From the NCBI RefSeq assembly GCF_025526975.1, contig NW_026515670.1, forward strand, positions 310,001-374,000: a stretch of DNA of 64,000 bases, in the 5' to 3' direction. How positions within the stretch are numbered: position 1 is the first letter of the stretch; each line of letters opens with the position of its first letter. The notes beneath the pieces are model-generated. The model was not told where the DNA came from. It did no database searches and saw only the letters and a list, made by a program, of their open reading frames with translations. The stretch is from Fimicolochytrium jonesii. Taxonomy: Eukaryota. The position numbers and the translations under genes were made by a program. Shown one piece after another: positions 1 to 64,000 of the stretch.

Positions 1-462
1 CCGAAACCGTCCACGTAGCCGCACGTGGACTCCCCGATGGGCGTGTCGGTCTGTCGGGAAGAGACGTGAGCTGTCAGTCACCCCATGGGAACCACCCATG
101 ACATGCGGTTCCTTACGGTGTCATCACAGAGCGGGAGGATGCAAGGCCGGCATATAACGTGCTGGCACGCCAAGAGGAACATCTTGCGGGGACGGTACGT
201 GTTGCAGTTCCAACACGTAGGTCGGGCCGGTGGAGCCGGAGGCTCCGGGGTACTGTCCGTGTGCACCTCGGGGGTGTCCTGAGATAGAATCGGTCAAACC
301 ACGTAAGTTGGGTCAATTGGGCAACCTCCGTGGACTCACCGCTCGCTGTCGCTTGAGACCCTTCTTCAGGCTGTCCCCTGTGGTGGGACCCTCGCCTACT
401 TTCTTCTTACCCGATGACGGGCCGGCGGCAGTGGGCTTGGCAGAAGGAGCTACGCTGGCCAC
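1..462 (-). CDS. RING (C3HC4-type) zinc-finger protein, 5' part; runs off the window edge; apparent GTG start
   Basis: Exons 462-340, 278-117 and 50-<1 join in phase 0 through GTGAGT..CAG and GTAAGG..CAG introns. Translation contains CWNC...LACQHVICRPC. TATAAAAGG on - strand near 562-570. Confidence 0.6.
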
Positions 463-1771
463 AGTGAAGAGGGGAACGGCGACGGTGAGAGGTTACGAGA
501 TTGGGGGCAAGAAATGTAAGTCTGGGGACTGGCGGGAAGGTGCCGAGGGGAGTACTGCCTTCCTTTTATATGCCGCAGGGACAAGGACCATAGCGCCCCA
601 CGACCAGCTGCGGCCAAATCATCTCTACCTCATATCGGCGTGGATCTGATTGCCATCGTGGTGACGACCGGTGACGCCAGCCGCTCCAGTAGAGCCATGC
701 GCACTCCTCATGGCCGACACCCGTGTCAGCTCCACATCAAGTAACAGCGGGGAGCGACTGACAGGTGCGGTCGGTGTCGGAGTGACACTTGGCTCTAAGG
801 GGGGTGTAATGAGGTGCTGCAGGTGTCACCTTAGTGCGGGGAAGCGCGTAGGGCATGAGATCACGTGTAGCGTAGATTATATTGGGGTTCTACGCTCTGG
901 GGTGACTCCCAAAGGGAAGAAAAGCCTTCGGGCGGCGCCCCGGGAGGTAGAAACTCTAGAATTCTTTCAATACATCGAGCAGAGACAGAGCTAGCCTCTG
1001 GCAACGGACCTAGCATTATTACAAGGTCGGTTGAGAACCAAAGGAGGAACCCGAGGTTTAGTCATAGGTCAAAAGTTACCCATGACGTGTTTTCAGGAGA
1101 AAAACGTTAAGAATGTCAGGTGCAGATCCAAAGAAAAACATTCAATCGCGCGTGATGACAAAATCAAAGCGACTGGCATTTTCTATAATTGGGGGTGTAG
1201 CCACCAGCAGAAGTCGCCGGCCTGCCTGCCCATCTGAAGAAGTACGGAAATTGACAGCAGCTGGTCGTTGACTTCTGGGTTGCACACGGAGGCTTGGCGA
1301 ACCCGTCGTACCCGGACTATTGGCCACCTACTGTATACAAGTCTCGCCGATGCCCTTCTTGGCCGCCGTCGCTCGCATCCCCGGCCCTTTGCCTTCCTTG
1401 CCCGAAAGCGTGCACCCTCCGATGCACGTCAAGTCTAGTCAAGAACGCGTGCGCTCATAAACGCGTTTTGCGCAGTGGGATCTCCGATCGCGCCGACTGA
1501 CAGAAGGAAGGGGTCCTAGGACTTTCGCCAACTTGTCCCAGGAACGCTGTTCGTCGCATTTTCAACCTTCGTCTGCAAGAATGCTGCGGAATATCCACCT
1601 TCTGAGTGAGATACCCAGATATCAGCCGCACTTCACTCCCCCAGGGTCTCAAAATTATCGTCGTGCCATCTCATCATATAAGAACACCGCGGTTTTAGAC
1701 CCTCACAAACACATTCATCACCACTGCGACACCCAGAGCTGAAGCAATACATAGAACTCGAAAGTAAAAGG

Positions 1772-2310
1772 ATGTCATTCATCCCCGACCCCGAAACAAT
1801 CCCTTCAGTTTCCTACCTCCCCTTCCGCTCCGATATGGCGCGGTACATGGTCGCCGAGATTCGTAACATCGGTACGGATAAACTGTTGGTTTCCATTCCC
1901 CGACATACTATGCGTCTGACGCAAATCATGTTTCTCCCCATGATTCACTAGCGGCAGGCCTAGCAACAACCGGCCTAGCCTCCCACGCCGACAAGATAGA
2001 ATCCGGCCTCAACCGCATGGGCACCGGCGTCGTTTCGTGCGGCTACTCCATCCGTGACGGGCTGGCGGCGGTCGGGATCGGGTTGGGGGTTGGGTTGAGT
2101 GTTATCGGGGCGGGGACAATTATCAGGGCGTTGAGGGTGGAGAGAGGGGAGAGGAGAGAGAGCAGGAGGAGGAGGAGGAAAGGTAGGGATAGAAGGTATG
2201 TGGGGGAGGGGAAGCGACACCGGTATTGGAGAGATTCAGAGAGTAGTGGGAGTGTGACGGCGAATGAGGAGGATGATCATGGGTATGCATCGGCTAGGAG
2301 GAGGTCGTAG
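1772..2310 (+). CDS. small hypothetical membrane protein with Arg-rich tail (1 intron)
   Basis: ATG at 1772, GTACGG..TAG intron ~1871-1950, hydrophobic segment GLAAVGIGLGVGLSVIGAGTII, then a basic tail. Confidence 0.5.
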
Positions 2311-2617
2311 GGATTGCGATTGGGATGGGAAAAGGGGAGAGTGATAGTTTTGTTCATTTGTAGCTGGCTACATGCAGTTTTTGGGGTTCATCTTGTATCT
2401 TAGTTTCGTTTTTGGGAGGCCCATATATATACCACGCACTTCTTTACCGTCGTCGTCTACTACATACCCTTATCTACTCTGATTCCATCCTACATGAGAA
2501 GTCTTCGTCCCTGCGACCGTTAGCCCATCGACATCCGGATTCCAGTTCATCCTCTCGCCAGCCCCTCATTTCATCCGGCATCCGCCACCTATCCTCGCCA
2601 CTCTGCCCAACCCATTA

Positions 2618-3199
2618 TCACATCACCCTACTTCCTTTCCCACCCCTCTCCCCCTCCAACCTCCTCGCCTCCTTCAACCCCTCCATAACAGTATTATGAC
2701 AATTATACAGCTCCCGCAACACACCCACACATTCAGTCGGCGTCCCCACGTTCGCTTTCAGACAGGCCTGGTAGACTGTGATCTCGGGCGCGCAGGCTTT
2801 TTTCACTAGGCGCAGGCTTTCTACACTAAAAATCGGGGTAATCATAGATGTGAGATATGTGAGAATTGAGAGAAGGTTAGGGAAGGCGTGTGAGAGAAGA
2901 GGACGCACTTGGCCTCAGCACATCTTGTGACAGCCTCCTTCTCGCCTTTGCAGTCCGTCTGCCAGGTGTCTGGGTGCTTCTGGACGCACTGGGTGTAGAA
3001 ATGGAGCTCGGTATGGCAGTGTTTTGCTACTTCTTCTAGGTCTGTTGGTGGAGGGTGTGCATAATGGTTAGTGTTAGGTGTTCGTCCGTAGGAGTGTAAG
3101 GACGGGAGAATGAGGTCGCTGGTTTCGGGGGAAAGGGCGGCCCCGCTGCTTTGAGGCGTGGGGGTCATGACCTGTATAGACGGACGTACCTGACTCCAT
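2618..3199 (-). CDS. MIX14: mitochondrial intermembrane-space protein with two twin-CX9C motifs (Mix14/CHCHD5-like), 2 introns
   Basis: Spliced product MESDLEEVAKHC-x9-C...C-x9-C-AEANVESL...C-x9-C...C-x9-C. Confidence 0.8.
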
Positions 3200-3508
3200 T
3201 TCGTTGTCGGCGGTGGTAGTGCGAGCAAAAGGGTATTGGGGTCAACGGGACGGACGGAAACAGCGAGAAAAAAGCCCTGGTCCTTTCCGCACGCGTTGGT
3301 CGACGACATTTGGCTATCCCAAATTCCCAATGAGCATTGCATTCGGCCAACGGCAGGAAGGGGAGGAAGGACGCACACCCGCAACCCGCCGCACAGGACC
3401 CCTTTCAAGGAAGTAACGCTACGGGCAATGGGTCTCCACAGTCAAGCTCACACCGCCAGCCCGGGAACGCAGTCAGCCCCCTCCCAGCACCCCAGTCCCC
3501 TCGACAAG

Positions 3509-5327
3509 ATGACAACCCCAACCCCAACCCCGGCAAACCCATGGACATCCCTCGAGTCCCTCATCCTCGTGCAAGCAGTCTACCGTCACGGCGAAGACAG
3601 CTGGACGCAGGTCTCCAAACTGCTGCGGAACCACCCCGCATTGTCTCGTGCGCCTGAGTTTTTCGTTCCCAAGGTTCGGTTCTGCCATAACAGGAGAGTA
3701 TGACCGGCCATATGGGTTGACATGTTTTGGTTGAATAGAGCTGTGAACGACAATATCATGCACTTTTGGCTGAAGCGACCGAGTAAGTCTTCCCTTCGCG
3801 GGGTGGGCCCAGTCCTTTGAAGGCGGGCGATCTAGCACTGCGGGACATGCGGCTGACTATGAGGCTTAGAGCAGATAAACGTTCAGCACGGGATGTGGAG
3901 GACCCTAATGCAGGTATGAGGATAGAGGGAGGAATATGGGGAATGGGGCGGTGGGCTAATTTTTGGGGGCGAATGTTTCACAGTGGACCAGCTCCCAATC
4001 GCGAAAGCGGCGCGCAGACTGCATATCCAGCGGATAGATGAGATCAAGTTGAAGTTGCGGGAGGAGGAGATATTGTTCCGGTATGAAAGAGGGCGATTTC
4101 CTTCAAGATTTGGCGAGGCACGCCCGCTTATCACACGAACTGTAGAGAAATAGTGCAAGAAATCGACGAGATCAAATCCGGCAAATGGGATGCAAAACTC
4201 CGGGAAGCGTGGGAGGCTGAACAACAAAAGACCAACGAGGGTGGTGATAGTGAATCTACCGCCATGGAGGTGGACGATGCAGCAGCAGCCGAGCAGGGTG
4301 GTGGGGATGTCCCCATGGACGTAGATACAATGCCAGCAGTGGTTACAGATGCCGGGCTACCACCCCGCCTGCGCTCTGCATCACCTGTGAAAAAGACCCT
4401 CAATACACGGAACAGCAACTCGCCAATACCGCCACCCGAAAAACGCACCACGTTAGAAAAACTCAAAGTCCCCGTGCATACTGCCACCGCCGTGCACCAA
4501 CAACACCTGTCGACTGCGTCACCGACTTCGGAAGCGCCGAGCACGATGTCGCCTGGGGGGAGTCCCGTGAAGGCGCGGGGGCCTGGACGACGGGGTATGT
4601 GGATTAGAATTCGTGAATTTGGATGTGGAGAGGAACTGACTATTGGGGGACGTGTAGGGAGCCTAGCAAGCGCGAAAATGAAATCCAACTCGGATCCGGA
4701 TCTAGTGGATGTCGATTCGGGGGCAGAAAATTCCGGTACGTCCCCATACACAACCTGTTGAATCACACTCCCTCTTCCCCACCAACCTAATCTCCCTCCC
4801 CGACAGACGGCGCCGACCCAACCCGCCGCCGCAGCACAACAACCCTCACGTCCAAAAACGACCCAACCCTCGCCATCTGGAAAAAAACCGTCTACTTCAT
4901 CCTCGCCAAAATCGCAGACCACCGCTACGGCAACGTGTTTGCCTCGCCCGTCCGCGAGGAGGGGTACCAGGCGGTTGTGAGGCAGCCGATGAGTTTAGAT
5001 CTTGTCAGGGCGAGGGTTCGCAAGGGGGTGAGTATAATGAATATCGTCGCAATTCCATGTCTCTGTCTGTCTGTGTGCTGATATGGAGGTATGATGGTTT
5101 TGGTTTAGATTACGACAACAACAGCAGAATTCCACCGCGACCTCCTGCAAGTCTTCACTAACGCCATCATGTACAACAACGAGGACACGGAGGTGTACTC
5201 CATGGCATTGGAGATGAAGGAGTTTGTCGATGCTGAGGTGCAGCATTTGACCAAGTATGCGAATGATCCGGGGAGTCGAGGGAGGGAGGCCAGTGTTGAG
5301 GGTGGGGAGGGGTTGGAAGGGGTATAG
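3509..5327 (+). CDS. BRD8: BRD8/Bdc1-like protein: N-terminal SANT/Myb-like domain plus C-terminal bromodomain
   Basis: WTSLESLILVQAVYRHGEDSWTQVS; EIDEIKSGKWD; bromodomain HRYGNVFASPV..YQAVVRQPMSL..EFHRDLLQVFTNAIMYN; several introns. Confidence 0.8.
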
Positions 5328-5783
5328 GGTGCGCTGTGGTGGTTGGGTGGGTAAATTCGTGGAGTGGGGAGCGGGACGTCGGATCTAGGATGGCGAACGT
5401 CTACCCCTTGCTCTTTGTATATGTAGTATGTATTTTTGGAGAGCCGGAGCAGACCTTTGTGGATATCGCATTACCGTTGGGGGATGCCATTGTGGAATGT
5501 ATGCTGGAAATCGTCCTTGCAATTGTTTAGAAAGGCCGGACGTTGGTTAAGTGTCGCATGATATGGACTAGGTTTGACGGGGCGGAAGAGGAAGACGCGG
5601 CCGTCAAAATGCGCCACACCCACTCCGACGGGGACACATTGCTCCCTATCGACGCACATTTCGAGACTTTTCCCCTCCCAAATTAGTATACAGGTATCTA
5701 ACCCATACACCACTGAGAAGACAGCGTTGTGATCCAGAGCGCATACTACGCTCGTCCTCGAGAACCACGATACTGTCCCTCCG

Positions 5784-7546
5784 ATGGAATTCAAATTCGA
5801 CATCCTCCACGTCCTACGCAAACCCGTGTCGGTGGTTACGGGCGACAGCCTGCCGCGGAATCCTGTGCTGTACGTGCTATGAGGCTTGGGGTTCGAGAAT
5901 CGAGTGGTCGTGCTGATTGATCGCGGACGTGTATGAGAGCAGGTTGGAACGAACGGTGGAAATTATCGACGAGCTAGGCGTCGCCAGCGCCAAGGTAAAC
6001 CAAACACACATCACCCATCCTCGTCCGCCTCACACACCCCTAACACTCCCCCCATGTCATCTCACACCGCAGGCACAAGGCCTCCGCCGCCCTGTAACAA
6101 CCACCGACCGGCTGCAAGCCAACCCCACGCACAGGATCTACATCGCACGAACCCCGGATCCGCCACAACAGTCGGATGGGGATGAGAATGTGAACGCGGG
6201 AGGTGGACGGAGACAGAGGGTGGTTCGTCCGGCGGTGTATGGGATGCTGAAAGTGGGGATTAAGGGGTTGTTTGTTGGGGTGGGTTTGTATTTTTCGTGC
6301 ATTGCCGAGGGGAGGAGGGGGGGGGGAGAGGAATTGAGTCTCTGTTTGGTAGGATGAATACGGCCGCCAACTGCAAATCAACCCACTCTGCGTGCTGGAT
6401 TTTTATGTGCATGAGTCGGCGCAGCGGAAAGGTACTCTCGCTTCTACTCTTGTGTTTCTCAAGATGACCAATGACCACTAATGGCATACGCATGCAGGAC
6501 ATGGGAAGGCGTTGTTTGATTATATGCTTGGGGTACGGTTTTCAGGCATTTTGTGGAGGGAAGAGACTTGGGGTGTGAGCTGGAGAGACTGATGTTTTAC
6601 AAATGTAGATTGAGATGCAACGACCGGGCCATTTGGCGTATGACCGGCCGTCGCCGAAACTGATTGGGTTCTTGAAGAGGCATTATGGGTTGACGGAGTG
6701 TGAGTATGCGTTGTTTGGACGGTCGGAACAACGGTCGGTCATGGACTGAGAACTCATAGCACTAAGTTGGCATTCCCCTGTGTTTTTATCCCAGTCGTCC
6801 CACAAGCGAACCATTTCGTCGTCTTCAAAGAGTATGGGCTAGGAAGCCTGCACGTCGGTAAGTCCTCCTCCTCCCTCCTCGCCGCTTCCCTCCCCTCCCA
6901 CCCCACAAAAAACTCACCGGCACACCCTTGCTTCCCAATAGACCGCGCCGGCCGCCCCATCCCACCAATGCCGCCCCTCGCCTCCGCAATCACAAAAGGC
7001 ACAACCTGGCAAGTGAAGCATTTTCGCCGGCGTGCCCCGTCTCGGGGCTCCACGTCTTCTGCTTCTTCCCCTGCCCCATCAACATCAATACGCCGCGGGG
7101 GGCGACAACGACAATCATCGAATTCTGGGGTGGGTGGAGAAGGTGGGAGGACGCGGTTGGCGCCGATGGGGGATGAGGGGGAGTCGAGGGGGAGTTCGAG
7201 GGAAGGGGAGCGGCCGGGGTCTACGACATCACATACACAGGGACAGACACTAGATGCGGAGAGAGACAAGGAAAGAGAAAAACTACCTCCCCTCCCCTCG
7301 ACGTCCTCCCTCACCGCCGTCTCTGACTCCCCACAACCCCAACCCCAACCCCAACCCCAACCCTTCAGCTCCGCGTACGCGATCGCCATGGCTACAGCCG
7401 CACATCGACGGGCCGTCAACCCATTAAAGACGAAATATGCGGCGTTTGCGGTTGAGGAGAGGGCGGCGGGGGGGAGAGGGAGTGTGGGGCCTGCCGCGGG
7501 GATGGAGAGGGTTCTGAGGGGGAGTGTGAGGGCGGGGTATCGATAG
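5784..7546 (+). CDS. ATAT1: alpha-tubulin N-acetyltransferase (MEC-17/ATAT1) with long disordered tail
   Basis: MEFKFD, IIDELGVASAKAQGL, GMLKVG, PLCVLDFYVHESAQRKG, AYDRPSPKLIGFLKRHY and PQANHFVVF spread across exons. Confidence 0.93.
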
Positions 7547-8373
7547 GGGAGGACGGAATGTGCGTTGTGAGTGGGATGAAGGCTTGTGGACCGGGCGGGA
7601 TCCCGGTCCCGAGTCACATCAAACGAATTGTATATAGCAGCGCATGAGCCCCGGAAAAAGCCATGTGTTAGGACATCTGGGAAGTAGCACTCGAACCACC
7701 AATGATTACCATTTCAGCATCGCAAAGTCTGTACGAATTGCATAAATAGTAGATCGCATCCCCGCTGGATTCAACAATCGCAGAACAATCTTCTGTAGCT
7801 CCGGGATCTTGTCCACAAACACATCGTGGACAGACTGGAACAGCACAGGACGGCGAATTGTCGATAGAGGGCGTAATGTCGGGAAATGATGGCTTGCGGG
7901 CATATGCGGCGATTGCGGCAAATTGTCGAGACGTCCAAGGATGGCGATGTGCTATGCAGCAAGTGGTCGTATGCGGCGAGGTGGCAAAGACCCAACACCA
8001 GGAAGGGGTGCTACTTACTTATCCCCGGGAGGGGAATCAGGTCTGAGGTAGTTCTCATAGCCGCGATGCGGCGAGCTGTCGGAAGGGCCATACAGCGAGT
8101 TAAGCGAGGTTCTCGTCGGACGCACACTACTTGCATTCGAACAAAAAGGATGTTTGGCGACCACGCACACGGAAGTTTCGGAGGGGAAACTGAAATCCCG
8201 CATCTTTCACCCTCTCCACCTGCTCGTTTCCGTCGTCCTTTGGCTTCAAACAAATTCAGCACATCCAGACTATCGTGAATATATGTGTATTATGGAGCGG
8301 ACGAAATATCCAAACTGAAGTACAATAGATTGGATTCAATCCGATTATCGACCGTCTTCGCACGCCATCGCAC

Positions 8374-9486
8374 TTAAGCAGGTTCAAGATTGCTATCATC
8401 ATAAATAAGCCATCCCAACACATTACGGGCCGGGTCCCTCCTCCTACACAATGTGAATCTACTGAACTGCCCCCGCCAACCCCCAAACTTCTCCGCCGCA
8501 TCAACATCGTCCGCCCGTGCCATTATGTGAATGACTTCCACGACATCCGCCTTTTCCATTGCTGCATACAGATGTGCGGCTTTCAGCGCCCAGAATCTCC
8601 GTCTATGTTGAAAATCAATTCCGTGGATTCCGTAAAGGTGTTCGACAATATACCCGATGATCTGATATATATTTGCTACGGGAAAGCGACGGAGTTCATA
8701 GTACTTTTGAAGGTGTTTTGAAACCCGGAGCAGAGGAAGGAGCTTCTTGAGAAGGTCCGCATCCTTTGCGATCGAATTTGTGTTCTCTTCCTCCCAGGCC
8801 GGCGAGATGATAAAAGGGCATATCATATTGTATGCGTAAGGGAACCCGGGATCGTTGTTGATTTTGCAAAATTCGATGTCTTCAGCAAGCTGTCTCCACT
8901 CAGAATCGTCTTTTGGTACAATTGAGCCAGCCGTGATAGGGACGTTCGCCTCTTGAACAAGATTCGCCTGGGACGCGGAGACGAACCCAAATTCCGATCT
9001 CAGATAGGCTATACCTAGCTTGCTCCACATCGCGTAGGCGGTGTTATCCAACGCTTTGTATCCAATATCTTCGGAATACCGGTGTTTATCATTGTGAAAT
9101 ATTAGTCCATGGGGAAGCTCCTTCGTTTCCAGAAAGTTGTACATGACGAGAAAGCGGTACTTCGGGGAGGAAAGCGCCGAGTTCCATGCCTTGCAGGTCA
9201 AGAGACAGCTGAGGAAATCGTGCGGAGAATCTAGCGCAACGATAGACAAGATGCGAGGCACTAGCTCCGGCGGTAGAGAATGCTGCGTCGTTGTAGATCC
9301 AAAGAGATTGGTTTGAGATGACCACGATGGGTTGACGCGAGCGGATGCAGAACGTGCTGGCAAAGTCGGGCAGTCGAAGATGTTGAAAGGGGGCAGAGGG
9401 GGAAGTCGCAACGGTTCGTGATCGGCCCGTGGAGTTGCAACATCCCGGAACGCCCGCAGCAGATCCGGGTAAGTGTGGTCTCCCAT
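8374..9486 (-). CDS. F-box domain protein (start and 3' end uncertain)
   Basis: SLPPELVPRILSIV...LLTCKAWNS F-box signature within a long ORF. Confidence 0.65.
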   Translation of the reverse strand: MGDHTYPDLLRAFRDVATPRADHEPLRLPPLPPFNIFDCPTLPARSASARVNPSWSSQTNLFGSTTTQHSLPPELVPRILSIVALDSPHDFLSCLLTCKAWNSALSSPKYRFLVMYNFLETKELPHGLIFHNDKHRYSEDIGYKALDNTAYAMWSKLGIAYLRSEFGFVSASQANLVQEANVPITAGSIVPKDDSEWRQLAEDIEFCKINNDPGFPYAYNMICPFIISPAWEEENTNSIAKDADLLKKLLPLLRVSKHLQKYYELRRFPVANIYQIIGYIVEHLYGIHGIDFQHRRRFWALKAAHLYAAMEKADVVEVIHIMARADDVDAAEKFGGWRGQFSRFTLCRRRDPARNVLGWLIYDDSNLEPA

Positions 9487-9679
9487 GTCTCCTGGGAACT
9501 CCTGGGAAAGCTGAGCGTAGCTGAGTGGAAACCTGAGTGGAAATGTGAAATTGAGGAGGGGCCTCGCGTGGGAACTTCGGACCCTTGTGCAGCTTGTCGT
9601 TGCGCAAGTCACTCGTGCCTCGGAAGTTGCACGCAGCACAGGAAGCACAGGCATGCAAGACGCTGGCAAAGGCAAAACA

Positions 9680-11084
9680 ATGAGCGGGTGAGTGACTTGG
9701 AGCTTATGTTGCCACAGTCAAAAAAAAACCATGTTCTCACGCTAACACAAGTTCTCCAGATCGATGGTGACCTCGCCAGACAATAGGCCCAATGCCGTGG
9801 AAGCTGCAATTCTCAAACAGGTTGAATACTATTTCGGAGGTAAGTGCTTCTGACCAAGAGCAGAAGTCGAAGCTTAGTCTATCGCACGGCCTAACTCACC
9901 TTCCACAGACGAAAACCTTCCAAAAGACAAATACCTCAACGAAGTCCTCCGGCTGCACCAAGGCTGGGTTCCCATTTCCGTCCTGCGGAGTTTCAAAAAA
10001 TTGAAAGCAATTCAGTCCGACAGCGTGCGGATAGCAATTGCCTTGAAGAAGAGTGATGGGATGCTTGAGGTCGATGGGACGGGGAAAAAGGTTAGGAGGA
10101 GGACGCCGATATCTGCGAATGCAAAGGGGGTTGACAAGGAGGCAAAGAGTAAGGGGGGGAAGAGGATGACAGAGGATGAGCAAGGAGAACAGAATAGCGA
10201 TGAGGTATGTGAAGGCAGCTTTCTTGGGATATGGGGGCTTCCTATGTTTGTTAGCTAAATGTTCTTCTTTCCTACTCGCCTAGACCGCGTCAAAGAAACC
10301 TCGCCAAACACAGCCCACCGCATCCACCACTCACCCAACCCCAACCTGCACCCGCTCCCACCACCACCACAGCAACCCAACAGCCACAGCCCTCGACACC
10401 TTCCACACCCGCCACTTCAGTCAATCCGCCAAACAAACCTTCTTCCATAACCCCATATTCGGGCCTCTCACATCTTCTACGGCCGCGCCAATGACGCATG
10501 ATGCTGACAATTACTGGTCGAAGTTGTGCACACCGTGCGCAGAGTACTGGTCGAGTTACTATAGCCAGCAGCACGACACGCTCGACGTCACAGGTGTCAC
10601 AAATGAAACTGCCCTGACTGAGGAAGATGAAACATGGGAAGCGGAAGAAGATGTTACATATGACGAAGAGGTCGCATACGACGATGAAACCGAACCATCC
10701 TACATCCTAACCCCCGGCATGATCGAAATGTTCCAGCACTCGGCCAACTGGAAGATCGAGAAACGGCGGATAATGGAGGAGATGGAGGCTAAGGAGGCTG
10801 CTGGTAACACATCCTTCATCAATCAATCCCCTGTCCTTCTCACCCGCCCCATTACTCACACTTTTCATTCCCCAGAAACAGCAGCATCAACAGCCCAATC
10901 AAACCACAACACATCAACACCCGCCCTTCGCTTCGCCGCTAAACAACAACTGTATGGGGCGGATGGTGCGTACAAGGTTATTCTGATGGAAGACGCTTTG
11001 GCGGAGTTGGTCAAGACGGGGACGGAGAAGGGCAAGGGGAAGGGGCGGAAGAGGGTGTTGTGGCCTATTGTTCCTATCAAGTAG
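9680..11084 (+). CDS. La-motif (LAM) protein fused to a Gemin8-like C-terminal region
   Basis: ILKQVEYYFGDENLPKDKYL..GWVPISVLRSFKKLK..LEVDGTGKKVRR (LAM). Phase-0 intron 10205-10283 splices in frame to ...LYGADGAYKVILMEDAL...WPIVPIK*. Confidence 0.7.
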
Positions 11085-12107
11085 GGCTAGACGCAGGGAT
11101 TGGGGTACGGGAGGTGGGAGTAGCGAGGGAGGGTGATTGCCGTCGTTCTGGGGAAACGGAGGAACGAAGGTGCATGGAGGTAAAACACAAGTTTATGAGA
11201 AATGGAGTTTGGTTGGGGCGGGTTATTTACTGACGGAGCGCAACTTTAACCGCAATAGGACACCCGTGCGCCATCTTTGACCGGGCATTGAGCGGGAGTA
11301 AAGATTCTACCCTGGTGGGTGCATGTATATAGGTCGGTGGCTGATGGGCCCGCCGCAGATCTGGATAGAAATAGCTCGTAGGTGCCCGACATCCGGAAAC
11401 GCTTGCGGAATGGGCCGGTGTGAAATCGGTCTCCTGCCGCATCAGACCGATCTTTTTTAAATCAAATCATAAACATGCCTTCCAGCCCTCATCCCGGTGT
11501 GTATCTATCCGTTTATGCTCTTATAGCCCGAATAGTAAGCTGCGGTAGTAGAAATCCGCAGACCTGAGCAAGAACGGGATTTTGCAGAAGAGCGGTGGGT
11601 TTGAAGGGCCACGGCGGCGGCTAGCAGGAGAACTGGAGGGGAGGAGACGACGCTTGGAAGGGAAACAGGCCACCGAGCACTCCAACTAGAGGAAGTACGA
11701 ACACCAGCCAAATCACTTGTCCAACTGGAGGAAGAGCAACACCAGCCAAAAGACCCCGAGGAGAAGAAAAGGAGAGAGTTGGCCTGAAAAGGCTAGCTGG
11801 CATCAACGCTTCTATGCGAGATCTCGGCCCACTCCGCGGGAAACATTCCATAGATTTGCTGGAAGACTGCAAGCTCGAAGACTAGCGAAGAACTCTGATC
11901 AGAAGAACGAACGAGCCAACAACTCCATCCGCCAATTCTCTGCATGCGTACATGTATACCATGATTCGAAAATGAGGCCTCTAAACCCATCAAAGGCTAA
12001 TGTAAACTAAACAAACGACAAAAGGAGGGTGGGTCTACAACACTATTATTAAGAAAAGCGCCCGTCATGATGTTCCACCCAGTCCATCTCATATGTGAAG
12101 CATCCCA

Positions 12108-14488
12108 TCACCGTCCCTCATTGAGAGCCCTCAAAGTCGGCTTCCTCCTCAACGGCACCTGCAGGGCCGGTTTGGTCCCATGCCGCTCGTACATTCGCCC
12201 AAGGAAGCGGTCGATGCCGTAGGCCATGTAGTGGGAACGGGGGGAGGAGAGGATGTCGAACATGTGGTTTGCGCACTAAGGAAAGATAGATGTGAGTGTG
12301 GGTAGAGAGGGAGGGGTGGGGAGGGGATGGAGGCACGTACCGGGAACTCGATGTAGCAGATAGGTGACTTGGAGACCTTTTTGAAGCTTTGGACGAAATC
12401 GCGGACGGAGCGGAAGGGGACGAGGTGGTCGGCGCGGCCGCTGGTTGTTGGGGATAGGAAGGGTGGCATATCAGGAAAACCCAAACGTTTTATAGTGGTC
12501 TGGGAGAAAGGCGACGCAACTTACTGGAAGATCAAGAACGGCGGCAACTCCTCCGCCCCCGTCATCGCCCTCGGCTTCTTTCCCGCTTCCTCCTCACCAG
12601 CAACCTCAGCAGCAGCCACAACCGGCGCCTCAGCTTTGATCCTCGCCTCCTTCAACCCCTCCCCATGTGCCGGCTCATGTGACTCAGTAACCTGCGCGGT
12701 GACACCCGCCGATTTCCTCCTGAGCGCCTCGATCTGCTTCAACAGCAAGACAGGGCTCGAAGCCTTCAAAAACTCTTCATGGGCAGCATACCCATTCTTC
12801 CCGAACCCCGCAATGTACTGCGAGAACCATTCCTGGAACCTGTACCGCCAGAACCGCTTATGGTTGGTGAGATCCACCACGGCGTTGGTGAGCACGCAGG
12901 CCTGCACGGTCGTGTCCACGTCCTCAAAGCCCGGTTGGTAAAGCGGGTCGTTAGGGGTGAGCGCCGCCATGGAGGCCAGGTGGCCGCCCGCGGCGTTGCC
13001 GGAGATGGCGATGAAGGAGGGGTCGCCGCCGTAGCGGGCGATATGTTGGCGGACCCAGCGGATGGCGCGCTTAACGTCGATGAGGTGCGTGGGATACTTG
13101 GAGTGCGGGTAGAGGCGGTAGTTGACGCTGACGACGACCCAGCGTTTGAGCGCCATGTAGGAGACGAAGGGTGGGGTGATGGTTTTGTCGCCGGTGGACC
13201 AGGAGCCGCCGTGGATGTAGATCTGTGAGAAGGGAGGGGGTTGTCAGCGTACAGCGTTCCATCACACACACGCCGGGATTGCAGGAACATACCAGAACGG
13301 GCCTGTTTCGAGGGTAGCTTGGGTGCATGTGAACATCGAGGGACAGGTACAGTTCGGCGGCAGGGTTGTCCGACGCCTTCAGTTCCTCGTTCGTGGCATA
13401 GCAGATGTCAGGGTGGACGAGCACGCCCCTGGCGCTCCAGAAGGGGTTGAGCAGACGGAACCAGAATCCGAGGCTAGAGACGGGAGGGATAGTGGTCAGT
13501 CTCGCCATACTGAAAAAAAGCCCGTCCCGATAATCAAAATCAACGAAGCACGAACGCGATGCATGCTTCGCTCGCAACCACGATGTTGGCCGGCGAGAAT
13601 GAATCTTGCTTGTGCTCACTGCAAGCGGCTTCGCCAACTTTGCAGAGGCCTTCCCTCTGCCCTGTCTCGGCGCCGAGCCCGACCCCCCATTCACATCTCC
13701 CTCACGTTCCAACTTACTGAAAGAACCCCGGCGGATCATTGGAATCCAGAGCCCTATACTGCTTCGTATTCTCCTCCACAATAAAGCGCGCAAAATACGA
13801 CTGCAGAAACAGCGCCCAGATGCCCAGACACACCGCTACATCAAGATAGTACAGCGCGTGGGCGATCGAACCCAGGCAGAAGCACCATGATCCGCTGTGG
13901 CCAGCGGGGTAGGCGTCAAAGATCCCGGCGCCGGAGGCGAAGATGATGATAAAGAGTTTGAGGAGGAGGAAGATTTGGGGCATCTCTGTCCTGTAAGCCA
14001 TAAACGAGTGGGTCAGCGAGAATCAACATCATTCGAAAATGGGACCAGGCCATGTGATGAAGCACGGGATGGATGAACGATGCTCGCTGTCGCTTGCAGG
14101 GACTCGCTTCGCGCGCCAAAGTGTTCGTGCAGGTCGCCAAGCTCCCAGGACGAATGAACCTCGAGCATCCCTGAACACCGACCGCTTCGGTCGCCGCAGT
14201 CCGCAAATAAATCCCTCGCTTCGATCGGCACCACCTCCTCCCCTCCTCACCCGCTCGCTCTCTACCCCTATCCCACCACGCATCCTCCCATCCCACAACC
14301 CCCTGTCAAAATTCAACTCACATAACACTCGACAAAATCATGACATTCAACCTCCACTTCCGAGTCGTCTTTGCACTTGGCGGGACCTGCGACAGGACCG
14401 CGAGTGCGCCCGGGAGGAAGACGGCGGCGGCATAGACTGCTAGGCTGGCGTAGAGGCGGAGGGTTGACGTTGGTGAGGAGGAGGACAT
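12108..14488 (-). CDS. membrane-anchored HSL-family alpha/beta hydrolase; nucleophile Ser appears replaced by Ala
   Basis: N-terminal hydrophobic helices; IHGGSW, VNYRL, DVKRAIRWV, GNAAGGHLA, DHLVP, NHMFD; multiple introns. Confidence 0.8.
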
Positions 14489-15093
14489 TGTGGGAGTCGA
14501 TATTATGGGGTATGATGGGACGTGATGATCTAGATATGTATGAGCGCAGACGGAAGAGAGGGACGGACGGATGACCTCTCCCTCGCTCTTTTTAGGAGGT
14601 CTGATGGGGAGTGAGTTTGGGAATGATGTCTGGGGATGTCCAGGGGGGGTGCTGTCAAACGAGGCTTGCCCGTTGGAAGTGGGCCGCTACTGGCGACAAA
14701 TTTGAGCCCGTTTTCTCTCGCGGCTTTCCCCATGTGCTTCTTGTGCTTTTTCGGGCTCTTTAGCGCGTTTCCGTGCGATTTACTGTATTCCTCGGCGGCC
14801 CGTCCACATACCTACTGCGTTGTACTGGGTAACGAGAAAGGGCGCCCGCAGAGTCCATCATGCACTCGTCTTCGTGTGAAAGAGGCGGGGGCATTTGGTA
14901 GATCAAGGCTGCTCGTAATATGACACCTTGGACGAACGGACGAATGTACACTTTTTTTCGTGGTGTGAGGAGAGCTCTCTTCCACTCCAGTTCGGGGTTG
15001 CGGGATAGCTAGGTACCTATGGAACACCCTCCCACCATTGTGCCTTTCCACTGCCACTCCACCCATCCCACTTCCACCTCTCCCACCACCACC

Positions 15094-18000
15094 CTAAATA
15101 ACCAAATCCAACTCATACCTCTCATACACATTCCTCTGATCATTCTCAATCCTCGGCCAACACGCCACCAGCGCATCCTGCGCCCCAATATACAAATTAT
15201 TGTATATCTTCCAATACACCTCCCTCACCCTCCGCGCCGGATGAAACAGCCCCTGCATCACATAGTGCAGTATCACAGCCGGTCCGAGGGCCACTCGCAG
15301 GCCGTCGATCGCGTCCATCACCGCGTTGATGACGTGCGGGGACGTTTCAAAGATGTTGGGCCAGACAGTGTTGAGGAGATGGAGGAGGGCGTCTTCGCAG
15401 CCGAGACCAAAGACCCCGAGGGACATGTGTTTGACGGTTGTGCAGGCGGTCTGGCGGTGGACGAGGTCGCGGTCGACTAACGCGTCTTCGAGGAGAGGCG
15501 TGACGGCGTAGATGTAGTCTTTGCCCATTTCGCCGATATACTCAAACAAGAAACTCAGCGATTTCAAGACTCCATTCTGAACGTTCAGTTCCGGGACTCG
15601 GTACTCGTTCATCAACGCAGGCAGGACCGTGAACGGCGAACATGTTTCAGCCACGATAGCAATCGCGACTGTGGTGCAGACTCTGTTCTGACGTTCTTGG
15701 ACTTTGAGGTTGTTGAGTAACGTCGCGAGCACGTCTTGCGGGCCGATGGCTTTGGCGATGTAGCCGAAGGTGTTGACGGCGGCACGGCGGATGCCTTTTT
15801 TGTGCGCTTTGAGCATGTCCAGGAGCTCGAAACAGACCCGCATCCATTCGCGTGCAGAAACGAATTCGGCGCCGCGGTCTGCTATTCTTCCCACCAGGTC
15901 AATGCTGCGATAAGGAAAAGAGAGGAATCAGAAAACTGCAGCCTCTCAACCCGGAAGTAACGTCACTCTCTCCCCACACTCACCAGTTCTCCTGCACCTT
16001 CTCATGCCTATTCTTCAAAATCGGCGTCAACCTCGGCAAAAGATCCTTAATCGGCGGCGTCATATTCCCCATCCCAATCACATTCACAATACTCTTCAAC
16101 CCCCTCAAAATACTTCCCAGCACCTCCGGATACTCCTCGCCCAGGTACTCATACAACACCACGCCCAACTGACCCATCAGCTTCTCCTCCCCACACGTCT
16201 TCATCACCACCGCGATACGCGAGATCAGGTCCGCGGCCTGCTGACGCACTTTCGCGCTCTTGTTGTTGAGCCGCCAGAGGATGGTCGAGCAGATTTGTTG
16301 CAGATAGGGTTTGACGCGGAGGCCGAGGGCGTTGACGACGGTTCCAAAGCCGTTGAGCATGACGATATCCTCCACCGTCTGTTCCTGGAACGCATAGAGC
16401 ACACCGTCGATAAGCGTGACTTCCAACCGTTCATCAATGTCGGAGGTGCCGAGCTGCGACACGACTTTATCGATTGTTTCCATGACCATCTTGCGGTAGG
16501 GCTCGCTTTCGTCTTTGAGGTCTTCGACGATTTTGCCGACGATTTCAGCGACGCCAACGCGTTGGGCTAACTCCACTGTGGTCTCCACTAACTGCTTGTA
16601 GTTCCGGCGATCGAGTGCCATACGACGCACCCAAAAGTGCTTGAAAAACTCGGGCAAGATCTCCGCTTTGATGTAAGCCGGTTCAACCCCGTCAGTGCCC
16701 GCACACTGCTTCACAACCTTCAACACAATCTTCTTCATCTCCTCATCGGGCGACTGGAACTCGCGGATGAGGATAATCATCACCTCCTTCGTGTAATAAT
16801 TCGCATACTCGGCGTCCATCAAAGGTATAATGTATCCGATCGCCTTCAAGAAGGCCGCAAGGCCTTTACCGCGGTGCTTCTTGATCCCCGCCCACAGGGG
16901 TCGGAGGACGATATCAAACGATTCGATACCGTAAGGTGCCGCGGCTTCAGCAAGGGCGGCGATGGCGAGGGCGGTGATGGTGCGAACTTTCTGCTGCTCG
17001 TCTTCCAGGCCGTGAGCGATGGCTTCCACCAGACTCTTCAGATGCGGGAGGACGGCGCATCCCAACAAGATCGCAATCTGCTGCACGATCTTGATACCCG
17101 TGTGCCGAGCCTGCCACGATTTCTTCGATCTGCACACGGCTTTCAGGAAGGGGAGTAAAGAAGGGATACCCAATGCGGACGCGACGACAGAGAAGGCGCG
17201 AGCGGTGGTGTTGCGCACGTATTCATCCACATGGTCGATATCCGGGCGCATGGTGGCGATCATGGTTGCCAGCCCCGCGGCTTTACTGAGGTTGGAAATG
17301 ATCTCCCGCCCCTCAACACGGGCGTAGTAGTCTTCGTCGATGAGGAGGGGTTCGATGACGACGAGGATCTTGTGCACGTAGGGGCGGACGAGGTCGTCAA
17401 GTTTGTAGAGAACGCGGTCGATGACTTTGACAAGCAAGTGGCGTTCTTGGTCTTCCAGGGTTGGGGACATGAGCAGGGGCAGGATCTGGTTGAACAACGG
17501 GCCGGCGCCGAAATCCCGGGCTTTGTCGGTGATCTGCCTCAGAGCCGTTTTACGCATCGGCGGGGTCCCGTTCTTGATTTTGAGCAGCAACCGCATGATC
17601 TTGCGCTCTTTCAGTTCCTCAACGGTCAGTTCCAGTTCCTCGCGCTGATCCAACAACTTTCCAAAATGCTGCATATCTTCCGGTTTGAAGAACTGCAAGC
17701 CGCCGACCCCCGGGATCTCTGGCGGAACATCGTACATCTGCGTGCGGTCCTCCTCCTGCATCATGAACCCTGCGCCCGCTTGGCCCGCCATGGGAGTCGG
17801 CGTCGCCATCAGCTTCCGGGCCGGCGTGCGGATAGGTACGTAAGTAACGGGAGGTTCGAGGATCTTGTAGCCCTCAGTGGGGAACATGGCATCGAGGTCC
17901 TCGTCGGAGAGGTATCGGTTGCGGTAATCGATCTCCTTTTCCCATCGTTGTGCGTTGACGGCCTCGGGCGTCATGGGGATTTGGGAGCCACCCATAGGCG

Positions 18001-18970
18001 TCATCAACCCCATGTTGCCAACGGGGGTTGCTGCGAATTGGTTGAACGTGCCCACAGGGGTTTCGTCCCATCTTGAACGTTTGGTACCTCCGGGCGTAAC
18101 TCCACCAGCGGCGCTGGCGACCGGTGTCGCATCCCACGCCGACGAGCTCGCGGTATCAACCGGCGTCTCATCCCACCGATTCCTCTTCCGCGCCGGCACA
18201 GCTTCTGCTTTGGGGGTCTCATCCCACTTGCTAGCCTTGCTCCCTGACGAAGGCGCCGAATCATCTTCCTCCCATTCCGATTTCCTCTCCTGCTCATCCG
18301 AACCACCCTGATCCCATCTCCGTTTCCGCGGCGTCGCTGACGTGGCAGCGGCAGCAGCAGCATCAGCCTTCGCCTTCTCGACAGCCGCCTTAGCCTGCGC
18401 CTGAGCCAAAGCCCTCAAATCCCCAGTCCCCTCCATCTCCCTCCTCCTCTCCTCCTCCTCCTTGCCCTTCTCCGCCAACTTCCTCTGCAGATCCGCCGCC
18501 TCCCGATCCAGATTTGCCTCCCGCATCACCTCCGAATACGACCGCGCCTGTGCCGACTCTTTCTCCCCACCGGTTGAAAACGCATCCACTCGCTCGGGCG
18601 ATAACTGCCGATTCAGCCGTCGGGCGTGGTATTCGGACTCCCTATCCGCAATCTTGCGCGACGGGCGGAACGACTCCATTGGGTCCGGTGCATCTTCCTC
18701 CGCGGTCGTCTCCTCAAAGAACTGTTTGGGCGCCGTGACCGAAGACAGTTTCTTGCGTTGGTTCATTGCGGGATCTGCTGCATCATCGTCGTCGTCGGCA
18801 TCATTCACCGGGAGGGAAGCGCTGTAGCCTTCGAAACGGGATGCGCCTTTGCCGGCGTAGAGATCGGTGTCGTAGCTGACGTCGCCAACGAGGGAGGCTT
18901 TGTCCGTTTTCTTCTCGCTTTTGCGGGCGGCTTTTGTTGCCCTGATTTGGGCGTCTAAGTCGTCTGCCAT
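15094..18970 (-). CDS. SF3B1: U2 snRNP splicing factor 3B subunit 1 (Hsh155/Prp10)
   Basis: RWDETP ULM repeats, [18 protein letters not shown] repeats, C-terminal [18 protein letters not shown]; one intron ~15907-15982. Confidence 0.99.
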
Positions 18971-19320
18971 GATTGCTGTGTTTTGATGTTTCCCACTAAT
19001 ACGATCCGCTAAAAATTTCTATCCTCTGGGGTGATTCCAACGAAGTATAGCGGGGTATTGAGGAATATGGTGACAGAACGTTTGTGTATGGAGTTCTACT
19101 GCCCGTTATGGTATAGAAGAGAAAGTGGGAGAGCAGGACGACGACTGCAGGGCCAATCTGTCGTCGTTGTTCGGTGATATCTTCCCCGCAATCGGTGGCC
19201 TCCAGGGTCTTATTCAACTCAGGGACAGGCGCCACGTGAAGTCTTTCGCTTTTATATTGCGCTGACACTCCAATACGCTTCTGCCCTACGACGCCTATAC
19301 GTGCAGTACGCACGGGCTCG

Positions 19321-19506
19321 CAGCTAAAAACGACAAAAAAGGCTAAGAAAGCCGCGGCGGCTGCTAAAGCGGCTGCTTCGGTGAAGACAAAAACGGGCGT
19401 TGTGTATTCGGGACGCATTCCGCATGGGTTCTATGAGGACGAGATGAGGGGCTATTTTACCAGTTTATGGATGTTACGAGGTTGAGGCTTTCCAGGAATA
19501 AGAAGG
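19321..19506 (+). pseudogene. NOP15: NOP15/NIFK RRM fragment with frameshift
   Basis: KTGVVYSGRIPHGFYEDEMRGYF, then a 1-nt shift, then QFMDVTRLRLSRNKK; no start and no downstream exons found. Confidence 0.7.
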
Positions 19507-19813
19507 TGGGTTTTTGGCCAGAGGGATAGCGGGTGCAGGCGGGACACTTTTAGCTCGAGGCTCAAATACTGCTATATACAAAAAGGAAACCCATCCTCCC
19601 CTCCCTCATCGCTCCATCCCTCCGACTTCGCGCTTTCCACCCCATGTTCGCGCCTGCCTGTGACCCCAGTAGTGTGGGCATGATAGAATCATAGGTACGG
19701 CGAAGCTGTCCATTTTCCCAGGTTGCGGCGTGAATGGTACATGGGACGGGAGGCGGTCGTTCGACCTGCTGGTGCCAGGTGTGAGCGGCTCGTGCCATGT
19801 TATACTGGTATCA

Positions 19814-21026
19814 CTAGACAAGATCGGCCTTCGGTGGGGCGTGCTTCGCCAAAGCCTCCTTAATCAATTCAGTAATATCCTCCGCCTTCGCCGCCGCAAT
19901 GTTCGCGCAACCGAGCACCTGCGTTGCAGCAAGGGGCACACCTCCCGCTTTGGAGAGAGTGCAGATCTCGCGGTGTTTGTTAACAACGAAGGTCATTTCG
20001 CCGACTTGTATTTGCTCTTCGAGGAAGTTCGGGTCGACTACTTGGCGTTCGCTGTGGGGGAGGTGTGAGAGATGAATGGGAGCGGGTAAGGCGGATTTGT
20101 TTAGGAGGCGGTGCTACATACCCGTCGTCGAAGAAGGCGAAGGTGACGCAAATGGGGATGTGGTGGACGCTGAGTGGGATTGGATTCCGTTCTTCTACCG
20201 TGTGCTACATGAGATCACCGTGAGCGTGGTCAGCTATTGAATCCTCAAAGCCAGGCACCGGAATCACATACTGTTCGCTTACGATGGTAACTGTCTCCCC
20301 TGTAACAGTAACATCCGGCCTCCTAAAATGCAGCAACGCCGCAATCGCCGCAATGCACGCACAATCCACAATATTGCCCTCATGATCCAGCACGCGTAGA
20401 TCCACTCGGAGCTGCCACACCTTCTCCCCGGCAACAATGCACAGTCCCTCCGTGTCGATTGCGCGGGATTGTCGCAATGCCTTTTCGAGGAGCCGGCTGA
20501 CGAGGACTTCCTCTTCTGATAAGCTGCCCTCTTCGAATGCGGGGGAGGCCATCGGGGAGAAATCTGTGTTGAATTGGACGTTGCCTTCAGTCGGTGCGTT
20601 GGCGCGGGGTCTTATGATTTCGCAGGATACGTTTGCTGTTACTCTTCAGTAAAGAAAGAGAACCTGGTGAGCGGTGAGCGGACTTGTACCGGTGGTGGGA
20701 AAGTCTTCGTCTCCAACGATGTTGGCCATCGATGCGCATTCTTCCGCCAGCGCGCGATCAGCACACAGTACGCATAAACGTAGCCATGCCCTACTCCTCC
20801 CTGGTCCCTCGTCGCCCGCGGCTCCCACTCCCTAATCGCCTCTCCCTCTCTCCCACACCCACCTCGTCTTCCCCAGTCTGACTTCTGCGTGCCCCGACTG
20901 TGGCCCCAGCTCGATCCTCGTTTTGCGCACGTCATGTGGCCCTCTGCCGTCCACTCTTAGCCCTTGCTTGAGGGCATCAAGGATGAAAGCCTTTTCATTA
21001 TTGCTTGGTGGTGCTTCTTTGCCCAT
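19814..21026 (-). CDS. RRP45: exosome complex RNase PH-like subunit Rrp45/EXOSC9
   Basis: SNNEKAFILDAL..RVDGR, AIDTEGLCIVAGEKVWQLRVD, LLHFRRPDV, EICTLSKAGG; 3 introns. Confidence 0.96.
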
Positions 21027-21415
21027 CTTGTCTGTTGTGTTTTTGGGAGTTCAGCTGCGAGTTCGGCTGTTCGGGGCAGTCCTGAGGTCGTGGACGCGAG
21101 GGACCCTGTCACGTGATCCCGTCTTTCCAGACGAGAGACGACAGGACAAACAAGTCCAGGACAAACTGACAAAGGTCTTCCCAAGTCCTTGATTTCGTGG
21201 GAGAAACCACTCGAAGCAACGGCTCGTCGGCTGCACTACTCAAGAAAGAGGGCCTGTAGTAGTGGGAGGTAGAGAGAACCGCTGTCGCCGCTTTGACTTT
21301 CGGGACAAGAACGGACATCGACAACTCTGAAACGACCGCCGCACTTGGATCTGACCAACTCCAGCGCCGAAAACAACTTCTGAATCGATCCTCCAACCAC
21401 GTCACCTCTTCGACG

Positions 21416-24400
21416 ATGTCCATAAGAGACACCATCGAGTTCGACAAGGAGCTTCACTCTCTTTACGAGACAAAGCTACCAGTGTCGGCTTCAAAGATCA
21501 GCGCCCTCACAAAGCTCGCTGTGAAGCATGCTAAGGTACGGAATTCCTGTGTCTCAATTATCAGTCCCCTTCGCTTTTGGATCTGATCTTAATACATTCT
21601 CCACTCTAAACAGCATTACAAGAATATTGTCTTCAGCATCGAAAAATTCGTGCAAAAATGTCCCTCGGAACTCAAGCTGGCTGGGCTGTACGTCATCGAT
21701 TCTATAACAAGGGCCGTAGCGAAGCATCCTGAGGAAGGAGAAGAGTACATTGCAAGATTTGAGGAGAAACTGGATACGCTTATTCCGCACTTATTGCAAG
21801 CTCCCCAGAAAGACAAGGTATGATTTTTCTTCAAAGTTTCAACTACCTATGGCAGTTGGAATTCATGTCTGAATCTCCATTCTCTCCCCAAAAGGATCGG
21901 ATCAAAAGGACCGTCGGATTGTGGAAGAAAGGATCTCTGTTCAACGTCAGTTTGATCACCGACTTGGAGAAGAAGTATTTCACAGAAGAAGCCGCCGGCA
22001 ATGGAGCTGTTTCCGATCCCCGTTTAGCAACCGGAGGCAATATACCCGGGCTCAACACACCCGCTGATCCGCGACTTGGGGGAGGCGCTCCTGCAGCGTC
22101 AATCAATCCTGCGGGCTCTTTGGGAGGGCTGGACGCTTCCTTGTTGGGTGCTCTAGGATCGTTGGGAGGACAAGCAACTATACCGGGAGTGGACCTTGGC
22201 CAGATGATGCAGCTGTTGCAAGCCCAACAGCAACAGCAGCAACAGCAGCAAGCAAACCCTTTGATCAGTCAACTGTTAGGACTGCAAAATAACTCATCCC
22301 TAGCTGGCCTCGCCGGGCTGAACGCTGGATCCCTGGACGCTACACAATTGGCGACGCTGTCTTCCCTTCTTGGAAACTCCAATGCGAATGCTCAACAAAT
22401 CAACACCGACAAGCAGGCAGATTTCACAGGATCACAAATGTAAGTACAAACGTTACTGCTGCCTATGTTGGACCGTGTGGAAGTGCAAGTCTCTGCTCAG
22501 ACTGCACATGGGCATATTTGCGATTTCACCGGGGATAAAGTCAGGAGACATCAAACTGGACGTTGTTACCTGCTGGACAAATATTGGGCGTATACTTTCG
22601 CGAAAATACCCTCGTTAGAGTGTTTATGGAGAGAGAAGTGTGATACCGGGGTTTCTCTATCGACCGCCGGCGGATATCGTAACGTATACACCATGCACAA
22701 TACATGTTGTTCGGCTTAATAGAAAAATCTTCTACCGTCTAGTAATTGACACTGAGATTGAGAGACTGGGAAGGACGGAAACTGGATTTGAGCACGCTGC
22801 TTCTGCTGCTGCTATGTGCGGCGCGGCCGAGCTCAAGCGTGTCTCTGTGCGAATGGGTTTGGGGAAGGGGGAACGGTATGGCTACTGGAGAGCACCTCTA
22901 ATCATCCTGTCTACCATTCTCTCCCTTTGCACATCCACATGACAACTGGAACCCCTCCCACACATGAAATCATCCAAATCATTTGACCAACCAAAACCAA
23001 TGATGTCGCACCCTACACGCACATCACACGCACATCAGGCCAACAGCAACCATACCCGCCCAGCAACAACAACCGTCAACCCAAGCCCCTCAGCAACACC
23101 ACCACCGCGGACCAACTACCAGCGTCCTCGGCAGCAGCATCCCCTGGATGACGCAACCGCAGCCGGTCCCACCCGCCGCTGACACACCCACATCCGCGGG
23201 CGCACAGGATACTCAACAACGCCCTAACACATCCCGCTGGCAACAACAACCACCCACCTCCACCACCCCCAACACAAACCAAAATCAGAACCAATCCCAA
23301 ACATCCCGCTGGGGCCCTTCCACCTCCGACAATCAATCCCAACAACCCATAGGCCGCCCCATCCCCGTCGTCGGCTCCGATCGCGAAGGCGAGACCGCCG
23401 CCACGCCTTACCAGCAAGCACTCGCGCAGGGTGCGCAGCCGGCACAGCCGGGGGATTGTATGCCCGGGTATGTGGATCCGGGCGTGCCCAAGGAGTTTAT
23501 GAAGAGTAAGTGTCGGAAGTTTGAGTTTTGGGAGAAGGGGTATGGATGAGAGGCGATGGGGAGATGTTAATGTGGGTTTTTTTTGGTAGTTTTGACACGA
23601 ACGGTATACGTTGGCGGCATCACGCCGAATATCACGAAGGAGCAGTTGAGGGATTTGTTTGAGACTATTGCGCGGGTTGATACTGTTACCGTAAGTCTGG
23701 CCTGCCCCAACTTTCTCTTAGAACATACGCATTATCTGACATGTGATATCCTTTTGTCAGGTCAACTACCCGAAATTCAACGCCTTCGTCAAACTCCTCA
23801 CCCGCGCCGAGGCCGATCTGATCAAGGAGCGGTTTCATAAGTATACGTTCAGTGGGAGCATGTTGAAGGTACGAGAATGCGTCCCAGTTCTCCACGCTCT
23901 TGTTCTCCAGTACCGCCGAGACTGACACCAAACCCTTTTTTCAACAGCTCGGCTGGGGCTGCGGCTACGGCCCTAAAGAATTCTTCGACTACACAACCGG
24001 CGAGACTCTATTCCCGCTCGCCCGCATGTCGGACGTCGAGCGGCGCACCATCTCCCAATCCCCGCGCGGCGGCGGGCAGGTCGAGGGCGGGATGGTTGTT
24101 GAAGAGCCCGATTTTGGGTGGCCGCAGAAGGGGGAGGTTATCAAAGGGAAATATGCGGGAGGGGAACTCGTGCATGCGCCGGGGTATTTGGCGGCGGTTG
24201 CGCAGAGGGAACGGGGAGGTTTCAATAATCAGGCGACTGGGAGTGGGCCCGGGGCCGGCGCGGGTGGATTTAGCGCGAGGGGTGGGATGGGTGGGGCCGG
24301 TGCTGGCGGCGTAACTGCGATGAACATGAACATGGGCATGGCAATGGGGATGGGCATGGGAATGGGAATGGGCATGCCGACACGCGGGATGATGCCCGGC

Positions 24401-25081
24401 TTCAGCGGAGGCATGGGCATGCCCCAACAACAACAGCGCGCGTCGTATCGACAACAAAATCAACCCGGCGGCGGCGGCAGCCCCGGCGGAATCATGGTCG
24501 TCGCGGACCGCCAATACGACGAACGGCAAGAATCGTGGTCCCGCCCACGACAGGGGCAGCAGGATCGCGGGGAAGAGCATGTTGTCGTCCTTGGCGGCGG
24601 CGGTGGGGATGACGACGATGAACATACCAATACCCCTGCTCCGATGAAGAAAGAAGAACCCGACGCACCCGACCACCATCATCAAGCAACCCACAATAAA
24701 CCAATGCATCACGGCGGTCCCAACAACACGAACTTCCGCCACCGCCTCCCACCCACCGGCGCAGGCATGCCCCCACCCGACTTCTTCCCCTTCCCGCCCT
24801 TCGGTATGCCGGGAATGCCCATGCCGCCACCAGGCATGCGTCCGCCCCCGCACCACTATCCTCGACCTGGGATGTGGGATATGCCACCCATGGGACCGAT
24901 GGGCCCGATGCCGCCGCATATGGGTATGCCGCCGCCACATCATTTTGGGGGGATGGGGCGGAAGAGGGAGAGGGATGAGCGGGGACCGGGTGGGATGGGT
25001 GGAGGGAGGGAGAGAGAGGAGGAACATTCGAGGGATGGAGGCGATGAGGAGGGGAGGAGGATTAGGGGGAGGTGGGATTGA
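21416..25081 (+). CDS. NRD1: CID-RRM RNA polymerase II termination factor (Nrd1/Seb1/SCAF4-8 family)
   Basis: CID (VSASKISALT..KLAGLYVIDSI); RRM (TRTVYVGG..NAFVKL..GWGCGYGP..FDYTTG); Q-, G/M- and P-rich low-complexity regions. Confidence 0.9.
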
Positions 25082-25579
25082 GGATAGAGGGTTTCGCGCG
25101 GGCTTTGTATTTGTATTTGAGGAATATAAGATTTGGTTTATCTTTCGATGCCTTCTAGCGATGCCTACTCGAGATCTAGAGATCTATCCTTGGAGAGATA
25201 TGGCACCACACCACTTCATATTACCGCAATGGTCCCCGTCCTTCCTCAGCTCGCATCAGGCAGATGGACCATATCTCATTACGATGCTTCGCTTGTTCCT
25301 TTCTTTGTATCTGTTTGTTTTTTCAGGAGAAGAAATTTGAATCATACTTTTTGGTGCCAGGTGGGCGGCCGACCCGTGAGTTGACGGTTACTGACACTAT
25401 TTTATGCTCGCGTCCTGACAGTGACAGTGACAACGCTTTTTGGGAAAGCACTTGTCGGATGTCATATGGTATTACATGGATAATACAGCGGATGATGGTG
25501 TGTGTAAGTATCTATCTATGGTCTCGTAGCACCAGGCTACGAAACAGAAAGGGCTCTATATTAAAAGCGTTGCTTCCAT

Positions 25580-27663
25580 TCAGACCTTCCACGGCTTGAA
25601 CGGGTTATCCACACTGTCCATCACACTCTTCAACTCCGGGAAGTGTCTCGTCACAAGGCTCTTGAAGTTGCCCTGCGTCTTCACCCACTCGATACCCTCC
25701 TTCGTGTAGATCTCCGGGCGGTAATCGTCCGTGAAGAAGCGGTCGGTCCACAACCTCCGCGCGGCCATGAGGATGAAGACATGGAACTGCGTGTCGCTGA
25801 ATCCGTATCCATCGGGTCTGGGCTGCTCCGCCATGCACCCGACGAGGAGGTCGACGTCCTCGGGTGACGCGTAGACGCTGGCGAGCTGCTTTTGGACGGC
25901 TGGGGACGGGTTGATGTCCTTCCAAGTCTTGAACTCAGGCTCCATGTTCAGCGCGCGGCGGAAGGCGAGGTACCGCGGGATGCCGCGCTCGCGGTCGCGG
26001 AAGATCTATTGAAGAATACGATGATAAATATCAAATAAAGGAAGGTGAAGAGATTGAAGAGAAGCTTTGGTCGCTACCTCTGTGGTTGCAAGATCTATAA
26101 CGAACGGTTCACCCGGTTTCGTGAGGTTCATCAACCATGTTGGGTAGTTGTTCAATGTGAGGGCGCCGGGGACTGTGGCCCCAAAGGTCAGCATGACGTC
26201 GGCGAGGGTGTTTTCGGTCACGGGCTTTCGGGCGCCGCGGAAGGTGATGTCGGCCAGCGGGTATGTCTTTCCGGTGGGTTTCTTGGTGGTCGCGGAGAGG
26301 ACGTTGAGTGTGTCGGGCATGAGAGAGTGGAGGCGGTAGACCGCGGAGAACTCCTCGGTGAGGGAGAAGGGCACGCCGTGAAGGTCCTTGTTTCCGCCGA
26401 CGATACCGGTGAGGACGCTGCCGCCCTTCCAGTTGTCGAGGCCGTCGGGGAGGAGACCGTCCCAGTTGGCCTGCATGGCGGTTTTGAGGATTTTGTTTTG
26501 GAGGATGCCGGGCGTCCAGTCCAGGGTGTGGATCTTGGCGTTCTGTGCGGTCAGGACTAGGCGCGCCATGTCGTGCAGTTTCTGGTCGGACCAGTCGGCG
26601 TGCTTGGACTTGAACATGTCGCAGATGGCGTTGTGTTCGCGGGTGAAAAGCGTGTGCAGGAGCATGATGCCCGTCCACCAGTTGTCTTTGAAGCCGGTGA
26701 TGTCCATGCCGTCCGTGTCGAGTGGGAGGAGGCCGTCGGTGTCGAGGCGAAGCTTGCCGTCGACCCCGGTCCGAATTCGGTTATTGATCTCGGAGGTCAC
26801 CCCGTAGATTTGTGAGAGGTCCCACCAGTGCGACTGGATTGAGGAGACATTTGAGATATGAAAAGATGACATGCTGATTTATGGGATTTGGCGACGGCAA
26901 TCGCAACTTACCACTTTATTTTTGAAAGCGGCAGGCCGGCCGGGAGACGCAGCTTTCTGTGCAGGGTCTTGTACAGAGCGGGGTAGGTAGAGCTTCTCTT
27001 TCTTTCCGGCGAGCGGGTCGTCTATGGGGATGGGAACCTCTACAGGACTTCCCCATGCGCGCTCGTGGTCCTGCGTTGAAGGACAGGGTTAGGGTTAACT
27101 GGGAAGGACACCGTTGCTCGCCAAACTTCCTTCCCCCTTTCTTACCATCCAATCATGAACTTGGAATTGAATCCAAGCCACAACAAACAAATTAACACTG
27201 CTCGCCGGCGTAAATTCAGTTCTCTTCAGCAGCTTTTGCGCAACCGTCCTCGGGTTGGGGCTCATCAGCTCCTCATCACTCTTATGCTGCGGGATCTTAT
27301 CCAGCGCAACGTTGCGTCCGAATCGGTAGCCAACGCTGCCCATCTTCGGCAACGCAAGGTCATTGCAGCTGCCATCGAGGGTGCGAGCATTCCTAGCGGA
27401 AGCGTCGCAAATTCCTTGTGGATATTCATCGGCCACGTAAGAGTCGAAGAGGTTGTGCTTGAAGAGCTCGTCGCGTGTCATAGAGAGCGCCAGGAGTGCA
27501 AGGACTAATCCTCGTTGCCACCATCGCCTATCAATTTAGAACATTTATTACTTAAGAACATTACGGAGTCCCAAGCATGAACCTACCAGGCGGAGAAAAT
27601 GCCAGGTGCCGCCGCGGCCGCGGCTGGGGCCGCGCGCTGTACGAGGCGCGTAATGGAGGGCAT
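25580..27663 (-). CDS. heme peroxidase-cyclooxygenase superfamily, fatty-acid alpha-dioxygenase-like (5' end uncertain)
   Basis: RTLDGSCND, AWIQFQVHDW, HWWDLSQIYG, KIHTLDWT, SLTEEFSAVYRLHSL, RDRERGIPRY, ILMAARRLWTDRF. Confidence 0.9.
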
Positions 27664-29083
27664 TGTAGGGAGGTTTCCTAAGTCGTACGCGTTCGGGTGG
27701 TTCCGTCGGTGAACGGAATGGGATGCGGAGACAGGGGCCGGCGGATGTGCGGGTGCCGAGTTATATCCTCGGAGTCCGCTGATGAGCAGACAGTGCCTGA
27801 AGCTTGAAGAGTTCTACACCTCGAACTCCCCATCCTGCCGTACCGCCAAAAGTGCAAACATTCAACCAGGAGAAGATGACAGGAGCGAAAACTGAGAAAC
27901 GGTGGCGTCGAAAGCAATCTATGCGTTCTGGATAACGAGCAACACCTCCTAATTTCAGATGCGGGTCCTTCCGCATGCTCTGTTGTGCAACTCACGGTCC
28001 CAGACTGTTCAATACTTCTCAGCCGCAACAGATCTTTTCAATTTCACGGTCAGAGAAAACCTTTTCACTTTCACGGTCACCGTGGCAAGCCACTCACAGC
28101 GGGTTAATCCGTTTCCTTGTCTGTGGCCCTGGGATGGGATGTGGAAATTGCCATATGCGAGCTGGTGGATCTCCACAGCTGTCAATTGCACGAGTCCCTG
28201 TCAATTCCTGTCAAATGCACATCTCTGGTTGGCGTCCGAAAGTCATTCTTCACACGCAGGCGCCTGCTGCGGCCATCTTGACTTTTTCTCGGTTGTAAAT
28301 TTTGCATCTAATTCACAAATTGGGTTGTGGCTTCAACAAAAAGTTGTTGGAGACCGTCTTGGAGCGGCCCAAAATATGCAAATAGTGTCCTTGGCGCGGT
28401 GTACTATACATCTTTTGCTTGAACTCGTGGGTCAGAACACTGAGAACTGAGAACGGCAATAGCCTTATCGGCGTTTCGAGTCACAAAAGGAGGTTCGCCG
28501 AGCGGTCTATCCCTTCTGTAAGAGCGGATGCCCCGTAGCGCAGATGTTCATGTTACACTCGTTGTATGTTTTGCCAGCCCTCGCATGCGTGTGGTTAGCC
28601 ACTGTACGCATCTTTCCCATCTCGCTCCATCTTGCGGCTGCAAAGGTACCCAAAAGGCTATGATGTCTCATCAGATGCTACATGTCATTTCGAGCCATGC
28701 GCATGCCACCTTGCACAAGAATTTGCTGCCGATCAGGCCCCTACCGACCTATTTGATGACATGCGTTGGCGAGAAAAAAGGTTGGGGAAGACCGATTCGA
28801 GAAACTAGCACGACTTCTACCGGTTCGACCGGCGGCTGGGCCGCTAGCTGCGCTACTTCGTCCAGGACTCAATGACAAGGATGTTCAAGCGTATGTAGTG
28901 CTTTAGCGTGGTGCGGCTCCCATCGTCGTCTGTCTTGGAGAAAGCGTAGAAAAATTCCCGGCCATCCCTCCTTCCGGCGTACGCCCGCATATATCTAGCT
29001 CGGAAGCGTTAACAAGTACCGCGGACAACTTGAAGCCATCGTCCTTCCGACATCCCTTCCGAACCCCCCGGAACCGTCCCGCA

Positions 29084-30347
29084 ATGCGCCTCCTTACCAC
29101 CCTCGTCGTCCCGCTCCTCCTTAGCGCCTCGAGTGCGCTCGCCTATCCCGGCATGGCCGCGGCCCCAGGCGAGGTCAACCCGCACGACGGGAAGTCCATG
29201 CCCGCTGGGATCTTCGACCCCAAACCCGCCTTCCCGCCGTTGCCCGCCAACTACGAGTCGCTGTCGGCGCTCGAGAAGCAGAGCATCTTGTGGGAGCGCC
29301 TGAAGCAGACGACCAATCAGTCGCAGGGATGGAACTCGGGGATCGAGAGCGCCTGGTTGATGACGACGTTGCCGTGGAACCCACCGTTCCAGAGGAAGAG
29401 TGATGAAATGGTTCCTGGCAGGAAGAAGTTCATTCGGAAGTGCGTTTTATCTTTCCCCATTTTCCGGCGCTCCATTCGTTTCCGCAACTCACGTCTCACT
29501 TGCCCCCTTCGCAGCCGCGGCGCCCACGCCCAGATCCAATTCACGCCCCTGCCCTCTGCACACAACTACACCGGCATCTTCGCTACAGGCGGCACCGGCC
29601 TCATCCGCCTAACCACCCTCGACGAGCCGCCCAAGAACCCCAAAGCCGACGATGTCCTCATCGCCCCCGGCGGCGTCGTGAAGTTCCTCATCTCCGGCCG
29701 CGAATCCACCAACCTGTTCGTGATTTACTCCCTCGAGGGCCAGAAAGGCAGCTGGAACTACTTTGAGAATGCACTAAGCAACCACCTCGCCCCGCCCACG
29801 ACGTTGAAGACCAAAGCGGCGAAACTGCTGAACCAGAGGGTTAGCCATTGGTCGGAGATGACGGGGCTGTCCGGGCTTGCGAGCGTGACTCCCGACGGCA
29901 AGGCTGTGGAGAACCCCAAGGCGCCGTTTCAGTTGTGGCTGGTCCCGACGGATCAGGCGAGGAACAACGCCCCGAAACTCGTAAGCCGCTCTCCATACCT
30001 TGCCATATCGTTTCTGAAGATGTCCCACCTAAACCCCCGTTCCCCTCCCACAGACCGCCGCAACAGCATCCACCACCTTCGCAACCTCGTTCTCCGCCCT
30101 CCCACCTTCCACCCCACTTTACCACATATACGCCATTCCCGAACCGATTCAGCCGTACAACCCATCAACCCAGTACCACGCGACCGAGCTCTCCTCCGCC
30201 GAGCACCTCGGCGACATCACGACCACGTCCGAGTTCATCGCGTCGACGTATGGCGACGCCCAGCTGCATTTCAAGCACACGTCGTTCGATGAGGATTTGA
30301 AGTTGAGGCCGCTTTGGGAGGATGTTGTGAAGAGTGCGAGGACATAG
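29084..30347 (+). CDS. secreted catalase-related (mini-catalase fold) protein
   Basis: Signal peptide; YTGIF..GLIRL, PGGVVKF..GRESTN, NYFENALSNH, STYGDAQLHFKH..D..RPLW; 2 introns. Confidence 0.6.
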
Positions 30348-31657
30348 ATGTCAGAGTGAGGATGGGGTTCTTAATACCCTCGTGTTTCTGGAATGCTCGT
30401 ACTGTCAGACATAGATCGTTGCACTTCGCACAACACTCGGTTTCCTAAAAACCAACAGAAAACACTGTCCCATCACGTATTCTTTTGTAGCTAGATTGAA
30501 TAGAGGGCCCGCGAAGGCAGAAGCGTTGAGAAACGCTGCTTAGGTTGTCTTGAATCCCGCAATACCTCGTACTTTCGCCGTCTGTAAAGCTTCGGACGAT
30601 TTTCTGCGCTGTGTTGGTTGATGGACCCATGTTTTGGTTAGCCGACAGGTTCTCTTTGCTGCGGCGCCAGTGAGCATCATGGATACGACAGCAGAACATT
30701 GCCTATGAAACGTTTGAGTCCTGCACAACACAGCGTTAAACCAGAAATGCGATGGGCTACGATTGCGGAACGCTGTCAGTCCATCACGGCAGCCAGGAAC
30801 CCCTGTTTGAAAACCCGTCCGCTTCTCGGGCTCCTTGCCAGTAATCAACCTTGTGCGCACAAAGTTTGCCGAGATCTTGAAGCCCGTGAGACAACGTCAG
30901 TGAGTGAAAGGGTAGGCACGATCAGCATACGAAGCGGCACCTACCCGATCATTTTGTAGATGAATTCTGGAATGCGAGAAAGGAAGCACCTGTGCGAGTG
31001 TTGGGAATTCCAGGAGGATGCAGGCCACAAAGACTCTCAAGACTTCGAGCTGGTGTGCCATCTTTATTCATGTACGGCCCGGAAGTAAGTGATCGGAGAA
31101 GGCCTGGAACTATGGCGAGACACAATAGGAGATCAATACTCAGCGAAATCGTGGGACGGTCATATGAAACGCAGTAGGGCCGATAACTTCCCTCAGGTTT
31201 TGTGGCTCTTGAAATCAGTTGCTCCGTTTTGACGGGAGCCTGTCGAATTATCCGCAACGACCAAATCGCGTCGCCAACATCCTTATGGACGCGCGGCAGC
31301 GAGAAGCTGAACTTGATAAGTGCGGCAGTACTCGTAAACTTCAAACGTCTCAAGTCATATTTCGACTCACGAAAAGAGCATCACAAAAAGAATGTGTGGA
31401 CAAACGCATGATATGACGCAAAAACTTATGACAGACCAAGAAACATGAAAACAGCGATGGGGGGGAGAGGTGTCCCGCAAGACACCAAAAAGCAAAAAAA
31501 GCGAGGGAATGTGAACCCTCACTCTTACAAGCCCAAAACCCCAAGAGGATGGAGGATGAATCTACATGCACTTTTGTGTGTTGGGGCGACGCGAGACACC
31601 GGCATTCGATGTTTCCCCACTTCCCACAAATGCATCAATTCCAAACATAGCAACGCC

Positions 31658-32807
31658 CTACTCGGCCTTCTTCCCAACCCCCCTCGCCGCATCCCCCGCC
31701 TTCCCGACAGCCGCCTTCCCCTTCTTGCTCGCCTCGGCTATCTTCCTCTTCGTCTGCTCCGCCGCCGAGTTCCAGTACGTCCCGACAACAGATGTCGCGC
31801 GGTTGACGTGCACAGAGGCCTGGGCGTGCACGTTGTTGGCGTGCGTATCGATGAGGGTCTTGTTGTGCTTGTAGATTAGGGGCAAGGTGAAGGAGGAGAG
31901 GGTGAAAAGGATGAAGAGGGTCGTGGAGGAGATGTAGGAGGAGAGGAGATAGAGGAGGCCGGTTGCGAAGAGGGCCTGGGAATCGTGTATGAGAATGCGT
32001 GATTGATGAGTGGGAATGCAATTGCGAGTGTGAGGTTCGTCCTTACCTCAGCAGACTTCTTGTTGTCATCAACAGCGACCAACGACGCGAGGGAACTGAC
32101 GGCTACGTTGACAGTGTCCACGATAAAGTCGGACCAGTCACGGACGAGAGAGTGTGACAACGGTTGACGGTTCGCGTTGTCCAGGAACCACCTAAGTAAT
32201 TGAGGAAGGAGAGATGTCAATAAAATGCCGTTGATCAGACCGATGAACGGGAAGAAAGCAGATCGTGTCAGCGAGTGGTCGATGGGCGGGAGCTGCTCGC
32301 TAAGGGTCGTGTTTAGGGGAGTATAGCGCCTTTGGCGCAATTGGGCTCGCTCCGCTCGGGAATCACAGTGGGCACACTCGGTCTCGTGGGCAATACTCAC
32401 ATAGTAGGCGGCTTCCTAACACCCCCATCCTTATCAGCATGGACAAAAAGACTAGCCCCATAAACCCAACCATTCACAAACACCAAATTAGCAAACGTAA
32501 CGGTCCCAAAAACCAGTGCGAGCACTCTAATCGGCGAATAGTGGGCCAGGAGATAATTTCCACCCAAAATCCCACCAAGCACAATCGCACTAGCAATCGG
32601 GTTCTCCCAGTGCACGAGAGAGTGGATGATGGACTTGATGTAAGCTGATTTCTGCTTGTGAATTTCGGAGGTGGTTGTGGAGGTTGATTTGCGGGGGAGG
32701 GTTGTTGTGTTGGAGGTGGGGTCGAGGGTAGCGGAGGAGGTGGTTTTGGAGATGGGCGAGTCCGATTGGGGGATGAGGGGGGTAGTGTCGGTTGCGATGG
32801 GATCCAT
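31658..32807 (-). CDS. RTN1: reticulon-like ER-shaping protein
   Basis: LVHWENPIASAIVLG, two long hydrophobic hairpins, FTLPLIYKHNKTLID; 2 introns. Confidence 0.85.
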
Positions 32808-34802
32808 TTTTGGCGAGTTTGTGTGGTGGTGATGGGGGATATGTGTGTGTTGCTGTGTGAGTTAGGCGAGTATACTCTGAGTGCTAGTGGGTATGTGTGC
32901 GATTGATCGTCTGGGTGGGTGGGAAGTGACAAGTGATGTAAGGGGATGGGTATGAGCGAGATGGTCGTGGGAACAGCTTTGCTTGGCACGCCTTTCGCAA
33001 CCAATACAGTCAAGCCTAGTACGGGAGTCACAGCACACTCACCAGAGCGAGGAACAAGGAGGCAGTAGTAGATAGCAGGAGCAGGGTCTTATCTGCGTGG
33101 ACACAGGAGCAGGGTTTTATCTGCGTGGACAGTGGGTAGGAATAGGGAAGGAGGGAAGGAAGGAGGAGACAACAAGCGCAACCTTATATGGATTTGGAGT
33201 CTTGGCCGAGCGTCCCCTCTGTCCCTCTCTCTCTTTCTCTTTCTCTCGGGGGAGAGCGGGGACGTGGCAGGTTATGCGGACTGGGACAGTTGCGTAATGC
33301 CCCTTTTTTCTGTGACCATCCGCCGAGCCACTTCACTCATGCTACAACTGTACTACACTAACGTCCTCATCATAAGCCTCTCTCTCTCTCTCTGTCTGCT
33401 TCTCCTTTTGCTCTCCTTTTGCTCTCCTTGATCTTTTGCGTGCGTCCTTTGTCGTCGTCGTCGTTCGTTTGGACTCTGGGAGTTTGGACAGGAAAGACTC
33501 ATCGCGTCACAGCGTACTCAATGACGTGGCCCTCCTCTCCGCTCATTTACCGACGCGCAGATGACGCTTGCTCGGCTGCTTGTCGCTGTGACGCCAACAA
33601 CCTCTTGGCGTTGGAGACCGGAACTTGATGAACGCTGCCGAGAGTGGATTTGGACCATGGAGGACCCACGGCCTCCGCTTCTTCATGCAGTGCAGCAAGC
33701 TTGCCTGCATTCGCCAGGCATCCATTACAGAAATTGCAGATGCCGAGACAAGATATGCATTGGGATCTCAACGAAACCCCCTCCAGGAACGGGAGATCTG
33801 GGACCATGATGATTCCGTGCGACATATCGATAGTAGATCATCTTTGACAGCCTCCCGAAATTCAAACCTGTTCGTCATCTACGGTCACGTGACACGTGAA
33901 GCAAAATGGGAGTTGAACTCGGAGTTGAACTTTCGGCAGCACGCGTTTTTGCCTGCGTCCTCCACGCGCTTTGCACCCAACTTTCGCTCAACCATGTCAC
34001 GGTCTGCTACGTAGGAAGGGAGATCTGACATTTAGTCACGGAAGGGAAATGGAGGAGCATCATAGAATCGCAAAAGCAATAGGAAGCTCGAAATCAACTC
34101 CGTTCCAAATTCCTATCATCTAGACAGAAGGTGGAATTGCGAGGGAATACTGGTGGTATCTCGGTATCTGACGGAACGAGCCTCTGATCTTTCAAGTGAC
34201 ACGGTTTACACAAAGGTTGCGATCAAGGCATTAAATAGCAGCGGACTGGTGTTCTCCACTTCGCTAGGGGGCAAACCTTCCGATGGAGATGCTCTTTGCA
34301 TGCGTCTGGTGCACGTGAACCAACCACCCCTAGTCCTTCGACCGGTCCGCCGTGAGGCTAGAAATCACCCAATTTGCTCGTCAACCAGATTTTGTCTGAG
34401 AGCATCAAAGTGTGCCTGCATATTGTGAACGCACCCGGAAGCTCTCGGGGTGGGCCCGCTACCTGGTATGCCTGCGGGAACGTTACATCTCACGACACTC
34501 CACCATGCCCTACCGGGAAATGAGTATTGGCGATGGAAGGCGTTGGTTGGGAAGGGGGTTTATCAACTGCTGTAGTGAAACGGAGCAGCTTGAGTTTGAT
34601 TCCACCGTTTGCATGGAAACAACCGCCGGTGCCTTGCGAAGCGGAATGGCGGCCAGCTCCCGCGTATTCGAGCAGGATGGATTATGCAACACGCGGTTCT
34701 ATGCTCCCTCCTTCGGATCACGTCGCACGCGTCTCCTTTCGCATAACACCGAGCGGGGTTTTGCTTTCGTAAGGGTCTCTTGTACGCGGTAAGTGGCAGT
34801 TG

Positions 34803-35034
34803 TTAGGGGGGGCGTGACTAGAAATTGGTAACTCGTGCTTTTTTACAGCCAAAGTGAACCATTTGATTAACAAACCTAACCCCTTTGCCTTCGGTGAGTC
34901 GGCCTTACCGGCCTCCTACAATCAGGGTCTGCCACGCTCCGCTCGGCAACTGTCTAACAGTCTAACCCTAACCGGAGTTGCTCAAATTTAGCACGAACTA
35001 CCCACTTCTAGCCATTCCCCTTGTTAGGGTTAGG
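34803..35034. repeat. cluster of short TTAGGG-type telomeric motifs on both strands
   Basis: TTAGGG 34803, CCTAACCC 34875, CTAACCCTAAC 34962-34972, GTTAGGGTTAG 35023-35033. Confidence 0.6.
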
Positions 35035-36455
35035 CGCTGGACGTTTCCCGCCCTCCCTGTCGAACGACGCCAGATTCAAACGCGTCCGGTTTGCATAAGC
35101 CACTCGCTTACGCGTTTCTTGCCCTCCTTTGTCTCCTTCCACCTCCTTCCGCCGTCCTCCCGTCCGCAATATGTGGAAGGACCAGCCGCCCCCTCGCCCT
35201 CCTTCCCATTCTCCCACATTCTTTCACTCGCCCCACTTTCAGTCTCCGTTTCTCTATCATTCTATCATTCTATCCCTGAGTGTTCAACCGCCGTTTATCT
35301 CCTCAATGCTCCATGTCACTGGCCAGGCTTACTGTACTGGGGGTAACCCCACCTCTCTCCTTCTCCCCGACATGCATTTCCTTCGAGGTGTTGATTCCGA
35401 AGGTAAGCGTACACTTCGCGGACCCTTTGAACCTTTTGTCTGAACTAAACCAAGCAATTTTAATTGGAGAACTACATGAGCAAAATCTTCTCGAGGTATG
35501 TGCGACTCTTGCTCGCCACCACACTCAAGTTGAACGATCGGGACTTGTAAGAATTGAGGTCAGTGCGAATGCTCCCGGGATTTTATGTTTCTACAAGGTT
35601 ATAGGTATCTCATCTCGCTGGGAAATGCCACAGGAAGGTGAGGGAAAAATAGGGGAACCATGGTCGAGTTTGCAGCGTGTATCATCACCAACGCTTAACG
35701 ATGCAGAGACGAAGCCTGCAACTAAGCCGCGAGATTTGGCATTTGCACATTCCTTCTCATTCCTGTTCTCGTTCCCGTGGTCGTTGTTCCAATCCTAGTT
35801 CGCGTTCTCGTCCTGGTCCTCCTTGTTCCCGTTCGCCTTCCCCTTCCCGTCCCCGTCCTCGTCCTCGACCTTCAGCTACGCTAGCCAAGCGGTACCCGCA
35901 AATGTTCCGCTGTCGTTTTAGACGAAAAATCTATGAGAGGCGCCCGCTTCCCACGGCACGACCTGCTGGCACAACTTGCTACTCGCTTCAACCCTGTCGC
36001 AGGCGGCAGCTAGCCCACAGAAAACCACGCTATAGGTAACATCCCAGACCATACCCGGTGCCGTCTTTTCCGGGCTTAGAGTGTGTGTTTTCTGTTGGCC
36101 TCTGGAAGCCTGAAGCCTGAGCAGTCTGGGGCATCTGGAGAGTCTTGAGGGCAAACGCGTCCAAATCCAGTTGGGAGTTGAGGTGCTCTCTGCCTCGGCT
36201 TCCCTGTCGGACAGTCCCCACTCGCCAGACCCAGAACGCTGTTCACAGGACCGAAGATACCCGCCATACTGGGAGGTAAGGTTGGGGCGGTGGCGGGGCA
36301 GCATTTTAGAATGCGCCTCACGGAAGGGCGGGACAGCCGACAATTGACTGAAAGACCATTTAGCCTCCAGGATTATAGAGACACACAGGTTGCGAAGGTG
36401 ATTGATCGCAGAGTCCTCTGCCGCTATTCAATAAACCGCCGACCCCGATAGTGTC

Positions 36456-38776
36456 ATGAAGTCTCCAGGCGCTTCGCAAAATCCCCACCATCCCCCCTCC
36501 CTCCAACTCCAATCTCAAGCCCTGGGCCTCCGCCAACGCACCGCCTGCGTCGAAAACCACCTCAACTGCCCCATCTGCAGCGACATCTTCGTCCTCCCCT
36601 TCCAACTCCAACAATGCGCCCACATCTACTGCCTGAACTGCATCCGCACCTGGATCCTGCACAAGCGCGAAAACGACGCTGTGGCGGATTGTCCCGAATG
36701 CAGGATGGAGATCACTACGAGACCGAAACACTGTAGCTTTGCGGCCAAGCTTATCGATTCGTATGTCGAGGTGTGTTTGAAGACACCGAACGTGGGCAGC
36801 TCGAGGGGGCAGAGGTGGGAGAGTGAGATGGATTGGGATCAGTCGCCTGTACGGCATCCGCCTTCCTCGTCGTCGTCGGCACCTGCATCCTCGTCGAGGG
36901 CCAATCCGTGGGCGGCTGTTAAGGAGAAGATCGAAGTCGCACGCGCACTTTTACGGAAGAAAAGTTTGGCGAGAACTCTCCCGTTTTTTGATTTGTTCCC
37001 GAACGAGGAGGATATGTTGATTTTCGATCATGAGGACGGCGTCAGGTTTGGGATTCTGTTTGGATAGGTCGTTCGTGGAGACCAAGCGCTTATCGCCCCC
37101 TTCTTCCTACAGTCGATGCTCGCGCTGCCACTGGGAGATCGAAGACGGCCGCTGCGTTGGCTGCGGACACGTATATAGCAGGCCCCAGGGTGCACCGCCA
37201 CATATAGCCGAGGAGGAGGAGGAGGAGGAAGATGACGAAGCTTACGAGGAGTCGTATACTTCCGATGACGGGTTTGTGGTGGATGATGATGAGCCTGACG
37301 ATGACGGTGGTGGCGGTGGTGGTGGTGCTGCAGGCAGAAGGACAAGGCTTGTATACGCAGAGGATACAGATGAGGACGAGGATGGACAGCCAGGGCCAAG
37401 CACGAACGGCAGCCGTCACGCTGCGGATATAACCTCAAGCGATGACGAAGCGAACGCCGGCCCATCGAACGGCAGACATCGTGCGGATATAACCTCAAGC
37501 GACGAAGATTCATACGTCGGCCGATCCGCGAACGGTCATACCCGTATCGCCGCAGACAGCTCGAGCGGAGAAGACGACGGGAGTGCGAGGCAGAGGAAGC
37601 GGAAACGGTCTAGGTTGATTGATGATGAGGCGGAGGAGGTTAGTGAGGAGAGTGATGAGGACGGGGGAGATAGTGATGATGGAGGTAAGTCTGCTCTGGG
37701 GCTCCCATACGTCTCATTCGATCCTTACTTTCCATTATCCAGTTCCCCACCGCCGCCGCCGTCTAAACCCCACCGACCAAACACGCGCCTACCTAAACGG
37801 GCTAGAAGGTAACTTCAACAACGACACTTCCGAAGAAGACGAAGCCGACTCCCCCGTGCAGCGGCGGCACCATTACAGCACCGAAGAAGAAGAGGATTCC
37901 CCCGTACGACACCATCACTACGACCCGGAAGAAGACGAAGAGGACTCCCCAAGGCCCCGTGTGGCCCGTCACCCTTACGACACCACGTCAGAAGAAGCCG
38001 GCTCCCCCGTACAGCACCACCACTACGACACCGAGGAAGAGGATTCATCCTCCCCACCACAACCACACCATCACCACGACACCGAGGAAGAGGAGGAGGA
38101 CTCCCCAGGGCCCCATGTGGCCCATCACCCTTACCACACGGCATCAGAGGAAGCGGACTCTCCCATACAGCACCACCACTACGACACCGAGGAAGACGAT
38201 TCACCCTCCCCACCACAACGCCACCGCCCATCCTCCTCCTCCTCCGACGACGACGATAGCGAATCGGACCATATTCAACCCCGGTCTCGCCGGCATGTCG
38301 CGGTCTCCTCCCCCTCGGACGACGACACAGAGGAAGAAGCTACAACCACCCACTCCCCGCCCCTCCGCACCAGCGAATCCGACCCCTCCATCGACTCACA
38401 GGACTCGGAATCACCGACCCACGCACAATCCCAATCGGACTCCCTACCCAGCTCCGAATCCGATGCGGAAGCAGAAGCTGCGGATGTCCGATCGGTGTCC
38501 CCCGCGGGTACGCTTGAGTCTGGTGGGGATGGAAGTGAACGCGGGCTGGAGAGTGGGGATGAGGAGATGGATGTGGCGCATTCGGATTCGGAATCCGAAG
38601 AGGGTGCGGCTGTGAGCGAGGGTGGGGAGGATATCGAGACTGGGAGTGGTAGTTCGAGTGAGAGTTCTGAGAGTTCTGAGAGTTCTGAGAGTTCCGAGAG
38701 TTCCGAGAGTTCCGAGAGCAGTGAGAGCTCTGAGAGTGAGAGTAGTAGTGAGGAGAGCGAGAGTGGGAGTGATTGA
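36456..38776 (+). CDS. PSH1: Psh1-like RING E3 ubiquitin ligase with long acidic tail
   Basis: C3HC4 RING (CPIC..CAHIYCLNC..CPEC), DHEDGV/RCSRCHWEIEDGRCVGC, D/E/S-rich tail; 2 introns. Confidence 0.75.
37840..38230 (+). repeat. coding tandem repeat (~156-nt period; HHHYDTEEE units) in the Psh1-like tail
   Basis: GTGGCCC(G/A)TCACCCTTAC recurs at 37961 and 38117; CACCACCACTACGACACCGAGGAAGA repeated. Confidence 0.85.
38660..38740 (+). repeat. 9-bp coding minisatellite (GAGAGTTCY)n encoding ESS
   Basis: Directly visible. Confidence 0.9.
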
Positions 38777-39014
38777 AAAGGGAGGGCAAAACGATCTGAT
38801 GTGAGGGTTATGTGGGAGTTATGGCGTATGTTTATAGGGGTATATGTAGGCAACATTTCACAATCACACATTTTTGCGTTTGTAAAAAGTCTATTCCGCC
38901 CTTTGGCGACCAGACAGCAAAAACGCCATCGACGTTCACCCTGCTCCTCTCAACCTATGGATAAATACAGCCCCCCAAAAGCGCTTTGTTCCATCCCTCT
39001 TTCATCCCCATAGT

Positions 39015-39756
39015 TCAAACAACAAGATCGTAGACAACCTTCGCCGCCCCACCCAGCAAGCCAAGCAACCCGAGGTATCCAAACGAGCCCCGCAATCTCT
39101 TCTTCGGGTCGCCGGTCGCGTACCCCGTCGCATACAGCACGCGCGAGACGACCCACGTGGCGCCGCAGACGGAGGCGTACAGGGGCTGCGTGAGCGCGGT
39201 GGTGGCGTAGAGGACCAGGAAGACGGGGTACACTTCCAGGGTGTTTTGGTGGGCGCGTTGGGTGCTGTGGGGGTGGGGTTAGAGTGAGCGACGTGGACGT
39301 GTAAGTGAGGGCGGGGGGTGCGTTACCAGTTAAAGATATGCTTTTTGTTCTTCTTGACGTCCTTCTCGACGTCCTTGTCGATTTCGGAGCGTTCGGCGTA
39401 CACTAACCAAAGAGAAAATTCAGAACAGTTGGCCGACGCACGTGCGGGAGTCATGACGAGGGATATCAAACTCAAACTCATATCCCCCCTTCCCCTGCAC
39501 TCAATCGACAAGGTGGGACAGTACGTACTGTACGGGTACGGCACGTTGGCGGCCTTGCGCGCGCCGCCGACTTTGAAGGCGAGCCATTGGAGCGTTAGCG
39601 CGGAGGCTGCGGCGACGCCGAGGGCCTAGGATGATCACGCCGAGATAAAAAAAAAAAAAGACGGTGGCGTTAGTGTGCGTGCGGGGGTGTGAGATCGTGG
39701 GGAGGCAAACTCACGTAGCCGTGCTCGGGGGTGACGGTGAGGAGGAGGGGTGCCAT
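39015..39756 (-). CDS. MGST3: MAPEG-family microsomal glutathione S-transferase 3-like
   Basis: VGGARKAANVPYP, FNCTQRAHQNTLE, RVLYATGYATGDPKKR; 3 introns. Confidence 0.92.
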
Positions 39757-40318
39757 TTGCGTTCGTGGAGAGTAGGAGGGGGTGGTTGCGGGTTGGGTTG
39801 ATCTGGGGGTGTGGGGTCGAGGTGTCCCTTTTTATATGTGTGGGGGTTGTGCGACGCCGTCGCTTGATTACAGTACTCGCCACGTTACCCTTTTGGACGC
39901 GTTCGGATGTGAAGGGAACGGGAACACCGACACAGGAACAACTGACCTCGGAACCCGCTGGAGCTTGTAGGACAGGCGGACAGGCGGGCAACTCGTAGAA
40001 CTTGAAAGAACGATGATGCAGTCGGCAATGAAGCGGAAGCGGGATCTTCGACACCCTTCGCGTGACCTTCCCCGGCGCAGCCCGTCGGAGCTGTTCCCTA
40101 CCCCACCTTTCTCAAGTCCGGCGGAGTGCGCTCGCGCTCGAGCGAGGAGACGCCACGTTGGACGGACAAAGTTCCTATGGATTCAGTTTCATACAGTACA
40201 TACGTGTTCTACGGTCCCATAACACAAGATGTTAAAATTGCTGTTGATTAAACGCTACGAAGATGTACTGTATACAGTCTGCTCAGCTGCTATCCTACAG
40301 GCCACGCCGCACGCCCAT

Positions 40319-42345
40319 TTACAACTTTGGATTAGCGATTGCCCGTCCATAAACCAAAACATCATCCCCCCTCCCATCACCCCCCTCCTCCTCCTCGCCC
40401 AACCCCCCAACTAAATCCCCCACCCTCGCACACCACCTCCCCACAGCAACCCCACTCGCCTCCGCGTCCCCATGCCCCATCCCGCGCAACACAACCGCAT
40501 GCTCAACCAACAACGCCCCAATCAACACCCGTGCCATCGCGAACCCGAGCGTGCGCGCGTGTCGTTCACGGTAGCCGGGTGAGGCCGCTGGAAGGCGGGC
40601 GACGAAGCCTTCGATGCGTTCGAGGGCAGTGGTGAGGACGGCTACCGCGTGCGGGTACGTCTCCCTCCCCGTGTCGACCATCCCGCGCACCGTTTCCGCG
40701 TAAACAGGGAATGTGGTTGCGACGATTTTGAGGACGTCCAGCGCCTGGACGTTGGTCGTGCCCTCCCAGATCGCATTCACCTGCGCGTCCCGTAACTGCC
40801 GCGCCAGGCCGGTTTCTTCCATGTACCCTTGCCCCCCGCAGGCCTCGAGGGCTTCGGAGATGGCGGGGACGGCGGAGTGGCAGACGTACATTTTCAATAA
40901 CGGGGTTGTGAGGCGTAATAAGGTGGTTGAACGTTGCCGGGCGGCGGGGTGGGGGGAGCATTCGGATTCGCCGAGGAGTTTGACGGCGTAGAAGAGGAGG
41001 AGGGTGCATCCCCTGAGTGTGAGTGCGACCTCAGCCAGTGTCGCGGAATGCAACGGTTGTTCCTTAAGTCGTTTCCCAAACACGACTCGAGATTCTGCAT
41101 ACCCCTTTGCGATACTCAACGCGCGCTGGAGATGAGATGCGGCCCCCATCGCGCTGTAGATGCGCGTGATGTTCAGTATCACGCTAATGGTTGCAACGCC
41201 GCGGTTAGGTGTGCCGATGGGTGTTCCCGGTAGGTTATGGAGTTCGAGCTCAGCGGTGGGGAGGGCCCGTGTGCCTAGTTTGTTTTTGAGGCGGTGGATG
41301 CGGATGCCGTTCAATTCCCCATCGGGTTTGCGGAGCTCGGAGTAGAAGAGGGAGAGGCCTTTGGAGCCCGGCGTGCCTTTGTGCGTGGGCGACTCGAGCG
41401 TGCGGGCTAAGAGGAAGGTCATGTCGGAATCCGTGGCGGAGGAGAACCATTTGAAGCCCGAGACGCGCCAATCGTTATCATTGGTATCGGTCTTGACGGC
41501 AACGGTCTCGGTCCCGCCGACATCGGACCCGCCGGGGCGTTCAGTCATCCATTGCCCGCTTGTCCAGAACTGGGTCGGGTCACGACTTGTCAATCGTTTG
41601 AAGGCACCTTGCTTCATCTCCTCAGTTCCGTACAATTCGACCAAACGCGCGGCCCCGTCTGTCATTGCCAGCGGACACGAGTACATTGCCATGCTAGGAG
41701 TACGAGAAACGCGAGGTTAGTAACGGTACTCGATGGACGATACCCATCCACCATCCGCTCGCGACGAGGAGGTTCGGTTGGGTGGTGAGGGTAGTATTGC
41801 GCCTTTGGCGCAATGTGCCCCGCCTCATGGCTCGCCTGCATCAAACATCACTGCGCCGAGCGAACCCCACTTCGCTCGTCGATCACCCCCCTTCGGTCGT
41901 CGCAGTCGCTCGTCAATCGCTCACTCCGTTCGCTTTACCTAGGACTAGCAATGAACAATTTGGCAAACTGATAGATCCTAGCATGTTCCCCTAGATCCCT
42001 CCTCCCCTGATCATAAGCAATGGCCACCAATCCCTCCCTCGCGGCCATCCCCTTCATCCATCTCCATCCCTCACTCGTCTCCAACCTATCGACCCTCCTA
42101 CACCAATGGTCATACTGGGTGAGAGTGGGAGGGTGTCGTTCAGCGTTATCACCCCAGTGAGCAATATCGGACACGGCGCGTTGGCCGATGTTTATGAGGT
42201 CGGGGGTGATGCGGGTGAGGTGCGGGGCAGGGAGGTAGTGTGCGAGGATGCCCTGGAGGGCAGGGTCGGCGAGGTATTGGTTTTGGAGGGCGGGTGGGGT
42301 GAAGAGGAAGCCCGAGTCTGCGGTTGCCGGGGGTGGGGGAGTCAT
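40319..42345 (-). CDS. acyl-CoA dehydrogenase, AidB/ACD-11-like
   Basis: YSCPLAMTDGAA, GQWMTERPGGSDV, GFKWFSSA, RLKNKLGT, EACGGQGYMEE, IWEGTTNV; 1 intron. Confidence 0.93.
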
Positions 42346-42717
42346 GACGGCGAGTTGAGACGACCCTTGTGCCTATGGAAAGAGTAGTGGGCGGAGGGGG
42401 TTGCTCTCTGGGGGCGGCCATGGCTTCCGCCTCTGTTCTTTTGTATTGCGGGTGGGTCTGGTGGGTTGCAGCCTCAGGGCAGGGGGAAGTGGAGTCCGCG
42501 GGGTTCGCTCCTCTCGCCTTCCCACGCGCCGCCTCCCTCTCCTCCTGCTGCTGAGAGAACATCCGACTGTGCCCCCTCGCCCGCTCCCACACACAGACTA
42601 CACTGTCAGACTGTCGCTGCCTGAGTGAGTCCTCTTCATCTTCTCCCTCTCCAGTGAGCATGCCGTGAGCTTTTGCTGAAAGAACCCCGTCGTTCGAAAG
42701 ATAACCGCGCAGCCCGG

Positions 42718-44769
42718 ATGGGCCACCCGAAGCAGAACAGACCCCTCAAAAAACTGACGGCAGCTCACCAAAACAGCGTTGACCAAGACGACGGCGACGA
42801 CGACGACGACCTCAGTGGTGAAGGAGAGCAGAGCAGGAGGGACGGACGGACGCGCGCAGGAGCGGTGGAGATTGAAATGTCGCCCGTGTCCGCAATGTCG
42901 CCCCGCCGGACGTCGGCGGACAACCTCACTGAGAACGGGCGAATACCATCCGGGCGCCAGCCAGGATCACTAGAAAGCGGGGAACGGCCTTCAAACTTGG
43001 TACACCATCACCCCCGGCATCGCCACCGCCGCGCACCCGACCACGCCGCTCCCACACCTTCCGACCCCACTGCCCGCCGCCAAGCCTTCCTCCTCCTCCT
43101 CTGCCTCGTCCCCGAATCCATCCTCGAAGCCATGCTCGTCCCCCTCTACCCCTTCATCGTGCGCTCCCTCCCTGGCATCCCAGCCACCCAAACGGGCTAT
43201 TACACCGGCTTATTAGGCTCGGCCTTTTACGCCCCTTTGCTCGTCACCAACATCTTCTGGGGCCACCTGTCCGACCGGCACGGCCGCAAACCGGTGTTGA
43301 TGATGGGAATCGCGGCGGGCGGAGCTGCGGCGACGATGTTGACGTTTGGGAGATCGTTTGAGGTTATCTTGGTCGGGCGGTTTGTTGCGGGCCTGTTTGG
43401 AGCCAACTCGACGGTGACAAAGGGGATGCTGGGCGAGTTGTTTGTGGATGAGAGCGGGAGGGGATGGGCTTATGCGATGTACGGCGTGCAATATGGAGTC
43501 AGTGGGATCCTCGGCCCGTTTTTGGCCGGATTACTCGTTGATCCTGCGACCAAGTGGCCTGGCGTGTTTGCAAGCCCGTGGTGGAAGGAACGACCGTTTG
43601 CCCTTGCGTGCGGCGTTGGGGTCGCGTTGATGTGTCTCGGATTCCTCCTGCTCACGACCTGCGTGCATGAGCCGCGAAAGGCGCGCGTCGGGAGTTACGC
43701 GAAGCTGGACGGCGGCGACGAAGACCTCGACATCGACGGTGAAGAAATCGACGATTTCATGGACCAGGACACCGCAGCCGCACACCTCTCCAAATCAACC
43801 ACCCTCAAACCGTCTGGTGACACCGACCCAACCCCTTCCCCACACCACCCATCCTCCCTCTCCTCCCTCGACTCCGACTCCGACACCGAGGACCCCGCCT
43901 TCATCCCCACCGTCCAATCCTCAACATCCCTCCTCATCTCACCATCACCACGCCCCTCCTCAACCTCTACCCACCATACCCCCACCAACGCGCGATACCC
44001 CCTCCTAACCCGCCAAACCCTCCTCCCCATTGCCTTCTACTGCACAATCGCCTTCGTCAACATGATGGATTACGCCGCTCTTCCACTATTCTTCTCTTCC
44101 GGTTACATCGCCCCCTCCTCCCCCTCCCAGGGGTCACCACCCCAACCGCCCAGTGATACCCCGCAACCGATAATAGGCCTCCGCCTCTCCCCCACAACAA
44201 CATCCCTATACCTCTCCACCATCGCCATCACAAAGCTGGTCACGCAGCTGGTGTTGTTCAGACCTTTACTGGCGAAATTGGGGAAATGGGGCGCGTTCAG
44301 GGCAGGCGGCTGGTGTTTCTGTGTCGGGAATGCCGGGGTTGCGGTCTTGGTCGCCCTGTTTGCCAACACCTCCGCGACCCAGTCCCAGCAACACCCTCTC
44401 CATGCGGAGAGGATACCACCACCCCAGCAACAACCGGAACCCCACGATCTGTTGTTTCTCTACATCCTCCCCCCGCTCCTCACCCTCGGCCTCGCGGAAG
44501 TCGCGGGTTACCTCTCCATCATCATCCTCATCACCGACTCCGTGTCCCCGCTCTACCTCGGTGCCGCGCACGGTCTCGCTTCCACTTGTGCGGCCGGGGT
44601 ACGGGCGGTGGCGCCGGGGGTGGCCGGGAGCGTGTGGGAGTGGGGGAGCGGGGTTGTGGGGTATACGGGAGGTGGAGCGCACGGGTGGGTGGGGTGGGGG
44701 AGTGTGGTGTTTGTAGGCGCGGCCGGGGTGGCGGCGGGGGTTGTCGGGTTGGTTGGGTTGGTTAAGTAG
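42718..44769 (+). CDS. MFS transporter (start uncertain)
   Basis: WGHLSDRHGRKPVL motif A, GRFVAGLF, ~12 hydrophobic helices. Confidence 0.92.
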   Translation: MGHPKQNRPLKKLTAAHQNSVDQDDGDDDDDLSGEGEQSRRDGRTRAGAVEIEMSPVSAMSPRRTSADNLTENGRIPSGRQPGSLESGERPSNLVHHHPRHRHRRAPDHAAPTPSDPTARRQAFLLLLCLVPESILEAMLVPLYPFIVRSLPGIPATQTGYYTGLLGSAFYAPLLVTNIFWGHLSDRHGRKPVLMMGIAAGGAAATMLTFGRSFEVILVGRFVAGLFGANSTVTKGMLGELFVDESGRGWAYAMYGVQYGVSGILGPFLAGLLVDPATKWPGVFASPWWKERPFALACGVGVALMCLGFLLLTTCVHEPRKARVGSYAKLDGGDEDLDIDGEEIDDFMDQDTAAAHLSKSTTLKPSGDTDPTPSPHHPSSLSSLDSDSDTEDPAFIPTVQSSTSLLISPSPRPSSTSTHHTPTNARYPLLTRQTLLPIAFYCTIAFVNMMDYAALPLFFSSGYIAPSSPSQGSPPQPPSDTPQPIIGLRLSPTTTSLYLSTIAITKLVTQLVLFRPLLAKLGKWGAFRAGGWCFCVGNAGVAVLVALFANTSATQSQQHPLHAERIPPPQQQPEPHDLLFLYILPPLLTLGLAEVAGYLSIIILITDSVSPLYLGAAHGLASTCAAGVRAVAPGVAGSVWEWGSGVVGYTGGGAHGWVGWGSVVFVGAAGVAAGVVGLVGLVK

Positions 44770-47700
44770 GGGATAATGTAGATGTTGGGTTTAGGTAGGA
44801 GCCGGGGGGACGTACGTTTTCCCCGTCCTCACCCATTTTTTTGGGGCATGATGAACTCCTTCACGCCATCAGACTTGATCCAAAGACAGCGATGTGTTCC
44901 CTTTTGAAGCAAGTACATGAGCTGGAATAACTATACCCTACCATCGTTTCGTGCGATCATCTTTGGTGCAGACGAGGTGGAATCGAAAACGTCACAGTCT
45001 TATGCGAGAGAGAATGAAGGATACAGTACGCGGGCACTATATACTGTACAGATATCGCTCTATGGGATTCCGCGGACGGCTGCCCCATCATGCATGACAC
45101 GTTCCTCTTCGTCGACTGCCATCGACGGTATCCGTTCAAACGACATACCATGAGCGGCGACATCCCACCGGGAAACACCGCATTGGTCACCCCCACACGG
45201 TGGACGCTGCCGCTGTGCGTTTGGAGGTACAGTATACTCCGATGCTCGGCCCCTCGGTTGCTCACTCGGCGGGTCTGAAACGGTGGGGAAGGGTACGGTA
45301 CTGTGGCCGTTTAGCTGGACTACAGTACTGTACAGTATGCAGTTCAGCGAAGACGCATCCCCGCTTGCAAACATCCACCGGAGGCGTGCACGACGACGGG
45401 CTGAATCACAGAGCTACGGTAAACGGGTCAGCACACAGTCTGACGGCATCATGACAAGGTGATAGAGGAGCGGGGACCCCAGTCCTCGTACCGCCACCTG
45501 ACCTACAGTATGGGCACAAATGACCCCCGGCATTCTCGCACCATTTGCTCCCGAAAACGCCAATGACGAAACAGTGCGTCCCCGTCACCTTGATGAGCCG
45601 GTTCACCCCATGCTTCTGGGGATCCGGAAAATCAGCGGGGTGCGCATCGTTCGGTTTGTAATGGTACGAGCAGCGGCGATTCCCGGGTTGTGGCCCCGAG
45701 TCGAGCAAGCAAGGGGAGCTGATATGTTCCGGTCTCGGGAGCTTCCCCTCTGCCCCACGTACATACAGTACATGGCCGAAACCGCAGAGTGCGTTCCGCC
45801 GCGCGAAACACTGCCTGCATCCCCTGAGAACAGGGGGACCGCTGCTGGTCTTTTATGCATTTTGTGCTCGGTGGTCGACGTTCAGGTGGGCATGCGAAGG
45901 CGACGTCATGCCCGTCGTCGCTCATCAGACTCACGTCTGGGTCGTTGTTCGTGTCGTGGCGGGGTGAGAATCGGGAGATGCTTGATTCCCATCCCCATTC
46001 CGTGCTGCGTCAATTGCAGATCATTTCAGGTCCCCAAATGCCGAGATGGGCTGGTATTCCGGATACAGCGGAGATAAACCCAGCGATACTGTACAGTACT
46101 ATCCTCGGTACGCTCGCGACTGGAGCACCATTCTGTGCCTGCGTGACCGACCCAAAGGAGCACCCGATACTACGCGGCAACTTGACTGAGAGCGTTTTTT
46201 GTCCGTCGCCATCAAGGCGGGCCCTCCAACCTTACAACATGGCGACGAAGTGGGGCCGTTTGATGTTCCTGTACGTCCGGAGATCCCCCCAGTCCCTCCC
46301 GCAAGCTGAACGCCATCAAAGTTCGCAATCTTTACTGTACATACGCCTGCGCAGGTGTTTCGAGTCCTGTATGTCGAGCAGCCAGACAGGTCGCTTCGCG
46401 AACCAGATACAAATTAGCAAGCCGTCGAACCACTGTCGATGGAGGTAGCAGGTACCGTGTTACAGGTCTGATCGTCAGAACATATTCGGCTTTCCGATAT
46501 GAGGGCTGAACGATACCGATGTTCCTCATCCGCGCATGGACAGATATGTCACCAGCCAACCACCCGTTCCGACGCCAAAAGCCGATCTCTGCAAAGACGC
46601 CAACAAAAAAAAGTCGCAGTGATGACACGAAACAACATGGCGTTCGCCTCAAGCCCCCCTCCTCGTATTCACCCCAACCCTCCCATTCATAAATAAAAAA
46701 AACCCCAGTCACCCCGGAGGCTCCCCCCGCCCTGCCGATCCCGTTTTCCAGATGTGTACCTGTGTTCGCCGCGCCCCTCCGGTCCCTTTGGATTGTGGCC
46801 CTGCGATCTATGGCGCGCGCGCCCGAATTGCATGGCGATTGTGCCCGGATATAATAAGTGGCAGTTCATGCTTCTTGAAAAGGGCGGCGGGCGTTATCTT
46901 GGGGACACAGGTGTGAGCGGTGTGTGTGCATGCGACCGTGGTGGTTGGACAATCTTATCTCTGGTAGGTTTTTGGTTTCGCTTGGGAAGGGAAGGCGTGG
47001 CTGGTTTGGGCAAAGTCACCATCTCGCGCTCCGCACATGGGGAACCAATGCTACGGCTCGCCCACGGCGATGGGATTCGGGGAGGGTTTTGGGGTCTCAG
47101 CCTCTCGTCGTGGGTCTTTCACAGCGGGCACGAGAATGCGTTGTGGGAAGTGGGTCCGGAGCACCCGCGCACGACAGCTCGGTACCTCCCTCCCAGCCAT
47201 CGGACTTTCTCCATCCCATCCAAGCCCCCATCGTCCCGGCAGACCTCGCACACAGTTCGGGCCGTCGTTTCCAATCGTATCCCAGTGGCACCCAAATAAT
47301 CCAATAATAATCCCACTCAACCCAAACTCGAAGCCATCTTCAAAAGCCCCAACAAAAAGATTTCGTCATGGGTGCGCAACCACCATCCATCCGACCCATG
47401 TCTCCCCCCTCCCACGATCACAGTGGCAATACGGCCACAAAAACCCGACTCGCTGAGTCGCTGAGCAAAGCCACCGTGGTTACACTTTTTCATTCCCACC
47501 GCCGGAGGGGGCAATGAGATGGATTGTGTTTCGTGATGGCGGGCTGGCCATGATTGTCCCCGGTTTACGCTGGGCGGTGCGTAGATATGATACTGAACGT
47601 GGGATGAATACCCGGCTGATATTGCGGAATTGGGCTGGTCATTTGGCTGATGAATCTCTCTTCGACACTGGGTCCGCACGTCGCGAGAACCAATCTACGT

Positions 47701-48672
47701 ATTACAATACCCACTCTCGGAGGTCACAATATACCCTTCTTGAACAACGGATGACCACCGGCCGTCAGAGAATGCGCGCATCAAACGCCACCAACGGAAA
47801 AGGTTGGATGCGCAGAGGAAAGCCAAACGGCTGAACAAAAAGTGTGCATGCAACACAGCACTGCTCGTCATGGAACACCAGACGAGACGATCCCAGCCCA
47901 GTGCACATCACCCGTCAGCCGGTACACGTCGTAGTGCGGATCCCACATCCCAGCGTGACGGATCAGGACAATGACCGAATGGGCGAACCGAACAGGAAAC
48001 GCATTCAGCAGAATAGCCCTTCTGGAATGGTATTGTCTATCTCAACGTACAGTGCGAAAAGATATCGCTGAACTGTCCCCCGTACATTCAGTGTTCCCCA
48101 ACTTAACGCTCTAAGTCCCCACATAACATCTATACGAAAGGCCCGCAAATGAGAGCGTCTGAGGCCGTGGGAGACGGTTTTCGCATCCTTACCCTCCCGT
48201 AAGCTTTCGTCATGATCCTCTCTCTCCCATAAGCTACAGTATCATCGCCATCCGCGAACCTGACAGACAGAAAGACAGGAGGGCCGCGGGCGATCGGGTG
48301 TATGATTCAACGTGCGGGTGTGTCCTGCAAGGGGCGGAACGTGGTGGAAACATTTTCTCTCAACCCATCTCTCTGTTTCATTTCGCGGGCACAAGAAGCT
48401 TACTTCAACTTTCTGCCTGCGATATACCCTGAAATCCGTATGGAAACCGTCCCTCCCCCCACCTTCAATGTCCTTTTTGGCTATAGAAAAAGATACGGGG
48501 GATGGATCTAAGCCCTGCTCCCGACCGACCGCCAAAAAAAAAGTGGGCGGCATAAAAGAGAAAGCTGGCTTGCTGCGTTCCCCCTCCCGACGGTACTTCA
48601 GATTTTCTGGAACCGGTTTAATTGTATCTCGCTCCCTCCGTGTTGTGGACGCATTCCAATTCCTGCAAAACC

Positions 48673-48674
<2 letters not shown>

Positions 48675-48710
<36 letters not shown>
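48675..48710 (+). repeat. (AC)n microsatellite
   Basis: About 18 perfect AC units. Confidence 0.95.
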
Positions 48711-48712
<2 letters not shown>

Positions 48713-50729
48713 AAACCCCAAATTGGTTTCGGTTCGTTCGGAAACCCGGAAGCTATCATCTATCGACACATTTCGGGCTCGTTACGTTGCACCGGCGAGC
48801 GCAGTTTGGAATACCCAACGTTCCTCTCCTCGAGTGTCATCTGGAGTCGGGACCCATTCAACCCGCACCGCGCAATACCCCAATATCCTTCATCGTCGTC
48901 GGCCATCACCGCCACGGACGTTACATAACAGCACACCGCAAGAAGGGGTTGTCGTACACCGTTCATCAAGGTTTTGGCACAAACGCGCGCGCTTTCAACT
49001 TTCAAGGTTGTTACATCGTATATCGCTTATATTGCGCGCGCCACCCCTTTCGTCGGCGACATTTATCCCGTCGGCATACACATACATACAAGAAGGTTTG
49101 GCTTTCACCACCCCGTCGGTCGCAAGCAAGCAAGCAAGCGCCAAGCCGCCTTCCAGTTCCCCCCCTCAACGGCCCAAACTGTAAAAGCTTTCCTCCCGTC
49201 GGGTCTGAGCTATACCCCTCTCTGCCCCTGCGAACGGCCATCCCCTTTTTACCCCAACACTCCGGCTCGTTCCACACCACAGATCGCTCGGTCGGTATAC
49301 CGCAACCCTCGCACAACACCGACTCGGGATCCCCCGGAACGGTTCAGGGACGATTTCAACGGAAAAGGGTGTTCTTTCCGACATCGCACATACCCCATCT
49401 AAGATATTAGCCACGGCAACACCTCTACGACTCGTCTTCCCGCACATATAAGACCTGGGGAGGGTGCTAGCTCGTGCCAGTATCGCAAAAACGCCTCGAC
49501 CCCGTCTGCATCGCTTTCGTGGCTTACGCCTTGCTTTGCACACCATACGACCCTTCGTTCGCGCATCGCACGCATACCCTTCCGAGCAGTTTACTCGCAA
49601 GAGATAACCAGCCTGCCTTTATCACCATCCATCCACCCTCGCGATATCTCTTCCTCACGTTGTTGTCCCTTTGCCTGTCAAGCCGAGATTACGCGTGTGC
49701 CCAATTGATCGCCGGAACACGCACGCAACACGCACGTTCTTCTTCCTGGTCCTGTTCCCATCCGCTATCGGGACCCCCGTATCCCATAGGAACCAACACA
49801 CACACACACACACCCACGCACACTCACTGGCATAAGCCCAGGGTCCTCCCCGCAACCCCAAAGAGACAACATACTATCTCTTGCAAGCCTCTCCTCGCAC
49901 AAAGCCTCCGTCGTCTCTCATCACTGAGTGAGGACATACAGTACCCTCCAGTAGTTTCCTTCGGCTTGTGTAAAAGATCATCGTCGTGGTGTGGGGATCG
50001 TATCTCGCCCCCCAAGCAAGAGTCGGTTGCGATTGGCGTGCGCATGTACAAGAACCTCCCGAGTTCATACACTTCCTCCTCCGTTTGTGGGAAGTGCATG
50101 TACTGTATATATATTCACGATCTGGCACTGAGGATCGGTCCGCTTGACTGTGCAACAGACCTGCCCGCATATTCCCCAAGTCCTCCTTCCCCGGGGGCCT
50201 TCTCATCATCATCGGCCGTCACCCACGACATAGTACGGTATACTAGTACGTAGGGTTCATCGCAAGGTTCACTCACCGCGCTCCCATTCCTTCACGGGAG
50301 AAGTGTGGCGTCGGAAATCAAGGGAGGCCAAGAGAACGCGTCGAGTCATCTCTCTCACACACGGAGGGAGTAGGGTCTGCTGCGCCACCTGACAGCGTCC
50401 CGCTTCGACAGTATCCCCCATCGCGCTGTCAGCATCCGATCTAGTATCAAGCGTCAGGCTGCTTTCATCCGCTACTTACTACTAGTAGTGCCTGCCTGCA
50501 AACACTCGTATCTGACGGAGCACCGCCCCGCAATAACACCCACTCGGCAATCTTAATCAATCCCTCCGTGTTCGCATCCACCACGCGCCCCCCCCCCCCC
50601 CCGCCCTCTCAGTTAAACCTTACGCCCGCCCACAAAAACGCAAACTTGCAATAGTACTCCTAGTACGTTTCGCAAGCGGTCAAGGCACTCCCATTACAAC
50701 TCAGCATCATCACTTGTCAACCGCTATTT

Positions 50730-50753
50730 CCCCCCCCCCCCCCCCCCCCCCCC
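50730..50753 (+). repeat. poly-C tract (a second, shorter tract at ~50588-50601)
   Basis: Directly visible upstream of the kinase gene. Confidence 0.9.
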
Positions 50754-51156
50754 GCCCCCTTCGGATCTAATCATCGTTGATCAGAACGCACTGGCAAAAA
50801 GGGGGGCTTATAACTTGCGACAAACCCGACATCATAACAACCCGTCCATCTATATCCATCCCGATCCCACTTCCCGCCATCGCACATTCCCCGCCCGTGG
50901 GAGAGGCATCATAGCAACAGCAAGAACCACAAGATACGTAGAAAGAAAAGGTCCCTACCACCGTCATCATCCGCCCGTCCAAAAGAGATCAGAAGCAGTG
51001 TGCGCAGTCTCTTTCGGCCCGCCATATATATCTCCTTCTTACGAATCGCTCGATCCCCAACCGACGACGAACGATTTCGCATCTGAACTATACCCTTGAA
51101 TGAGACTGCATCTCATAACTGCATTCTACCCTTCCACAAAGCATTCCTACCGCACG

Positions 51157-52663
51157 ATGCATGTCTCATCCTCATCAGCACAAACGGCCTTCGACGATGA
51201 CCTCCACGGCAGCGCTCAAGCCCCCGAAAACTTCACCCTGCCCACCCTTCCCACGCTCAAGATCACCTCCCTGATCAACTCGGGGTCCTTCGCTACCGTC
51301 TACGAGGCCATCGATACCTGCTCGCGCGAGCGGTATGCGGTCAAGGTGCTGTCCAAGAGCAATCTGAGCAAGACGCATATGGAGACGCTGTGGAGGGAGG
51401 TTGGGATTATGAAGCGGATTCAGGCTGAGCGGGTGCCTGGGGTTGTGAAGCTGTTTAGGGTCGTGGAGAATGAGCATTGGTTGTTTTTGGTGCTGGAGTA
51501 TTGTGAGATTGATCTCTATGATGTGAGTATCGTTGCATTGCCCGGGACAGCACTTGGGATCATCGGTCTACTCTTTGTTGAATGCGTCCTCATCATCATC
51601 CTACCTCCATTCCTCCCAGGCCATCACGGAATCAAAACTACCAGCCCATGCCGTACTTCCCATCTTCCATGCGCTCTGCCGAACCCTGACCCACCTCCAC
51701 TCCCTCTCCATCTACCATCGCGACATCAAGCCCGAAAACATCCTCCTCACATCCCCGCACAGCGCCAACGGCTACTCCCACTCCCGCCGCGTCCGCCTCG
51801 CCGACTTTGGCCTCTCCACAATCTACCCGTGCTCAACCGACCTCGGCTGCGGGTCCAGCCGCTATATGGCGCCAGAATGCCTACCCAACGCACGGAAATG
51901 CGCATGCTCAACAGACAGCGGGGCCTTCAACTCCGACCAAGACGACGACGACTGCGACATCGCCCGCGCAGATCCATACGACTGCGCCAAAGCCGATGCA
52001 TGGTCCCTCGGTGTCGTCCTCGTCAACCTGGTCACGGGCAAGAACCCCTGGTACGAGGCCGACCTGTCCGACCCGCTGTACGCCGCGTACCTGTCAGGCA
52101 AGCCCGTGCTCCGCCACACGTTTGGATTTTCGGAAAAGTTCGACAATGTCGTGAGGTCGATCCTCGATCCGAACCCGGCTACAAGATGTGCCGTGCGTGA
52201 TGTGTGGGAGAAGGTCAAGGCCGTCCGCAAGATCTTTGACCCCATACCCCCGGAGGTCCCGCTCCCCGTCACATCGTCATCGTCACCGGTCGTCGTCGAA
52301 ACCCTCCCAAAAACCGTGATCGTAACCCCCACTTCATCCTGCTCCTCCACTAACGTATCAGCGGCCGTCAACCCCCGCATCGCCGGCCTGCAACTAACCC
52401 ACGACGCCGACTTCTACCGCCCCTCCACGCCCCCGATCAATACACTCACAACCTGCTCCTCCGCCCCAACAAACATCACAACAACATCCTCCCTCTTCAC
52501 CGCCTCGCCGCCGCGGTACATTGCGACCAACGGCGCGATGCATGACTCGGGCTTCGAGTCGGAGGAGCTGTGTGAGGTGTTTGGGAAGGAGGAGTGTTGT
52601 ACGATCGCGTCGCCGGGGAGGGAGGACGATGAGGATGTCTTTATGTTTGATGCGCGGGTTTGA
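51157..52663 (+). CDS. Ser/Thr protein kinase, Ran1/Pat1-Sks1/Vhs1-Ksp1 family
   Basis: SGSFATVY, YAVKVL, HRDIKPEN, LADFGL, GCGSSRYMAPEC, DAWSLGVVLVNLVTGKNPW; intron ~51523-51619. Confidence 0.92.
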
Positions 52664-54651
52664 CGCGGGTGGCGGCGATACATCATACCATCCTCACCTG
52701 CATCAAACGGCATCGGGCGGTCCGGGAACTCATCCTGCAAGGTCTCCCAACTCGCACGCGACATACCACTTCGCCGATATACCCCCCGCATGCAACCCCA
52801 CACACCGCGATACACACACTCCAACACACCCATATACCCTTCCCCCACATCCCCCACCCAATGCACACTCACCCATGTTGTTCTTTGTACCTAACACCGC
52901 CACCCCATTCAGGGGTGTGAGTCTGTGTTGTCATTTCACTTTATTCATCAGTAGTTTCTCATCTCTGTTGTTTTCTTGGACGGCTGCGTGGGGGGGGGGC
53001 CAGGTGGAGGAATGTGTTTGATCCACTTTTTTGTGACCCCTTGTTTTTTTTTTTTTATATGTGATTTTGAGTGTACTTTTTTTTTGCGGGAGTGTGCGAA
53101 ATGCAATACGAAAAATGAAATACAATGGAATCACCATATGCGCTTGAGAACATTTGCTGACGGCTTGAGCGTAAGGCGACCGTGGCATAGATCAGGCTGC
53201 TGGAAGATTTTTGTGAGCCTGATGCGGACAAAGCTCGCATGTCCCATGGGGCTATGTAAAGGCCTGCCTACAATTAGTCATATCATACACCTCAACTCAC
53301 GTAATGATGGTGGTCTGATCGAGTACCCGGATGTGTTCGGGTCATGCAATGGGGTTTTACGACACGATCTTCCAAACGAGATAGAGTCTAAGGGCTGCTA
53401 ACCACAAGAAGGTCGTAACAGGGCATGCTAAAATACCGTATACATAAGCTATGCTCCTGCTCCTTCCCCTCGACCTCGAGCCCCGTCCCATTCCCGGTTC
53501 CAAGTTGCCCGCCGGCCGGCGAGAAGGTTAGGATTCTTTCCGAAAATGGAATAGACAATGACGAGCTATTGGCAACGGTACGTGGTAATATCACACCAGA
53601 GGTCTCCCAGCCTCATAACTTGACAACCACCAGTGTGGATCAGCTGCATAAGGAAAGAAACTGGGACGCCGGTCATTCAGACATTGCATCAGGAGATGCA
53701 CGGCTGAGGGAGATGCTGTTCGGGCGTACAAGTAGAGACAATAGACTATGGATGGACGGCCAACATGGGACTCTTGACGTGGCATATCATCTCTGTCGCA
53801 GCAACCTTTACGCATATAGAACCTGCGCTTGAGATAGCACGACCCTCTTGAGCTGATCGAGGTGGTGCCCCTGCCAATGGTATCGATGTTTGGAAGGACT
53901 GCGTTTTTTGTTGCCGGAAAAGGGACTGCGAATATTCGACTCAGCGAACGTTCGACTGGAAGTCACAACTCAGCGTGTTCTTTCATGACACACGCGTTGC
54001 GGAGCTCTGAAGAGATGATGGAGCACGTTTCCTATCCCTTCAAGCAAGTACCTTTGTACTAGCACGGAATAGCAGCGAACTGCGAACTACACCATCTGGT
54101 CCGTCTATACTTCGATACCACTGCAGTATATACCGATATCACCTTGTGAGCCCGTAGACACCAGTCTACTACATGGCAAAATGTCGGGGAGAGCGGAGGT
54201 GTCGAGGGGAGGCGAGTTTATGAATGGAAAGCCAGAGGTCCTGAAGGGTTAGAGCCGTACGTAGTCTAGCATGGGGTGGACGAAGGTGCGGTAAATGCGG
54301 AGTCTATAGTCCAGGGGGGCCAGGGTTAGCTGAACCGAGCGAGTCGAGGGAATGCGGTGCTTTTGCGCACCAACGAACTCCAGAATGCGCTTTCGAGCGT
54401 CGACGCCCCGCCCCTCGCGATGCGCTTACAGTACAGTAGCTTCGCCCAAGATGCAAATGAGTAAACATAAGCGAGGAACCTGCATCTCGCCTGAGGGGAT
54501 CCACGCGAGTATATGAGGTCCCCAAGCGGACTTGATTGCCCCTTCGCATCTTCCTTCAAGCATCACAGTAAGGCAAAGTGATTTTGCGCTCGCCATCTTG
54601 CTATCGTATTACGCAGATTCGCCCCGAAACAGTCGAGGAGAAGCCACCGTC

Positions 54652-56828
54652 ATGGCCAAGCCTTCTGCCAGCGCCACCCCAGCGGTGGTTGGTGCTCAAA
54701 AAAAACCGTCAACCTTCCGCATCTTCGGAGTGGGAGCGCTTACTGGAGCATCCATCCTGATTGCTCTTGTCGCGTATTTCTTCTCCTCCGAGTCGGCCCT
54801 CATCGTCGAAAGAGCTCGCCGTGCTGTAGCGAAGCCTTCTCCCACCTCAACCACTACCGCTGGTCCCGCTGGGGGAACGAGCGTCAGTGGCGTGCCTCTT
54901 ACTGGCGTTATTCACGACTATTACTGGACAGTGACCAACTTCACCGGTAAGCTACCTCGCTCCGTACATGGCAGGGTCCGGGGAAGGCAGTATCGCTGAT
55001 GCTGCTATTTTTATTGTGCCATAGATGCTCCTGATGGCGTTTCCCGCACCGTTCTCGGTATCAACAACAAGGCCGGCGATCAGGCTTTAATCGGTAAGAG
55101 CCGCTATGCTCGCTTCCCGTCTGATTTCCTCCGAGGCTCATGCTTTAGATCTTCGTCGTCCAACAGAAGTGAATCTGGGTGATCGGATCCGCGTACACGT
55201 TCAAAATGGTCTCACGGCTCCGACTTCGATTCATTGGCACGGAATGTTCCAAAACGGAAGTAACATCATGGACGGGCCCTCGGGCGTGGCGCAATGCCCT
55301 ATCCCACCTGGCAAACTTTTCGTCTACGACTTCATTGCCGCGCAAACGGGCAGCTACTGGTGGCACTCGCACTACATGGCGCAATACGTCGACGGGCTGC
55401 GTGGACCGCTCATCATCCATGATCCAAAGGAGAAGACCAAGTACGGCTACACGGATGAGAGGACGCTCACTTTGGCAGACTGGTATAACCGCGCCGTCTC
55501 CAACGACTTGTTGGCAGGTTATCTGGTAAGTGTATTTATGATAGGACCCAGGTTTTCCATCCAGAGAATGATCTCCTGACGCGAGATGCCGTCTACTCCG
55601 TGCTACACATTAGTCGCCTACCAACGATGGGAGTGAACCAGTCCCGGATTCAATCCTCGTCAATGGAAACGGCTTCTTCGAATGCAAATACGCTTCTGTG
55701 TCTCAACACTGTGTTGCTAAAGACTCGACCACAGCCATGACGCGCATCACTGTGAATCCCGGAACGACCTACCGCTTTCGCTTGATCTCCATGTCTTCCT
55801 TCACCGCTTACAACTTCAGCATCGACGGCCTCAAGCTGACCATCATCGAGACGGATGGCGTCGACACCATGCCGTACGCTGTTGATCGTATCACAATCAA
55901 CAACGGTCAAAGGTACTCCGTCCTGGTCACCACCCCCCCCTCGACCAAAGCCAAAAATACGTACATCCGAGTCATCGGACTCCATGACTACCCGTGGACC
56001 GCCTCCCCTCCTGGGCCCGGATACCGTTTCAACGGCGCCGCGATCTTGCAGTACGCTGCCAACAGTCTTGCTTTGCCAACGACGGTCATGCCCAAGACGT
56101 TCATCGACTTTGACCAGTCAAAGGTCGGCTCGAACCCCCCGGCTGCGGCCCCGAGCAAAGCCACCGTGACCGTGCCCATCAGCTTCACTTTCCAAACCAC
56201 TGCAACGGATCCCATCCAACGCGCCTATGTCGCGTTTAATCCTGACCTTAAGAACTTGCATACGTGAGTCCCACCCTTAGTTCCATCTCTACGCCTTCCT
56301 CGAATCAGCGTGTTGAAAATGTTTTTTGACTCCATTAGGTACCAAGCTCCAGCGACGCCTGTCCTCATCGATCTGCTCAAGAACAAGAAAACCGTAGCTC
56401 AGCTGTCGCCGAACTCTAACGTGTTTGAGCTCAAGCGACACGATGTGGTGGATCTCATCGTGATCAACTACGACGGGGGCGAGCATCCTTGGCATTTGCA
56501 CGGGCATACGTTCTGGATCATGGGCCAAGGCACCGCGACCGCCTTCTCCCAGATCCCGAAAACCTTCCCCACGACGAACCCACCCCGCCGTGACGTCGTT
56601 ACGTTGCAAGCCTGCGATCTCGACCCCACCTCCGGCGATTGCGCTGCCGGCAACTTCGGTTACACCGTCCTGAGGTTTGTCGCGGATAACCCCGGCGTGT
56701 GGTTCTTCCATTGCCACATCGAGTGGCACATCGAGGCCGGACTCGCGCTGGTCTTTGCTGAGGCCTTGTCGGATCTCAAGGCCGCCCAATACCCTTTTCC
56801 CCAATGCTATACCGATCTTTGTGTCTGA
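54652..56828 (+). CDS. multicopper oxidase (laccase/ferroxidase-like) with N-terminal hydrophobic anchor; start approximate
   Basis: HWHG, WWHSH, HPWHLHGH and HCHIEWHIEAGL copper motifs; 4 introns. Confidence 0.95.
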
Positions 56829-57088
56829 GATTTTCTCCCCTCGGGAGCTCGTCTAATCGATAGTTCTTATAACACCCTTTCCGTAGTGTAGCTCGTTTTA
56901 TGCACTACGGATACCTTGTCATTCAGCACGATTTGTTGACCTGCAACCCGATTCTTTACTTTTCGCAAGATACAACTGACTCAGATACAGCTGAATGCTC
57001 TTGATGCGCTCCAACACTGCTCTGAAGAGTGCTGCTATTCGATGTGCTTCATATTCACTTGCCAGACACATTTGCAACAGTCGTGCCT

Positions 57089-57477
57089 TGTGATTGTGAT
57101 TGAGCCATATCGATAACAGAGTTGAATTAAGTAGGCGTGGCACCTAGAGACACACCCCCTTCCCGCCCCCCGCCCCCCCCCACTATAAAAAGGACTCCAC
57201 CGGCGTAGATTAACCTAGGAGGCATTTCACAGCTATAGACTAGACCCTAAGTTTGTACCATATAGTGCCCATTGACCCAACTGACTAGCGTACCTACACC
57301 TAGCAGTTCGGGGTTGCCAATATACGGACTACCCCTAAGCGTGTCTACTTGTGCGGTTAGAATAGGCCTTTTAGTTGGTCTCTGCCTTTTACCTTGCACT
57401 CTCCACAAGTAGATCATCTCCACCTGCCAACAACCCAAATTAGGACCAATCTCAGGGAATGATTGACCACTTTCACA
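57089..57477 (+). mobile_element. 5' LTR of outer LTR retrotransposon
   Basis: TGTGA(TT)GTGAT...CACTTTCACA, internal TATAAAAAGG, clear homology (inverted) to LTR 58150-58567, followed by a PBS. Left boundary is less certain than the right. Confidence 0.8.
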
Positions 57478-57480
57478 TTT

Positions 57481-57497
57481 TGGGGGCCTGGCCGGGA
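57481..57497 (+). promoter_or_regulatory. primer-binding site, tRNA-Pro type
   Basis: TGGGGGCCTGGCCGGGA 3 nt after the LTR end; resembles the classical tRNA-Pro PBS TGGGGGCTCGTCCGGGA. Confidence 0.75.
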
Positions 57498-58149
57498 AAA
57501 GAAGAGACCACCTTCAAGGAAAAACAAAGAAGGGATTACAAGGAATGTATGAGGTCATTTCCAGGAACGGATTGGCAAACCAGATCTGCCACCTTACAAG
57601 AAATCTACCCACGCGTCGAACTTTCTGTTCCCCTACGGAGAAGCGAGGCACCAATCTCCACCAGAGATTGAAGATCAGACGATAGATCTTCACCAAGATC
57701 AAGATAGCGAAACTGGCTGATGCAGAATTTGTCGCTAGTCTCCGCTCCTCAAGTTGTCCTCAAGCCGCTTGTCAACTCAGCAAGCAATTGCTGCGAGTAG
57801 TGCGACAGCCCAACAAGCATTCAACAAGCAGAAACGGCAGGCCCTAGCAGGCCAGAAAGTACACAAGTCCAAAGCCAAGGCTAAGTCCAAGGATTCCCCG
57901 TCTGAGGAACCCTCGCCCAAGAAATCTTTGCCCAAGGAATCCTTGCCCAAGCAATCGTTGCCACATCAGGGCTCAGCATCCGGTGTGAACCCGTCCCGGA
58001 CACCGGACTCACCTAGCAGTCCAGCTGCCCCCATACCAAGCCCACCTAGCAGTCAAGCTGCCCCCGTACAAAGCCCACCATCCCTGAACCCCCCCGTGCA
58101 TTCCCTCATTCAACCACCATCTACCTATCCATCCATCCATCCAGCCACT
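57498..58149 (+). mobile_element. decayed 5' internal region of the outer element, cut by the nested insertion
   Basis: Lies between the PBS and the inner element's LTR; broken low-complexity K/S/P-rich ORF. Confidence 0.6.
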
Positions 58150-58567
58150 TGTGAAAGTGGTTGATTATTCCCTGAGATAGGTCCTGAATTGGGTCGTTTG
58201 CGGGTGGAGATGATCTACTCGTGGAGAGTGCAAGGTAAAAGGTAGAGACCAACTAAATCCCTATTCTCACCACACAAGTAGACACACTCGGGCGTACTCC
58301 GTATATTGGCAACCCCGGACTGCTAGGCGTAGGTACGCTAGTCAGTTGGGTCAGTTCAGCTCCTATGGTACAAACTTATGGTCTAGTCTATCGCCGGTGA
58401 GAAGCTCTCTGGGCAATCTACGCCAGTGTCGTCCTTTTTATAGTGGGGGAGGAAGGGGGTGTGTCTCTATCCTACTACTGATCACGCCTGGTCACGCGCG
58501 CACAAATACTAATCTTCCCTTGAATCTCCCCATCTCCTCGTACGCCGTCAACCTGATCACTTTCACA
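58150..58567 (-). mobile_element. 3' LTR (418 bp) of inner Ty3/gypsy chromovirus
   Basis: 10-bp terminal inverted repeats TGTGAAAGTG...CACTTTCACA; TATA box; directly preceded on - strand by PPT AAAAGAAAGGAGGA (58581-58568). Confidence 0.9.
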
Positions 58568-60299
58568 TCCTCCTTTCTTTTGAGCTTTTCTCTAGGAGGG
58601 ATGCTCAGAAGGGTTCCGCCGTGGTACTCCCTGTATTTTGCAGAAACTAGCCTGTTGCACCATGTTGCCATGGTGTGGTAGCCTCCGGGAACCTCCGCTA
58701 CTTGGGCGGATGTGTTGGTGAAGTGGTGTTTGGTGTTTGAGGTCGTGGGGTGTCATAGGTTTGATCAATCAGCGCGCGCTGGATGGACCAGCGCGGGATG
58801 GTCCGGCACCGGATGGTCTTCTCTTCCCCGGAGTCGTGGTCTGGGTCGCTTCCTGACAAGCTTCTGCACTGAGCATGCGTACTTTGAGCCACCATCTGCG
58901 GAGCACTTCTTCGGCGGCGGACTCGGGGAGAGGGACGACGTGTTAGTAGTCAATGAGATTTGTCATTGACGGCGTGATCTTAGCTCGGAGCGTAGGACAA
59001 CGTGGTTGCGGGGGTGAGGTCGGAGGGGTGGTTGGGTACCGAGCGACAATTGCGTCCAGGATGTCGTCTATGGTGGCGTGCTCGCTGGCGGCAAGGCTAG
59101 AGTGGGCTCTGCGGGCAGCCTCTTGCTGCTTGAGGCGGGCGATCGGGGCGAAGTCGTCGACGCCTGCGGTGTAACGGGACAGCATGTTTCGCCTATCCTC
59201 GTTGAATTGATCTGGGTTGCCGATTTCGTCGCCGCTGGCGATGGAAGCGTGGCCAATGTAGATGTCTGGCGACTCCCGCAGGCTGGTCTTGAGGGTTTCA
59301 AGCTGACTTTGAGGGTCGAAGTTTACGTCGGCCTTGGGACGCTGGGCAATGTTGAGCCCCAGGGTAGGCCATGAGCCGCCTCGGTACTTCACCCAGGATT
59401 CCCGAAGTTCCTTCCGGCTATGGGCGTGCAGGACATCCCGTGGCGTCGTGGTGGGCTGACTGAAGCGCCAGGTGTTGAGCCAGCTCCATCCGGGCAGTGG
59501 TCCCCAATCCAGCACTGTGTGTTCTGCTAGCTGGGTGCGGACCAAGGTGATTGTGCCCGAGGGTGTGTCAGCGCAAAGATGCAAATTGCGGAAGGGAAGG
59601 TCTCCGGCAGAGAAGCTTGCGTGGACGTATTGGACGGTGAACCCATGGTTGTTGGGGTTCACGTGGCAGTCTACGGTCACGTTGTTGTTCATGAGACACA
59701 TAGTGCCTGGAGAGCCCGCAGGAATGTTGCGTTGACATTGGGCAGGGAGGTTTTCGATAACCTTGCTTCGTCAAGCATGGCCAGCGGGGTCGATCCATTT
59801 GTGGCAAATGGCCATGCGCTTGTGTGCCGTGGCATTCTCCGCAAATTCTAGGTATTCCGCCCACCCAAGGCCGTATCTCACATGTCGACTTTCTGCTGTG
59901 GGGCAAGAGAATTTGCCCTTGTTCGTCTCTCCCCCGGAGGTTGTTGTTGTCCACACCCCTCCGTGGAAGACCGCCTGTGCGTCCACTGCTGGGTGCCCCC
60001 GTTGAGTTCTGGACCTCGGTGATCCTCCGTGTTTTGCTACGCCCTTCGGTGTCCTCCATCCTTTCGCTTGAGCGAACCAAGGTCTCCGGTGGCAAGCCAT
60101 TTCAACGCCAGACTTGACCACAATTCAGACTCTACTCTTGGCACGCCGAACATCAGCTCCTTGTCCTCCGGCTTGTCTTTGGGTTTGGGGCCAAAGCTCG
60201 CTACGATGACCTCAAGTTCCCAAATGTCAAGGGAATCGTCCTGATCGCTTGGAACGCCCCGGAGAGGTGGTACAGTCACAGAAAGAAGAGAAAAATGTT

Positions 60300-60371
60300 T
60301 GGGGAAGGTAGGATTCGAACCCACGCCACCTGGGTGAGAGCCAGGTGTCTTAACCACTAAGCCAAAATATG
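60300..60371 (-). ncRNA. tRNA-Glu(CTC)-derived Pol III module in the TRIM 3' LTR (no acceptor stem)
   Basis: A-box TGGCTTAGTGG, anticodon arm CCTGG-CTCTCAC-CCAGG, T-arm GTGGG-TTCGAAT-CCTAC, T5 run just downstream. Confidence 0.8.
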
Positions 60372-60646
60372 TGTGTTCCCGTTACACCTCCCCTTGACTG
60401 TACCAGCCTCTCGGGTAGATGTACCAATGTATGGGTATGATGGACCAGTGGATCGGTCTTATTTTGGTTGGAGTACCAGCCCGGGTCTCTGGTCCGCTGT
60501 GGGGTACACAGGACCCGGTCGTTGGTATCGCAGTATATGTATGGTCCCGAGAAGGACTTGTGGTGCTACCATGTCAGGGGAATCGTTCCGATTGCTCGGA
60601 ACGCACCGGAGAGGTGGTACAGTCACAGAAAGAAGAGAAAAATGTT

Positions 60647-60718
60647 TGGGGAAGGTAGGAATCAAACCCACGCCACCTGGGTGAGAGCCAAATGTCTTAA
60701 CCACTAAGCCAAAATGGG
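60647..60718 (-). ncRNA. second, more decayed tRNA-Glu(CTC)-derived module in the TRIM 5' LTR
   Basis: Same sequence; B-box mutated to GGTTTGATTCC and anticodon stem partly broken. Confidence 0.7.
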
Positions 60719-62119
60719 TGTGTTCCCGTTACACCGAAGGTTGGGGCCTGCGTGGATAATGTAGTTGGGCTGGTCGACGCGGGGGAAGGCGGCTTGGCGG
60801 AGCAGTGCTTTTGGGTCCTCTAGGTCATCGCGAGTCTCTTGGATGCCGTGCTCTTTGCGGAGGGCCTTGGCACATTGCGCGTAGTGCGGCTCCAGGTTGG
60901 TAATGACAACAAAGACAGCTTGCTTCAAGATCAATTCCTTTTCCCAGTCTTGCATGTGGTTGTGAGCCTTCAATCGCGAGGTCAGCACCGGGTGGGGGAA
61001 GAGGCCGTGCACACGGGTGTACATGGTGGATGGGATGTCCGTATACTCCTTGTATAGGCTCGGGAGCATGACGGTTTCGATGTCCCTCCCTGCGACCCGG
61101 TATGGTTGGTCTTCCTCCATATCCCCCTCCCCTGTCTTCATCGCAAAGTCGGTCCTCCACTTGCCGTTCTCATGGTCATAGAGCGCCAGACGCAGTCCCC
61201 TCCTCTTGCCAACATTCGGATGCTTGGTTGCAGTGATCTTGCCGTTGGTTTCCACATTCTCCGGGAGGTCTTCTAGGCAAGGCGGGCAAACGAAGTTGTA
61301 CCGGTCGAAGTAATCCCTCAGGACTTCTTCGTCTTCCTGAGGGTGGGGCAGTCTCTGGTTGTTGAGGCATTCTGGTTGGTAGAATTGGCTTCCACAGCAG
61401 AGGTCTCCGGTTCGCATTGAACGACGCGACCATAAATGGAAGCGCTATCGTCTGGGTTTTTGCACATGCAAACAGCTCCATTCTTCTCTGCTCCGTAGTA
61501 CTCCTCTTCCTCTCCGGGCTAGTATTCCACGTTCCTGGTCAGGGTCTTGCTCGTGAACTTGTCCTCTCCCGGGTCCAGGCCGGAGATGCTGAGAGTGGCG
61601 GAGCCAATGATTGCTTTGCCTCTTTGTCGTTCTTCCGGCTTGTCCAACACCTTCCTTTTCTTGCGGGTGTCAACAGGGGTGTCGCCGGCATTTTGCACGG
61701 TGATTCTGGGCAAGCGGATTGGCGGACGTTTGTTCCCCGTTGCTTTCACTGGGGCGGGAGTACATGGGCCGGTGGCTTCTCTGAACCCTCTGTCGATCTG
61801 AGGGGGAGAGTTGTCAACCTCGATTGGTTTGTGGGGGTACACGGAGCGGACGGGGGTACTGGGGACCGGCGAGTTCGTTCGTTGGTTCTTGGTCCTGGTT
61901 GTTGGTTGCAGGATAGGCGGCTTCGAGACTGCATTGGACAGGTCTGCGACGCTCGATCTTCTTGAGGAGGTGGTGGAGGATCTTCGGGACATGATGGTCG
62001 GAATTCTCGTAGTACCGGTTCGGGGTTGGTAGGGGGGAAGGGGTAGCAAAGGAGCATGGTGGGGAGCGGTCGTCGGTTGGGGGCTGGTGAGGGTCGAGGG
62101 GAGCGGCTTCTGACGCTCG

Positions 62120-64000
62120 CTATTTATGCAGTTCCGAAGAGGGGGAATTCCCTTGGGTTCTGGGCGTTCTCTCCCTTCTGTCCTGCTGAGCATTCTCTTG
62201 CTGCACGTCTTGCTCCCGCTGGGCTGCTGGGTACTCCACCGACGTGGAAGATGCCAGTTGGTCCGCGGTTGCGTGCTTTTTTGCCCATTTTTTTTCCTCA
62301 TTCCCTGCTCCTGTGCCAACCAGCTGACCCTTTGTCCCTCCTTTGTTCTGCCTCCGCCCTGCGGCCTCTGTGGTATCCCCGCTCTTATCTCCTCCCCTTT
62401 TTTGAGACTTCTGCGTGGATTGTCTCGTGGTGTGGCGTAATTGCGTGCTGTCATCGCCGGTCTCGGTGTCCGCCGTAGGTGATTCGTCCCCAATGGTGAT
62501 GCCGTTTGCGCGACAGTACGTATCCAGTAGCTCCTGGCCTCCGAAGTCCGAGAGTACCACCCAGCTGTCGTGCCCAGTGTTCCAGTTTTTCCAGTGGACT
62601 TTGAATTCCCATTTCCCGTTGTTGCCCTGATGGTGGTCAACGATCTTCTTGACCTCCCATTCATCCTCAACAATGCCATCAGAGCCTTCCGAGTCCGTGT
62701 CCGGGTCAAGCCCTCGCTTCTTCAGTTCGTGGGACGTCCCATACGTTCTAGGCCTGAATGGCGTCTTCTTCAGGACTCGAGCTGTCGCTGTCTGTGCCAA
62801 TTGAGCTGTCGAAACTTCCTCTTTGTCCATCTCAATTAGCTCCGTCGGGTCCAGCGGTCGTCTGGCTGTGAATGGTCGCATGCGTCGGATATGGGCTGTC
62901 CGGTAGATGACTTCCACAGGCGAGACGAGTTCCATAAGCTTGTAGGTGTGGCCGGTGCCGCCGACACCTACTACCCGGTGTGGTCCACTCCATTTGGCAG
63001 CGAACTTCTTGATGGCCGTCGCATTTTCCACATCGGTCGACTTGCGAAACTGAGGAATTGCCAGCCAGACTCGTTCTCCTAGCTGGTAGCTTGTCTTCTC
63101 GGAGTTCTTGTCGTACCACACCTTTTGTCGTGCTTGGGCTTTGGCGACGTTCTCCTTGGCCAAATCCCATGCAATCTGCAGGCGCCTGACAATCTCCGCT
63201 CGCAAGTCCCCGACCGGCATTGCTCCTTTCCCAATCGACCCCCATGGCTCCGTTGGCGTGTGGGATTTCTCCCACAAGAACCCCGGCATCTGGGGGTCGC
63301 GTCCGAACATCAGGTAGAATGGCAGCTCCAAAGTCGATGATTGCATCATGGTCCGATGAGCGAACAAGATGTACGGAAGTTGTCGGTCCTAGTCGTGGTG
63401 GGTGTACTCGTTCACGTAGGTCTGGATCATCTTCGAGAGCGTCTTGATTGTGTTCTCCGCAAGCCCATTGGATGGTGGGTGGTAGGGCGACGCTAATGCT
63501 GGGGCAGCCCCCAGTAGTTTCAGGAGAGCCTTCTGAACCTCGCTCGTGAAGGGCTGTCCACAGTCCGACGTTATCACTCCGGGGACCCCGAAGATGGTGA
63601 ATACATGCTCCATAAGTGCCCGGGCAACCGTGTACGCCTTTGCGTCCTTCAATGGAATTGCGAAGCAGAATTTGCTGGCGTAGTTGATGACAACGAGTAC
63701 GTATTTGAACTTCGTATTCCTTGTAGCCGGCAAAGGTCCGAGCGAGTCCATTCCGACCCGCCACCACACGTCTCCAATGACAATTGGGTCCATCTCTCCT
63801 CCTCTCGCAGACTTTGGCATTTCCGGCTTGTGCTGATTGCATTTGACGCAACTGGCAAGGGGATTGATCATGTCCGCCACGCATTCCGGCCACCAGAAGG
63901 ACTGTTGGAGTCTGCTGAAGGTTTTGTCTCTGCCCAGATGTCCTGCCAACAGGTCGTCGTGGCAGAGCTCCAGGCATTGTCATCGCAATTTGGCCGGTAC
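62120..64000 (-). mobile_element. Ty3/gypsy pol 3' part: integrase (HHCC, DDE, GPY/F) + chromodomain; premature stop at 63389-63391
   Basis: HDDLLAGH..CVKC, VGMD..ITSD..NGLAE, KWSGPH, EWEVKKIVDH..FKVHWKNW..DSW; TAG where the D-W-D Trp is expected. Confidence 0.95.

Follow-up and report, generated by a model that had tools for sequence, protein, structure and literature searches.

A broken chromovirus copy in the chytrid Fimicolochytrium jonesii with an additional reading frame for a PHD finger and a predicted TET/JBP-fold domain

A broken, dead copy of a chromovirus LTR retrotransposon lies on the reverse strand near the end of the stretch that we analyzed, 64,000 nucleotides of the F. jonesii genome (contig NW_026515670.1, positions 310,001 to 374,000; hereafter the window). 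The 3′ part of a Ty3/gypsy pol gene (62120..64000, − strand; Pfam and tblastn) encodes the integrase zinc finger, core, C-terminal region and chromodomain, with Pfam matches to Integrase_H2C2 (E = 2.1e-15), rve (E = 3.5e-10) and Chromo (E = 1.9e-6); the chromodomain itself (62516..62659, −) scores 28.2 bits against PF00385, for which the cut-off is 25.1. This pol is broken in frame by a TAG at 63391-63389, has its terminal stop at 62122-62120 and runs past the window end, with gag, RT, and the 5′ LTR outside the 64-kb window. By tblastn it is 53–58% identical to P0024 and P0028, two full RT-RH-INT-chromo polyproteins in which the order RT-RNaseH-INT-chromo is seen. At the other end of the element, a polypurine tract of 14 purines (58568..58581, −) abuts the TG of a 418-nt 3′ LTR (58150..58567, −) that has TG...CA ends and a perfect 10-nt terminal inverted repeat. 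A related LTR, 5′-truncated, 83% identical and in the opposite orientation, lies at 57145..57477 (+) and has the same end base as the 3′ LTR. The element shares with chromoviruses the H2C2-rve-chromo order, the polypurine tract and the TG...CA LTR, but differs in that a 2.7-kb additional ORF (ORF3), whose ATG at 61992 is 127 nt past the pol stop, separates pol from the 3′ LTR. Both the assignment to LTR chromoviruses and the placement of a same-strand ORF between the pol stop and the polypurine tract and 3′ LTR agree with the original prediction for this locus.

ORF3 is a pseudogene spanning 58769..61992 (−), about 900 codons once a nested insertion is subtracted. Its layout, collinear with that of P0004 and P0007, comprises a disordered N-terminus, a PHD finger, a predicted TET/JBP-fold domain, and a helical C-terminus. 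The damage amounts to three internal stops (TAG 61521-61519, TGA 59773-59771 and TAA 58945-58943), two frame changes (61414-61411 and 60070-60061) and one insertion. In tblastn alignments, P0004 (880 aa) and the open P0007 (1066 aa) follow the window collinearly through four frame segments, with per-segment identities of 77–89% and 34–44%, respectively. Together with three further close copies, these homologues confirm the joins across every frame break that had been proposed (TAG 61519, a shift near 61410, a TRIM insertion, a shift at 60040-60120 and TGA 59771), all of which are real. The proposed end of the ORF at 58943, giving about 850 aa, has to be moved: the TAA at 58945-58943 is premature, since P0004 reads on as far as the codon at 58772, and ORF3 ends at 58769.

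The insertion is a nested TRIM of 509 nt (60225..60733, −) of the Helenus type. Its direct repeats are 93% identical, it is flanked by a 5-nt target duplication (TTCGG/TTTGG), and each of its LTRs contains tRNA-like sequence (35.8 and 26.6 bits in Rfam). It is, in other words, a short non-coding LTR element with tRNA-derived LTR sequence and a 5-nt duplication, features that correspond to the Helenus TRIM definition, including the 5-nt target duplication in fungi, in the accessible text of its description (PMC10886601). Homologues are uninterrupted over the insertion site (GPNLR/W-ELEIIV), and the continuity of this sequence in them supports the prediction that removing the TRIM restores the frame exactly.

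ORF3 belongs to a multi-copy family with an open member, as had been sought in support of the prediction. Word-index searches with the C-terminal half of the window protein returned 2/3172 and 3/3981 candidates, namely a 252-aa piece of the window itself and four F. jonesii gene models. These four close copies are 75–88% identical and lie on four different contigs; a more distant F. jonesii copy, in two adjacent pieces, lies on a fifth, so that named records put ORF3 on five contigs besides that of the window. Records of named copies include KAI8816198.1, KAI8825679.1, KAI8820213.1, KAI8821696.1/KAI8821697.1, EV422DRAFT_571922 and KAJ3164019.1. When 1.84 billion representatives were searched with a profile, 17 matches reached E ≤ 0.001, among them the open 1066-aa P0007, from a contig of 7,591 nt, the 788-aa P0009, distant members with a PHD finger, and pieces named from Geranomyces variabilis and Borealophlyctis nickersoniae. 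Every named relative is a chytrid. P0020, a repeat protein, was set aside as a false match. The close copies all look broken, and their divergence is even across domains, as in decaying insertions. Comparison of lineages shows much stronger conservation in the core than in the ends (P0004 and P0007 share 109/190 residues in the core and 51/146 and 37/131 in the ends), a pattern that, judged from these alignments, is one of constraint.

The N-terminal finger of ORF3 (61277..61470, −), split in the window by the frame change near 61411, is a predicted PHD finger based on the family profile and its ligand pattern. The profile matches the PHDs of EBS (E = 2.4e-4), ING2 and BPTF in the PDB, and the C4HC3 ligands are found in 7/7 complete relatives shown, except for one Cys missing from P0006. 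The PHD His is replaced by Gln in the window copy only, while the Trp of EBS, ING2, and BPTF, at the cage Trp position, is Phe throughout the window's subfamily. The proposed PHD finger is accordingly upheld by its relatives, although the finger in the window is itself broken; histone binding by intact members is putative.

The central domain of ORF3 is predicted to adopt a TET/JBP fold distinct from that of AlkB. Its approximate limits (59420..61020, −, interrupted by the TRIM) come from an AlphaFold2 model of P0005, a close copy 85–88% identical to the window half, which has a mean pLDDT of 53 with most core strands at 70–90. Residues 314–677 of this model align to CcTet with a Z of 20.7 and an rmsd of 3.9 over 292 residues (VIA-align), and the corresponding Z values for NgTet1, TET2, and CMD1 are 17.7, 15.8, and 15.1. 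All of the best 16 entries are TET/JBP structures (Z 20.7–12.0), and the next fold class (FTO, AlkB-like) reaches 9.7. Foldseek gives a similar picture, with TET/JBP structures as the best 12 entries listed (E from 3.7e-9 to 3.7e-4), CcTet leading at 3.7e-9 and CMD1, NgTet1, and TET2 following in that order; proteins annotated as JBP1/TET oxygenases are among the best viral structure matches. The Atlas assigned the P0007 core to Tet_JBP clusters at 0.96 (25/30 matches) and whole P0004 to Tet_JBP at 0.80, the latter a lead only. One of 16 further matches, the distant member P0019, hit Pfam Tet_JBP with E = 1.2e-4, under the cut-off, and neither the window pieces nor the four close copies matched that family. 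A PDB sequence search with the window half gave 0 matches, the family profile against the PDB found PHDs alone, and the window's own C-terminal half yielded a poor model (pLDDT 44) with no match at E ≤ 0.001 and CcTet at E = 0.026. The fold check that the original prediction had proposed for a 2OG-Fe(II) enzyme was positive for the close-copy model. Relative to CcTet, NgTet1, TET2, and CMD1, the predicted fold agrees (Z 15–20.7) and the His...His pair and Arg are in register, but sequence identity is 8–13% and Asn replaces the carboxylate ligand in most family members.

Asn at the iron site is a family feature. The candidate metal and 2OG residues of the window (59465..59665, −; translation and motif tally) are H 59665, N 59659, H 59521, and R 59467, with the spacing that had been predicted for an HxD...H...R core; canonical enzymes carry Asp at the position of N 59659. 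The prediction had read this as a D-to-N change in this copy, but N is present in 4/4 close copies and three distant members. The motif was tallied for 14 rows (P0008, P0011, P0015, and P0016 were dropped, as the motif was not covered) of the 18-row alignment A3, from which P0020, P0014, and P0017 had been left out: eight members are HxN (the window, the four close copies, P0007, P0010, and P0013), five are HxD, and one is HxK. One of the HxD members, P0009 (H-T-D), is in the window's clade. The first His is kept in 14/14 rows, and the second His and the Arg in 12–13/14; five divergent members agree without exception at both His, an upstream Asn and the Arg of R-x-S. Five positions past the first His, at the place that in TETs we take to contact the base, 13/14 rows have D or N. 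The Arg of G-R-S-W was ruled out as the 2OG Arg, as it is not conserved in the wider alignment and the R-F-S Arg is.

The HxN motif is shared by lineages only 42–59% identical in the core, and by the open P0007. In a tree of 14 rows (P0008, P0013, P0015, and P0016 being too short), Asp is present in each of the four most distant members, which separate from the close clade with support 100/99, so that the change likely went from Asp to Asn; the tree does not resolve the position of the HxD member P0009. Recurrent CpG decay was ruled out as the source of the Asn, given the codons GTG AAC and the sharing of Asn by distant lineages. The prediction had also named a restored HxD in intact copies as support. 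In the window's subfamily it is not restored, because HxN is a feature of the family that extends to its open relative, and this outcome is one that the prediction had itself named as counting against it. As the HxD/E motif is lacking, we class ORF3 as a TET/JBP-fold protein and not as a proven dioxygenase. The TET/JBP types in the accessible text of Kojima 2025 are HxD and HxE only, PU and AG being HxD and PE being HxE (PMC12730594). We found no description of a natural HxN 2OG oxygenase in the literature searched. AspH, a 2OG oxygenase without a carboxylate ligand, is described as working with two His (PMC10947486, accessible text).

Several lines of evidence indicate, with high confidence, that ORF3 is a TET/JBP-fold cargo native to this LTR family. 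It is separated from its neighbors by spacers of 127 nt on the pol side and 189 nt on the other; the longest direct or inverted match between its two ends measures 8 nt, below the mean of 9.1 in shuffles, so no terminal repeats exceed chance; and there is no transposase or Rep-helicase ORF between pol and the LTR. ORF3 is intronless by comparison with P0007, and its sense-strand AT skew (0.20–0.28) resembles that of pol (0.26) and not that of three stretches of host coding sequence (−0.02 to 0.03). With short spacers, no introns and a pol-like strand bias, we see neither space for nor trace of a nested DNA transposon. The termini and transposase or Rep-helicase that mark TET-bearing KDZ, Plavaka, and Helitron transposons are likewise missing. 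That ORF3 instead lies outside the LTR family, as a one-off host gene capture or the passenger of a nested DNA transposon, is very improbable. It would accord with the accessible text of Kojima 2025, where every described transposon TET/JBP gene sits on a DNA transposon and is passed passively from one such element to another (PMC12730594), yet it is at odds with the missing transposase and terminal repeats, the spacers of <200 nt on either side, the pol-like composition without introns and the copies on five other contigs.

Evidence for the same linkage in another copy comes from two independent searches. A search with the window integrase returned 5/1817 candidates, three of them 61–65% identical, and P0024 is the nearest full pol, at 61% to the window integrase. 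P0016 is the N-terminal half of an ORF3 relative (36% identical to P0004 over 156 aa) that stops short of the TET core. For P0016 the source is one Logan contig of 11,016 nt, and for P0024 it is likewise one Logan contig of that length. Since the two nearest-relative searches independently reached contigs of identical size, P0016 and P0024 very likely belong to one distant element pairing ORF3 with pol, which again speaks against a capture or passenger, although this linkage rests on the equal size of 11,016 nt. Among the metagenome contigs, viral contigs, and prokaryote genomes scanned for ORF3 loci with flanks, there was no confirmed relative.

The element bears a mutational scar at CpG. Over 650 columns, the window differs from agreeing homologues at 48 residues, of which 17 differences are explained by a CpG transition and four by another C>T or G>A change, under a classing that favors CpG when both explanations fit. 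CpG makes up 370/1561 C+G positions (24%), yet it accounts for 17/21 of these C>T/G>A replacements. The 3′ LTR and the related truncated LTR differ at 10/32 CpG and 15/286 other positions (P = 3e-5), with controls at CA (6/50), CC (3/56), and CT (4/58), and the TRIM LTRs differ at 4/18 CpG and 5/145 other positions. Since decay is CpG-biased, the element has likely been methylated at CpG by its host. In Spizellomyces, according to the accessible text of PMC12695648, 5mC is confined to transposons and 6mA marks expressed genes. The same CpG-biased decay supplies a motive for anti-silencing. The family did not escape this decay, however: because the close copies look broken and diverge evenly, the cargo gave these copies no long-run protection.

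Our working interpretation, on which our judgement is evenly divided, is that ORF3 in active copies would be an anti-silencing cargo acting on 5mC through an iron site of two His plus Asn. The host would write 5mCpG on these elements, and ORF3 would be made as a separate protein, like genes in the env position. Its PHD finger would dock the protein on nucleosomes, Fe(II) would be held by the two His and either the Asn carboxamide or water, and 2OG by the Arg. Oxidation of 5mC to 5hmC and beyond could then block maintenance methylation or reader binding, and the gain for the family would be more transcription and less CpG decay. The anti-silencing module of the original prediction therefore stands in part: the predicted TET/JBP fold, the PHD finger, the position in a chromovirus, the family of copies and the CpG motive all favor it, but HxD is absent in the close copies, and “self-demethylation” would demand a non-canonical iron site.

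The main rival, to which we assign a clear minority of our confidence, is a non-catalytic 5mC binder: Asn would have abolished catalysis, leaving a TET fold that binds or shields methylated CpG, or that works with the PHD finger and chromodomain to anchor the DNA or integration complex of the element on chromatin. Fixation of Asn in lineages as divergent as those above and in the open P0007 fits this reading, as does the D or N kept at the presumed base-contacting position, but a protein that only binds would have no need to retain the two His, the upstream Asn and the 2OG Arg, which are invariant in five divergent members, and P0009 of the same clade has H-T-D. A retrotransposon-borne methyl-CpG reader provides a precedent for it (PMC6673714, accessible text). 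More doubtful still, in our view, is an oxygenase that is active but differs in substrate or chemistry: it might act on 6mA, on thymine or on RNA or cDNA of the element, or the open iron position might allow a reaction other than hydroxylation. Both 5mC and 6mA are substrates of CcTet, the best structural match, and the product of CMD1 is glyceryl-mC (PMC12730594, accessible text), while a close pol relative, P0028, has a Dam-like NPPW domain (a weak match, E = 0.0074) that hints at an interplay with 6mA. Against this, 6mA lies on expressed genes in Spizellomyces (PMC12695648, accessible text), so that its removal would be of no obvious help to the element, and the scar that this element carries sits at CpG.

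Epigenetic cargo is known from both DNA transposons and LTR elements, and ORF3 combines aspects of each. The accessible text of Kojima 2025 reports no TET/JBP in any retrotransposon and offers a reason, and it lists as fungal TET/JBP carriers Kyakuja, Dileera, Zisupton, Plavaka, hAT, EnSpm, ESTA, IS3EU, Harbinger, and Helitron (PMC12730594). ORF3 resembles these in being a TET/JBP-fold cargo of a fungal mobile element with a proposed anti-silencing role and CcTet as its nearest solved fold, and by analogy its function may be that of TET cargo in fungal DNA transposons. It differs from them in its LTR carrier, in having named relatives among chytrids and not Dikarya, and in the family's PHD fusion and H-x-N motif. 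LTR elements carrying DAM and DNMT have been described as DAM-LTRs and EpiLTRs in a preprint whose accessible text also cites Gypsy/DIRS DNMT elements and whose introduction names “TET demethylases” among retroelement captures (bioRxiv 10.64898/2026.05.21.726589). With these and with CopiaMBD (PMC6673714) our element shares, as far as their accessible texts go, the pairing of a chromodomain LTR element with a DNA-methylation module; those modules are writers or a reader, whereas here an eraser-type fold forms a separate ORF3 with a PHD finger. In the literature searched, whose coverage leaves most subscription papers outside, there was no description of a TET/JBP-carrying LTR element. The TET entry of the 2026 preprint, we suspect, refers to Iyer 2014, on DNA transposons.

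These results present the element as a counter-example to the 2025 survey, in early-diverging fungi with 5mC on transposons, and to the writers and readers among the epigenetic tools that LTR elements have taken up they add an eraser-type fold, here joined to a histone reader. It is possible, and we advance it tentatively, that the third gene in a clade of chytrid chromoviruses encodes a PHD-guided TET/JBP enzyme, which would be the first LTR demethylation module and have a natural 2-His-1-Asn iron site of a kind not described for 2OG oxygenases, and that some relatives may add a Dam-like adenine methyltransferase; if so, one element would unite an eraser of the silent mark with a writer of the active mark. 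The natural HxN/HxD pair of P0007 and P0009 poses the question of whether a TET fold works without its carboxylate or becomes a binder of methylated DNA. Enzyme or binder, each outcome would be new enzymology.

The flank of the decayed chromovirus retrotransposon holds a second, inverted LTR piece. This 5′-truncated LTR (57145-57477, plus strand) shares 83% identity with the element's 3′ LTR, from which it is separated by 672 nt, and lies in the opposite orientation. About 300 nt from it ends an intron-containing plus-strand gene (54500-56830), which we take from its HWHG, WWHSH, HPWHLHGH and WFFHCH motifs to resemble a multicopper oxidase. Elsewhere in the window are a protein-kinase-like gene in two frames (51100-52663, plus strand) with HRDIKPEN and DFG motifs, and two short tandem duplications, at 37837-38225 (period ~156 nt) and 37403-37535 (period ~60 nt).

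Relatives of both the cargo ORF and pol occur in other sequence collections. Three compact proteins of 480–510 aa (P0018, P0021 and P0022), from ENA and Logan records, combine a PHD finger with a TET-like domain carrying the HxD motif; their contigs are 7460, 7518 and 2197 nt long, and the carriers may be further mobile elements. The close pol relative P0028, a 2196-aa polyprotein from a metagenome record with 58% identity to the window pol (tblastn), has at its start, upstream of the protease, a Dam-like adenine methyltransferase stretch (residues 148–252) with an NPPW motif (weak Pfam match, E = 0.0074). P0028 could be a fungal DAM-LTR element or, alternatively, a chimera with a DIRS piece.

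The short TRIM nested within the cargo ORF (60225-60733, minus strand) is a Helenus-type element. Each of its LTRs contains a tRNA-like sequence (Rfam tRNA matches of 35.8 and 26.6 bits), with the anticodon loop CUCUCAC. The Helenus paper (PMC10886601) nowhere uses the term "chytrid" in its main text, so the TRIM in this window may extend the host range of Helenus.

Follow-up and report, generated by a model that had tools for sequence, protein, structure and literature searches.

What kind of element carries a tRNA-like segment inside both of its flanking repeats, and by which polymerase would it be expressed? These questions are raised by a locus in the window, that is, the whole stretch of 64,000 nucleotides from contig NW_026515670.1 of Fimicolochytrium jonesii analysed here. 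The host belongs to the Spizellomycetales within the Chytridiomycota. The preliminary description had placed a complete miniature LTR element at this locus, with TG...CA LTRs of 162 bp and an interior of 185 bp, and these coordinates proved exact. The element is a TRIM of 509 bp (162 + 185 + 162) at 60225..60733 on the minus strand, with the following parts.

60572..60733, minus strand: 5′ LTR, TGTAAC...TGACA, 162 bp
60564..60571, minus strand: PBS-like TGGTAGCA, starting at base 1 after the 5′ LTR
60387..60571, minus strand: interior, 185 bp
60387..60395, minus strand: PPT AAGGGGAGG, its last base directly before the 3′ LTR
60225..60386, minus strand: 3′ LTR, TGTAAC...TGACA, 162 bp, identical to the 5′ LTR at 150 of 162 positions
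60584..60603, minus strand: a listed segment inside the 5′ LTR
60734..60738, minus strand: upstream copy of the TSD, TTCGG on the minus strand
60220..60224, minus strand: downstream copy of the TSD, TTTGG on the minus strand, with one CpG-type transition

The LTR repeat is far above chance (E 8.7e-65 in a self-BLAST of the window). The two copies differ by 12 mismatches, comprising nine transitions and three transversions (K2P 0.079), and four of the 12 are CpG-type transitions. Retrotransposon enzymes would not fit into the interior. As had been claimed, the PBS and the PPT abut the 5′ and the 3′ LTR, respectively, both without a gap. The motif TGGTAGCA is unique within the window when both strands are scanned; it likely pairs with the 3′ end of initiator tRNA-Met, and priming by this tRNA is supported at the level of the motif.

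The TRIM lies within a chromodomain-bearing Gypsy-type element, about 2 kb downstream of the integrase and chromodomain frames, about 1.7 kb upstream of what is likely that element's 3′ LTR, and in sense orientation relative to the Gypsy-type ORF.

62120..63979, minus strand: integrase (zinc-binding and core) and chromodomain frames of the host element
58772..61950, minus strand: extra ORF region of the host element, split by the TRIM
58150..58567, minus strand: sequence that is likely the host element's 3′ LTR; its 10-bp ends are inverted, and a purine tract lies upstream

The flanks read CCAAA/CCGAA, a match at four of five bases, and when lengths from 3 to 9 were compared no other fitted as well. 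After excision of the TRIM together with one TSD copy, a single frame is open for 235 codons upstream and 62 downstream, the other frames giving 27/7 and 28/4. When the upstream frame was searched as a protein query, four paralogues were retrieved, all from one species. Three of them run continuously over the site, reading GPNL-W-ELE in two cases and GPNL-R-ELE in one, and the fourth is without the site-spanning stretch. The window itself reads GPNL-R before the TRIM and W-ELE after it, the two residues matching the two TSD copies. The codon register relative to the three uninserted paralogues therefore sets the TSD length at 5 bp, and the mismatch is explained as a CpG transition, since the same change is found among these paralogues. 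Thus the paralogues and the restored frame bear out the 5-bp TSD with one mismatch that had been proposed.

In LTR coordinates, the tRNA-like cassette of each LTR has its A-box at 23-33, a CTC loop within 45-55, the B-box at 66-76 and a T5 run at 92-96, such that 22 bases precede the A-box and 66 further LTR bases follow the T5 run.

60701..60711, minus strand: A-box of the 5′ LTR, same sequence as the 3′ copy
60354..60364, minus strand: A-box of the 3′ LTR, same sequence as the 5′ copy
60679..60689, minus strand: anticodon-like loop of the 5′ LTR, its stem weakened by CC to TT
60332..60342, minus strand: anticodon-like CTC loop of the 3′ LTR, a 7-base loop on a 5-bp stem
60658..60668, minus strand: B-box of the 5′ LTR, GGTTTGATTCC, in which the equivalents of C56 and A59 have both changed to T
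60311..60321, minus strand: B-box of the 3′ LTR, GGTTCGAATCC, consensus
60638..60642, minus strand: T5 run of the 5′ LTR; as a candidate Pol III terminator, it has to be read through for a full-length RNA
60291..60295, minus strand: T5 run of the 3′ LTR

The A-box is TGGCTTAGTGG in both LTRs, and the core of box B is GGTTC in the 3′ LTR versus GGTTT in the 5′ LTR. It had been stated that every LTR has an A-box, a CTC arm, a B-box and a T5 run; this holds in both LTRs for all but the B-box, which is of consensus type only in the 3′ copy. With the Rfam tRNA model, whose gathering score is 29, the two LTRs reach 35.8 bits and 26.6 bits, the 3′ LTR being the one above that score, and the two cassettes account for two of the three Rfam matches at E<=0.5 across the whole window. 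ARAGORN reports the 3′ cassette only, as tRNA-??? with no isotype, and neither ARAGORN nor Rfam detects any other tRNA gene in the window. On folding, the 3′ copy forms the anticodon and T arms, and the 5′ copy has no stable tRNA-like fold; the lack of a pairable acceptor stem, already noted in the preliminary description, was confirmed by this analysis.

The B-box, 11 bases long, holds two of the 12 LTR-LTR mismatches, and its conservation is no better than that of the remaining LTR. Decay after insertion is expected to be neutral, which bears on this comparison between the two LTRs. With an LTR divergence of 7.9% and a mutated 5′ B-box, the TRIM copy is likely inactive; judged from its sequence, the 5′ cassette has lost the conserved B-box C, and the copy is likely dead.

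How does this element relate to known ones? In the available text of Kojima 2024 (PMC10886601), a Helenus, also named TRIMp3, is a TRIM carrying a tRNA-derived segment in its LTR, with boxes A (TRGCY, YGG) and B (GGTTC), a size of 311-1263 bp and, in fungi, 5-bp TSDs. The present TRIM has a short non-coding interior and stays, at 509 bp, below the approximate limit of 1000 bp; its LTRs hold tRNA-like sequence with box A and box B (GGTTC only in the 3′ LTR); a PBS follows the 5′ LTR and a PPT precedes the 3′ LTR; and the TSD is 5 bp long (4/5 match). It fits Helenus, a kind published in 2024, and constitutes no new class, and its chytrid host belongs to a phylum outside the paper's fungal list, which in Table 1, as far as the available text goes, names only Basidiomycota, namely Pucciniales and three Agaricomycetes. 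The word 'chytrid' has no occurrence in a keyword search of PMC10886601, and a paper search found no literature report of a chytrid LTR retrotransposon that is non-autonomous and has a tRNA-derived part. Among fungi, Helenus thereby reaches beyond Basidiomycota into Chytridiomycota, a point of relevance to whether there is a single very old fungal lineage or several origins.

The nearest listed relatives are Helenus-1_CCin and Helenus-1_AmAr, two Agaricomycete families whose interiors, Helenus-1_CCin-I and Helenus-1_AmAr-I, open with the same eight bases TGGTAGCA (PMC10886601). Shared with fungal Helenus are a TRIM length under 1 kb, an A/B-box segment followed by a T run in both LTRs, a spacer-less PBS starting TGGTAGCA, a PPT, a 5-bp TSD and a tRNA-like part that is unlikely to be a working tRNA. 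The differences lie in the host (Basidiomycota versus Chytridiomycota), in the ends TGTAAC...TGACA, and in the cassette, which in the published fungal elements mostly sits in the 3′ part of the LTR, as far as these are described, but here starts at LTR position 23. Many published Helenus LTRs appear by eye, in the portion available, to have T4 only, and the TRIM has T5. Since four family-specific motifs of the TRIM have no match in the whole supplement of PMC10886601, where two generic motifs did match, the element is on sequence grounds a new Helenus family, set apart by this motif test and by a by-eye comparison rather than by alignment. All 16 matches of TGTAACGG in the supplement fall in animal families, and animal Helenus families are linked to Gypsy in the available text (PMC10886601).

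Cassandra and Ajax are TRIMs whose LTRs carry 5S rRNA-derived (type 1) promoters, according to the same text (PMC10886601). The present element shares with them a small-RNA-derived Pol III promoter in TRIM LTRs, here a putative one, but has a tRNA-type cassette instead; a 5S rRNA-derived segment is absent from the LTR, where the Rfam match is to tRNA only. The anatomy and the Rfam result thus uphold its description as an analogue of Cassandra with a tRNA-type cassette.

A comparison set was assembled by scanning metagenome contigs with a generic pattern of B-box, gap, LTR end and PBS, which gave 66 loci. A filter for LTR pairs kept 29 loci (30 rows), mostly of one family and falling into four family groups. 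Among the 37 loci that were removed are a few truncated main-family members (e.g. L005 and L052); the rest resemble chance or prokaryotic tRNA matches. Perfect 5-bp TSDs are present in 13 of the 23 rows with both flanks (three duplicate pairs among the 13); the TSD is imperfect or absent in the other 10, and seven rows are without a measurable right flank. These Helenus-type families (loci L004-L064) have in common with the TRIM the PBS start, the A-box, the B-box and a T-rich run, the last of which follows the B-box in all six representatives. They differ in their ends, with 29 of 30 rows beginning TGTTGG and 30 of 30 ending AACA, and in the A-box, which starts at positions 37-65 in the 30 rows versus 23 in the TRIM. 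A BLAST of the TRIM against the 66 loci gave no match at E<=0.1.

The scan pattern included the B-box and excluded the A-box, and agreement in the B-box is thus by construction. At the A-box, the TRIM agrees with six representative metagenome LTRs at 9-10 of 12 bases (equalled by 0-1 of 200 shuffles), and the LTR part upstream of the A-box is at chance level against the same six (50-178 of 200 shuffles as good). With one family, L036, the likeness extends to the stretch between the boxes (21/31 bases, 0/200 shuffles) and weakly to the downstream part (45/86, 2/200 shuffles). In the main metagenome group, five of 23 columns in the boxes are variable versus 56 of 119 elsewhere, a weak contrast given that the B-box was in the search pattern. 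The cassette had been called an independent fungal solution. It is indeed of tRNA type, but the kind was already published, and the likeness to L036 beyond the boxes leaves common descent possible and disfavours assuming an independent origin, which is itself possible for the chytrid cassette.

A further feature of the TRIM is a complementarity between the LTR downstream of the T5 run and the interior just before the PPT.

60604..60625, minus strand: LTR positions 109-130, after the T5 run; this segment complements the pre-PPT interior and has a second copy at 60257..60278
60395..60417, minus strand: pre-PPT segment, predicted partner strand of the helix, pair probabilities 0.75-1.0

The U5 and pre-PPT segments are complementary at 20 of 22 aligned columns, a score attained by none of 2000 dinucleotide shuffles, and a 20-bp U5/pre-PPT helix is predicted in the TRIM RNA by the folding model (transcript fold z -3.4 against 100 shuffles). 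In a weaker continuation of the helix (about 0.6), the PPT is paired with the pyrimidine tract behind T5, and the full-length fold also allows the pre-PPT segment to bind the copy in the 3′ LTR. The best interior complement likewise lies beside the PPT in 27 of 30 metagenome rows, with its partner in U3 and modest scores of 16-25; such a pre-PPT/U3 complement is found in two of the four family groups, and a hairpin of this kind in L035 and L036 is unsupported. In the main metagenome family, one position is altered on both sides of the helix (A:T 9, T:A 3, of 32 junctions), a two-sided change that is probably a single event. Several published fungal and fish Helenus families appear by eye, in the part available, to have the same U3 complement; in the TRIM the complement is 3′ of the cassette and not in U3. 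The main text of PMC10886601 makes no mention of such pairing ('hairpin' 0, 'inverted' 0). Long-range pairing between the 5′ and 3′ regions of LTR retrotransposon RNA is described for the CYC5/CYC3 cyclization of Ty1 in the available text of PMC7969010. Ty1, however, is autonomous and several kilobases long, and the TRIM helix is predicted only and joins an LTR segment upstream of the PBS to pre-PPT bases. Seen in this TRIM as well as in other Helenus-type families, the pre-PPT/LTR pairing may act as a signal in replication.

The best explanation, which we consider probable, is that the locus is a decayed Helenus-type TRIM copy in the extra ORF of a chromodomain-bearing chytrid Gypsy-type element, and that active copies of the family are likely transcribed by Pol III from the cassette. 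Type 2 promoters initiate transcription a short distance upstream of the A-box, and TFIIIC needs C56 of the B-box for binding. In an active element, both boxes of the 5′ LTR would be occupied by TFIIIC, with Pol III starting a few bases into the LTR. A start within the first LTR bases means that U3 would be very short and that the tRNA-like part would be the R region. A minority of polymerases would read past T5 and transcribe U5, PBS, interior and PPT before terminating at the T5 of the 3′ LTR or further on; an active element would thus give short tRNA-like RNA in plenty and full-length RNA more rarely. By analogy with Ty1, the U5 segment and the pre-PPT bases may pair with the interior looped out, bringing the ends together for strand transfer. 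For packaging and for reverse transcription, primed by initiator tRNA-Met, the RNA would depend on an autonomous LTR element, and integration would generate the 5-bp TSD. Later decay would include the loss of the B-box C in the 5′ LTR, and this copy is probably no longer a source element. A small complete TRIM like this one is usable for testing whether Pol III drives Helenus and how a full-length RNA gets past its own terminator.

Which autonomous element would supply the enzymes? No partner sharing PBS and termini was found in the window, where the LTR of the host element was compared. Nesting in the Gypsy-type element does not identify the partner, because the LTR ends of that element differ from those of the TRIM. 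In the available text of PMC5445492, GalEa Copia elements have a PBS that starts with the same eight bases, is complementary to tRNA-Met and lies directly after the LTR. We slightly favour Copia over Gypsy as the partner. The spacer-less PBS, together with the available text of PMC10886601, points to Copia, and the termini hint at Gypsy.

Several other readings have to be weighed against this one. Less probably, and at most as a tentative proposal, the locus may represent a lineage of tRNA-promoter TRIMs that arose separately in chytrids and that has, unlike other fungal Helenus, a Gypsy partner; it would have almost no U3, and its U5/pre-PPT helix, extended by pairing of the terminator tract with the PPT, would circularise the RNA. 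If true, PPT-adjacent pairing would serve Helenus generally as a cis-signal, able to shift from U3 into U5. A rather improbable reading accepts the Helenus-type anatomy and has Pol II make the mobile RNA, from an LTR promoter or by read-through from the host, the cassette being a passenger SINE remnant or a structural signal in the RNA and T5 irrelevant. For yeast Pol III the fifth T triggers transcript release, as stated in the available text of bioRxiv 10.1101/2023.02.28.530554, so that the T5 present in both LTRs may be a real block and read-through may be poor. The TRIM also stands in sense orientation within a Gypsy-type ORF, an RNA running through the whole 3′ LTR lets the pre-PPT segment pair with the 3′ LTR copy, and Kojima proposed the Pol III function of Helenus without validation, as far as the available text of PMC10886601 tells. 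However, what unrelated families have in common is the A and B boxes at tRNA-like spacing, and the acceptor stem has gone, a pattern consistent with selection on promoter DNA; the 22 bases before the A-box are scant space for a Pol II promoter.

It is far less likely that an ordinary TRIM or LTR pair captured a tRNA or SINE fragment once, without amplification as a family. Self-BLAST revealed no second copy in the window, family-specific motif scans gave no match in metagenome contigs or in viral contigs, the generic B-box/PBS pattern had none in viral contigs, and the BLAST against the 66 metagenome loci was likewise empty at the threshold given above. These copy searches covered only the window and the metagenome and viral contigs, however, and the cassettes stand in register in both LTRs, so that reverse transcription and integration must have occurred at least once since the capture. 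That the LTRs hold a functional tRNA-Glu(CTC) gene is scarcely credible, although CTC does occupy a 7-base loop on a 5-bp stem and the 3′ LTR exceeds the Rfam gathering threshold. The acceptor stem is absent, no isotype is given by ARAGORN, and in the 5′ copy the anticodon stem and the T-loop have lost bases; no cloverleaf with a paired acceptor stem emerged from ARAGORN, Rfam or folding. Of the tRNA-Glu gene around which the LTRs were said to be built, only the CTC triplet stands. In many Helenus families the anticodon disagrees with the isotype model, according to the available text of PMC10886601. LTRs that bear such tRNA-like sequence falsely raise annotated tRNA gene counts.

Two observations concern the Gypsy-type host element: its extra ORF gives weak PHD-like leads only in Atlas (scores up to 0.85), and its PBS lies beyond the window. 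Elsewhere in the window, an acyl-CoA dehydrogenase frame (465-aa query) is 100% identical over 99% of its length to a Fimicolochytrium jonesii protein, other chytrids reaching <=67%.

Each LTR of the TRIM, a 509-bp Helenus-type element, carries further features around its tRNA-like cassette. These features, together with those of the Gypsy-type host element whose extra ORF the TRIM interrupts, are as follows (window coordinates).

60711-60714 and 60364-60367: T4 run immediately 5′ of the A-box, one per TRIM LTR
60723-60727 and 60649-60653: GGGAA close to the beginning of the LTR and TTCCC following the T arm, with pairing predicted by folding
58150-63979, minus strand: host Gypsy-type element with a long extra ORF after the chromodomain
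57145-57477, orientation opposite to the host 3′ LTR: second LTR-like copy

The T4 run in the TRIM 3′ LTR could act as an early terminator, in which case it could yield a short R region like that described for Cassandra. It was not observed in the six metagenome representatives of Helenus-type LTRs compared with the TRIM LTR. Speculatively, the modelled GGGAA/TTCCC pairing resembles an acceptor stem, shifted in position by ~11 bases.

At the other end of the interior, six metagenome-contig loci (L007, L009, L012, L038, L054 and L058) have a predicted hairpin in which bases preceding the PPT pair with the beginning of the 3′ LTR, with one change on both sides among variants. By eye, this hairpin is also visible in several published Helenus consensus sequences. 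The metagenome loci L004-L064 include an unnamed multi-copy Helenus-type family (e.g. L007, L009, L028 and L032) with a unit of ~365 bp, comprising 142-bp LTRs and an 81-bp interior, with perfect 5-bp TSDs; LTR-interior arrays also occur in tandem with a period of 223-224. Additional Helenus-type families are represented by L035, L036/L056 and L038.

The extra ORF of the host element is ~800-880 aa long in paralogues, and one segment of it is rich in Cys/His and weakly PHD-like. The search returned four relatives, all within Fimicolochytrium jonesii. The LTR-like copy at 57145-57477 shares 83% identity over 335 bp, as well as terminal bases, with the host 3′ LTR, and is possibly a solo or truncated LTR.

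Short tandem duplications occur at two places: a 33-bp unit is present twice at 58010-58075, and degenerate repeats lie at ~37.4-38.2 kb (37403-38225). Ordinary host genes occupy 4000-57000, encoding SF3b1, acyl-CoA dehydrogenase, an MFS transporter, a kinase, multicopper oxidase, haem peroxidase, F-box and Nrd1/Seb1-like proteins.
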